From Dictyostelium discoideum (lineage: Eukaryota), in the NCBI GenBank assembly GCA_000004695.1, contig CM000153.2, positions 1,952,001 to 2,016,000 on the forward strand: 64,000 bases of DNA. The letters are read 5' to 3'. The notes below the pieces were generated by a model. The model worked only from the letters and a program-made list of their open reading frames with translations, ran no database searches and had not been told where the DNA came from. Made by a program: the position numbers and the translations under genes. Below, in pieces: positions 1 to 64,000 of this stretch. Within the stretch, counting starts at the first letter, position 1, and every line of letters begins with the position of its first letter.

Positions 1-217
1 ACTACTGTAACTCCAAATATGACCACTCCTTCCATTATTAATTCTTCTCCTGCAATCGCTGCAAATTTATTGGAAGCTGATTCACTTTTACAAAAAAACA
101 ATCAATTATTAAAACAAATTAGAACAAGTGTTATGCAATTAACTGATCCTCAATCAACAATTTTAACTGAAGTAATTGAAAATATAAATAATAGTATTCA
201 ATTGTATGTTTTAAAAT

Positions 218-219
<2 letters not shown>
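1..219 (+). CDS. 3' end of an upstream gene (5'-partial); hypothetical protein C-terminus
   Basis: Reading frame is open from nt 1 through the ORF 19..219 (…TTVTPNMTTPSIINSSPAIAANLLEADSLLQKNNQLLKQIRTSVMQLTDPQ…), stop at 217-219. No recognisable domain. Followed by a poly(T) tract typical of a 3' flank. Confidence 0.35.
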
Positions 220-271
<52 letters not shown>

Positions 272-707
272 CCTTTTTATTATTTACTAACCTTTTTTAA
301 AATTTATCTATCTGAAAAAAAAAAAAAAAAAAAAAAAAGAACTGGAAAATGGAAAGATAATATTGAAATGCCACCTTTACCACTTAAAGTAAATGATTTA
401 ATACTTTCATTAATTTCAAATAATACAAGTTCATCATTCAAAAAACCATTATCAAAAAAGGTAACAGAATGGAATCTAGTTGTTGAAGATGATGCACCAA
501 CTCAAGATAAAAAATAATAATAATAATAATAAATTGTACAAAAAAAAAAAAAAGAGGTATAAATATATTTTTTTTTTTTTTTTTTCTTTTTTTTTTCCAA
601 ACAAATAAAAGTTTCCAAATCTAGTAATGTTTTAAAACTATTTTATAACACAATTGTGGTTTTTAATTATTTTATTTACAATTAAATTCTATTTTTTTTA
701 TTTTTAT

Positions 708-1586
708 TTATTTTTTAGTACCAACACCAATAAAACTAAATGATGTTAATTGTAATTTATTATTTTCAGAAGATCTTTTTGGATTTTTTGAATTTGCAAT
801 TTCAATGAATAATTGATCAAATTTTGATTTTAATTCTTCGCTATGTAATTGATCTAAACAGTCTAAATATGTAGGATTAGTTTTAAACATTGGCAGTAAA
901 TCGGAAATTTCATTTATTTCCATTGGATGCTCAACTTTTGTTATTGTGACATCAATGAAACCAACAGATTCTAAATGAGATTTAAAAAGAGATTCATTTG
1001 AAAGTGATAATGCAGTTTGATTATAAGTTGTTGGTTTACCATTTTCTTGTTCTGTTAATAATTGATCAGTGGTTTCTTGAAATACTTGAACCAAGAATGA
1101 ATCAGTACACCAAGCTGCTATTGCTGCACGACTTTGGTTATTGGATTTCAAAACACGGTGCATTTCATTCATACCCTTAATTAAATCTGGGAAAAATATT
1201 AAACCGAATATACTGAATGTGTAATCCACTGAATCGGTTTCAATAATCTCCAAGTTTTGACCGTCCATCACATGGGTTTCAATATTTTTAATATTATTAT
1301 CTTTGACTAATCTATCAACGATTTCAATCATTTTTGGGGAAAAATCAGTTGTAATGAATTTACTATTTTTATAAACTTCTGCACCATATAATGATAATGG
1401 TCCAGTACCAGCTGCAACATCTAATATTGTCATTGGTTTTTCATTAAATTCTTTTGGAATTGTTAAATTTAATGCATCCATTGCAAAATAGGTTGTAAAT
1501 CCAATTGTTGGTTTCAAAATGAATTTTGCCAATGTTTCTGCTGTAAGATCCCAACCATCTGCTGTTACTTGTTTTAAATTTGACAT
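708..1586 (-). CDS. Class I SAM-dependent methyltransferase (single exon, 292 aa)
   Basis: Uninterrupted ORF. Motif I 'ILDVAAGTGPLSLYGAEV' (GxGxG SAM-binding) and an acidic post-I residue (FITTDFSPKMIE) typical of the Methyltransf_11/12 fold. ATG at 1586-1584. Confidence 0.8.
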   Translation of the reverse strand: MSNLKQVTADGWDLTAETLAKFILKPTIGFTTYFAMDALNLTIPKEFNEKPMTILDVAAGTGPLSLYGAEVYKNSKFITTDFSPKMIEIVDRLVKDNNIKNIETHVMDGQNLEIIETDSVDYTFSIFGLIFFPDLIKGMNEMHRVLKSNNQSRAAIAAWCTDSFLVQVFQETTDQLLTEQENGKPTTYNQTALSLSNESLFKSHLESVGFIDVTITKVEHPMEINEISDLLPMFKTNPTYLDCLDQLHSEELKSKFDQLFIEIANSKNPKRSSENNKLQLTSFSFIGVGTKK

Positions 1587-1662
1587 TTCTATTCTTTTTT
1601 CTTTTTCTTAATAATAAAATAAACTGTTTTTTTTCTTGATTTAAATATGAAAAAAATTAATG

Positions 1663-1696
<34 letters not shown>

Positions 1697-1926
1697 AAAA
1701 AAATAAAAATAAAAATAATAAAAATTTATTTTTGGTAATTTTTTGCTGGCTTTTTTGGAAAAAGTCACTCCGCTAGCGGCATATGCGTTCCATCGAAAAA
1801 GACAACACATTGTTTTCTTGAGCAAAGTGGAAACTACATTTATAAAAAAATTAATTTTTAATTTAAATGTAATTTTAATCTCAAAAATTCGACAACTCTT
1901 CTTTTTTGATTAGACAAACCAAAATG

Positions 1927-1962
<36 letters not shown>

Positions 1963-2139
1963 TTAATAATAAAATAAATAAATTTATTAAAATTTTAACA
2001 ATTTGTCAGATGATTCGGGTGGTAAATATTGATAATAAAAAAAAATGGATTTTATTTTATTCCAATTTGCTAATTTTACAAGTATATGGTTGGAATATAA
2101 AACTTGGATTTTCTTTTTTTCTCTCTTTTCTTTTTTTTT

Positions 2140-2172
<33 letters not shown>

Positions 2173-2323
2173 GTTTTCTGAATTTATATTTACAATGGTC
2201 AATTACTTTAAGTATGTTTTTTTTTTTTTTTTTTGTTTTTTTTTTTTTTTTTTTTCAGTTTATATAAAATGGTAATATTTTCTATATACTATTATTAATA
2301 TTATATCGCTAAAAATATTTAAA

Positions 2324-2861
<538 letters not shown>

Positions 2862-3405
2862 AATTAAATCTGGATCTATATTTTTAAAAATAAATATATT
2901 AATATTATTTTGATTTTTTGATTTTTTCCAATCATTCTATTCTTTAAATCATTCGAAAAAAAATTTTAAAAAAAAAAAATGAATACTTACGATGTTTTGA
3001 CATTTTATAATTTTAATTATTTTTAATTATTATTAATATTAATGGTAATTATGGAATGAAAAAAAAAAATGAAATTAAAAGTTCAAAAATGCTTTTTATG
3101 AAAAATAAAAATAAAAACAAAAATAAAAAAAAGAGGAAAAAAAAAATGTTTTGTTTTTTTTTTTTTTTATTTTTTTTTTTTTTTTTTTTTTTTTTATTTC
3201 AAAAATTTTCATAAAAACGAAAAAACATCAGTATTGTTAAAATAATTGTTGTTGATATTTGTTTTTTTTTTTTTTAGATTAAAATTTTAATAAAATAAAA
3301 AAAAAATAAAAGATCAGATTGGATTTAAAATATACATTCAAAAAAAAAGTAATAAATCAATAACCAACAACCAATAATTATAATAATATACATATATAGC
3401 AAATA

Positions 3406-4628
3406 ATGTTCAATTTTGGAAATTTTTGTAAAAGCTTTAGCAAAATCACATTAAGCAATAATATCACAGGTTTCAGAACCATTGTTTCAAGACCAAATGA
3501 AATTTCATTAAACAATTTAAGAGATAATCCAGGTGCTGTTACAAAAGTAAGTTCACCTTTTTACTACAAACTACATACCCACACGCATTCACATTCACAT
3601 ATATGTATGATTGGGGGAGAGGGAGGAGACAGGGGTGATTGTATCATATCTATATGTTTGTTAAATAAAATCAAAATATTAACACAAAGTTTTATTTATT
3701 TATATGTATATAGAAAGTTAGAGTTGGTAGAGGTATTGGTTCAGGTAGAGGTAAGACTTCTACTAGAGGTCATTCTGGTCAAAAAGCAAGAGCTGGTCAT
3801 AGTAAGTTTCAAATAAAATTTATATTTAAAATTTGTTTCCAATTCGAAAAAAAGTATCCTAATAAATAATAATAATAATAACATAATAATAATTTAGATA
3901 TTCCAAGAGCATTTGAAGGTGGTCAAACACAATTATTTAAAAAGATGAGAAAATATGGTTTTTCAAATGCCAGATTTGAAAGAGTACTCACTCCAATCAA
4001 TTTCAATACTTTGGATAGATTAATTAGAGAAAATAGAATAAACCCAAATGAAACAATCACAATGAAACATTTATTCGATGCAAACTGTACTGGTGCAATC
4101 AAACATGGTATTAAACTTTTATCTGATGTATGATTTCTTTCAACTTTTTTTCTTTTTTTTTTTTATAATTTATCAAATTACTAACCAATACCTTTTTTGG
4201 AAAATTATTTTTATTATTATTTGGAAAAATAAATTCAATTTTTGGATTCAAATAAAAAAACAAACAAACAAACAAACAAACAAATATATCAAAACTATTT
4301 TTAATAATAAAATCAATTAATTAATTATTTAGGGTAAACAAAATTTCAAACATAAAATTAATATTGAATTATCAGATTTTTCAGCACCAGCAAGAGAAAC
4401 AGTTGAAGCTTTAGGTGGTGTCGCTAAAAATGTTTATTATGATCGTCTTGGTTTAAGATTTTTATTAAAACCACATAAATTTGATTTTGTACCAAACAGA
4501 GCAAGAGTACCATTAAAATATGTAAGCAAATATCCAGATCATGTCACTGGTTATATGGGTGCTTACTCAACCAAGGGTGAAAAATTCCTCAAAGTTCAAG
4601 AAGAACAAGAACAAGAACAAAAACAATA
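3406..4628 (+). CDS. mrpl15: Mitochondrial ribosomal protein uL15 (bacterial L15/rplO type); 4 exons: 3406..3546, 3714..3801, 3898..4127, 4332..4628
   Basis: Exon 2 encodes [29 protein letters not shown], the uL15 N-terminal glycine-rich signature. Exon 3 encodes [21 protein letters not shown]… (the uL15 'FEGGQ.PL.RRLPKRGF' block). Exon 4 ends with …[15 protein letters not shown]… matching the L15 C-terminus. Exon 1 is a presequence-like N-terminus. Donors are GTAAGT (3547), GTAAGT (3802) and GTATGA (4128). Acceptors are tatatag|, aatttag| and tatttag|. Phases are consistent (0,1,0). Confidence 0.8.
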
Positions 4629-4884
4629 AAAATACATATATAAAAATAAATAAAAAAAAATTTTAAAAAAAGAAAAAAAAGGATAATTATAATGGATTAT
4701 TGGTTGAATTTATAATGTGAAATAATTGTTTTTTTTTTTTTTTTTTTTTTTTTGATTTGTTAAGATACTATACATTTTTACACTTTTATTTTTTTTATTA
4801 TTATTGTTATATTATTTTGGTTGAATTAAATAATTAATTATTAATAATTGTACTTGTTTGTTTTTTTTTTGATTTGTTAAATAG

Positions 4885-4915
<31 letters not shown>

Positions 4916-4974
4916 GGATTTGTTCACTGTTTAGTGTTTAGTGTTTAGTTTTGTTTTTTTTTTTGTTAATTTTT

Positions 4975-7735
4975 TTATGATGATGAAGTTTCATTATTTG
5001 AAGAAGAAGTTGAAGTTAAAGGAGCGGTCGAAGAAGATGATGATGAAGAAACTTTATCTCTATTTTCTTCTTCATCAATTTTTGGTAATTTTGATTTAAC
5101 CAAAATTGTTGGATCTTCCATAAATTGGAGATCATCATCATTACATTTACCTTCTTTTTGTAATTCCATGTATGCTTGCCAATTTTCACGATTTTTACTA
5201 ATTACCTTTAATAGGAATTGACTTTCTTTTAAGAACTTTGCCATACTTTGGAAAAGAGGTGATGCAACGAAATCTATGAAATCCGCTGCGATTCTTGCTC
5301 TTGTGGTTTTGGTTTTATCCATAAATGGTGTAACTGGATAACCACAAATAGTTTCATAATGTGATTGTTGGAAAAATTCATCTGAAACTCTTAAAGACCA
5401 TTCAAAATTTAAATGCCATGGTCTTGCAATATTTGAAATATCACCGCACTTTTATTGTTTTTATTTTATTTTATTTTAATTAATTAGTTTTATCTATTAG
5501 TAAACTTTTATTATAAAGTATTTTATAATTAATTAATTAATTAAATTAATTTATAATCTATATATTTACCTTTATTAAGAAATTTAAAATCATTTGTCTA
5601 TCTTCTTTTTTATTTCTATCAAATGGTAAATTATTTAAATGATGTTGAAATTTATTAGTATGTTCAAAATGATTTTGCATATCAGTTGCTAAAATCAATT
5701 GAACTACTGATCTTCTTAATTCTTTGTATTGATCTTCATTTAAACCTTCTAATATATTACACTCACTATTTCTTAAAATTTTAAATGTTAACATAGCATG
5801 ATGATTCTAAATAAAAAAAAAAATATTAAAAAATATTAGTAATAATTATTATTATTATTATTTTAAAATTAATAAAAAATTATAATTACCTCTAATACAG
5901 AAATATCATTATATTCTAATGATAATTCAGTTTGAGCATTAACTTGAAAAGTATTATTAAAACCTGGATGATTTAAATCGTGACACATACAAGAGATTAA
6001 TAGAGCGAAAATATCCAAATGGGTTAAATATTGAGCGGCATTGAAAGAGGTTAAAAAAGTGTAAACAGTTTGAGTGACATCAAAGGCATGAGTAAAATTA
6101 TGATAACGGTTATTTTTTCGGTATAGTGCATTAACTGTCATGATGAAACGTTGTAACTTTTCAATAGGAATTTTAAAAATTTCGGGTAATTGAAAGTTTT
6201 CAAACATATCCACCAATAATGGCATTAAATCATCTTCAGAGTATTTGAAAACATCAAACTCCCAACCTTTGATCACTTCTTTGGTATCACGATTATATGT
6301 AGTTTGAGGGAAAGTTGGTATTGAATTTCTACGACTTGTAGTTGACGAAAACTCTGAAACCAAGAAACTCTTTGTAACTGGGTCAACTGAATCATTCTTT
6401 ATCAACTTTTCAAAACTTGGTCTGTAAATATTTGAAGAACCCAACTCCTTTAAAATTGAGCTTAGTTTCTCCTTGATCTCTGATTCATAATGAGACCAAC
6501 TACTTTGCTTCAATAGCTCCTCAATGTTTCTTGTGACTGATACCAATGGTGATTCCATTGCTTCCTTTGAGATTGAAGACATTTTCGATACTTTTTTGGT
6601 TAACTCTTCAATCTCATGTTCTTTCAATTCCATCTCCTTTGCTAATTTATTACCTTTCTCTCTTTCTTGTGCCAACGTTGCTTTATATTCTTCCTCTTTT
6701 CTTCTTTGCCAAATACTTTGTAAAACTGTATCAATCTTTTTCTTTAATAATTCCTTTGCAATTGGTTTTGTTAAAAAATCTTGTCCACCAATTTTAATTG
6801 TATCATTTGCATATTTATAATCTACTGCTGTTCCTGACATTACTAATAAATTAATTAATTAATTAATAAATTAATTAATAAATTAATTAATAATTTTGAT
6901 TAAAATATACATACAAATAACTGGTATATGTCTGTGAACTGGATGATCATTAATTCTTTGTAATAAATCAAAGCCTGTAATATGTGGCATCATTACATCT
7001 GTTAATACTAAATCATATTTTTGTTGACCTTTATTTATATATTCCCATGCTATTTCTCCATTTGGTACTAATGTAACTAATAAAATAAAATAAATAATTA
7101 TAAAAAAAAAAAAAAAAAAAAAAAAGGAATATTAGATATTTTTAAAAATAATTTTAGTGGTAGAGTAATTTAATTTTACCATTATAATGAAATTTTTTAA
7201 GTAAATTATTTAAAATCTTTCTTTGAACATCGTCATCATCTGCAACTAAAATCCTAACTTTTGATGGACTATACTCATCAGAAAAATCCGATACTCTATG
7301 AGAAGATGGAGATGGTTGGTCGTTCAATTTGTCTCCAAATCCATTATTATGACCATTGACTAATGGTTCATAATTATTATTATTAATATTATTATTATTA
7401 ATATTATTATTATTGTTGTTACTATTATTATTACTATTATGATTACTGGTGGTAGTTGTTGTAGTTGTTGTTGTAGTGTTATTACTGCTACTATTATTTT
7501 CTAATGATACAATATCTTTTTGTTTTTCGTTGTTATTACTGTTGTTGTTGTTGTTATTGTTGTTGTTATTTTTGTTGTCATTTCCTTTGGAATGAACATT
7601 TAAATTCTCTATTCCCGATATCATAGATTTTAATGATGTTGAATCGTTATTCGATGGCGATGAAGAAGATGATGGTGATGGTGATGTCGACGTTGAAGAA
7701 AGAAATTGGTCTATTTCTTCTTGTTTGTTATTCAT
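4975..7735 (-). CDS. regA: RegA: response-regulator receiver domain fused to an HD-type cAMP phosphodiesterase; 5 exons: 7735..7180, 7076..6915, 6842..5890, 5806..5570, 5448..4975 (793 aa)
   Basis: Exons 1-3 encode a CheY-like receiver: VRILVADDDDVQRKILNNLLKKFHYN | VTLVPNGEIAWEYINKGQQKYDLVLTDVMMPHITGFDLLQRINDHPVHRHIPVI | LMSGTAVDYKYANDTIKIGGQDFLTKP. Exons 3-5 encode a class-I PDE catalytic domain (YHNFTHAFDV, HDLNHPG, YNDISVLENHHA, LATDMQNHF, CGDISNIARPW). The donor/acceptor pairs are GTAAAA/ttattag, GTATGT/tattag, GTAATT/tatttag and GTAAAT/aataaaag, all phase-consistent. The summed coding length is 2382 nt, giving 793 aa, which matches the size I recall for D. discoideum RegA. Confidence 0.9.
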
Positions 7736-9043
7736 GTTTTAAAATAAAACAATTTTTTTTTTTTTTTTTTTTTTTTTAATTATTTATTTTACTTGGAATT
7801 TTTATTATTGTTTTATTTTTATTTTTTTTATTTTTTTATTTTTTATTTTTTTATGTTGGTTTCTATATCTACTATTATAAATTTTAAAAAAAAAAATAAT
7901 GATATTTCTATTAATATTAAAATTTTAAGATTATTGAGGTTTTTTTTTTAAAAAAAAAAAATATTTTCTTTTTTTTATTATTATTTTTTTTTTATTATTA
8001 TTTGTTTTTAATTTATTTTTATTACAAATATTTGATACAAAATGGGGGTAAAAAAAAATAGAAAAAAAAAAAAAAACAATATTAAATAATGTTTAAGAAA
8101 TTTCTACCAATATTTGACAACATGTATTGTTTTATTTGGTTTTTAAAGAAAAAGAAGGAAGAAAAAAAAAAAAAAATTAAAAAAAAAAAAAATGTTATTT
8201 GAAAAAAAAAAAAAAAAAGTTGAATTATAATTTTTGGTTTTTTCCCTTAAAAGGTATTTGAGTGAGCAAAAAAAAAAAAAAACAAAACAAAACAATAAGG
8301 AAAAATTTAAAATGGCAAAAAATTAAAAAAAGAAAAAAAAAAAATTAAAAATAAAAAAAAAATAAAAAAAAAATTAAAAATAAAAAAATAAAAAAAAAAA
8401 AAATTTTGTTAGATATTTTTGTTAGATAAAAAGATAAATATTATAAAATATTTTTAAATATAGTCCAGTAATGATAAAGAATATATATATAATTATGTAA
8501 TGTTGGGTTATTATTATTATTATTTTTTTTTTTTTTTTTTTATTTGTTTTTATTTTTATTTATTTTTTTTATATTTTTATTTTTTATATTTTATTTTTTT
8601 TATTTTGAATTTATTTTTATTATAAACTATTAAAAAAATTATTGTTTATTATAAAATTTTATATAAAAATTAAAAATAATTTAAAAAATAAACAAATAAA
8701 AAAATATTACCTTTATTTTTTATTTTTTTTTTTAATTAAATAAAAAAAAAAAAAAGATTATCAAAAAAGCTTGCTTGCCAATAAAATTTGAATGATAATA
8801 AATTAATAAATAAATAAATGAGAAAAAAAAAAAAAATTAAATTTATAAATCTATCTATATAGAAATTTGAATTATAACAGTAATGATAAAACTTGATGTA
8901 AAAAGAAGAAAAGAAAAAAAAAAAAAAAAAAAAAAAAATTAAAAATAAAAATAAAAACAAAAATAAAAAATTAAAAATAAAAATAAAAAACAAAGTGGTA
9001 AAAAAAAAAAAAAAAAAAAAAAAATAATAATAATAATATAAAT

Positions 9044-9080
<37 letters not shown>

Positions 9081-9428
9081 ATAAAATAGAGATTTTTTTT
9101 TATTTTTTTTTTTTTTATTTTTTTTCTTTTTTAAATACGATCAACAGTTGTAGTTGTTTTAATTTAAAAATAATTATTGGATCACTTGGAAAGCAAATAA
9201 AATAGTTGTGATGGTAGTAAGTTGTAGTTTTAGTTGGAAGTATAGGGGGATCGTGGTGGTTAATTAAAAAATAAAAAAAAAAAAAAAAAAATATTAGAGT
9301 TGAAAAAATAAAAAGGGAGAAAATTGTGTAAAGTTACAAATTTGTAAAATTTGATAGTTATAATGTTGGCCAGTATACAAAAAAAATCTCGAATCCTTTG
9401 TTGAAAAAAAAAAAAAGTGTATACAAAA

Positions 9429-9463
<35 letters not shown>

Positions 9464-9542
9464 CAAAGTTTTTTTTTACACTTTTAAATAAAAGATCTTC
9501 ATTACATAGGCGATACATAGTTAAAAGAATTAATATAAACAA

Positions 9543-9586
<44 letters not shown>

Positions 9587-9685
9587 GGAGTTCAAAGTTT
9601 AGTTTGACCAAATTTTTGAATGAAAAAAATAAATTAATAAAAATAATATTTTAAGCCCAAACCACTTATTTTTTTTTTATTTTCT

Positions 9686-9693
9686 TATTTATT

Positions 9694-9744
<51 letters not shown>

Positions 9745-9768
9745 TTCATTTATTTATTTATTTATTTT
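9686..9768. repeat. (ATTT)n microsatellite
   Basis: tttatttatttattta… about 20 units, visible directly in the intergenic region. Confidence 0.8.
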
Positions 9769-9985
9769 TATAAAAAAAAAATAAAAAAAAAAAAAAAAAA
9801 AAATATCTTTGGGGTGCAAAAAAAAAAAAAAAAAAAAAAATATCTTTGAGGGTATTAAAAAAAAAAAAAAATAAAAAAAAAAATAAGTGAAATTTAATCA
9901 AATTTTAGAATAAACATAAAATAAACTAATATAATATTAAGTTAGAAACACTTATTATTCATTTATTTATTTGTTTTTTTTTTTG

Positions 9986-10105
9986 GAATTTGAATTTGGC
10001 TATGGGTTGGGAAAGATCATTTTTGTTGATTTTTTTTTTTTTTTAGAATTTGAATTTGGCTATGGGTTGGGAAAGATCATTTTTATTGATTTTTTTTTTT
10101 TTTTT
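9986..10105. repeat. Tandem duplication of a ~60-bp unit (2 copies, 1 mismatch) about 260 bp upstream of the sterol-reductase ATG
   Basis: The unit ggaatttgaatttggctatgggttgggaaagatcatttttgttgatttttttttttt… occurs twice head-to-tail. It is unusually GC-rich for this intergenic DNA. Confidence 0.8.
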
Positions 10106-10128
10106 AATTTTTAATTTTTTTTATTTTT

Positions 10129-10162
<34 letters not shown>

Positions 10163-10361
10163 ACTCGTTTTAATCACTCGACCAAAAAATTTTTTTTTTT
10201 TTTTTTTTTCTTTTTTTTCTTTTTCTTTCATTAAAAAAAAACATTACAATAATAATAATAATTTATATATATTTAAATTTGGATAAATAATTTTTATAAT
10301 TAACTTTCCAATATTTTATTTTTTTTATTATTAATATTATTTTTTTTTTTAACTCAACAAA

Positions 10362-11750
10362 ATGTCAGCAGTTAGAAATAGAAATAACGTTGAAAAGCAA
10401 TCAAACAATGGTGCTCAATTAACAGAAGTCCAAAAGAAAGAATTAGCCGACTTACAAAAAGTTCATCCAGCTAATGAATTCGGTGGTATTATTGGTACCT
10501 TCCTCTTAACTTTTATTCTCCCAGTTGTTGTCTATTGGATTTGGGCATCAATTGAATTCAACAATGGTTATCTCTTACGTCCAGAAACCCTTTCAGTCGA
10601 AGGTGTCAAAGCATTCTTGGCTCAACTCTACCACTATGTCATCACTTACGCCTACCCAACCAAAGAAGCAGCCATCATCTACTTCTCATGGTTTGGTTTC
10701 CAAGCATTCCTTCAACACGTTGTTCCAGGTCGTAAAGTTTTAGGTTCACCATTACCAGGTGGTGCTCGTCTCGAATACACCCTCAATGGTTGGGCTTCAT
10801 GGTGGATCACACTCATTGTCATCCCAATTGCCATCTATTTCGGTCTCTTCAAAGCCACCATCCTCATTGACAACTACGCCCCAATGATGACCGTCGTCAA
10901 CATTTGGTCCTTTGTTTTCACTTTCCTCTTAAAAATCCACGCCAAATTAAAGGGTGAAGAAGAACGTATGTCAGGTCACTTCTTTTACGATTTCTGGATG
11001 GGTTTTGCTCGTAATCCACGTATCGGTTCATTCGATCTCAAACTTTTCTGTGAAGCTCGTCCAGGTCTCATCCTTTGGGTTTTAATGAATTTCTCAATTG
11101 CTGCCAAACAACTCGAAGTCTACGGTGAAATTTCACTCTCTGTCATCTTGGTTTGTTGTTTCCACTTCTGGTACATTGCCGATTACTATTATCACGAAGA
11201 AGCCATCCTTACCACTATGGATATCATCACTGAAAAATTCGGTTACATGTTAGTTTATGGTGATTTATCATGGGTCCCATTCACCTATTGTTTCCAATGT
11301 TACTACCTCTACAAACATTTAGTCAACGGTGCTCCATTACACATCTCTATTGGTTACGCCATCTTTGTTGTCTCTTTGAAATGTTTCGGTTTCTATCTCT
11401 TCCGTTGGGTTAACTCACAAAAACACGATTTCCGTCGTAATCCAGAAGCTCCAGTTTGGGGTAAACCAGCTGAATTCATCCTCACCAAACGTGGTACTAA
11501 ATTATTATGCTCTGGTTTCTGGGGTATTTGCCGTCATCTTAACTACACTGGTGATATTATCTTATCATGGGCTTGGTGTCTTCCATGTCAATTCGATTCA
11601 CTTGCTCCATACTTTTATGGTATTTACTTTACTTCATTAGATCTCCACCGTTGTTGGAGAGATCATAATGCTTGTTTAGTTAAATATGGTGATGATTGGA
11701 GAGCTTATTGTAAACGTGTTCCATACAATTTCATTCCAGGTTTAATTTAA
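10362..11750 (+). CDS. ERG4/ERG24-family sterol reductase (7-dehydrocholesterol reductase / delta14-sterol reductase-like), single exon, 462 aa
   Basis: Polytopic membrane protein ending in the family signature …LLCSGFWGICRHLNYTGDIILSWAWCL…YFTSLDLHRCWRDHNACLVKYGDDWRAYCKRVPYNFIPGLI (LLxSGWWgxxRHxNYxGD … RD..C..KYG..W..Y…VPYRiiPgif). Codon usage is strong (C-ending codons), consistent with a well-expressed gene. Confidence 0.85.
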   Translation: MSAVRNRNNVEKQSNNGAQLTEVQKKELADLQKVHPANEFGGIIGTFLLTFILPVVVYWIWASIEFNNGYLLRPETLSVEGVKAFLAQLYHYVITYAYPTKEAAIIYFSWFGFQAFLQHVVPGRKVLGSPLPGGARLEYTLNGWASWWITLIVIPIAIYFGLFKATILIDNYAPMMTVVNIWSFVFTFLLKIHAKLKGEEERMSGHFFYDFWMGFARNPRIGSFDLKLFCEARPGLILWVLMNFSIAAKQLEVYGEISLSVILVCCFHFWYIADYYYHEEAILTTMDIITEKFGYMLVYGDLSWVPFTYCFQCYYLYKHLVNGAPLHISIGYAIFVVSLKCFGFYLFRWVNSQKHDFRRNPEAPVWGKPAEFILTKRGTKLLCSGFWGICRHLNYTGDIILSWAWCLPCQFDSLAPYFYGIYFTSLDLHRCWRDHNACLVKYGDDWRAYCKRVPYNFIPGLI

Positions 11751-11780
11751 ATAAATAATTTTTAAACTTTTAAATATTTA

Positions 11781-11819
<39 letters not shown>

Positions 11820-11939
11820 ATTATTATTATTATATTTATTTTATTTTATTTTTTTGTTAAATTTATATATTTTTAAAATCAACTAACAAAAAAAAAAAAA
11901 AAAAAAAAAGTGATTTATTAAATCTTTTTATTCATTTTT

Positions 11940-11976
<37 letters not shown>

Positions 11977-12241
11977 TATTTTACTCATATGATTAAGTTT
12001 TAAATTAAGAATTAAATTTGGATTTAAATAATCCTACAAGATAATAGGAATAATTAATTTGGCACATTTCCAGGTTTTTTATTTAAAAAAAAAAAAAATA
12101 AAAAAAAAAAAAAAAAAAGAAAAATAAAAGAAAAAAGAAAAAAAAAAGAAAAAAAAAATAATTTCAAATACTCTGAAAATTAATTAAAAATTTTATAAAT
12201 TTTATTTTTTAAAATAAACAAATAGATATAAATAAATAAAA

Positions 12242-12311
12242 ATGAATAGAGAATTAAAAGCAGTTGATGTTTTGGAGTGTATCCCAAATAATAAATTATT
12301 TGCAAGTATGT

Positions 12312-12347
<36 letters not shown>

Positions 12348-12945
12348 CATAAATCTATATTAATATTTTTATTTTTATTTTTTTTTAATTTTATTCTTTT
12401 TAATTTTATTAGTAACAATTGATGATGTATTTACAGAAGAAGAATGTAAAGAATGGATTGATTTAACAGAAAAAACAGGTTATGAACCAGCGTTAGTAAA
12501 TATTGGATATGGACAACAACAATTAATGACAGATATTAGAAATAATGATAGATGTATTATTGATAGTGTAGAAATGGCAGATAAAATTTATCAGAGGGTA
12601 AAAAAATTTATTCCTCATACGTTTAATCAGAAATGGGAAGTTGTATCATTAAATGAGAGATTAAGATTTTTAAGATATTATGTTGGTCAAGAATTTAAAA
12701 AACATCAAGATGGTAATTATAAACGTAATAATGGTGAAACCTCTTTCATTACGTTGCAGCTTTATTTAAATAATGTGGAAGAGGGAGGTTCAACAAAATT
12801 CTTTTTAAAATCTGGCCAGAATGAAATTGAAATTATTCCAAAACCTGGAAAAGTTTTACTATTCCAACATAATATTTGGCACCAAGGTTCTCCTGTCACA
12901 AAAGGTGTAAAATATGTTATTAGAACTGATGTTATGTATGATTAA
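12242..12945 (+). CDS. 2-oxoglutarate/Fe(II)-dependent oxygenase, prolyl-4-hydroxylase (P4Hc)-type; 2 exons: 12242..12305, 12413..12945 (about 199 aa)
   Basis: Exon 1 is MNRELKAVDVLECIPNNKLFA with a GTATGT donor. The acceptor ttttattag| leads into TIDDVFTEEECKEWIDL… The HxD…H facial triad and basic residue are present (KKHQDGNY … NIWHQGSPVTKGVKYVIRTDV), and the core …TLQLYLNNVEEGGSTKFF is typical of P4Hc. Confidence 0.6.
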
Positions 12946-13078
12946 AATTTTATTTTTAATAATTTATTTTATTTGAATAGTTTAAATAAATAATTTAATT
13001 ATTTAATTTAAATAGTTTAAATATAAAAATAAAAAAAATAAAAAACCTCCTACAAAATTTCACCCCCAAACATTTCAG

Positions 13079-13135
<57 letters not shown>

Positions 13136-13234
13136 CTTCAAAATTTTTATTTGGTTTTTTTTTTTTTTTTTAAATGAAAAATATTGAATTGTTTGAAAAA
13201 AAAAAAAAAAAAGAATAATAAAAAAAAAAAAACG

Positions 13235-14523
13235 ATGTATCAGGGAAAAGGAACTTATTTAGAAAATTATTTGGATTGTATGTACATTTAAAACATATCA
13301 ATATTTAATATTATTTTAAACTACCATAATGGTAGTATTGAACACTTTTTAACTCTTTTTTTTTTTTTTTTCACACAATTTTTTTTTTTTCAAAAACTTC
13401 CCCAACCTGCTTTTTTTTTTTTTTAATTTTATTTTTTTAATTTTATTTTTTTAATTTTATTTTTTTAATTTTATTTTTTTAATTTTATTTTTTTAATTTT
13501 TTTTTTTTTTTTTTAAAATTGGGGATAAAATGAAAATATCTTAGCAATTTCAACATTGCCATCAGAATTGGGTAGAAATTTCGCATTAATCAGAGAATTA
13601 GATTATAGAACATCAGATTTAGTTGAAAAAATAGAAAAATTAAAATCCAATTTATTGGTTACAACAAATGGAACAAGAAGAGCAGTACATGAATTAACAG
13701 ATGAAAGAGCATCAAAACATATTAAATTAGAGATGAAACAAGTGATTGAATACTCTGATGAAAAGGTAGAATTATCAAATCAAACCTATGAACTCATAGA
13801 TAAACATATTAGAAAATTAGATATAGATTTAAAAAAGTTTGAAACTGAATTAGAAAGTGCAGAAGAAGAGAAAAAGAAAAAGAAATCAAAACAATCACAG
13901 AATAATAGTACTGTAGAATCATCAACTACATCATCATCATCATCATCCTCCTCCTCCTCATTATCATTATCATCATCAACTAATAACACATCATCATTGA
14001 ATTCAAGTAGTGGCGGTGGCGGTGGTGGAAGTGGCGGTGGCGGTGGTGGAGGAGGACATTCAAGCCACTCAACAGGTAATAAAAAAGGTAAAGCTAGAGA
14101 TTCACTAACTAGTTCTTCATCAAGTGGAAACATAAATGGTATGTCGTCATCTTCATCGTCGTCATCTTCATCATCATCTTTGTCAAGTAGAAAACAAAAA
14201 TCAATGGCAGCACAAGATATAGCTTCTATCACTGGAAATAATGGTGACGCAGATGTGAGAGTTTTCAATGCAAATCCAAATGATTTAGATTTAGCAATTG
14301 ATCCAAATGAACCAACCTATTGCTTTTGTAATAGAGTTTCTTTTGGTGAAATGGTTGGTTGTGAAAATCCTGATTGTAAAATTGAATGGTTTCATTTTGA
14401 ATGTGTTGGTTTAACTTCAACACCAAAAGGAAAATGGTATTGCCCTGACGTAAGTATTATTTTAAATATTAAATATTTCATTTATTAATTTTAGAAATAT
14501 AAAAATTTAAAACTAATATCTCA

Positions 14524-14577
<54 letters not shown>

Positions 14578-14608
14578 AAAGTGTACAAGAATAAAAGTAA
14601 AAAAATAA
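13235..14608 (+). CDS. ING (inhibitor of growth) family PHD-finger protein; exons 13235..13277, 13545..14449, probable tiny terminal exon 14582..14608
   Basis: Exon 1 is [14 protein letters not shown] with a GTATGT donor. Spliced to exon 2 it gives …[32 protein letters not shown]…, the ING N-terminal LZL/NCR motif (YlEdYLdsIesLP.eLqRNf.LmRElD). The C-terminus has an ING-type PHD: [44 protein letters not shown] with a GTAAGT donor. The last Cys of the C4HC3 must come from a downstream exon. The best candidate, ttaaag|TGTACAAGAATAAAAGTAAAAAAATAA (C-TRIKVKK*, polybasic tail), is plausible but preceded by poly(A). The middle is a Ser/Gly homopolymer region. Confidence 0.7.
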
Positions 14609-15210
14609 ATATTTGTAAATATATAAAAAAATCTTTATTTATTATTATTTTTTTTTTTATAATAATAATAAATAAAAATATTATTATAATAATATTTTTA
14701 TTTAATTTTTTTTATTATTAGAATTGATCAATTATCTAAATTTGGATAAATTGGAAAAAAAAACCCTTTGGATGACTTATGGGGAAATATATATTTTTTT
14801 TTTTTGGTTTTGATAAAATTATTTCTTAATTTAGAAATTTTTAAAATCATAAAAAAAATATATTTAAAAATTTAATAAAAAAAGTATTTAAAGAGTTGAT
14901 TTTTTTCTTTTTTTTTTTTTTCATAGTTTGTTTTTTTTAATAATAATAATAATAATAAAATAAATTATACAAATACAAGATTCAAAAAAGAAATAGTAAA
15001 ATGAAAATTTTTAATTTTTTAGACAAAAGTAATTATTTAATTATTTTTTTATTTTTTAATTATTTTTTTTTTTTTTGAAGATTATAAAATTTATTAATTT
15101 ATTTATTTATTTATTTAGGTGAAAATCAATTTAAAAATACAATTGAAAATAATACAATTGTAAAATCAATTGGATTTGATATAAATCAAATCAATGCAAC
15201 AGTTAATTCA

Positions 15211-15573
15211 ATGGTTAACAAGGGTAGTAATCATGTTTTATTGGTAAAATGGGACATTGAAGGAATTAAAATTAGATTGGATGAAAATGATCAAAAAAGA
15301 AATAGTATTGAAACTTTGAGGGCCTCTGTTACAAATTTCATTTCAACTCATTCCGGAAAAGATGTTGGTGAAAGTGGTGAATCAGTTTACTCTTTCCATT
15401 CACACAAGGATATGATGGACTGTTTGTTACGTTTGAAGCGTGAATATGGTTGGTTATGTTTCTCCGATCGTGCTGAACATGGCATTCGTCATCCAGTTGT
15501 TCATTGGGTTGGAATAATGAAAATGGAAAATAGCCATGAAATTTTTGACATGACCGATTTCAACTATTATTAA
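15211..15573 (+). CDS. Hypothetical protein (120-aa ORF; frame open upstream to a possible acceptor at about 15118, so it may be a 3' exon)
   Basis: ORF …VKWDIEGIKIRLDEND…SVYSFHSHKDMMDCLLRLKREYGWLCFSDRAEHGIRHPVVHWVGIMKMENSHEIFDMTDFNYY*. Local GC is clearly above background and codon choice (TTC, TCC, CGT, GGC) is typical of expressed dictyostelid genes. I do not recognise the family. Confidence 0.45.
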   Translation: MVNKGSNHVLLVKWDIEGIKIRLDENDQKRNSIETLRASVTNFISTHSGKDVGESGESVYSFHSHKDMMDCLLRLKREYGWLCFSDRAEHGIRHPVVHWVGIMKMENSHEIFDMTDFNYY

Positions 15574-16065
15574 ACTATGTATACTTTATAAATGGAATAC
15601 ATAAAATAAAAATTAAAAGTAGAATAAAGTTATGTTTTTAAATTCCTTTTATAATTTTGTTTTTTTACACTTTTACTTTTTTTTTTTTTTTTTTTTTCTC
15701 TTTTTTTCTTTTTTTTTTAATTTTTTTTTTTTAATTTTTTTTAATTTTTTTTAATTTTTATTTAATTTTTTTTATAATTTTTTTTTTTTAAATTAAAAAT
15801 TTTCAACTTCACTTTTTTTTTTTTTTATTATTTTCATCACTTTTTGTTTTTTTTTTTCCCATATTATTTTTTTATTTTATTTATTTAATTTCACAACAAA
15901 TTCATTCATTTTTTATTTTTTTTTCAAATTTATATATTTATATTTTCATTTTTTTTTTTTTTCATTTTTTTTTTATCTATTGTTTATTAATAAATTGTAT
16001 TTGTAAATAGTTTTTTTTTTTATTTTTTTTTTATTTAAATATATAAACATAAATAAAATTAAAAA

Positions 16066-17603
<1,538 letters not shown>

Positions 17604-17929
17604 AAAAAAAAAAAAAATAATAATAAAAAATAAAAATTATAACAATAGTAATAAAACCTTTTAAATAATAATAATAATAAATTTTAAATAAATAAATAAA
17701 AAATAAAATAAATGTATTAAAGTTAAATTTCTATGTATTTTTTTTTTTATTTTTTTTTTTAAAAATCTATTTTTTAAAAAATTATATATTCCCTGTTTTT
17801 CAAAATAAAAAAACAATCAATAATTAAATTGTAAAAATAAACTTTTTTTGATTTAAAAAAAAAAAAGAATGATGATAGGATCCATATCAACCAATCTTTT
17901 TGAAAATGCACCATTTAAATAAAATTTAT

Positions 17930-17968
<39 letters not shown>

Positions 17969-18517
17969 CATTTTTGGCAATTAATTGTTTTTAATATTAA
18001 TCTAGTATAGATACAGAATCAAATCAATACCCAATCAGGGCGGAACCATTCCAAATAATGAGCTGTCAGGTTCAACACCAAAGATTATTTTTTGTTGGAT
18101 AGTCAATATTCAAATATCGTTTATCTTGTCTCAGCAGAATTGGATATCCGATATTGCCCTAATCTTTTTAATGATAAAAAATGGTCATAATTTGTATTCT
18201 ATATATTGACAACATATTATTAGAGAGATTGGTTAAATATACCTCAATCGTGTTCAAATACAACCATAGAAATGGTTTTGTCACTTGTGATTTCACTACT
18301 TAAAAACTAAATGTTGTTGGATATAAATTTTATTTGACTGCTTAATCAAATTTAAAATAAAAATAAAAATAAAATAAACGTTTTTGAATCCACTTTAGAA
18401 TTATCTTTTTTATTCTTTTTTATTTTCAATATTATTTATCTTTTTTATTTTATTTTGTTTTATTTTATTTTCTTTTTTCTTTTTTACATTTCTTTAATCT
18501 ATTTTAATTAATTGGCA

Positions 18518-18684
18518 AAGATGTTGCTATGGGAAAAAATTATTGAGGCTGCCAAATTGTTTTTTTTATGACAACCAAATTTGTATGGGAAAAATTCGGC
18601 AGACCTTCTTTTTTACGCTATCATGATTTTTTATTGGTAATAAAAAAATTTGTATGGGAAAAAATTATTGAGGCTGCCGAATTT
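18518..18684. repeat. Three copies (about 65-bp spacing) of a 30-35-bp motif TTG(C)TATGGGAAAAAATTATTGAGGCTGCC(A/G)AAT in the PSMC3-ERCC4 intergenic region
   Basis: Copies lie at about 18518-18555, 18581-18612 (internally rearranged: …GGGAAAAATTCGGCAGACC, which contains the reverse complement of GCTGCCGAATT) and 18647-18684. A neighbouring GC-richer non-coding island lies at 18000-18360. ORF 18568..18771 is a translation of the repeat. Confidence 0.6.
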
Positions 18685-18881
18685 CCAATTTTTTTTTATT
18701 TTTTTTTTTTTAATTTTCATTCCATTTTTATTTTTAGTTTTATTTTTTTTAATTACAAATTTGAATTTTAATTTTTAAATAATTATGGCACATCAAAAAA
18801 AAAAAAAATTAATTCTCAACCATGGTACAACAAAATAAAAAATTAAAGTCTCAACAAAACAATTTTAAAATAATAACTTTT

Positions 18882-18924
<43 letters not shown>

Positions 18925-19074
18925 AAATTTAAAACATTCATATTTTTATATTTTTTAGGGCTACATTATTTATTTATTAATTAATCTATACTAAATTCTT
19001 AATAAAAATAAATAAAATTTAATAATTCTTATAAATAAAATAAAATAAAAAAAAATAAAATAAAAATGAAAATA

Positions 19075-19118
<44 letters not shown>

Positions 19119-19160
19119 TATTTTTTTTTATTTTTATTTTTTTCACAAAATAAATAACTA

Positions 19161-19620
19161 ATGTCATTAGAATTTTATAAACAAATATTTGAAGATTGTT
19201 TAAATGATGATGGATTAGTTGTAATGGGTAGTGGATTAGGAATCCATAATATAATATTAGGATTTTTAAAGTTTTATTCAGATACAGATGATTTGGTATT
19301 GTTTTTAGATTGTCAATCCAATGAATCACTTCAAAATTCATACCTCTTTTATCATGAACGTTTATTAAATTTTGGTATCAAATATTCAAATTTACCAACA
19401 ATGGTAAATGTAGAAACTGTTTCAAGTTCAACAAAAACAAATATGTATTCAAAAGGTGGTGTTTATTTTGGTGCCTCTTCAATATTTGTTTTAGATTATC
19501 TTACAAAAAGAATGCCTTGTAATTTAGTTTCTGGTATTATCATTCAAAATGCTCATCGTATAACTGATACTTCAATAGAATATTTATTAATTAAATTATT
19601 TAGACAAAATAATAAAGTAA

Positions 19621-19660
<40 letters not shown>

Positions 19661-22139
19661 GTTATTAATTTTAAAATAAAAAAAAAAAAAAAAAAAAAAG
19701 AAAGGATTTATTAAAGCATTTACAACAGAACCAAGTTTATTAGTTGATGAAATTGGTAAATTACAAAGAACTATGAAGTATTTACATTTAAAGAAATTAT
19801 TTTTATGGCCAAGATTTCATCAACATATATCATTGATTTTAGATAAACATCCACCAGATTTAGTTGAATTATCAATTGGTATGACAAATTCAATGAAAAG
19901 AATCGAAGAATCATTACATTTAAATACACAACGTTGTATATCATCATTGATTGCAATTAATAAATTACCAAGATTAAATGGTGGAAATGGTGGCAATGAC
20001 TCAGATTCATTTGAACAGATTTTAAAACAACAATTAAAACCAATGTGGTCAAAATTAAATTTACATTCAAAACAATTAGTATCAAGTATAAAACTATTGA
20101 ATCAATTAAAGAATAATCTATTAGTTTATGATTGTGTTACATTTTATAGTTTATTACTTTATATTCAAGCATCTTCAGATTCATTAAAGGAAGGTTTACA
20201 TACAAATTCAAACTATGTTGATGAAGTTCAACCTTGGTTAGAATCAAAAGAAGCTCAAAATTTATTTTCTGCTTCTCAAGAAAGAGTTTATAGATTTAAA
20301 AAATTAAATAGTTTAAAAAGTCCACCAAAAAAATTAAAAACTATAAATAATGATAGTAGTAGCAGTAGTAGTAGTAGTAATCTTGAAAAAATATTAACAT
20401 TAGAAGATAACCCAAAATGGAATGTGCTATATCAAATATTACAAGAAATTGAGGAGGATAAAGAAAAACAAGGTACAATTTTAATATTTGTAAAAGATGA
20501 AACAACAGTTAATCAACTTAGTACATATTTGGATTATGGTGGTTATAGTTTTTTATTAGGAAAATATGAAAAATTATGTAGTAATCAACAATATTTAGAT
20601 GAACTTAGAAAAAAAAAAGAAGAAAATAATAATAATAATAATAGTAATAATAATAATAACAATAATAATAACAATAATAATAATAATAGTGTTAAATCTT
20701 TATCATCTAATGATAATGGTGGTTATTCAAGATATCGTAGAACAAAGAATTTTAAAGATAATAGAAAACAACAAATTATTGAAACATCTAAAAAGAAAAA
20801 AGGTAAAGGTGGTACAAATGATCAAAATTTATTTAATATGGGTATACAATTAGTTGATGGTCATAATAAATTAAATATACCAAATCCTAAATTTATAAAT
20901 CAAGATGGAAGTGGTGGTGGTGGTGATAATGGTGATGAAAATAATAATAACAATAATAATTTAAATATTAATGATGGATTAACAATTGCATCAATGAATG
21001 AAGAAATTAATGGATTAAATGATTTTTATGAATTATTATCACCACCTTATATTGTAATACATCCAATTAGTAAATCGTTAACGATTTTAGATGAAATTAG
21101 ACCAACTTTTATAATTGTTTATGATCCAGATATTTCAATCACTAGACAAATCGAAGTTTATAAAGCAGAGAATCCAGGCACACCAGTTAGATTATATTTT
21201 ATGACATATTCAGATTCATCGGAAGAGTATCAATATATTTCAAAATTACAAAGAGAGAAATCTTCATTTGAAAAATTAATTAGAGAGAAAACAAATTTAA
21301 TCATTGATACTGAACAAGAAGGTAAGATTCAATTGGTTGATAATAGTAAGTTAGAGTTATTGGATGATATGAAATCAACACGTAATTCAAGATTGGGTGG
21401 TTTAATGAAAAACTTTGATTCAATACAACAACAACAACAACAACAACAACAAAAAAAGACTATAATTATTGATAGTCATGAATTTAAATCAAGTTTACCT
21501 GTGGTTTTACATAATAATGGTTATGAAATTATACCATTACGTTTGGAAGTTGGCGATTTCGTTTTATCACCAATACATTGTATAGAAAGAAAATCAGTTT
21601 CAGATTTAATTGGTTCATTCAATTCTGGTCGTTTATTCACCCAAATCGAAGCAATGAATCGTATCTATAAAAATCCAATACTATTAATTGAATTTGATCC
21701 AAATCAACCATTTTATTTAGTTGCACCAGATGAATTACAAAAGGATTATTTATCACCTTTTTCACTACCAAGTAAATTGGTATTCCTTACTAAAACATTT
21801 CCAAGATTACGTGTTATTTGGTCAAGAAGTTATTATTGTACAACTAAAATTTATGATCAAATTAAAGATGGTTATCCTGAACCTGATCCTTCAATGGTAA
21901 ATGTAATACCAGAGGTTAACGATGATCAGAATTATAATTTCAATGCTCAAGATGTACTTCGTACAATGCCTGGTGTAAATGATAAAAACATTAATTTAAT
22001 TATGGATAATGTTGATGATCTTTATCATCTTTCAAAATTATCATTATCAGAATTTTCAACAATTATGAATGATTCAGTAAATAATAATAAGAATGCAACA
22101 TTGTTATTTAATTTCTTTAATAATCAATTAAATCAATAA
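19161..22139 (+). CDS. ercc4: DNA repair endonuclease XPF / ERCC4 (Rad1) homologue; 2 exons: 19161..19616, 19701..22139 (about 964 aa)
   Basis: N-terminus MSLEFYKQIFEDCLNDDGLVVMGSGLG…GGVYFGASSIFVLDYLTKRMPCNLVSGIIIQNAHRI…LFRQNNK|KGFIKAFTTEPSLLVDEIGKLQRTMKYLHLKKLFLWPRFH… parallels the human XPF helicase-like domain ([20 protein letters not shown]…RLFRQKNKRGFIKAFTDN…LYLWPRFH). The ERCC4 nuclease motif is …IIIDSHEFKSSLPVVLHNNGYEIIPLRLEVGDFVLSP…ERKSVSDLIGSFNSGRLFTQ (human: [60 protein letters not shown]). A C-terminal HhH region follows. The intron (GTAAAT … aaaaag|) is 84 nt and is largely poly(A). Confidence 0.85.
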
Positions 22140-22148
22140 TAATAATTA

Positions 22149-22184
<36 letters not shown>

Positions 22185-22365
22185 TCTAAAAATAATAATC
22201 CAAAAATAATTTTTGTTTTATTTTAAATTTCCCAAAAAAAAAAAAATATTTTGCACAATAAAAATAAAATTTCTTTTTTAACTTTTCATTTTTTCATTTT
22301 ATTTTTTTTTTTTTTTTTTCTTTTATAAAATAAAAATATAAACCATATACAATTACATTTAGAGA

Positions 22366-23576
22366 ATGTCATTTAATGAAATTACATTTAATGACTTATC
22401 AAATACAATTTATAATGTTTTAAATAAATATAAAAATGAATTAGAAAATAGTGATTCAACCAAAAACAATAGTGATGAAGTTGGTTTAATTTTATCAAAT
22501 AAAAATACTTTAATGAAATTATTAGAAGAGGATGATATAAATGAAAATGATACTTTTTTTATTGAGGACCCAAGTGTATGTATTTCATTTTATTTTTTTT
22601 TAATGCATTCATTCCTTTACTACCATTATTTATACTAACAACAATAATACACATCGTCATTATTGTATTACAATATTTAAAGTGTAAAGATATATTTAAC
22701 TATAAAAATGCATCTTTTTTTTATGAACAATTAAAAAGTGGTAATTTTTATTATCCACCTAAACCTCATCATAAACATATATCATTAGTATTAATGGCAT
22801 GGGCTTCAATTTCTAAATTCCCAATTCAATTCAATCCACTATATGGTTTACGTGAAGTTGTTAAAAGTGAACAAGAAAAAGATAATATTACATTTATAAA
22901 AAATGATAATAATAATAATAGTAATAATAATAATGTAGAACAAAAAGAACAAGAACAAGAACAAGAACAAAAAGAACAAGAAAAAGAAGAAGAAAAAGAA
23001 GATACTCAAAAAGTTGAAATGAAATATTTTGAAAATTTGAATGAAAAAGTTGTATTATTTTTAAATGAAAATTGGAACAATAACGAAAAGATTATGGAAA
23101 ATGAAGAAAAAAAGAATCAATTTATATTTGAATTTTTTAAAAATCTTTCAAATAGAAATTTATTAACAATGTTTGGTATTAGAAAAACCAAATTATCATT
23201 GGATACAATATTATTACCAGGACCAATTCAATTAATAAAGAGTAGTAATTTATTACATTCACCACCACCTGCAACTAGTAAATTAACAGTATCATCAAGA
23301 GCATTATCAAAACATGGTATTCGTTCAAAAGATTCTTTTTGGGGATCTGATAAAGGTCCTGAATTGGTAAAGAATAAACGTTCAGAGGCTGTTTTAATTA
23401 AAATTCTAAAAGAACCAACTTGGATCAACATTCATTTATTACCTCATGATATTAAAATATTAGAAATTAGAAATCAACAAGGTTATGGTTTAAGATGGAC
23501 TGCTGATGGATGTTTTTTTAGGGGTTTCTTAGAACCTCAAATGGAAGGTGGTCATGAAATTGGTTGGAGACATTAA
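22366..23576 (+). CDS. Hypothetical protein with acidic and N/Q/E-rich low-complexity middle; 2 exons: 22366..22575, 22683..23576
   Basis: Exon 1 (MSFNEITFNDLSNTIYNVLNKYK…FFIEDPS) ends at a GTATGT donor. The acceptor tatttaaag| joins in phase 0 to CKDIFNYKNASFFYEQLKSGNFYYPPKPHHKHISLVLMAWASISKF… The C-terminal 130 aa (…ALSKHGIRSKDSFWGSDKGPELVKNKRSEAVLIKIL…GYGLRWTADGCFFRGFLEP…) is non-repetitive and looks domain-like, but I cannot place it. Confidence 0.55.
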
Positions 23577-23692
23577 TCAATTTATACTACAACTACAATC
23601 CTTTTTTTTTTTAAAAAAAAAAATATACAATTTTATTTACATTGACTACATTATCGCAATCATTAATATTATTATTATTATTATTATAAATA

Positions 23693-24749
<1,057 letters not shown>

Positions 24750-24800
24750 TTAAAAAATGAAAAAAATGAAAAAAAGTAAACACATCCGTTGAACATTACA

Positions 24801-24831
<31 letters not shown>

Positions 24832-24887
24832 ATAAAATTTGTCCTATGAACATTTTGTTTTATTTATAGCTAACACTCATAAATATA

Positions 24888-25235
24888 ATGATAATTAATA
24901 ATTATTTAATAATATTTGGATATTATACTTCAATAACTTTTTGGGTTATTTCAATTTTAATTTACATTTTAAAGATATTTAATGATGATTTTGGTACTTT
25001 CACCTCTTATGGAAAATTAAAATTTGGTTTAAATAGTAAAGAAAAAAAGGAAAATAAGAACAAAATTAATGATAATGAACAAAATTCTATAACTTCAATT
25101 TTAAATTTATTCTTTTTAGATAAAGAAATAATAGATACAAAACAAGCATGGATGCTTTTTTATACAGTTTTATTAGTTTTATCAAATTTATTCTTTTTTA
25201 TTTTATCGGAGTATTTATTTATTTTATTCATTCAT

Positions 25236-25282
<47 letters not shown>

Positions 25283-26185
25283 TCTATTATTTATTTATTT
25301 ATTTAAAAATAATAATTTCATATTAATATTTTAATTAAATTTTAGGGAAAATGATAAAAGTACATCAACACAAATTTTATTTATTTTATTTTTCATTCAA
25401 GCTGGGAGAAGATTATATGAAACTCATTTCATTCAAAAGCATAGAAAATCAGATATGAATTTATTATTATTTATTTCAGGTTTATGTTATTATATATTTT
25501 TAACATTATCAGCATTCACTGAAACAATTTATAAAATTAATCATTCAAAATCTGAAACTATATCAATTAATATTTTCAATTTATTATTATCACTTTTATT
25601 ATTTTCAATTGGTTCTTTTGAACAATTTAAATCACATGAAATTTTATCATTAATTAGAAGCAATAAAACAAATTTGTCCTCTTCCTCCACAACCAGAACC
25701 ACCACCACTACTAATAAAAATAAAACTAAAAATAATATTTTAAATAATATTATGGGTTTTGAAGTTGATGATAGTAGTGATGAAGATGATAATGATAATG
25801 ATAATATTCAAAATAAGAATTTTGATGATAAAATTGAATATAAAACAACACCTTCTACAAAATATGAAATACCAAACGGTAGATTATATCAATATGTATC
25901 ATCACCTCATTACTTATCAGAGATTTTAATTTATTTTTCTTTTTTGATTTTAACTAATTTCAAATTGAACTCTTTAATGTAAGTTTTTTTTTTTTTTTTT
26001 CCAAATTAAAAATATTACTTTTTTTACAATTTATTTACCAACCATTAAACATTTTCTATAGATTAAACTTTATTTTCACATCTCTAAATTTAATTCATAG
26101 ATCATTTCAAACTCACAAATGGTATAAATCAAAGTTTTCAAAATATCCAAAATCTAGAAAGGCTATTATTCCTTTTTTATTTTAA
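24888..26185 (+). CDS. Polyprenol reductase / steroid 5-alpha-reductase family 3 (SRD5A3 / Dfg10-like); 3 exons: 24888..25210, 25346..25978, 26062..26185 (about 359 aa)
   Basis: Multi-TM protein. The C-terminal block …YEIPNGRLYQYVSSPHYLSEILIYFSFLILTNFKLNSL|ILNFIFTSLNLIHRSFQTHKWYKSKFSKYPKSRKAIIPFLF* matches the 3-oxo-5-alpha-steroid 4-dehydrogenase C-terminal domain (human SRD5A3: …[22 protein letters not shown]…[23 protein letters not shown]). Donors are GTATTT (weak) and GTAAGT. Acceptors are aaattttag| and ttctatag|. Intron 1 contains (TTTA)n. Confidence 0.8.
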
Positions 26186-26560
26186 ATAAATTAAAAAAAA
26201 AACCATATGGTGCTTGTAAAAAATACATATATGAAAGGAAATTCTTTAATTCTGTCTTATTATAATTTATTCCATTTTTTAAGATTTATTAAGTTTGGAT
26301 ATTCTTTTTTTTTTTTCTTTTTTTTTCATTTTATTTTATTTTTTTTTTTTTTACCATGAATTGATTTATTTTTAATATTAAAAATAAAAAATAGATCACC
26401 CAAAAATACACAAAATGATATATAAATAAAAATATTTTTTTTTTTTTTTTTTTTTTTTTTAAAGCGTCAGATTTGGTTTTTATTAAAAGTTTTTTCTTTT
26501 TTTATTTTAATTTTTTTTATTTTTTTCAAAAACAAACACACACAGAAATTAAATGTAATA

Positions 26561-26800
26561 ATGGATAAATATAAATCAATAAATGAAAAATTAGATATAA
26601 AAATTGAAGAAGATGAAGAAAATGATATAGGTTTTAAAGAAGAAAGATATAATAGTCAACAAGAAGATGAACAATTAAAAAAAGATCTCACAATTTGTGA
26701 AAGGTTTGGTGTAGATAGTTGTCTCATTTCAAGAATTATCATTTTCGTTGTTATTTTTTCATGGATTATCTTTATATTTTACATATCATTATTTGAATAA
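26561..26800 (+). CDS. Possible small tail-anchored membrane protein (79 aa)
   Basis: ORF with an acidic N-terminal half and a single C-terminal hydrophobic helix ([21 protein letters not shown]). There is no homology I can name. It could be non-coding. Confidence 0.3.
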
Positions 26801-27110
26801 TAGAAACATCAAACAAACCATTTTAATTAAAACTAGAATAGTCAAAGTTAATAAGGAAATCAATTTCACCACCCCCCAATTAACACCTTCTATAAATTAT
26901 TTAATCACTGCTATTATGTAAATAAATATAATACATAAACAAATATAAATATAAATAATAAATTATTTACCTTCAATATTTATAATATAATATCGAATAG
27001 GAATAAATAATTAATTTATAAATTATTATATTCATTTAAAAATAAATAAATAAATAAATAAATAAAATTTTACAAAGTTATATTTGTTTTTTTTTTATTT
27101 ATTTTATTAC

Positions 27111-28534
27111 TTAATCAAAAGAAATAAACTTTTTTGTTCTATTTTTTCTTTTTTTAATAACTGTAATGAAAGCTAATACAATTAGGCATATACTTGATAA
27201 AGTAACAATTGGTATGAAAAATTTTAACCATGATTTACTATTGGATTTCTTTTGAACAATATTATTATTATTGACTTGATTGGAATAAATAAAGGATTTA
27301 GAATTAATAGGTGCATTTAAAAATTCAAATTCTTCACTTTGATCAGTGCCATGATAAACAGCATAAGCACTATCAATATTTTTAGCAATCTTTTCATTGA
27401 TTTTACTTTCGAGAAGAATTTCTTTTGATTTCTTTTTTAAAATGTCATAAATTGTTATTGTACCTTCTTGACTGGTGTAAAACATTAAATACCTTGTGTT
27501 TTCACTCTTTATATAAAATGTTGGTTGATAAACTCCTGAATGAATTAATGTTTTTTCTTTACTTTTTAAATCAACTGTGTAAATACCGAAATCTCCTGAA
27601 ATTCTATCAGAACCAGAAATAACGAAAATATCTTGATATTGGGTAATATAAGTTGTATAGAAATATAATTCTGAATCGAATGGTATTGATTTTATATTTT
27701 TATCAGTACAATTAAATTGAATGATAAATTGATTTTGGTAATAATCTTTTACGAAACCATAATAGATATTTGTGATTTTATTATGACATGATTTAAATGA
27801 TTGCACCTCTTCAATACCACCAAATACATAAATATTTTTATCAATGTAATTAATTATTTCTTTAAAATCTGGTTTCTTTTTTTTATTTTCATTTGTCCAC
27901 ATTTCATTTATTGGAATTGATTGTTCAAATCCAGACTCTTCAATAAATGAAATTCCAAATGGTCTAATAAATTGAGAATATTCATTTGAACTTTGGTATG
28001 TCATACCAATAACATTATATTTATATTCATTATAATAAATCATTGATGGATTTGCAATATATGAATTTTTAACATCCTTTAAATCATTATAAATATTGAA
28101 TTCTTCATTCTTTTCGAAATTTAATGAAATTTTATTTTTCATTCCCCAAATTGATCCTATTGTGGTTAACTTTAAAAAGAAAAAAAAATGAAAAAAATAA
28201 AATAAAATTAATTAATATCATTGATGATTGAATTATTATTAATAAATTATATATATACCGAAAAGTTTGATTTTGCCATAATTATTTCATTTGGAATTTT
28301 ATCATTTTTATTAAAATTAATTTCATTGAAATGAATAATATCTGTTGAACTTTCATTTAAAAGTATTCCAAACAATGTCCCACCATTTAAAAAATAACAA
28401 ATATTTGGTTCATTGATTTGTGAGTTCTTTATAAATTTCATATCAGCAAGTTTAACTTTGCTTGAGTATGAATATCCATTTATTAATATAAATGAAAAAA
28501 TTAATAATAATAAACAAATAAAAATTATTTTCAT
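27111..28534 (-). CDS. Secreted / type-I membrane protein (signal peptide, extracellular domain, C-terminal TM, basic cytosolic tail); 2 exons: 28534..28259, 28169..27111
   Basis: Exon 1 MKIIFICLLLLIFSFILINGYSYS… (a classic signal peptide) ends at a GTATAT donor. The acceptor ttttaaag| joins in phase 0 to LTTIGSIWGMKNKISLNFEK… A C-terminal TM (FFIPIVTLSSICLIVLAFITVI) is followed by KKRKNRTKK. No family assignment. Confidence 0.6.
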
Positions 28535-28983
28535 TCTAAATATACATTAGTATAATACTTCTAAATTTATATTTTAACGATAAAAATAATAATAACATAG
28601 CAATACATTATTTATTGTTTTTAAAAATAATAAAAAATAATTGGGTGTGTGGTTATTTTATTTTTTATTTCTTTTTCAAACCCACACTTCCAAATTGTTT
28701 TTTTTATTATTCAAATTTAAAAAATCATTTCAGCAAAACAAAAAATTCTAACAACATTTTGGTATGATTACCCTTTCATTAAAAAAAAGAACCACCATTT
28801 TAAGATCTCAGATTACTAAAAAATAATTAAAAAAAAAAATGGAATAAAAACAAAATAACTAAATAATTAAAATTTATTTACATAAAAAAAAAACCATTAA
28901 AATTTTCAAAGTAAATATTAAATGAAGTATTCTATATATTTTTATTTATTAAGATTTCTAAAGATTGAAACTAATATAAACTG

Positions 28984-29014
<31 letters not shown>

Positions 29015-29058
29015 ATTATATTAAAAATACTTGAAAATGGTTTTTAATTTATAAAAAA

Positions 29059-29922
29059 CTAATAATCAGTTGAAATTGATAATTCTGACCATTTTTCAGC
29101 TTCTAATAAATGAGATTCTAATTGTTTTTTTGCTGCTGTTAATGAATCTGTTCCTAAAAATAAATTATTTGGTAATTTATCAGTGGTAGATAATTTAATT
29201 AACAGATCAGCAGCTTTTTCTGGATTACCTCTTGATAATGGGGAATATTTATTAAATAATTCAATTAATGAATTTGTTTTATACTCTTCAATAAATGAGG
29301 ATGGAATTTGGAAATTTGATTGTTGACCAACAACAAAACCAGTTCTAAATCCACCTGGACTTACTAAAATTACATTAACATTAAATGGTTTCAATTCTTT
29401 TTGAATTGATAATGTTATTGAATTCACAGCATGTTTAGTAGAACTGTATGCTGAATAATTTTCCATATTATCCCAACCCATTTGTGATGAAATATTAATG
29501 ATGGTACCAGATCTTTGATTTCTAAAATATGGTGTAGTATGTCTAAGAAGATGTAAAACACCAAATACATTTACATCATAAATCTTTCTAAATTCTAAAT
29601 CGGTCAATTCTTCAATTGAACCAACTAAACCATACCCAGCATTATTAACAAGTACATCAATTTTACCAAATTTTTCAACAGTTTTTTTAACAGCATTCTT
29701 TACAGATTCATCATTTGTTATATCGGTTTTAACAATTAATAAATTACCATTTTCAAAATTAATTTGTTTTACTTGATTTTCAATTTCTTCAGGTTTACGA
29801 GTTAATGCTGAAACTTTAAAACCATTTTTTAATAATTTTTTAACCAATTCTAAACCAATTCCACTTGATGTTCCAGTAACAATCCAAGTTTTATTGGTAT
29901 TATTATTTTCAATTGATTCCAT
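29059..29922 (-). CDS. Short-chain dehydrogenase/reductase (SDR) family oxidoreductase, single exon, 287 aa
   Basis: N-terminal Rossmann motif WIVTGTSSGIGLELVKKLL (TGxxxGIG), NNAG motif LVNNAGYG, and catalytic YSSTK (YxxxK) with an upstream Ser. ATG at 29922-29920. Confidence 0.85.
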   Translation of the reverse strand: MESIENNNTNKTWIVTGTSSGIGLELVKKLLKNGFKVSALTRKPEEIENQVKQINFENGNLLIVKTDITNDESVKNAVKKTVEKFGKIDVLVNNAGYGLVGSIEELTDLEFRKIYDVNVFGVLHLLRHTTPYFRNQRSGTIINISSQMGWDNMENYSAYSSTKHAVNSITLSIQKELKPFNVNVILVSPGGFRTGFVVGQQSNFQIPSSFIEEYKTNSLIELFNKYSPLSRGNPEKAADLLIKLSTTDKLPNNLFLGTDSLTAAKKQLESHLLEAEKWSELSISTDY

Positions 29923-30295
29923 TTTTTTTTTTTTAATTTGAAATAAATATAATAATTTATTGTTTTTTTTTTTTTTTAATATTTAATTATTTGTTTTGTT
30001 TATTTGTTGATATTTAATTTAAAAAAAAAAATTTGGTTTAAATAGGGTTTTTTTTTTTTTTTTTTAATCCTTTACAACAAATCATTTTGAACATCCTTTA
30101 TTTAAATAAAATCAGTCCAACTTCTGATATTTTAAAAGTGTTCGAATATTTATTAAAAATATCAGAAGATGACGATAAAATAAAAAAGAAAAAAAAAAAA
30201 ATTAAATTTCTGACTTTTTTTAGACGTGGGATTTCCAATAGATTTGATAGAAAAAAAAAAAAAATTTTAAAACCTTGGACTTTATCGATTATTTG

Positions 30296-30330
<35 letters not shown>

Positions 30331-30428
30331 ATAATAAAATTTGGGTGTATACTTAAAAGTGAAAAACATTAAACCAAAACATATAATTCAAATAAAATTA
30401 AAAATAAAATAGATGTTTTTGAGTTTGG

Positions 30429-30464
<36 letters not shown>

Positions 30465-30533
30465 ATTTGTTTGAAAAAAAATAAAAAAATAAAAAAAATA
30501 AAAAAGAAAATTAATTATCATATTATTATTCTT

Positions 30534-30568
<35 letters not shown>

Positions 30569-31104
30569 ATTAAACAATAAACATTTCCTAAAATCAAAAA
30601 AAAAAAAATCTTTAAGATGGTTTGATGTTAAAAAAAAAAAAAAATATAAAAAAATAAAAAAAAATAAAAAATTTAAAAAATTTAAAAAAAATGATCGGTA
30701 TTATATTATAATGCCGAATAATATAATACCAACCTCGACAATAATTAAATTTAAATTATTTTTAAATTATTTTTAAATTAATATAATTAAAAATAGAACA
30801 AGATATTTATGAAGTTGAAATTTCAATTTGTTATATATTAAAAATTTAATTTAACACACAAAAAATTTAAATTAATTAATGATACTTAAAAATGTTTATT
30901 TATTTTTTTAATATTATTAAAAAATTTTTTTTTTTTTTTTTTTTTTATTTGAAATATTGTTAATTGTGTTAAGCTATTATTAATGCGCTTTTTATTTATT
31001 ATTATTACTTTATTATTTGTAATTTTATTTTTTATTTTTTTTTTTATTTTTTTTTTAATACTACACAAAACGCGTTTATTTCTTTTTTTTAAAATTTATA
31101 TAAT

Positions 31105-31854
31105 TTATTGTGAAGATAATCTTTTAGCGGCATCTAAAGCGACTTCTAACATCTTAAAGGTACCTTGATGAACGACATCTCTGTTTGGTTCGTATTTTTC
31201 AGAGATTTCTCTTTCAAAGATATAGTTATCAATGTTTACACAAGCACCAGCTCTAATTCCTCTGAGGGAAGCGACGATGAATAAGATGGAGGCTTCCATT
31301 TCGATGGCTAAAACCTTTGAACGAGCCCATAATTTATTGTGGTTACCTAATGGACCATCGAAAAAGTGACCAACGGTTGTGATGATACCAACACCGTATT
31401 GCTCATTTGAGAGACCATTTGATTTAGCGGATTCGATGAGAGCACCAACAACTTCGTGATCAGAGATTGCTGGATAGCCAAGTGGGACCAAACCCTCGGA
31501 AACACCATCACTTCTGACGGCACCGGTTGCAATGACAAGACTACCCTCACGATAACGTGGATCGAATGAGCCTGCTGTACCTGCACGAATGATGGTTGTA
31601 ACACCTGCTTGAATTAACTCTTCGAAACAAACTGATGCACCACCACCACCAATACCATGTGACATAACTAACATTTCTGTATCTTTCCACATACCTTTAT
31701 AACAATGGAATTCTCTAACTGCGCATACTAATTCAGTGACCACAAAGTGTTTCTCTGATACTAATTTGGCTCTATTTGGATCACCAACTACAACACATAC
31801 TTTTGGTAATTTACCTATTGGTAATAAACAAATTGGTGTTACTTTAATTTCCAT
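31105..31854 (-). CDS. Uridine phosphorylase, bacterial Udp/DeoD-like (PNP_UDP_1 family), single exon, 249 aa
   Basis: Collinear with E. coli Udp as I recall it: GDPNRAKLVS (Udp GDPDRVEKIA), REFHCYKGMWKDTEMLVMSHGIGGGGASVCFEELIQAGVTTIIRAGTAGS (Udp [50 protein letters not shown]), IEMEASILF (Udp YEMESATLL), GIRAGACVNI. There is no intron, and this is the most GC-rich coding segment in the window. Confidence 0.85.
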   Translation of the reverse strand: MEIKVTPICLLPIGKLPKVCVVVGDPNRAKLVSEKHFVVTELVCAVREFHCYKGMWKDTEMLVMSHGIGGGGASVCFEELIQAGVTTIIRAGTAGSFDPRYREGSLVIATGAVRSDGVSEGLVPLGYPAISDHEVVGALIESAKSNGLSNEQYGVGIITTVGHFFDGPLGNHNKLWARSKVLAIEMEASILFIVASLRGIRAGACVNIDNYIFEREISEKYEPNRDVVHQGTFKMLEVALDAAKRLSSQ

Positions 31855-31980
31855 TATATTGTTATATTTATATTGGTTGGTTGATGTGTGCTTCTGTTTG
31901 TGTTTTTGTATTATTTAATATTATATATGCGTATTTTTAAAATATCTAAATTTTTTAATTATTTAGAATAATGAATTTTG

Positions 31981-32011
<31 letters not shown>

Positions 32012-32601
32012 AAACAATTGTTGCCAAACTATTCATTTTTTAAAAAAAAAAAAAATCTGAAAAAAAAAAAAAAAATAAAAAAAAATAAAAACTTTTTTTC
32101 AGTTTTTTTATTTTGAAAAAAAATTGGGTGACTCGTCTAAAATGCCTTATATTAAAAAAAAAAAAAGTGTTTAGTTAATTGTTTTTTTTTTTTTTTTTGT
32201 GGTAATTTAAAAAAAAAAGTTTAGGTGATATTTTCTTTTTCTTTTTTTTTTTTTTTTTTTTTCTTGACAAAAATATGGCTTAGTTAATTGAATAGTGGTA
32301 AAGTGGGACAAAGATAGATCTCTATCTCTATCTCTATCTCTACTTTTTAATTTAAATTCCATTTATTACAATAATTCATCACAAGCCAATACCATAATAG
32401 TATAAATTTTAAAATTTTAAATAAAAATAAAAAAAATATTGTTTTATATTTATTTATTAACTTTTTGTGGGAAACCTAAACCAAAATATTTTTTTATTTT
32501 TTTATTTTTTTGTTATTTTGAAAAAATAGTAATATAATATTTTATTAATTAAAATTACCTTTTTTAATATTAAATTAGATATGGGCAGGTGTAATTAATT
32601 T

Positions 32602-32648
<47 letters not shown>

Positions 32649-32861
32649 TAAATAAAAATTTAATGGTTAATTAAAATGTTTTCTTAAAAAAAAAAAAAAA
32701 GTCTTTTAAACTATTTATTATAATTTTTATTATCATTTTTTTAAATTATTTGTTATTATTTTTTTTTTATTTTTATTTTTTTAAATTTGTTTTTTAATAT
32801 AAAAAAAATATAAAAATGCAATTCAATTTTTTTTAATATTTCTAACCAGGCCATTAGTGAG

Positions 32862-32897
<36 letters not shown>

Positions 32898-33041
32898 TTA
32901 TCAAAAAAAAAAAAAAAAAATTAAAAAAAAAAATTAAAAAATATAAAAATTATTTTTAAATTTCCCATTTGAATAAAATTTAAATTTCTTACAATTGGAA
33001 AAGCACACACACACACCCACACTTACATATAGAGAGTAACA

Positions 33042-34076
33042 ATGAGCAAAGAGATTTTTATTGGCATTGATGGTGGTGGTACAAAAACATCAACGGTTGC
33101 AGTTGATTCAAATGGTCAAGAATTAGCAAGACATACATCACCATGTAGTAACTATCATAGTGTTGGTGAAGATTTAGCAAAAGCAGCAATTAACGAAGGT
33201 ATAAAATATGTAATTAGAAAAGTTAAGGAGACAATCACAGATGATGATAATAAAGAAGTTACAGTTGGATCAATTTGTTTAGGTATGAGTGGTGTAGATA
33301 GAGAGAAAGATAAACTATTAGTTAAATCATGGGTAACTGAATTATTGGGAGAATCAATCAACTACAGCATTCACAACGATGCAATCGTAGCTTTATCAAG
33401 TGGAACTCAAGGTAAACTATTTGGAGTTGTCATTATCTGTGGCACAGGTTGCATTTCATTAGGATTCAATAGGGAGGGTGTCTCAGGCAGATCAGGTGGT
33501 TGGGGACCATTATTAGGCGACTATGGCAGTGGCTACCAAATTGGTTACGATATCCTCAGACATGTTTTAAAAGCAAAAGATCAAGTTGGTCCAAAAACTT
33601 CACTAACTCAAGTTTTATTAGAAAAATTACAACTCACCAAAGAAGAAGATTTAATCTCATGGGCTTATGATCCAAAAACTCAAAGTTGGCAAAAGTTTGC
33701 TCAATTATCACCTTTAGCTTTTGAGCAAGCCCAATTAGGTGATGAAATTTCAAATTTAATTTTAGTTGATGCTGCAAATGCACTTTATGTTTGTATTAAT
33801 TAATTAATAATTAATAATTAATAGAAAACTTTATTTTATATTAATTTTTAATTATTTAATTAGGATTTAATTAATAGTGTTATTAAAAAGTTGGGATTGG
33901 ATAAAGAAGAGAAATTCCCATTGGTTTATACTGGAGGAAATATTGAGAGAAAAGGTATTCTTTCTGATCTTTTATCCAAGAAAATTATGGAAAATTATCC
34001 AAATGCTGAAATTTTAAATACTACTTGTGATCCTTCAATGGGTGCTGCTTTATTGGCATTAAACTCTAAGAAATAA
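33042..34076 (+). CDS. N-acetylglucosamine kinase (BadF/BadG/BcrA/BcrD ATPase family; NAGK-like); 2 exons: 33042..33788, 33864..34076 (about 319 aa)
   Basis: N-terminal IFIGIDGGGTKTSTVAV (human NAGK IYGGVEGGGTRSEVLLV), and middle …VVIICGTGCISLGFNREGVSGRSGGWGPLLGDYGSGYQIGYDIL (NAGK [41 protein letters not shown]). Exon 2 (acceptor taattag|) encodes DLINSVIKKLGLDKEEKFPLVYTGGNIERKG…CDPSMGAALLALNSKK*. The only phase-compatible donor is TAT|GTTTGT, which is non-consensus. Confidence 0.75.
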
Positions 34077-34239
34077 ACTTATTTTTATCTTTTTTTTTCC
34101 AATGGAAAATATAATATAAAATAAAATAAAAATAAAAATAGAAAAAAAATAAAAAAAAAAATAAAAAAAAAATAAAATTTCATATTCAAAATTTTTTTAT
34201 TTTTTCTTTTTTTTTTATTTTTTTTTTTTTTAATTTTTT

Positions 34240-34270
<31 letters not shown>

Positions 34271-34676
34271 GAAATTAATTTTTTAACACACATCACACAC
34301 ACTCCATTAATAAAAACACATACATACATATATATCCAACCTCTCCTATGGTATCAAAGTTTTAATTAATTATTCCCCTTTTTTTTTTTCATTTTTTTTT
34401 TCCTTCTATTTGATTAATAATAATAATTAAAAAAAAAAAAAAAAAATAATAAAAAAAATAATAATAATAATAATTAAAAAAAAAAAAGTAATAAAAACCA
34501 AAACAAACAAAACAAAACAAAACAAAATAAAATAAAATAAAATAAAATAAAAAAAAAAAAAAAAAAAAAAACAAAACAAAACATATCACAAATAATTTTG
34601 CTTTTTTTTTTTTTTTTTTAAAAATTTTGTTTTAAATTTTTTTTTTTTTTTTATTCATCAAAATTATTGATCTCCA

Positions 34677-35658
34677 ATGAACCAAGATTTTGAGCACCAA
34701 TTATCTTTTCACAGTAATAATAATAGTAATAGTAATCATCATCACAGTTATAACAACAGTATAAATAGTGGTAGCAGTAGTAGCGGCAGTAATAACAGTA
34801 GTAATAACAATAGTTTCAACGACGAGATAGAGGGTGGTGAGATACAAGAAGAACCATATATCAGTAGTAGTAGTATAAGAACATCAGAACTTGACCAAAA
34901 GATTCTATTTCTTTCAAAGGATAGAAATTTAAGTAAAAGAACAGGATCAGAGGATCCTCAGTATGGATCTTTTTTCAATACTTTATCAGAGCCTTTAATA
35001 TTATCACAACAATCACATCAACAACATAAAAAACAAAACCGAGATCAACATTCATCATCGTCATCATCATCATCTTCTTCATCTTCTTCTTCAAGTCGTT
35101 CAAAGAGATCAAATCAACCACCACCTTTAGTTGGAATTGCAGCTATTAATCAACAACAACAACATTTACAAAAACAAAAACAACAATTACAACAACAACA
35201 AATTCAAATTCAATTACAAAAACAACAATTACAACAACAAATAGTTCAGCATCAAACTGAATTACAAAATAAATCAACACCTTCAAAAACCTCTTCAGCA
35301 TCTTCTCCACCTCAAAATACTTTATCAGCACCAGCACCACCAGCACCAGCACCAACATCAGCACCAACATCAGCACCAACATCATCATCAGTATCATCAT
35401 TAACACAACCACAAAAACCAAAGTAAGTTATTATAATCAAATCAAACTTTTTTATTTTTTTATTTTTTTTTATTTTTATTATTTTTTGAAAAAAAAAAAA
35501 AAATTTATTAATAATTTTAACAATTAATTTTAGATCTGTACAATATTCTCAACCAGCTCCTTTAGAAATAAGAGAAGAAAAGGTTGACCCTAATGTATGT
35601 ATCATTTTTAATGTTAAAAAAAAAATAAAACAAATATATAATAAAAAAAAGTGTTAAC

Positions 35659-35708
<50 letters not shown>

Positions 35709-36974
35709 ATTACTATTAGATAAAAGAAGAGTTTGAAAACACAGAAAGCAAAATATCATCGATTATTCAGTCTATGATTTGCCCAATAAGTCCATTACGC
35801 TCTCCATTTAACGAATCGATAGTTTATACCAATATTTCATCATCATCATCAGATTTTGATTATAATAATAGTAATAGTAATAATAGCAATAATAATAACA
35901 ATAATAATAATAGTATCACTGAAAACAATACAGACAAAATGATAAACAATCAACCCTCATCAACTAATAGTAAAAAATTAAAAACAAATGAAATAGATTC
36001 AAAAGATACATCAAACAATAACTTAAATGGAGCAGATTTTAAAAAAACTACAACCACCACCACCACAACTACTACATCATCAACATCAGAGCCAATTAAA
36101 TCACCAAATAGTAGTAGCAGTACCAACTCATCAGCAAGTACTACCCCAACTGTAAAGAAGGAAAAACTAATTTTAAAAATACCAAAGTTAGTTGTAAAAT
36201 CAGATAGCGGCACCAATAAAGAAAGCAATAGTAGTAATTCTTCTTCAACCACTTCAACACCAAAATCAAAAGACTTGGAAGAAAAAAAGGAAAAAGAAAA
36301 ATCTGAAAAGGAAAAGGGAGAAAAACTAGAGAAATCAGAGAAATCAGACAAATCAGAGAAAACAGAGAAAACAGAGAAAGCAGAGAAAACAGAGAAATCA
36401 GAGAAATCAGAGAAATCAGAGAAAACAGATCAACTTGAAAAAGCAGAGAAATTAGAAAAAGAAGAAAAAACAGAAAAAAAAAAAACAGAAAAAGTTGAAA
36501 AAGCAGGAAAAGTAGAAAAGAAAGAAAAGCCTAAAGATAAACAAACTAAACAAGAAAAAGAAAAAGAAAAGGAAAAAGAGAAAGAAACGGAAAAAGAAAA
36601 AGAAAAAAAAGATAAAGTTTCAAGCAAAAAAGATGAACTTCAACCAATAGAAGAAGATAAAAAAAAGATTGGTGGTAAAAGAAAATCAATAAATTCATCA
36701 AAACCAGAATTCAAATCAGATTCAATCGATATGGATATTGACGAACCAAATCCAAAATCCTCTTCAAATTATAACGATTCTGATGATGACTCCGAAAACG
36801 AAATTGATAAATCCGATAAAAGATCACAAAAGAAATCAAAAGTTGAATCACCACCAAAATCTTCAAAATTATCAAATGGAAAAGATAAAAAATCAACCAC
36901 CACCACCACAACATCGACATCTTCATCATCATCATTACCATCATTGTCATCATCTTCATCATCATTACCATTGC

Positions 36975-37057
<83 letters not shown>

Positions 37058-37639
37058 ACAACATCGACTAAGATTAAAAAAGAAGAACCACCACCTCCCC
37101 CTCCTCAACAACCTCCACCTCCACCACCTCAACAACCACCTCCACCGCCACCTCCAATTAATCCTTTCTCTGTTTCAGAGCACGATAAGAAAATAATAGA
37201 AAAAGAAACTGGTAAAGATTTAGGTTCAAGTAGAGATAGAGATAATAGTAGTAGAACTACCAACGGCAGAGATTCCGACAGAGATAGAGATAGTCGTGAA
37301 GGAAGTAGAGATCGTGATAGAGATAGAGATCGTGACAGAGATCGTGATAGAGATAGAGACCGTGATAGAGGTAGAGATCGTGGTAATGGTGATAGAGGGG
37401 AAGGAGACAGAGATCGTGACAGAAGTGGCCGTAGTGATAGAGATCGTGATAGAGATCGTGACAGAGATAGAGATCGTGATAGAGATAGAGATCGTGGTAA
37501 TGATAGAGATAGGGATAGAGATAGAGACCGTGATAGAGACCGTGGTAGGGATCGTGGTAGTGATAGAGATAGAGATAGAAAAGATAGCAATAGCAATAAT
37601 AATAGTAATAACAATAACAATAATAACAATAACAATAAC

Positions 37640-37672
<33 letters not shown>

Positions 37673-38587
37673 GACAACAACAATAATAATAACAATAACA
37701 ATAATAATAATAATAAAAGAGATGGTAATAAAGATGGATCATCTAGTGAATTAACACCAAAGAAAACTAAACAAGAGGAGAAATTAATTAGATCACAAAT
37801 TGATCAAATTAAAGAGGATGCAAAGGATTTGAAAAAACTGGCAAAAGAATTACAAAGTAAGAATCAAAATGAATGTTTGGAGATGTATTTACAAGTTGGA
37901 CTAAAGTACCTTTTAACCACACATTATATGATTGAAGTGAATGACCCATTACCAAACATCATTTCATTTTTATCCGAAATTTCATTGTTTTTTTCAAATA
38001 CTTCTCGTTTGGCACTTCATTTCAAAGATGATCCAAAAGCTTCATTATGTTTTAAATGTGAATCATTTTGTTGTATTAAAATGTTTTGTCTTAAAAAAGA
38101 TAATTTAAAACACACTAGAAAAGAGGTTTCCAGTGTGTACTCATCATTTTTACCAAATAGTTCTTCATCATCAAAATCATCATCATCATCGTCATCATCA
38201 TCAAATCAACCAGCAAATCCAGCAACAGCCCCATTAACACCAAATCCTGGTAATCCAAGTGAGTCACCAAGTCAAGCATCATCATCATCAAATCCAACAT
38301 CAACAACCCCATCAGCAACAACAACAACAACAACAACAGCAACAACAACCCCATCAACTACTGCAACTACAACTACAACAAGTAATAATAATCAACCAAA
38401 TACATCTCATGTAAATACTAAAATAGCACAATACTTTAAAGATACAGAAGATATTTTTAGAGGAATGGATGCTTGGGAAAAATCAATACTACACAGTAAT
38501 ATACCTGGTTTTCATTTTAACTTTTTCTATCAACCATACCTTGAATTTATTGATCAAGTAAAAAAAGAATCTGATAAACAGTCTTAA
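34677..38587 (+). CDS. Large low-complexity nuclear-type protein (about 1,225 aa) with poly-S/T/N/Q, EK-rich and (RD)n tracts; C-terminal ~250 aa may be an AF4/FMR2-like C-terminal homology domain; 3 exons: 34677..35422, 35534..35594, 35720..38587
   Basis: Donors are GTAAGT (35423) and GTATGT (35595). Acceptors are aattttag| and tattag|. All phases are consistent and join the ORFs 34677..35426 and 35774..38587. Coding repeats: (TCA/TCT)n giving about 50 consecutive Ser (36960-37060), an about 100-aa RD/RDRG dipeptide array (37290-37570), PPPPPQQ, poly-N and poly-T. The C-terminal region (TPKKTKQEEKLIRSQIDQIKEDAKDLKKLAKELQSKNQNECLEMYLQVGLKYLLTTHYMIEV … IFRGMDAWEKSILHSNIPGFHFNFFYQP) is non-repetitive. 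All minus-strand ORFs across this span are repeat artefacts. Confidence 0.6.
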
Positions 38588-38635
38588 TTTATTTATTTAT
38601 TTTTAGATTTTTTTTTTTTTTTTTTGGAAAGAAAC

Positions 38636-38666
<31 letters not shown>

Positions 38667-38909
38667 GAAATATATAATAAGATAAGGAATCAATTATATA
38701 AATATTTAATAATTATAAAAAAAACTATCGTACATTAATAACAAAATATCTTCTAAATAAAATAATCAAAATGAAATACAACAACACTTTAAATTTTTTT
38801 TTTTTTTTTTTTTCACCAAAAAATTTATTTTTGTTTTGATTTTTTTTTATTTTTATTTTTATTTTTTTTTTCATTTCACTCCTTTTTTTTTTTTTTTCTA
38901 TTTTTAAAA

Positions 38910-39221
38910 ATGATTATCAAATTATTTAATTATATTACAAGTAATCAAAAAATATTATTTTTATCATTGGTTTTATATAGGTGTATTAATTCATTATTGA
39001 TTAATACTTTTTTTGATCCAGATGAATATTGGCAAAGTTTAGAGGTAGCCCATAAACTAGTATTTGGGTATGGTTACTTGACTTGGGAATGGTCAGAAGG
39101 TTTAAGAAGTTTCATTCACCCATTAATATTTGTTTATCTCTTTAAATTTTTAAAATTTTTAAATTTAGATTCAACATTTTTCATTGTAATTATAATTATT
39201 TAATTTTTAATTTCATTATTT

Positions 39222-39252
<31 letters not shown>

Positions 39253-53912: not shown

Positions 53913-55284
53913 TTATGAGATATAAGCTCTTTTTAAATCTTCTAATTTATATTCATTACCTGATCTAGGATCAATAATTTTATCTTGTTTTTTATACATA
54001 TCAATGATTGCTCTTTTACTGAAAACATTACCATTTGGCAAAACCATTGGATAGTTATCTTCATTCATTATTTCACCAGTGATACGACAAACTAAACTTG
54101 AATGACTTTGTAATGATACTGGTAAAGAGGTAGCCAATGCTCTGAATGAAGGATCACACAATGGACAATTTACATTAAAAGTTGATTCATCACCACAAGA
54201 GGATGTCTTTAAAACCGATAAACCTGATTGTAGGGAAATATCCAACATTGATTTCGTAGACAATGAATGAAGTTGAAAATTGTCATTCTTAAATTGACAT
54301 ATCAATTCTGACCATTTCTTTGAATCAAACAATTTCTTATAACGATCACATGTTGTATCCTTTTTAAAAACAAGTGTTGCCGCTACCCTCTGTATCTCTT
54401 TCATATTTGTCGATGAGTTTGGTGATATATGAACTTTTGCATATGCAATAGCTTGCATCATCTTTCCTAATCTAACCAATTCTATAAACTCTTGAATCCT
54501 TAAATTAAACTCTAATGTACTATTTATCTTTTTTAATTTCGATTTATTTTCATTACACCAATTCAATGCTTCTGTACAATCAAATTTATTTAATCCTTCA
54601 ACCACTTTTTTTGATGATAAAAATATTTCAATATCAACAAAATCCTTTAATAAAATTTTTGAATAATAATAATATTAATATTAATATTAATATTAATATT
54701 AATTTATTTATTATATATATATATATATATTTAATTAAACTTACTTTAATTTTTAATTGATTTGAAAATTCAATTGCACTATCATAATAACCTTCTCTTA
54801 AAAAGTAATCAATTAAAATTCTATTTATTCTAGTATTATTAAAGATTTCACGATGATCTTTTTGATTTTGACAATTTGTAGCTATATTTAAATGAGAGAG
54901 ACGTGATTTCAATTTCTTTATTTGTTGTTCTTCCTCTAATTTGACATCTTCCATCTTTCTTTTTAATTGTTGTACTCTATTTAATAATTTATCAACGGTA
55001 TTGATCGCATCATCCTTTGAAATTGTTAATCTCTTTTTATTTATCTCTGTTATTTGTGTTATTACATTATTCATCTCCTTTTCAATCGATTTCTGTGATA
55101 TTCTAAATGATTTATTTATACATTCAAATGGTACCTTTAATAGTGACCTCTCCAATTGAATTTCCCCTATAATACTACAATCATTTGATGAAGAATTACT
55201 TGTTGTTGTTGTTGTTGCTGTTGTTGGTGATGTTATCGAAACATTTGTTTTTTTATTTGTATCTGTATTTGACATGTTTAACAT
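53913..55284 (-). CDS. maea: MAEA (macrophage erythroblast attacher / GID9-Fyv10-like) CTLH-complex RING-like E3 subunit; 2 exons: 55284..54745, 54644..53913 (about 423 aa)
   Basis: LKVPFECINKSFRISQKSIEKEMNNV (human MAEA [26 protein letters not shown]). LisH/CTLH: …[87 protein letters not shown] (MAEA …[57 protein letters not shown]). Degenerate RING: …NCPLCDPSF…HSSLVCRITGEIMNEDNYPMVLPNGNVFSKRAI (MAEA …CPVCSRSL…[33 protein letters not shown]). GTAAGT donor and tattaaag| acceptor. The intron carries (TTAATA)n. Confidence 0.8.
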
Positions 55285-55559
55285 ATAAATATTTTTTTTT
55301 TTTTTTTTTTTTTTTTTTGTCAGCCTAAATAAAAAAAAATATTAGAAAAAAAAAATAAAAAAATAAAAAAATCTTTTTTTTTTAAAATTTTTTATTTATT
55401 TAATTTTTATTATTATTATAATTAATTTTATTTTTTTTTTTTAAAATTTTCATTTTTTCAATTTTTTTTTTTAATTAATTTTTATTTTATTTTATTTTTT
55501 TAATTAATTTTTTAATTTATTTTTTTATTTTTTTATTTTTTTTATAACACTATTCATTT

Positions 55560-56163
55560 ATTTTGGTTTAATCAATTTGTTCAAGTATTCCTCTCAATTA
55601 CTCTATTCCCTGGTGATGTCAGTTAATTGTTATGGTGCTTGGTTACTGTAGCTAAATGTTTGCTAACCATGAGACATAACCAGAGTATATCAAAGGGCTT
55701 ATTATTATAGTAGCAGAGTAAAGCCTCTGGATTTGATGGATCAGATGATATTGGCTTTTTTTAGTNNNNNNNNNNNNNNNNNNNNNNNNNNNNNNNNNNN
55801 NNNNNNNNNNNNNNNNNNNNNNNNNNNNNNNNNNNNNNNNNNNNNNNNNNNNNNNNNNNNNNNNNTAAAAAAAAAAAAAAAAAAATTAATACCCAGGTTT
55901 CGTCATCATTCAAAAACTATTATTGTAATAGTTTTTTACGTTTTTTTTTTAAATTTCAGAGATATATGCAAATATTCATCAAAGAATCTTTTTTTTTTTT
56001 TTTTAATTTTTTTTTTTTTTAATTTTTTTTTTTTTTAATTTTTTTTTTTTTTTTTTTATTTTCTTTTGTAAGTTCTAAAAATCTTTCAATTTTATCAACT
56101 TTATTTTTTAAACAGTTGTTATAATAAAAAATGTAGGTATAATTTCATTTAATATTACATGTT

Positions 56164-56197
<34 letters not shown>

Positions 56198-57890
56198 CTT
56201 ATAAAGTTTTTATTAAAAATAGAATTTATAGATAAAATGTTAATTGCATATGCAGAAAGTCTACATACCGGAGTTCAACCAGATATTACTTATTTAACTT
56301 TACTTAAAGGTTTTGGTTTTGATTCAAATTGTAAATGGACATTACTAGACAATTCAAAAAATGATGTAAATTTAAATTCTAAAATTTCACCTGGCGAATA
56401 TAAATTTGGTAGTTGTGGTGACATTGGTTTAATAATGTTAAATATTAAAAAATAATAATTTAAATAAAATAAATAAATAATTTGGTATGTGTGTGTGGTG
56501 TATACCACACATCATTGCTTTTTCAGATTATTTGGGTGTGTTCCTCCTCTCCATCAAAATCTTTAATAAACTTCAACAAATAATATTTATTCTTTCCAAC
56601 ATAAAATCCAAACTTTTTTTTTTTTTAATTTTTTTTTTATTTTTTTTATTTTTTTTTTCTTTTTTTTTTTCTTTTTTTTTTTTCATGGTCCAACCAAGAC
56701 TCATCCAAAAGAAAAAATAAAAATTAGTCAAAAAAAAGTCTTAAGTTCAACTTTTCCCATTTTTTTTTGGCATCACCATGGGTTTTTTAATTTATTTTTT
56801 ATTAATTTTTTATCTTTTTTTTATCTTTTTTTTTTTTGATATTTAAATTTGTTTTTTTTTTTTTATTTCATTCCTCAATTCAACAAAACATTAAACTCAT
56901 TAAACAAATGTAATAAAAAACATTTAACGCATTAAAAAATTTTTTTTTTTTTTATTTAGCCAACTCAAAGAAGTTCTTTGATGTAAACTTGATGAATCAT
57001 CATCTCGATACGAATCGAATCAAGTAACCTCCAAATAGAGTAGAAGTATTCCACAATTGACACGAGGCTTTTTTAGGCACCCACCCAAATGTTCAGGCTC
57101 CATCTCAATTGCTTGTGCGTCTTCAACATGTTACTGGCTAGGATTTGTTGTGTACCCACTCTCTCGATCAAGTAATCTGCATATCTAGTGATGGCTTCTA
57201 ATTAACCCGGTGCTTTGCCTTCTACCCAACGATTGCTAACCAGTGATCCGTTGAAATAGTATTTATACTGCTCAAAAGGATCGATATGGAAAGGGTCAAC
57301 AAAATAAATCTTGTCCTTTTTATTTATACTGCTCAAAAGGATCGATATGAAAAGGGTCAAGATCATCAAATCCAGAAGCCTTACTTGGCCGCCACAACGA
57401 CTATTGACATTCTTAAGTGTTGAACAAAGAAACAAAGTCTCAGAAATATGAAATGTTCAAGCAAGAACTCTAACAAGTACTGTGCCATCTCATATTTTTG
57501 AGATTTTTGTTTTTTCGATCAACTATTGGGAATGTTGTTGGTCATTGTCTCTTTCAAAGAGCAATTGCTCACAACCTTTCATTACCGGCTTGGATCTGCC
57601 TGTACCCACTCTCTCGATCAAGTACTATGTATATCTATTGATGGCTGCTAATTGATCTGGTGCTTTGCATACTACACAATGTTTTCAAACTCATAAAGGT
57701 GGTAACCAGCAAACCCAGAGGCTTTACTCTCCTACTATAATGACTTTTGACATATTCAAGTGTTGAAGAAAGAAACAAAGTCTCAGAAATATGAAATGTT
57801 GAAGCAAGAACTGTTATGAGTACTGTACCATCTCATATTTTTGAGATTTTCGTTTTTTCGATCAACTATTGGCCAACAAAATTTAAAATA
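55560..57890. mobile_element. Composite interspersed repeat / probable transposable-element remnant with internal duplications, interrupted by an assembly gap (55766..55865)
   Basis: GC-richer non-coding blocks at 55560-55765 and 56950-57890. Within 57140-57890 a ~230-450-bp unit is duplicated in direct orientation: 57147-57215 ≈ 57600-57680 (TGTACCCACTCTCTCGATCAAGTA…GGTGCTTTGC…), 57424-57535 ≈ 57765-57885 (GAACAAAGAAACAAAGTCTCAGAAATATGAAATGTTCAAGCAAGAACT…CATCTCATATTTTTGAGATTTT…TTTTTTCGATCAACTATTGG), plus a local 55-bp tandem duplication (57262-57318 / 57320-57362). The motif CCAGAGGCTTTACTCT(C/G)CTACTATAAT at 57711-57738 recurs inverted at 55700-55745, next to the gap. I found no intact transposase or RT ORF and no tRNA gene nearby. 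Confidence 0.4.
55766..55865. other. Assembly gap (100 N)
   Basis: Run of n. ORF 55733..56038 spanning it (XXXX) is an artefact. Confidence 0.95.
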
Positions 57891-58249
57891 AATAAAATTT
57901 ATTCTAATACATAAAATCTTGTCCTTTTTATAAAATTATTTTTTTTTTTTTTTTTTTCTAAATAATATAATTATATATAATTATAATTATTTTTTTTATT
58001 TTTTTATTTCAAGTGTAAGTAAATAATTATATTAATAATAAACAAACTAATTTTTAAATAAATAAATAAATAAACATTCAAACAAATAAATAATTAGATA
58101 AATAAATAAATAAAAATAAATAAATAAATAATATTTAAATAAACAAATAAAAAATTTTATTTGTTTATTTATTTAAATATTTTGTTTAGAATTTTTTTTT
58201 TTTTATTATTATTTTATTATTATTATTTATTGTTATTATTATTTTTTTT

Positions 58250-58689
58250 TTATTCATAAGATAAAATATTTAAAATATAATTTGCAAATGGTACAAGAGT
58301 TCTAATGACAGAGTTTGAAAAGAATTCAAATTCTACCAATGGTGATAAAAAGTTTTCTGATTCATTAAAGAAATCTTGATATGGTGAATAGATATTATTG
58401 GTTGATTTCTTTTTCAAATCAACGAGACTATCAGTGATTTGATTTAATAATTGAACATCTTTGATTGTTTTTTCACCATCTTTTTCTTTTCTTTGAACCA
58501 ATATTCTCTGTAAATATAATAAACATGCTCTTGCTGCTAAATGAGTCTGTACCATTATTGTCTTTTGTTTATTTGAAAATAATGATGTTATCTTATTACC
58601 AGCTGTTCCAAAATATGATGATATTGAATCTTTAAAATCTGAAATCTAATAAAAATAAAAATTATTAATAACTTTTTCCAAAATATTGA

Positions 58690-58748
<59 letters not shown>

Positions 58749-61700
58749 ACTTACAGATTGAATTAAATGTTTATTTTTAAAACTTGATTGAGATTGATTT
58801 TCAATTAATTTAATTACCAACATCCAAGATAACCAAAGTTCATATTCATGATTATTTCTAAAGGTAATATTAATTACATCTTGAATGAATTCAGAAAGAT
58901 TTAAAGTATCATTACGTTGACTTTGAATGGCTATAATATACATTAATAAATGACAATTCTCTTGGATACAAGTTTTCAATAATCTTGAAGGATTTTCATG
59001 ATTATTTGGGAAAATCAAGTATTTATTAATGAGATTTGTATTGTTTGTACCAGTGGAATTACTATTTTCATCACCTTCACCACCACCAATTCCCATTGAT
59101 TTATTGGTATCGATTGAGTAGAAAGATCTTAGAATATTATCAATGACTTTACAATAGTTAGACAATGATTGATTTAAAGTTAAATGAGCACAAGACATAA
59201 TTTGTAAACATAGATTAATTGAACATGAAGAACAGAATTGTAAGATTAAAGCAGAGATTTTACCATAGAGTTCTTTATTGGCATGATTATCATTTGAAAG
59301 ACCACTAATTGGGAAAATTGCAAATTTAATTAAACTTCTCATTGGATAAGAGATATCATCCAAACAAGATAATGTAACCTTTAATATTGATTTCATACGT
59401 TGTTGTGCACCAGAGATTTCAGTTGGTGAATTCTTTAAGATTTGATTATCGGCCAATGATCTAATCAATGGTAATAGAATTGTTTTCAATAATGATTCTT
59501 GCTCGGTATACTCTAAATGCCAATAGTTGGTTGGTGTTTGAATCACTAAATAAATCAATGACCTAATTTCCAATGCCAATGCAGTCGCTAAAGAATAATT
59601 ATCCAATAGTAGAGTTATATCTTTGAAAAGTGTTAAACAACTCATTATCAATTGATTTGGAGATTGTTGTTGACTTGATTGTACCAATGATGAACGAGTT
59701 AACAATTTAACGAATGAAGAACCATCGAAAATTAAGGAAGCCTCTGAAAGATCACCACATTTAAACCAATCTAAATTACCATCGGTTGCCAAGGATAATT
59801 TAAACTCTGGTGAAGTGATATTTGTGCCATTGACTATTGAAATGTACATACAAAGTTTCAAATAATTCAATGCTGTTTTATTTGATATTTTCGATTGTTT
59901 AAATAATAAACTCCAATCTAATATTGAAAATAATATTACCACAACATTACCAAATATAGTTTCCGATAGGATATAATTCATTTGTTCCAATGTATCACTA
60001 CTAATAATATGAAATACAGCCGATGATAAATGACCATCAATTGCCAACATACCAAAGAAATTAGTTATTGCATCTAAATATTGATTCTCAATCTCTTGAT
60101 CCATTAAATAGTGTTGATGTTGTTCTTGTTGTTTTTGTAATTGTTTTTCATAATTATCAGATGAGATTGAAGTTGGTGAATTTGAAATACTTGGTGACAT
60201 TATTGGTGAATTATTATTTGTAAATGATTCTAATAATGGTACATAAGAATTATAAAATACATCCCATAATAAATTTATACTCTTTGGTACCAACTTAATT
60301 AAATTTGTTAATAAATTAATTGATAATTTAAAATCTTGAATTGAAATTAATAAATTCTTATTATTATTACTTCCACCTTGTTGAACTATAGTAGATTTAA
60401 TTGAATTAATAATTGCATCTCTTGTATTATTTAAATGACCATCCAATGATTGAGAGGTAATAAATTCATAAGATAAAATATTATTTAATAAGAAAATGGT
60501 AGTGATTGAAGGAATCGCTGATTTTGGATTAGTTAAATAATCAATCATACTTGAAAGTTGCATTGTTCTTTGTTGTTGTAAATTTTCATTATCTTTGATT
60601 GCTTGATTTTGAAGAATTTCTTTATAAAATATTGATTGTTTACCATTAATAATATTACAAATTAATAATTGTGATTTTGTATCTTTTAAATAGTTATTAT
60701 TATTATTATTATTATTTAAATGATCATTATTATTATTATTATTATTAAAACTATCTAAAATAATATCAAAAATATTAAATATTAAAATCATATCATTTCT
60801 TAATAATTGGGAAGTAATTAATTCTACAACATCAATTAAAACTGGTAATTGAATACATAATTGTAATAAATTAAGTAAACAATTTTTACCATTGTTTAAT
60901 TGTAAAATCAATGGTATTCTTTCATCCAATTTGAATGATAAAATTATTTTCTTTAAATCACTCTCTTTTGATAATAAAGTTGGTAAAGTTGTTATAACTC
61001 TTTGGAAAATATCAATATATTCATGAATATCTGATATTTTACTTGGTTGAAATAATTGAATGAAAATTGAATAATCTTTTACACTATCAATATTTTCAAC
61101 TTTATCTTTTTGTGATTGGCCACCACCACCACTATTTGTAATTGTTTTTGATGAAGATTTCTTTAAATTATTTGAAGCTTGTGATGGTAGCATTGGTAAA
61201 AATGTATCAATTAAAAAGAATTGATTATCATTATTTTCATTAATTAAAATTTTACCAATCTTTAAAGTAATCTCTGTAAAGAAAGGTATGAAAATTGATT
61301 TATGAATTGAATCTTGATAATCAGACATTAGGGATATTAAAAATTTGAAAAGGTTCTCTTTTTGTTGATACTTTTTAAATTGTGAAATGAATTGATTATC
61401 TTCCATCATACTTGAGAGAATTGTTAATTGATGAACTTTTTCGAAAAAGTTATAATAATCATCAGAGAATTGTTTTCTATTTTCAGAGATTTTCAATGCA
61501 ACATCTTCATTGTTTATAGATTTCTTTAGTTTTAATGTCATCTCAACACCAATACATCTTGAATAAGAGCATTTAATTATTTGAGTGATTTCATTGATTT
61601 CAGTTGTATATAACTTTTCACTTTTACTTAAAAATTCTTTATCATCTTGTAAAATCGATCTTGATAATGATTTACTTTGACCTAAATATTGTCTAATATC

Positions 61701-64000
61701 TCTAAAGAATTTAATTGAATCAACAGTTTGTAAATCATGACCATTATTATCTAATTCTTTTTTAATATTATTACATGTATTTTTAAAATTTAAATATTTT
61801 TTATATTCTTCATTATTATCATTAAAATTATTAATTTGTTGTTTTTGTTGAGGTTGCTGTTGAGATTGTTGTTGTTGTTGTTGTGATGGTTGTTGTTCTT
61901 TTTTAATATTTAAATATTGTAAAATTATTTGGTCTGGTGATAAATTTAAATTTTGATTTTTTAACCATTGTTTTTGATTAATATCATATTTCTTTAAATC
62001 AATATGATCAGATAATTCATATGGAAGATTATTTGATAATAGTAAATTATATAATTGTACATTTTGAGGATGAATTAATCTTTTATTGAATGGTAGAGTT
62101 GATTGTAAATTCCAAAGTTCAAATGATTCGAAAATTCTTTTAATTATTGGATTAATTGGACCTTTATAAGATGATTTAGTGTATGGATGTACTGCTGATG
62201 AAATTAAATGATTCTTAAAATCTGTACTTAGCGTTTCAACACCTTTACTACCAATGATACCATCATAATAGATTACCCAAAAATGTTCCCAAAATATCAT
62301 AGAGATTGGTTCTGTCTTTAAACTCATTGCTAAATCCTTTAACAATACCAATGATTCCTTTCTAGTTGATGATGAAACATTTTGTTTACCTCTAGTATAA
62401 GCTCTTGCTAAAAAATAAACTAACCATGGTCTTCTTTCAACTAATTTTAATAATACTTTACTATTTGGAACTATATTTGGTGTATCTTGTAATAATGAAT
62501 CAATAATTTCATTAACTAAATCATTATTATTATTATTATTATTACTTTGTTGTTGTTGTTGTTGTTGATTTGATGAATTCATTGTTGAAGAATTTAAAGA
62601 TAATTTTAAAGATTTAAAGAAAGAAGAAGCAAATAAATTATTTAAGATTGCCATATTCTCTTCAGAATTAATATTTGATTTCATTAGGTAAACCCATGAA
62701 GTTATGTTCTTTATTAATGAATGATCAGTAAAGAATTGTGGTGATGATTGAATGAACCAAATCTTTAATGTATCCAATAAGACATTGAAACCAATAGAGA
62801 AATCATTCTTTGATAATGTAACCATTTTAAAGATTTCATCAACTTCACTTTGTACAATGAATGGAGTTGATCTGAAAATGTAAATAACTGAACATAGAAT
62901 ACTTGAAGTAAATTCAAAACCGTATGGGTTATTATTATTATTACAAATTTGATTAATTTTTGGCATAGTTTGAGTTAGAATATTATAAGCTTCTTGAATA
63001 TTTGAATCTACCATTTCAATATAGTAATTTGCAAGTTGTAATGATAATAAAATTTGAATAAATAAAAATAAACCATTATCATTTTTAAAATCTAAACTAT
63101 TGAAATCAATATGTATCATTTGTTTTATCATTTGTACATTTGTTTCATTTGATAATAATATTTTTGATCTTAATAAAAATTTAATAATATTTCTAATTGG
63201 ATTACTAAAAGCTTGTATTGGTTGTTGTTGTTGTGGTTGTGGTGGTTCTTTTAAAACTGATAAATGTTTACGTGAACCTAATAAAAATAATATAATTTTT
63301 AATTTTGAAATTGATGAAACTTTATTCCAATTGGTTGTTGATAATACTTTAAAAACTACATCAGATGCAATTGAAACATTTTGATAATTAATTCTATACT
63401 GTTCCATTTCATTTGCTTGAGATGTAAATAATAATGGTTCAATCACTAAATTCATTAAACAATCTGGTTGAATGAATTCATTATCCATTAAAGTTGGTAT
63501 CATTTTATGTGATAAAATTAATGCTAACCAATGAATACCATCACCAGACATATCCCAAAAATATAATGGATTATTATAATTACCACTTGATAATGGATCA
63601 ATACCACTGCTATTGCTACTACTACTACTACTACTACTATTACTTGGACGAATAAATGATGTAAAAGATTCAATATCTAAATATAATAAATTTTGAGAAA
63701 CATTAAACATGAATCTATTTACTAAATGTGGTTGACTTTGTAATAATATAAATAATTGATTAAAAATTTCAGATTTAAAAATTGGATATAAATTTTGAAT
63801 TACATTAGAGGTTGCACTATCAACACTACCATTTAAATAATTTTGTGATCTTGATACAAATGCAAAATAAAATAATTCATCAAATATTAATCTTGATAAA
63901 TTAAATTTTAAACCACCATCAAGTTGTAATGATTCCTCATCTTGTTGTTGTTGTTGTTGTTGCTGTTGTTGCTGATTAAGATTATATTGATTTGAAAATT
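58250..64000 (-). CDS. Very large alpha-helical protein (>1,780 aa in window; 5'-partial, N-terminus lies beyond 64000); last two exons: 64000..58755 and 58645..58250
   Basis: The minus-strand frame is open from the window edge through 58755 (the track's ORF 58740..63710 begins at an internal Met, and the upstream 290 nt are in frame with no stop). A GTAAGT donor (rc 58749-58754) and ttattag| acceptor (rc 58646-58652) join in phase 0 to ISDFKDSISSYFGTAGNKITSLFSNKQKTIMVQTHLAARACLLYLQRILVQRK…NILSYE*. The protein is mostly non-repetitive helical sequence with poly-N/poly-Q inserts and resembles a HEAT/ARM-type scaffold. No confident family assignment. Confidence 0.7.

What the first reader, a model, noticed from the sequence alone, without database searches (positions are those of the whole stretch)
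31105..31854. Bacterial-type uridine phosphorylase (Udp/DeoD family) gene, intronless and compositionally distinct, in an amoebozoan chromosome
The 249-aa ORF aligns block-for-block with enterobacterial Udp (GDP(D/N)R…, …STGIGGPS…EEL…G(I/V)(R/T)T…R(I/A)GT(T/A)G(A/S)…, (Y/I)EME(S/A)…, G(L/I)RAG…). This is the bacterial hexameric PNP/UDP-1 fold, not the eukaryotic UPP1/UPP2 type or the trimeric PNP found in most eukaryotes. It is intronless while most neighbours have introns, and it is the most GC-rich coding stretch in the window. This combination is the usual signature of an ancient bacteria-to-amoeba gene transfer, which I recall being reported for a small set of Dictyostelium genes. Whether this particular gene is on that list I cannot tell from the sequence alone.
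Basis: partly seen in the sequence, partly recalled or inferred. Interest (0 to 1): 0.55.

Follow-up and report, generated by a model that had tools for sequence, protein, structure and literature searches.

The report
Amoeba nucleoside phosphorylase of bacterial type
This is the already-annotated Dictyostelium discoideum "uridine phosphorylase" gene: a real, intronless, bacterial-type nucleoside phosphorylase that was probably acquired from bacteria very long ago, is now fully native in composition, and looks more like a malaria-parasite-type purine nucleoside phosphorylase than like E. coli Udp.

Summary
The 249-aa ORF at 31105-31854 (minus strand) is real. Its product is identical to D. discoideum AX4 XP_638626.1 / UniProt Q54PM8, which is annotated "uridine phosphorylase". 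It belongs to the NP-I superfamily (PF01048).

It fails the Udp equivalog models. It is 30% identical to E. coli Udp and 28% to DeoD. It lacks the Udp insertion that carries the uracil-binding Gln166 and Arg168. A profile of its subfamily scores best against Plasmodium PNPs, and an invariant Asp209 occupies the position of the PfPNP general acid Asp206. It is therefore probably a purine nucleoside phosphorylase, and the "Udp" label is doubtful.

The composition claim is only partly right. A canonical sterol-reductase gene in the same window has equal GC and higher GC3. The target's codon usage is native (RSCU r=0.87 with neighbours). Being intronless is true but not diagnostic.

The phylogeny supports an ancient interdomain transfer. 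Macromycetozoa are monophyletic (100%) inside a subfamily (80-96%) that holds Arcella, other protist transcripts and a few bacteria (Anaerolineae, 58% identity). This subfamily is separate from the alveolate PNPs. Donor, direction and number of events are unresolved.

The gene is not on the published list of 16 Dictyostelium HGT candidates. Overall it is an ordinary, known gene, and the work yields a modest re-annotation.

The parts
31105..31854 (-). Complete intronless CDS (249 codons plus TAA stop). The product is identical to D. discoideum AX4 XP_638626.1 / EAL65264.1 / UniProt Q54PM8.
   Evidence: ORF list; exact-sequence cluster look-up; gene model of 750 bp for 249 aa in two other D. discoideum assemblies; Pfam PF01048 E 5.9e-33.
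31771..31785 (-). GDPNR motif (residues 24-28). Gly24 and Arg28 correspond to the phosphate-site residues PfPNP Gly23/Arg27 and EcUdp Arg30.
   Evidence: Residue map; coordinates; PfPNP residues from PMC2721837.
31714..31716 (-). Arg47. It corresponds to the phosphate-binding Arg donated by the neighbouring subunit (PfPNP Arg45', EcUdp Arg48). It is invariant in all 64 family members examined.
31633..31662 (-). SHGIGGGGAS, the subfamily signature (E. coli Udp has [10 protein letters not shown] here).
   Evidence: Alignments A1 and A2. The pattern SHG[VI]G[GA]GGAS was one of the two used for the GTDB scan.
31567..31587 (-). RAGTAGS. Arg90 and Thr93 correspond to the phosphate/ribose residues PfPNP Arg88/Ser91 and EcUdp Arg91/Thr94.
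31351..31365 (-). FFDGP (residues 164-168). Phe164 corresponds to EcUdp Phe162 and PfPNP Tyr160. This is where E. coli Udp carries its 13-residue insertion with Gln166 and Arg168; the insertion is absent here.
   Evidence: Alignment A1; residue map.
31294..31302 (-). E185-M186-E187. This is the ribose-binding Met/Glu pair (PfPNP Met183/Glu184; EcUdp Met197/Glu198).
31222..31236 (-). NIDNY (residues 207-211). Asp209 (31228-31230) is invariant in the family and occupies the position of the PfPNP general acid Asp206, with the same 23-residue spacing from the catalytic Met.
   Evidence: Profile-to-PDB alignment; residue map; role of Asp206 from PMC2721837.
31831..31833 (-). Ile8. It replaces the His (EcUdp His8, EcDeoD His4, PfPNP His7') that contacts the ribose 5'-OH from the neighbouring subunit. 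It is Ile in all 13 Macromycetozoa examined.
31180..31194 (-). YEPNR (residues 221-225), a signature of the amoeba/Anaerolineae near-subfamily in the C-terminal active-site lid region.
   Evidence: Invariant columns Y221, P223 and R225 in A2.

Best explanation
The ORF is the D. discoideum gene for a hexamer-type NP-I nucleoside phosphorylase. The enzyme most likely cleaves purine nucleosides with phosphate to give the free base and ribose-1-phosphate. That would feed salvage and pentose catabolism in a cell that digests bacterial nucleic acids. It uses the standard NP-I active site at a dimer interface: a phosphate site (Gly24, Arg28, Arg90, Thr93, plus Arg47 from the partner subunit), a ribose site (Met186, Glu187), and an Asp209 general acid acting on the base, as in Plasmodium PNP. 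It is not an E. coli-type Udp.

Evolutionarily, it belongs to a small subfamily shared by Macromycetozoa, Arcella, other protists and a few bacteria, and this subfamily is embedded in a bacterial family. The best reading is an ancient bacteria-to-Amoebozoa transfer that happened before Dictyostelia, Myxogastria and Protosporangiida diverged. Complete amelioration followed. The relatively high GC today reflects a Gly/Ala/Val-rich conserved enzyme and native, expression-type codon bias, not foreign origin.

Shown: identity, family, fold, conserved residues, distribution and native codon usage. Inferred: substrate, oligomeric state, direction and date of the transfer.
For: Identity: exact match to XP_638626.1/Q54PM8.

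Family and fold: PF01048. The AF2 model has pLDDT 89. Top Foldseek matches are Trichomonas, Toxoplasma and Plasmodium PNPs, S. pyogenes UP and T. thermophilus PNP. Target-normalised TM is 0.89-0.92 for the PNPs and 0.80-0.85 for Udps that carry the insertion.

Not Udp: scores fall below both Udp equivalog cutoffs. The Gln166/Arg168 insertion is deleted and Arg223 is replaced by Ile. PMC7271239 states that these Gln and Arg residues distinguish UP from PNP.

PNP-like: the subfamily profile scores 192 bits against Plasmodium PNPs, about 156 against E. coli-type Udp and about 122 against DeoD, and the alignment to the Plasmodium PNPs is nearly gap-free. Asp209 is invariant in 64 of 64 members and occupies the position of the PfPNP general acid Asp206. 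Several PfPNP entries in the PDB carry the same 'uridine phosphorylase, putative' label. PMC2721837 describes Plasmodium PNPs as equidistant from PNPs and UPs.

Bacterial context: the homolog P0036 lies directly downstream of a PfkB-family kinase.

Evolution: orthologs of 81-91% identity occur in all dictyostelid genera. Physarum, Ceratiomyxa and Clastostelium have orthologs of 68-70%. Macromycetozoa are monophyletic at 100%, and the near-subfamily is recovered at 86, 96 and 80% in three datasets. A eukaryote-wide clade is recovered in 0 of 500 replicates, while PfPNP + Perkinsus group with Ozemobacteraceae-type bacteria at 94%. The nearest GTDB species are two Anaerolineae MAGs at 58%, followed by Bacillota at 45% or less.

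Long residence: RSCU correlates at r=0.87 with pooled neighbours and 0.36 with the closest bacterial gene. GGT is 88% of Gly codons, CCA 100% of Pro codons, and only 3.7% of codons end in G. Heterostelium and Tieghemostelium both have ERCC4 adjacent, and ERCC4 lies about 9 kb away in this window. A subfamily member on a protist-like scaffold has spliceosomal introns. In D. discoideum, highly expressed genes deviate further from the AT-rich neutral codon usage (PMC8321536).
Against: No enzyme assay exists for this protein or for any member of its near-subfamily, so the substrate is inferred. NCBIfam's best single hit is still the Udp model. PfPNP base-pocket residues Pro209 and Trp212 are Ile212 and Arg215 here, and the 5'-OH-contacting His is Ile8, so specificity may differ from PfPNP. 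MAFFT places Asp209 opposite Ser203 of E. coli DeoD rather than Asp204, a one-residue register ambiguity.

The trees are neighbour-joining trees with a simple distance correction. Branching inside the near-subfamily has 6-15% support and the deep backbone is unstable. The near-subfamily is mostly eukaryotic, with only about 6 bacterial sequences. One of these (P0033) sits among transposase and integrase genes, so eukaryote-to-bacterium transfer for those members is not excluded. High expression is inferred from codon bias alone.
Confidence: 0.7

Rival explanations
1. It would bind uracil with residues different from both known UP classes.
For: The best NCBIfam hit is TIGR01718 Udp at 148.9 bits, against 106 for DeoD. 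The best single-sequence PDB hit is a putative Udp, 4r31. S. pyogenes UP, a second UP subclass with a different set of uracil-binding residues, is among the top sequence and structure hits. Precedent therefore exists for UPs that lack the canonical residues.
Against: The score is far below both Udp cutoffs. Gln166 and Arg168 are deleted and Arg223 is Ile. In the alignment, the S. pyogenes UP segment CKDAFYGQHEPERMP aligns with TVGHFFDG-gap-P, so no Lys/Gln/His counterparts are visible either. An invariant Asp sits at the purine-N7 general-acid position, which E. coli Udp lacks. The profile scores Plasmodium PNPs 23-36 bits above any UP.
Confidence: 0.15
2. The gene was inherited vertically from the last eukaryotic common ancestor, and its patchy distribution reflects widespread loss. 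No horizontal transfer occurred.
For: Hexamer-type NP-I enzymes occur in several eukaryotic supergroups: Amoebozoa, Alveolata (Plasmodium, Toxoplasma, Perkinsus), Trichomonas and Entamoeba. Codon usage is fully native and synteny is conserved among dictyostelids. The near-subfamily is numerically dominated by eukaryotic sequences.
Against: Eukaryote monophyly was never recovered (0 of 500 replicates). Alveolate PNPs group with a different set of bacteria at 94%. Identity to the Anaerolineae protein (58%) is higher than to the second eukaryotic cluster (51-52%) or to Perkinsus (39%). No animal, fungal or plant member appeared among the listed hits. The only animal-labelled hit sits on a protist-like scaffold.
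Confidence: 0.1
3. The gene is a recent bacterial acquisition or an assembly contaminant, as 'compositionally distinct and intronless' might suggest.
For: It is intronless. GC is 0.40 in a window that averages 0.22.
Against: The identical protein occurs in chromosome-scale assemblies of several D. discoideum strains and sister species. The flanks are typical AT-rich Dictyostelium DNA. Orthologs exist in every dictyostelid genus and in myxogastrids. Codon usage is native. The closest bacterial protein is only 58% identical. No relative was found in viral contigs.
Confidence: 0.01

Closest known systems
Plasmodium falciparum / P. vivax purine nucleoside phosphorylase (PfPNP; PDB 1nw4, 2bsx, 3enz, 5znc, 3emv)
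   Same: It is the best-scoring solved relative of the subfamily profile, at 192 bits with a nearly gapless alignment. It has the same chain length and lacks the Udp insertion. The phosphate site (Gly, 3 Arg, Ser/Thr), the ribose Met/Glu pair and the general-acid Asp (Asp206 = Asp209) are all shared. It is also mislabelled 'uridine phosphorylase, putative' in several database entries. PMC2721837 describes Plasmodium PNPs as equidistant from PNPs and UPs.
   Different: Identity is only about 26% in the Foldseek alignments. PfPNP falls in a different clade, with Perkinsus and Ozemobacteraceae-type bacteria (94%). The lid residues Pro209 and Trp212 are Ile212 and Arg215 here, and His7' is Ile8. 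The Dictyostelium enzyme has not been assayed.
Escherichia coli uridine phosphorylase Udp (b3831; PDB 1k3f etc.; TIGR01718 / NF008383)
   Same: It belongs to the NP-I superfamily and shares the GDPxR, R(E/F), (S/T)xGxG, EEL, RxGTxG and EME motifs and the same phosphate and ribose residues.
   Different: Identity is 30%. The target lacks the 13-residue insertion carrying Gln166 and Arg168, and Arg223 is replaced by Ile212. E. coli Udp has no Asp at the general-acid position. The target scores below both equivalog cutoffs.
Escherichia coli DeoD-type hexameric PNP (b4384; TIGR00107 / NF004489)
   Same: The chain length is similar, there is no Udp insertion, and the catalytic architecture is shared. 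The Foldseek target-normalised TM is about 0.89-0.91.
   Different: Identity is 28%. Scores are 82 and 106 bits against cutoffs of 232 and 230. The profile score is only about 122 bits. The Asp register differs by one residue and there is no clear Arg217 counterpart.
The published Dictyostelium HGT candidates (ThyA/Thy1, IptA, Ppk1, PscA, ColA Cna_B, TerD-type CapA/B, and others)
   Same: The protein is of bacterial type, is conserved in D. purpureum, and (like ThyA) is also present in Physarum. This implies an early acquisition.
   Different: PNP_UDP_1 is not among the 16 Pfam families listed. [quoted passage not shown] The claim therefore rests on subfamily phylogeny alone.

Membership tests
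NP-I nucleoside phosphorylase superfamily (Pfam PF01048 PNP_UDP_1) | Match to the family HMM above the gathering threshold | tested here: met
   114.7 bits against a cutoff of 25.1, E 5.9e-33, residues 18-214.
NP-I nucleoside phosphorylase superfamily (Pfam PF01048 PNP_UDP_1) | Single-domain alpha/beta fold of hexamer-type NP-I enzymes | tested here: met
   AF2 model with pLDDT 89 and pTM 0.89. Foldseek TM is 0.81-0.92 to PNP and UP crystal structures.
NP-I nucleoside phosphorylase superfamily (Pfam PF01048 PNP_UDP_1) | Conserved phosphate site (Gly, three Arg including one from the partner subunit, Ser/Thr) and ribose-binding Met-Glu | tested here: met
   G24, R28, R47, R90, T93, M186 and E187 are all conserved.
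NP-I nucleoside phosphorylase superfamily (Pfam PF01048 PNP_UDP_1) | Hexameric (trimer-of-dimers) quaternary structure | not testable with these tools
   This is only inferred, from conservation of the partner-subunit Arg47 and from similarity to hexameric enzymes.
Bacterial uridine phosphorylase Udp (TIGR01718, NF008383 equivalogs) | Score at or above the curated equivalog cutoff | tested here: not met
   148.9 against 280.3, and 125 against 262.
Bacterial uridine phosphorylase Udp (TIGR01718, NF008383 equivalogs) | Uracil-binding Gln166 and Arg168 on the UP-specific insertion, which PMC7271239 says distinguish UP from PNP | tested here: not met
   The insertion is absent in this protein and in all 64 family members aligned.
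Bacterial uridine phosphorylase Udp (TIGR01718, NF008383 equivalogs) | Arg223 contacting uracil | tested here: not met
   The aligned residue is Ile212. That Arg223 contacts uracil is from my own knowledge.
DeoD-type hexameric PNP (TIGR00107, NF004489) | Score at or above the curated cutoff | tested here: not met
   82.3 against 232.25, and 106.3 against 230.
DeoD-type hexameric PNP (TIGR00107, NF004489) | General-acid Asp204 following the last beta-strand | tested here: inconclusive
   Asp209 aligns one residue away from E. coli Asp204 in MAFFT, but exactly with PfPNP Asp206.
Plasmodium-type PNP | Best profile similarity and a collinear alignment without the Udp insertion | tested here: met
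   192 bits, E 9e-56, with single-residue gaps only.
Plasmodium-type PNP | General acid Asp206 | tested here: met
   Asp209 is invariant in 64 of 64 members.
Plasmodium-type PNP | His7' to the ribose 5'-OH, and lid residues Pro209 and Trp212 | tested here: not met
   The corresponding residues are Ile8, Ile212 and Arg215.
Plasmodium-type PNP | Same phylogenetic clade as PfPNP | tested here: not met
   PfPNP groups with Perkinsus and Ozemobacteraceae-type sequences at 94%, not with the amoeba subfamily.
Plasmodium-type PNP | Inosine/guanosine (and methylthioinosine) phosphorolysis activity | not testable with these tools
   This needs an enzyme assay.
Eukaryotic UPP1/UPP2-type uridine phosphorylase (TIGR01719) | Score at or above the curated cutoff | tested here: not met
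   16.9 against 249.95 bits.
Horizontally acquired gene of bacterial origin in Amoebozoa | The eukaryotic clade is nested among bacterial sequences and is not part of a eukaryote-wide clade | tested here: met
   A eukaryote-wide clade was recovered in 0 of 500 replicates. The near-subfamily has 80-96% support within an otherwise bacterial family. These are NJ trees only, and the backbone is weak.
Horizontally acquired gene of bacterial origin in Amoebozoa | An identifiable donor lineage as a well-supported sister group | tested here: inconclusive
   The closest bacteria are Anaerolineae MAGs at 58%, but the sister relationship has only 6-15% support.
Horizontally acquired gene of bacterial origin in Amoebozoa | Deviant composition or codon usage relative to the host genome | tested here: not met
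   RSCU correlates at r=0.87 with neighbours, and a native eukaryotic gene in the window has equal GC and higher GC3. This is expected for an ancient transfer, so it is uninformative rather than contradictory.
Horizontally acquired gene of bacterial origin in Amoebozoa | Listed among the published Dictyostelium HGT candidates | tested here: not met
   It is not in Table 2 of PMC3188802. It was also not found in PMC9255765, either in the main text or in the supplements.

The most novel reading that the evidence does not exclude
The amoeba/Anaerolineae near-subfamily could define an uncharacterised specificity class of NP-I phosphorylases. Its signatures are SHG(V/I)GGGGAS, N(I/V)DNYIFER and YEPNR, and the ribose 5'-OH-contacting His is replaced by Ile in all Macromycetozoa. 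The more hydrophobic 5' pocket might suit 5'-deoxy or 5'-methylthio purine nucleosides, or another modified nucleoside. Under this reading the gene was acquired once near the base of Amoebozoa (Evosea + Tubulinea) and later passed back to a few bacteria.
Probability: 0.15. Interest if true: 0.5.

Novelty: already known. Interest (0 to 1): 0.25.

Why it matters
The practical value is a correction. The database name "uridine phosphorylase" for Q54PM8 and its dictyostelid orthologs is similarity-based and probably wrong. The sequence features point to a Plasmodium-PNP-like purine nucleoside phosphorylase. This affects metabolic reconstructions of purine and pyrimidine salvage in a model organism that lives on bacterial nucleic acids.

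The finding also adds a plausible, very old interdomain transfer to the Amoebozoa. This one is not on the classical list of 16 genes. It shows that GC content and intronlessness are poor HGT indicators in this genome, because native, conserved genes look the same. None of this is surprising to a specialist. Bacterial-type NP-I enzymes in protists are well known, and no new mechanism is implied.

Tried and rejected
(1) Eichinger et al. 2005 could not be read: PMC1352341 and PubMed id 15875012 are not held. I used the updated HGT table in PMC3188802 instead.

(2) Literature searches for Dictyostelium combined with uridine phosphorylase, purine nucleoside phosphorylase or HGT found nothing specific to this gene. 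The Trepomonas paper and the 'Old genes in new places' paper, including its supplements, do not mention it.

(3) PMC10900210 concerns indels in trimeric PNPs. It is only loosely relevant and I did not rely on it.

(4) The Foldseek PDB search confirmed the fold, but on its own it could not separate PNP from UP because all hits have TM 0.8-0.9. The profile-to-PDB search was the informative one.

(5) L003 and L004, the ~970-bp SRA contigs, looked like transcripts. They are bounded by homopolymer runs and match the genome exactly, so I do not use them as evidence for mRNA ends or expression.

(6) Adding GTDB tblastn fragments destabilised the backbone of the tree; one of them, L045, is frameshifted. 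No donor phylum can be named.

(7) I considered a giant-virus route. No relative was found in the viral contigs.

(8) tRNA and Rfam scans of the window found nothing.

(9) I rejected the idea that the 45-58% identity hits are all bacterial. L049 and the P0041 cluster look eukaryotic.
Full report
OBSERVATION

The window is extremely AT-rich (GC 0.22). It is 99.6% identical to a D. discoideum chromosome assembly, CM142510.1.

At 31105-31854 on the minus strand there is an ATG-to-TAA ORF of 249 codons. Its product is identical, residue for residue, to D. discoideum AX4 XP_638626.1 / EAL65264.1 / UniProt Q54PM8, which is annotated 'uridine phosphorylase'. The object is therefore real and already catalogued.

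It matches Pfam PF01048 (PNP_UDP_1) at E 5.9e-33.

WHAT FAMILY IT IS

The NCBIfam equivalog models do not accept it as Udp (148.9 bits against a cutoff of 280.3; 125 against 262). They do not accept it as DeoD either (82 against 232; 106 against 230). The eukaryotic UPP model gives only 16.9 bits.

I aligned it with authentic E. coli Udp and DeoD taken from the MG1655 genome. It is 30% identical to Udp and 28% to DeoD. It lacks the 13-residue Udp insertion (…GQERYDTYSGRVVRH…), as does every member of its subfamily.

That insertion carries Gln166 and Arg168. [quoted passage not shown] Arg223 of Udp is Ile212 here.

An AlphaFold2 model is confident (pLDDT 89). It superposes on hexamer-type NP-I crystal structures. 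Target-normalised TM is 0.89-0.92 for Trichomonas, Toxoplasma, Plasmodium, Thermus and E. coli PNPs. It is 0.80-0.85 for Udps that carry the insertion.

The decisive comparison used a profile of the subfamily against all PDB sequences:
- Plasmodium PNPs come first, at 192 bits (E 9e-56).
- Toxoplasma PNP scores 171 and S. pyogenes UP scores 169.
- E. coli-type Udp scores about 156 and DeoD about 122.
- The alignment to PfPNP has only single-residue gaps.

I mapped the PfPNP active-site residues given in PMC2721837 onto the Dictyostelium protein:

| PfPNP residue | Dictyostelium residue |
|---|---|
| Gly23 | Gly24 |
| Arg27 | Arg28 |
| Arg45' | Arg47 |
| Arg88 | Arg90 |
| Ser91 | Thr93 |
| Met183 | Met186 |
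| Glu184 | Glu187 |
| Asp206 (general acid for purine N7) | Asp209 |

Asp209 is invariant in all 64 family members examined and keeps the same 23-residue spacing from the Met.

There are also differences from PfPNP:
- His7', the contact to the ribose 5'-OH, is Ile8 in all 13 Macromycetozoa.
- The lid residues Pro209 and Trp212 are Ile212 and Arg215.

Several PfPNP entries in the PDB carry the same 'uridine phosphorylase, putative' label. PMC2721837 notes that Plasmodium PNPs are equidistant from PNPs and UPs.

I conclude that the protein most likely works as a purine nucleoside phosphorylase of the Plasmodium-PNP type. Its lid and 5' pocket are distinct, and the exact substrate range is untested.

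COMPOSITION AND INTRONS

The CDS has GC 0.400, with GC1 0.522, GC2 0.410 and GC3 0.273. It is not the most GC-rich coding stretch. The ERG4/ERG24 sterol reductase ORF at 10353-11747 is a canonical eukaryotic gene, and it has GC 0.399 and GC3 0.372.

Most of the target's excess GC lies at codon positions 1 and 2. That reflects a Gly/Ala/Val-rich conserved enzyme without the N/K/S/Q low-complexity tracts of its neighbours.

Its synonymous choices are the native ones:
- GGT is 88% of Gly codons.
- CCA is 100% of Pro codons.
- Arg uses only AGA and CGT.
- TTA is 70% of Leu codons.
- CAA is 100% of Gln codons.
- Only 3.7% of codons end in G.

RSCU correlates at 0.87 with 17 pooled neighbouring ORFs, and at only 0.36 with the closest bacterial gene.

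C is used in 41% of the pooled C/T-ending pairs (seven amino acids including Ile), against 5-25% in most neighbours and 54% in ERG4/ERG24. In D. discoideum, highly expressed genes sit further from the AT-rich neutral expectation (PMC8321536). Translational selection therefore explains the GC3 value and foreign origin does not. The association of C-ending codons with high expression is my own knowledge.

The gene is intronless, and 7 of 8 complete neighbouring models contain introns. However, the adjacent SDR gene and the ERG4/ERG24 ORF are also uninterrupted. From memory, roughly a third of D. discoideum genes lack introns (Eichinger et al. 2005; I could not read the paper here).

Orthologs in Heterostelium and Tieghemostelium are intronless too. 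A subfamily member on a gene-dense, protist-like scaffold has GT-starting introns.

DISTRIBUTION AND PHYLOGENY

Orthologs occur in many eukaryotes:
- Every dictyostelid genus sampled has one, at 81-91% identity.
- Physarum (68%), Ceratiomyxa (69%) and Clastostelium (69%) have them as well.
- Many ~950-bp environmental contigs carry them, and the one examined, L011, ends in a poly(A) tail.

A second cluster at about 51% identity contains several eukaryote-like sequences:
- EukProt transcripts.
- Arcella intermedia, of the Tubulinea.
- Contig L049, which also encodes an FeSOD with a presequence-like N-terminal extension. That extension is matched only by eukaryotic and mRNA-sized environmental hits.

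The closest bacteria are two Anaerolineae MAGs at 58%. They are the only close hits among 185,579 GTDB species, and the next ones are Bacillota at 45% or less. Three further bacterial cases were examined:
- P0033 sits among transposase, STAND and TIR genes.
- P0036 sits just downstream of a PfkB kinase.
- P0039 sits near uvrB.

Bootstrapped NJ trees gave these results:

| Grouping | Support |
|---|---|
| Macromycetozoa | 100% |
| Near-subfamily (amoebae + these bacteria) | 79%, 86%, 96%, 80% in four datasets |
| Macromycetozoa + Perkinsus + PfPNP | 0 of 500 replicates |
| PfPNP + Perkinsus + Ozemobacteraceae-type bacteria | 94% |

Order within the near-subfamily has only 6-15% support, and the deep backbone is unresolved. 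An exhaustive HMMER scan of 1.84 billion representatives found only 49 clusters at E <= 1e-30. No viral relatives were found.

Among dictyostelids the gene stays in the neighbourhood of ERCC4/XPF. It is adjacent in two species and about 9 kb away in this window, which is consistent with vertical descent within the group.

INTERPRETATION

An ancient interdomain transfer therefore remains the best explanation. It predates the Dictyostelia-Myxogastria-Protosporangiida split and may be as old as the Evosea-Tubulinea split.

The donor is unknown, although the closest bacteria are Chloroflexota. The number of events is unknown too. For the few bacterial members of the near-subfamily, even the direction of transfer is open.

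The gene is not on the published list of 16 Dictyostelium HGT candidates (PMC3188802 Table 2). I found no paper that discusses it.

Bacterial-type NP-I enzymes in protists are well documented by crystal structures from Plasmodium, Toxoplasma, Trichomonas and Entamoeba. This is therefore an ordinary member of a known pattern.

VERDICT

This is a real, known, functional metabolic gene.
- The 'Udp' assignment is probably wrong, and the compositional argument does not hold up.

Interest is low to moderate (0.25).

Noticed in passing
L051 (GCA_023897955.2 scaffold JAKZLS010000243.1, 597 kb, 'Schistocerca gregaria'), gene at 10001-11194: A 'uridine phosphorylase-like' protein annotated in the desert locust (P0257) belongs to the amoeba-rich subfamily. 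Its scaffold has 49% GC and about one gene per 2.3 kb, and it carries an SH2-domain protein kinase, dyskerin, a CDC48-like AAA protein and a BAR-RhoGAP protein. This looks like a compact protist genome, possibly a contaminant or parasite, rather than locust DNA. The gene has GT-starting introns.
   Followed up: partly
L049 (JGI 3300030743 contig Ga0265461_10035162, 1709 bp); probably also the 1575-bp contig of P0044/P0129: An FeSOD with a presequence-like N-terminal extension lies 148 bp upstream of a subfamily member on the same strand of a short contig that ends in AATAAA…AAAA. The closest SOD homolog (80%) lies on a contig of the same length as that of P0044. This suggests a conserved SOD-PNP gene pair in an unidentified soil eukaryote.
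   Followed up: partly
window 56960-57870: This stretch is GC-rich (about 0.39) and non-coding, with no ORF of 100 codons or more. It contains internal direct repeats with copies about 350-450 bp apart, for example 'gtacccactctctcgatcaagta' and 'aagaaacaaagtctcagaaatatgaaatgtt'. There is no Rfam or tRNA match. It is probably a transposon or LTR remnant. It is one reason why GC peaks in this window are not specific to the target gene.
   Followed up: partly
window 10353-11747 (+): This is an ERG4/ERG24-family sterol reductase in a single uninterrupted ORF (Pfam E 3e-125). It has the strongest codon bias in the window (GC3 0.372; GGT is 100% of Gly codons). It served as a native control for the composition argument.
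   Followed up: yes
window 19158-22136 (+); L047 1766-3961; L048 3020-5686: An ERCC4/XPF homolog lies about 9 kb from the target in D. discoideum. It is the immediate upstream neighbour of the ortholog in Heterostelium album and Tieghemostelium lacteum. This is loose conserved synteny, with an inversion and inserted genes in D. discoideum.
   Followed up: partly
window about 55770-55870 (within the frame 55673-56035): A run of ambiguous bases (34 X in translation, about 100 N) indicates an assembly gap in the window.
   Followed up: no
L006 1475-1774 and L050 2138-2557: In two unrelated bacterial contigs that carry near-subfamily members (P0033, P0039), a YjbQ-family gene lies within about 1 kb of the phosphorylase gene. 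In L007 the neighbour is a PfkB kinase instead. The association is possibly functional but was not examined.
   Followed up: no

What the first reader, a model, noticed from the sequence alone, without database searches (positions are those of the whole stretch)
34677..38587. Giant S/T/N/Q/EK/RD-repeat protein whose non-repetitive C-terminus may be an AF4/FMR2-type C-terminal homology domain
After about 950 residues of pure low complexity (50 consecutive Ser, an about 100-residue Arg-Asp dipeptide array, poly-Pro/Gln, an EK-rich block) the last ~250 aa are ordinary sequence. They have a K-rich helix (…IDQIKEDAKDLKKLAKELQSKNQNECLEMYLQVGLKYLL…) and a terminal W-E-x-S…FF block (…FRGMDAWEKSILHSNIPGFHFNFFYQP…). 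To me this recalls the layout of the AFF1-4 / Lilliputian C-terminal homology domain, the scaffold of the super elongation complex. An RD/RS-like array plus Ser-rich transactivation-like region also fits an AFF-like nuclear scaffold. I am not aware of an annotated AFF homologue in Amoebozoa, so this would be phylogenetically interesting if true. My similarity judgement is from memory and weak.
Basis: inference. Interest (0 to 1): 0.55.

Follow-up and report, generated by a model that had tools for sequence, protein, structure and literature searches.

The report
AFF-like elongation scaffold in a slime mould
A 1,224-residue, mostly disordered slime-mould protein ends in a folded domain that is a true relative of the dimerisation domain of human AFF4, the scaffold of the super elongation complex, so this kind of transcription scaffold also exists in Amoebozoa.

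Summary
A three-exon gene (34677-35422, 35534-35594, 35720-38587, + strand) encodes a 1,224-aa protein. About 940 residues are low complexity and the C-terminus is folded.

- The window sequence alone is only borderline. Pfam AFF4_CHD scores 8.6 bits. A phmmer search of PDB gives E 6e-6, falling to 0.4 without the Ser-rich loop.
- An exhaustive search found ten amoebozoan relatives (a dictyostelid, Balamuthia, Pelomyxa, Mastigella, Nematostelium).
- A profile of these, containing no AFF sequence, hits only the AFF4 CHD in PDB (E 1.3e-22; hhalign 98.6%).
- The dimer hot-spot residues F1014, Y1096 and T1100 are conserved.
- A dictyostelid orthologue encoded by one uninterrupted ORF supports the exon model.

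Three short N-terminal motifs are conserved across Amoebozoa. One resembles the AFF4 ELL-binding "ELLBow" (p about 1e-3, suggestive only). No P-TEFb-binding or AF9-binding motif was detected.

My best reading is an Ebp1/AFF-like dimeric disordered scaffold for Pol II elongation factors. The homology is shown; the function is inferred. This is a new member of a known kind, of moderate interest.

The parts
34677..35422 (+). Exon 1 (residues 1-248 plus two bases of codon 249). N/S/Q-rich low complexity, containing motifs A and B.
   Evidence: ATG at 34677 and GTAAGT donor at 35423. Homologous to the N-terminus of the L001 ORF; both start MNQD.
34890..34976 (+). Motifs A and B (residues 72-100, LDQKILFLSKDRNLSKRTGSEDPQYGSFF). 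An N-terminal pair of motifs conserved across Amoebozoa; partner unknown.
   Evidence: A leave-one-out HMM built from four other amoebozoan proteins finds exactly this stretch at 6.5 bits. Only 1 of 3000 shuffles scores as high. Conserved in L001. No match to AFF4 2-73.
35534..35594 (+). Exon 2 (61 nt, residues 249-269, SVQYSQPAPLEIREEKVDPN). It restores the reading frame between exons 1 and 3.
   Evidence: AG acceptor and GTATGT donor, with the frame closing only when this exon is included. The peptide is conserved in L001 (IVNYTQPVPIKIREE).
35720..38587 (+). Exon 3 (residues 270-1224 plus the stop codon). Contains motif C, motif D, the low-complexity arrays and the CHD in one open frame.
   Evidence: The 937-aa ORF 35774-38587 extends upstream in frame to the acceptor at 35718-19.
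35753..35821 (+). Motif C (residues 281-303, ISSIIQSMICPISPLRSPFNESI). The best-conserved short motif; a candidate ELL-binding (ELLBow-like) element.
   Evidence: Leave-one-out HMM scores 15.1 bits, with 0 of 3000 shuffles as high. Within AFF4 residues 1-900 its best match is the ELLBow core [22 protein letters not shown] (2 of 2000 and 10 of 3000 decoys). hhalign P 7e-4 against the ELLBow and 0.14 against AFF4 2-73. There is no PDB-wide hit.
36158..36196 (+). Motif D (residues 416-428, KEKLILKIPKLVV). A short strand-like motif shared with some relatives.
   Evidence: The pattern [LIVM]x[LIVM][KR][ILV]P occurs once each in the window protein, P0005 and P0014. KLIIKFPK is present in L001. The profile has no match in AFF4 or PDB.
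36278..36616 (+). Glu-Lys-rich block (residues 456-568).
36917..37069 (+). Ser block (residues 669-719; 40 Ser in 51 residues, longest run 27).
37082..37159 (+). Pro/Gln block (residues 724-749).
37160..37201 (+). Motif E (NPFSVSEHDKKIIE). Specific to dictyostelids.
   Evidence: Nearly identical in L001 (NPFSVTEHDKKIIE). Absent from the other amoebozoan relatives and from AFF4.
37229..37585 (+). Arg-Asp dipeptide array (residues 773-891).
   Evidence: An RD array sits at the same position in L001. The Pelomyxa and Mastigella relatives have RS arrays upstream of the CHD.
37583..37723 (+). Poly-Asn block (residues 891-937).
37769..38149 (+). CHD/THD, N-terminal part (residues 953-1079). Four predicted helices matching AFF4 helices 1-5. 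Includes the LCFKCESFCCIKMFCLKK helix, with I1055, F1058 and K1062 matching AFF4 L1011, F1014 and K1018.
   Evidence: AlphaFold pLDDT is 89-98 over most of this region. Alignments. Structural matches.
38150..38401 (+). Disordered S/T/P-rich loop inside the CHD (residues 1080-1163). It sits at the same place as the AFF4 loop G1045-S1082, which is not visible in the crystal.
   Evidence: pLDDT 41-51. AFF4 loop described in PMC7026398. Alignment.
38402..38584 (+). CHD/THD, C-terminal part (residues 1164-1224). Helix 6 carries Y1174 and T1178 (AFF4 Y1096 and T1100) and the DAWEKS string; a last helix follows.

Best explanation
The gene encodes an amoebozoan counterpart of the AFF/Ebp1 class of transcription-elongation scaffolds. 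It is a long, intrinsically disordered polypeptide that carries short docking motifs and ends in an AFF4-type C-terminal homology domain (a TPR-like domain with a 'handle').

Shown here:
- The C-terminal domain is homologous to the AFF4 CHD in sequence profile and in predicted fold.
- It has the disordered loop at the same position as AFF4.
- It keeps the residues that hold the AFF4 dimer together.
- The same architecture (motifs A and B, then motif C, then a charged or low-complexity region, then the CHD) recurs across Amoebozoa.

Inferred:
- The domain homodimerises through the handle helices, using F1058, Y1174 and T1178.
- The disordered arm recruits Pol II elongation factors. Motif C most likely docks an ELL-type occludin-homology domain, as the AFF4 ELLBow does.
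- The dimeric scaffold would then concentrate these factors on transcribing or paused Pol II, in the manner of the rudimentary Ell1-Eaf1-Ebp1 complex of S. pombe rather than the full metazoan SEC.
- The RD, EK and Ser arrays probably provide nuclear targeting or multivalent, phospho-RS-like electrostatic interactions.
For: Homology of the CHD:
- Exhaustive phmmer of the 283-aa C-terminus against 1.84e9 representative proteins gave 11 hits. Ten are real relatives, and those with a named source are from Amoebozoa.
- Their profile, with no AFF sequence in it, hits the AFF4 CHD in PDB at E 1.3e-22 (84 bits). The next hit is at E 0.022.
- hhalign gives 98.6% probability.
- Relatives pass Pfam AFF4_CHD and/or the sister family THD_CWZF3-5-7.
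- A Smith-Waterman alignment of the AFF4 CHD N-half against the window protein is collinear over 136 residues and scores 74, against a shuffle null of 40 +/- 5.8 (0 of 500 as high).

Fold:
- The AlphaFold model has well-predicted structured parts (118 residues with pLDDT of 90 or more).

Dimer residues:
- AFF4 L1011, F1014, K1018, Y1096 and T1100 align with I, F, K, Y and T. PMC7026398 shows these residues are critical for dimerisation.

Architecture:
- Motifs A/B and C are significant in leave-one-out tests and conserved in the full-length orthologue L001.

ELLBow lead:
- The motif C profile and the L001 22-mer both pick the AFF4 ELLBow core as their best match in AFF4 (p about 1e-3 to 3e-3).
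- In a gapless alignment anchored on the shared Met, the ELLBow helix hot spots V316, I319, L320 and M323 (PMC5290273) correspond to I, I, I and M here.
- In L001 the further hot spots W327, L331 and I334 correspond to F, V and L.

Context:
- S. pombe Ebp1 shows that an AFF-like protein sharing only the C-terminal signature works with ELL and EAF (PMC6212713).
- D. discoideum has NELF-A and NELF-C homologues (PMC4940160).
Against: - The window protein alone is below every curated threshold. Pfam AFF4_CHD scores 8.6-10.2 bits and THD_CWZF 15.6 bits.
- About half of its 29-bit phmmer score to AFF4 comes from the Ser-rich loop. Without the loop the hit is E 0.4. The last 62 residues alone do not hit AFF4.
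- No AFF N-terminal homology or P-TEFb-binding segment was found, and no AF9/ENL-binding motif.
- The ELLBow resemblance is a short-motif match that does not reach database-wide significance. It was noticed by eye before it was tested.
- In the window protein the position matching AFF4 L331 is Arg.
- The THD fold also occurs in plant CW-zinc-finger proteins (Pfam PF24756), so the domain by itself does not prove a role in an SEC-like complex.
- No expression, localisation or interaction data were available. I could not check whether this genome encodes ELL or EAF.
Confidence: 0.8

Rival explanations
1. The C-terminal domain is a true THD/CHD homologue, but the protein is not an elongation-complex scaffold. 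On this view the THD is a general dimerisation module attached to different disordered or chromatin-binding arms, as in plant CW-zinc-finger proteins. The amoebozoan proteins would then act in another nuclear process, such as RNA processing, given the RS and RD arrays.
For: Several relatives score as well or better against THD_CWZF3-5-7 than against AFF4_CHD (P0002 38.1 against 34.7 bits; P0011 41.4 bits for THD_CWZF only). No P-TEFb or AF9 motifs were found. RS arrays in the Pelomyxa and Mastigella relatives and the RD array here are typical of splicing-related proteins.
Against: There is no CW zinc finger or any other Pfam domain in the window protein or its relatives. The dictyostelid orthologue scores far better against AFF4_CHD than against THD_CWZF (39.4 against 15.5 bits). 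The overall layout is that of AFF and Ebp1, and motif C's best match in AFF4 is the ELL-binding site.
Confidence: 0.17
2. The similarity to AFF4 is an artefact of low-complexity sequence plus a generic TPR-like helical fold, and there is no common ancestry.
Against: The profile hit at E 1.3e-22 is driven by the helical parts. The hhalign alignment covers 193 columns at 98.6% probability. AFF4 is the clear top hit in two structure searches and is aligned over its whole length. Specific dimer-core residues and the loop position are conserved. The orthologue passes the curated Pfam cut-off.
Confidence: 0.02
3. The gene model is wrong and the folded C-terminus belongs to a separate, shorter gene.
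For: No transcript data were available. The ORF lister starts the long ORF at ATG 35774.
Against: The CHD, the RD array and motif C lie in one uninterrupted 937-codon frame. Motif C extends upstream of that ATG to a splice acceptor. An orthologous contig has the whole protein in one ORF, covering all three exons. Relatives from Balamuthia and others carry motifs A, B and C and the CHD in one protein.
Confidence: 0.01

Closest known systems
Human AFF4 (and AFF1-3, Drosophila Lilliputian), scaffolds of the super elongation complex
   Same: - A mostly disordered, Ser-rich polypeptide with a C-terminal CHD/THD.
- The same position of the internal disordered loop.
- Conserved dimer-core residues: AFF4 F1014, Y1096, T1100, L1011 and K1018 align with F, Y, T, I and K.
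- A conserved motif whose best counterpart in AFF4 is the ELL2-binding ELLBow.
   Different: - Only about 20% identity in the CHD (40 of 197 aligned columns).
- The segment after helix 6 is shorter than in AFF4, and the profile did not align the last ~30 residues to AFF4.
- No detectable N-terminal homology/P-TEFb-binding segment, AF9/ENL-binding motif or Pfam AF-4 hit.
- It has its own motifs A, B, D and E and huge RD, EK, Ser and Asn arrays.
S. pombe Ebp1 (ELL-binding protein 1) of the rudimentary Ell1-Eaf1-Ebp1 complex (PMC6212713)
   Same: A non-metazoan protein that shares only the C-terminal signature with AFF proteins and is otherwise disordered. It is the best functional analogy for a minimal AFF-like scaffold.
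   Different: I did not have the Ebp1 sequence, so no direct comparison was made. The amoebozoan profile reaches AFF4 far more easily (E 1e-22 in PDB) than the borderline PSI-BLAST link reported for Ebp1. Binding to ELL is shown for Ebp1 and only inferred here.
Plant CW-type zinc-finger proteins CWZF3/5/7 (Pfam PF24756, THD_CWZF3-5-7)
   Same: A sister family of the same THD domain. Several amoebozoan relatives pass its cut-off (P0002, P0003, P0006, P0011).
   Different: No CW zinc finger here: there is no Pfam hit, and the whole protein has only 7 Cys and 1 Trp. The window protein scores 15.6 bits against a cut-off of 27. The dictyostelid orthologue prefers AFF4_CHD.
RD/RS dipeptide arrays of nuclear regulators (for example the RD motif of NELF-E and RS domains of SR proteins); from my own knowledge, not tested
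   Same: A long alternating Arg-Asp array (119 residues), with RS arrays at the equivalent place in the archamoebal relatives.
   Different: This is a resemblance of composition only. No homology or function was tested.

Membership tests
AF4/FMR2 (AFF) family | C-terminal homology domain detectable by sequence profile | tested here: met
   The amoebozoan profile A1 against PDB hits the AFF4 CHD at E 1.3e-22. hhalign gives 98.6% probability. Orthologues P0001 and L001 pass Pfam PF18876 at 39.4 and 37.2 bits, above the cut-off of 24.
AF4/FMR2 (AFF) family | Pfam AFF4_CHD gathering threshold reached by this sequence itself | tested here: not met
   8.6 bits (E 1.5) for the 283-aa piece and 10.2 bits for the N-half. 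With the loop deleted there is no AFF4_CHD hit at all. The cut-off is 24.
AF4/FMR2 (AFF) family | CHD/THD fold: a TPR-like helical domain with a handle and a disordered loop between helices 5 and 6 | tested here: met
AF4/FMR2 (AFF) family | Dimer-interface core residues (AFF4 F1014, Y1096, T1100) | tested here: met
   They align with F1058, Y1174 and T1178. L1011 aligns with I and K1018 with K. Other contacts are conservatively or non-conservatively changed (residue roles from PMC7026398). Dimerisation itself was not tested.
AF4/FMR2 (AFF) family | N-terminal homology domain, including the cyclin T1/P-TEFb-binding segment (AFF4 32-67; Pfam AF-4) | tested here: not met
   No Pfam AF-4 hit in the window protein or in any relative. 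Motif A/B and C profiles do not match AFF4 2-73. A PDB search with residues 249-307 found nothing.
AF4/FMR2 (AFF) family | ELL-binding ELLBow (AFF4 301-351) | tested here: inconclusive
   The best match of motif C in AFF4 is the ELLBow core (2 of 2000 and 10 of 3000 decoys; hhalign P 7e-4 to 1e-3; L001 22-mer p about 1e-3). There is no PDB-wide hit, although 5jw9_A is in the library.
AF4/FMR2 (AFF) family | AF9/ENL AHD-binding strand motif | tested here: not met
   Motif D (LILKIPKL) looks similar by eye. Its profile finds no match in AFF4 1-900 and nothing in PDB. The AFF4 sequence of that region came from my memory and was not verified.
AF4/FMR2 (AFF) family | Physical membership of a complex with ELL/EAF and P-TEFb | not testable with these tools
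   This needs affinity purification and mass spectrometry, or pull-downs, in Dictyostelium.
Ebp1-like (fungal rudimentary SEC scaffold) | Disordered N-terminal part plus an AFF-type C-terminal signature as the only shared region | tested here: met
   Composition and AlphaFold disorder. CHD homology. A direct comparison with the Ebp1 sequence was not made.
THD_CWZF3-5-7 (plant CW zinc-finger THD proteins) | Pfam PF24756 threshold and an accompanying CW-type zinc finger | tested here: not met
   15.6 bits against a cut-off of 27, seen only with the loop deleted. No CW domain hit, and only 7 Cys and 1 Trp in 1,224 residues. Some amoebozoan relatives do pass PF24756, so the two families are bridged by this group.

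The most novel reading that the evidence does not exclude
Amoebozoa possess a working, minimal super-elongation-type complex. In it, a dimeric AFF-like scaffold recruits ELL through an ancestral ELLBow-like motif (motif C). The AFF-ELL partnership would then predate the split of Amoebozoa from animals and fungi. Given the plant THD proteins, the scaffold domain itself may go back close to the last eukaryotic common ancestor. Dictyostelium also has NELF, so it would become a simple genetic model for pause release by an SEC-like machine.
Probability: 0.4. Interest if true: 0.65.

Novelty: new member of a known kind. Interest (0 to 1): 0.5.

Why it matters
AFF proteins are usually described as metazoan. 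The only reported non-metazoan relative in the papers I could search is S. pombe Ebp1, which was linked to AFF by borderline PSI-BLAST scores (PMC6212713). I found no paper describing an AFF-like protein in Dictyostelium or in Amoebozoa.

This gene and its relatives link to the AFF4 CHD much more strongly. They also conserve the dimer core and carry a candidate ELL-binding motif. This places the scaffold in the common ancestor of Amoebozoa, fungi and animals.

It also gives a tractable organism in which to ask three things:
- What the conserved CHD does beyond dimerisation.
- Which docking motifs are ancestral.
- Whether NELF-dependent pausing and SEC-like release co-exist outside animals.

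There is a practical point as well. The window protein fails the Pfam cut-off, and the Balamuthia relative is named 'HECT domain-containing protein'. Routine annotation is therefore likely to miss or mislabel this family.

Tried and rejected
- **Word-indexed protein search.** Run three times (283-aa piece, loop-deleted concatenation, alignment A1). It returned nothing, not even the relatives later shown to be in the collection. The exact window protein is not in the collection.
- **P-TEFb motif idea.** My first thought was that KISSIIQSMI corresponds to the AFF4 P-TEFb-binding helix KLSSRIQSML. Smith-Waterman with shuffles was not significant. hhalign gave P 0.14. The motif profile prefers the ELLBow instead. 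Rejected.
- **AF9/ENL motif idea.** I compared KLILKIPKLVV with the AF9/ENL-binding strand. There is no profile match in AFF4 or PDB. Not supported.
- **Motifs A/B against the AFF4 N-terminus.** No match.
- **Single-sequence PDB tests of the halves.** The C-terminal 62 residues gave no AFF4 hit. The N-half without the loop gave only E 0.4. This shows that the original E 6e-6 was inflated by the Ser-rich loop.
- **Motif C profile against all of PDB.** No AFF4 hit.
- **P0004** (a Cys-rich repeat protein) was discarded as a spurious hit of the representative search.
- **The afdb50 fold library** was not available, so I could not see how the organism's own AlphaFold DB entry is described.
- **The Chen & Cramer 2019 paper on the CHD** is not in the held library.
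- **AFF4 sequence from memory.** The parts I used were checked against PDB chains and are identical for residues 2-73, about 301-351 and the CHD. The AF9-binding region remains unverified.


Full report
**Setting and gene model**

The window has about 22% G+C with short AT-rich introns, typical of a dictyostelid genome. My assignment to that group is an inference from composition and from the closest relative. On the + strand, exons 34677-35422, 35534-35594 and 35720-38587 are joined by GT..AG introns and give a single 1,224-codon frame.

Three observations support this model without transcript data:
- Exon 3 is one uninterrupted frame that already contains most of the low complexity, the RD array and the folded C-terminus.
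- The best-conserved short motif (motif C) begins seven codons upstream of the first ATG of exon 3. It starts directly after an acceptor AG that doubles as an in-frame stop, so exon 3 must be spliced to something upstream.
- A 3,467-bp metagenomic contig from another dictyostelid (L001, 28% G+C) carries a single 1,058-codon ORF. It starts MNQD like the window protein and aligns from end to end, including across the exon 1/2 junction and the 20-residue exon 2 peptide.

**The observation**

The low-complexity blocks are as described, with some corrections.
- The EK-rich block spans residues 456-568.
- The Ser block spans 669-719. It has 40 Ser in 51 residues and its longest run is 27, not 50.
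- The Pro/Gln block spans 724-749.
- The Arg-Asp array spans 773-891 (119 residues).
- The poly-Asn block spans 891-937.
- The C-terminal 283 residues are 'ordinary' only in two pieces, 953-1079 and 1164-1224. An 84-residue S/T/P-rich linker separates them.

**Is the C-terminus an AFF CHD? Single-sequence tests**

Taken alone, the sequence is borderline. hmmscan against Pfam gives AFF4_CHD at 8.6 bits and E 1.5, far below the cut-off of 24. Trimming or deleting the loop does not rescue it.

phmmer against all PDB sequences returns the three AFF4 CHD entries as the only significant hits (E 6e-6 to 9e-6). The core match is LCFKCESFCCIKMFCLKKDN against [20 protein letters not shown]. Without the Ser-rich loop, however, the hit falls to E 0.4. 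The last 62 residues alone find nothing.

A Smith-Waterman alignment of the AFF4 CHD N-half is collinear over 136 residues and beats all 500 shuffles. These results are suggestive but not conclusive.

**Relatives and profile evidence**

An exhaustive phmmer search of 1.84 billion representative proteins found 11 hits. One is spurious. The other ten align over the whole domain. Those with a source name come from Amoebozoa:
- Balamuthia mandrillaris KAL6073858.1, named 'HECT domain-containing protein'.
- Pelomyxa schiedti KAH3759854.1, hypothetical.
- Mastigella eilhardi.
- Nematostelium gracile.

The closest hit, at 50% identity, is the dictyostelid contig L001.

Several of these pass Pfam AFF4_CHD and/or its sister family THD_CWZF3-5-7. 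The full L001 ORF passes AFF4_CHD at 37.2 bits over profile positions 5-218 of 264.

A profile of the window protein plus these ten relatives contains no AFF sequence. It hits the AFF4 CHD in PDB at E 1.3e-22, with the next hit at 0.022. hhalign against the AFF4 CHD gives 98.6% probability and E 1.2e-15 over 193 columns.

The conserved landmarks are those of AFF proteins. The helix-1 motif reads EA.KLKH.AD in the relatives, EDAKDLKKLAKEL here and QEAKKLKHNADAL in AFF4. The others are the LC.KC helix and the D.W.KAE motif after the loop.

**Fold**

AlphaFold2 was run with that alignment and without templates. The model has mean pLDDT 75, with 118 residues at 90 or above. It predicts helices at model residues 12-39, 44-67, 72-95, 99-138, 223-253 and 268-282, and a disordered stretch at 139-222.

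The predicted disordered loop aligns with AFF4 G1045-S1082, which is invisible in the crystal.

**Dimer interface**

PMC7026398 shows that F1014 and Y1096 are the centres of the two hydrophobic cores of the AFF4 dimer, and that Y1096 hydrogen-bonds to T1100'. In the profile-guided alignment these residues correspond to F1058, Y1174 and T1178. L1011 aligns with I1055, K1018 with K1062, F1103 with I and L1104 with F. Other contacts differ: V1099 aligns with D and Y1024 with T. Homodimerisation is therefore likely, but it is inferred.

**The rest of the protein**

The amoebozoan relatives share an architecture: motifs A and B near the N-terminus, then motif C, then a charged or low-complexity region, then the CHD.
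- Motif A has the form S-LD-x-R-I.
- Motif B has the form [HYW]G[ST]F[FIY]P.
- Motif C has the form I..I...M..P[LI].P[LM]LSP.

In leave-one-out tests, profiles built without the window protein find residues 72-100 (1 of 3000 shuffles as good) and residues 281-303 (15.1 bits, 0 of 3000).

Within AFF4 residues 1-900, the best match of the motif C profile is the core of the ELL2-binding ELLBow, [22 protein letters not shown]. This beats all but 2 of 2000 decoys, and all but 10 of 3000 with L001 added. hhalign gives P 7e-4 against the ELLBow but 0.14 against the P-TEFb-binding fragment. The L001 version, VSSIVKFMVDSFPDPVPMLSPP, aligns to the ELLBow without gaps at p about 1e-3.

In a gapless alignment anchored on the shared Met, the ELLBow helix residues whose mutation abolishes ELL2 binding (V316, I319, L320, M323; PMC5290273) correspond to I, I, I and M in the window protein. 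In L001, W327, L331 and I334 correspond to F, V and L. This is a lead, not a demonstration. The motif profile does not retrieve the AFF4 ELLBow chain in a PDB-wide search, and I saw the resemblance before I tested it.

No counterpart of the AFF N-terminal or P-TEFb segment was found, nor of the AF9/ENL-binding strand.

The RD array is conserved in position in L001. RS arrays occupy the same place in the two archamoebal relatives. This hints at a charge-pattern function, but nothing more can be said.

**Interpretation**

- Shown: a CHD/THD homologue at the end of a long disordered protein, and an Amoebozoa-wide family with conserved docking motifs.
- Inferred: a dimeric scaffold that brings Pol II elongation factors together, with ELL as the most likely partner through motif C. 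This is closer to the three-subunit Ell1-Eaf1-Ebp1 complex of S. pombe (PMC6212713) than to the full metazoan SEC.
- D. discoideum has NELF-A and NELF-C homologues (PMC4940160), so a pause-release function is conceivable.
- The main rival is that the THD is a general dimerisation module and this family works in another nuclear process. The existence of a plant CW-zinc-finger THD family keeps that open. However, no CW finger or other domain is present here.

**Novelty and score**

I found no paper on an AFF-like protein in Dictyostelium or Amoebozoa in the held library. On the other hand, automated Pfam annotation already tags the orthologous contig as AFF4_CHD. A fungal relative and a plant THD family are also known.

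The finding is therefore a new and unusually divergent member of a known kind. The added value is an Amoebozoa-wide alignment, conserved dimer residues and a testable ELL-binding motif. I rate interest at 0.5.

Noticed in passing
L001:268-3444 (JGI metagenome 3300028160, contig Ga0256900_1005369): A full-length dictyostelid orthologue (1,058 aa) sits in one uninterrupted ORF, whereas the window gene has two introns. The gene caller had annotated only its last 227 residues (P0001). It could be a cDNA-derived contig or an intron-less gene. The ends show no poly-A.
   Followed up: partly
window 37160-37201: Motif NPFSVSEHDKKIIE is almost identical in the L001 orthologue (NPFSVTEHDKKIIE). It is absent from all other amoebozoan relatives and from AFF4. 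It looks like a dictyostelid-specific docking motif of unknown partner.
   Followed up: partly
window 37229-37585; P0007 and P0014 upstream of their CHDs: The Arg-Asp array is conserved in position in the other dictyostelid, while the Pelomyxa and Mastigella relatives have Arg-Ser arrays at the same place. RD may stand in for a phosphorylated RS array.
   Followed up: no
P0002 (Balamuthia mandrillaris KAL6073858.1): This relative is named 'HECT domain-containing protein' by its source. Pfam finds only THD_CWZF3-5-7 and AFF4_CHD in it, so the name looks like a misannotation.
   Followed up: partly
window 33042-34076 and 38910-40550: The flanking genes are ordinary. Upstream is a BadF/BadG/BcrA/BcrD-type ATPase (N-acetylglucosamine-kinase-like). 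Downstream is a multi-exon Alg9-like mannosyltransferase (Glyco_transf_22). There is no functional link to the finding.
   Followed up: partly
window 35660-35706: Intron 2 contains an uninterrupted run of 47 A.
   Followed up: no
window 35534-35594; P0002 residues ~176-186: The exon 2 peptide Y-S-Q-PAPL resembles Y-E-PAPL, which lies just upstream of motif C in the Balamuthia relative. This may be a further small conserved element.
   Followed up: no
tools (against 32, 39): The word-indexed protein search returned no hits for queries whose relatives are in the same collection, as the exhaustive search and the cluster look-up showed. Low-complexity words probably saturated the candidate list.
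   Followed up: no
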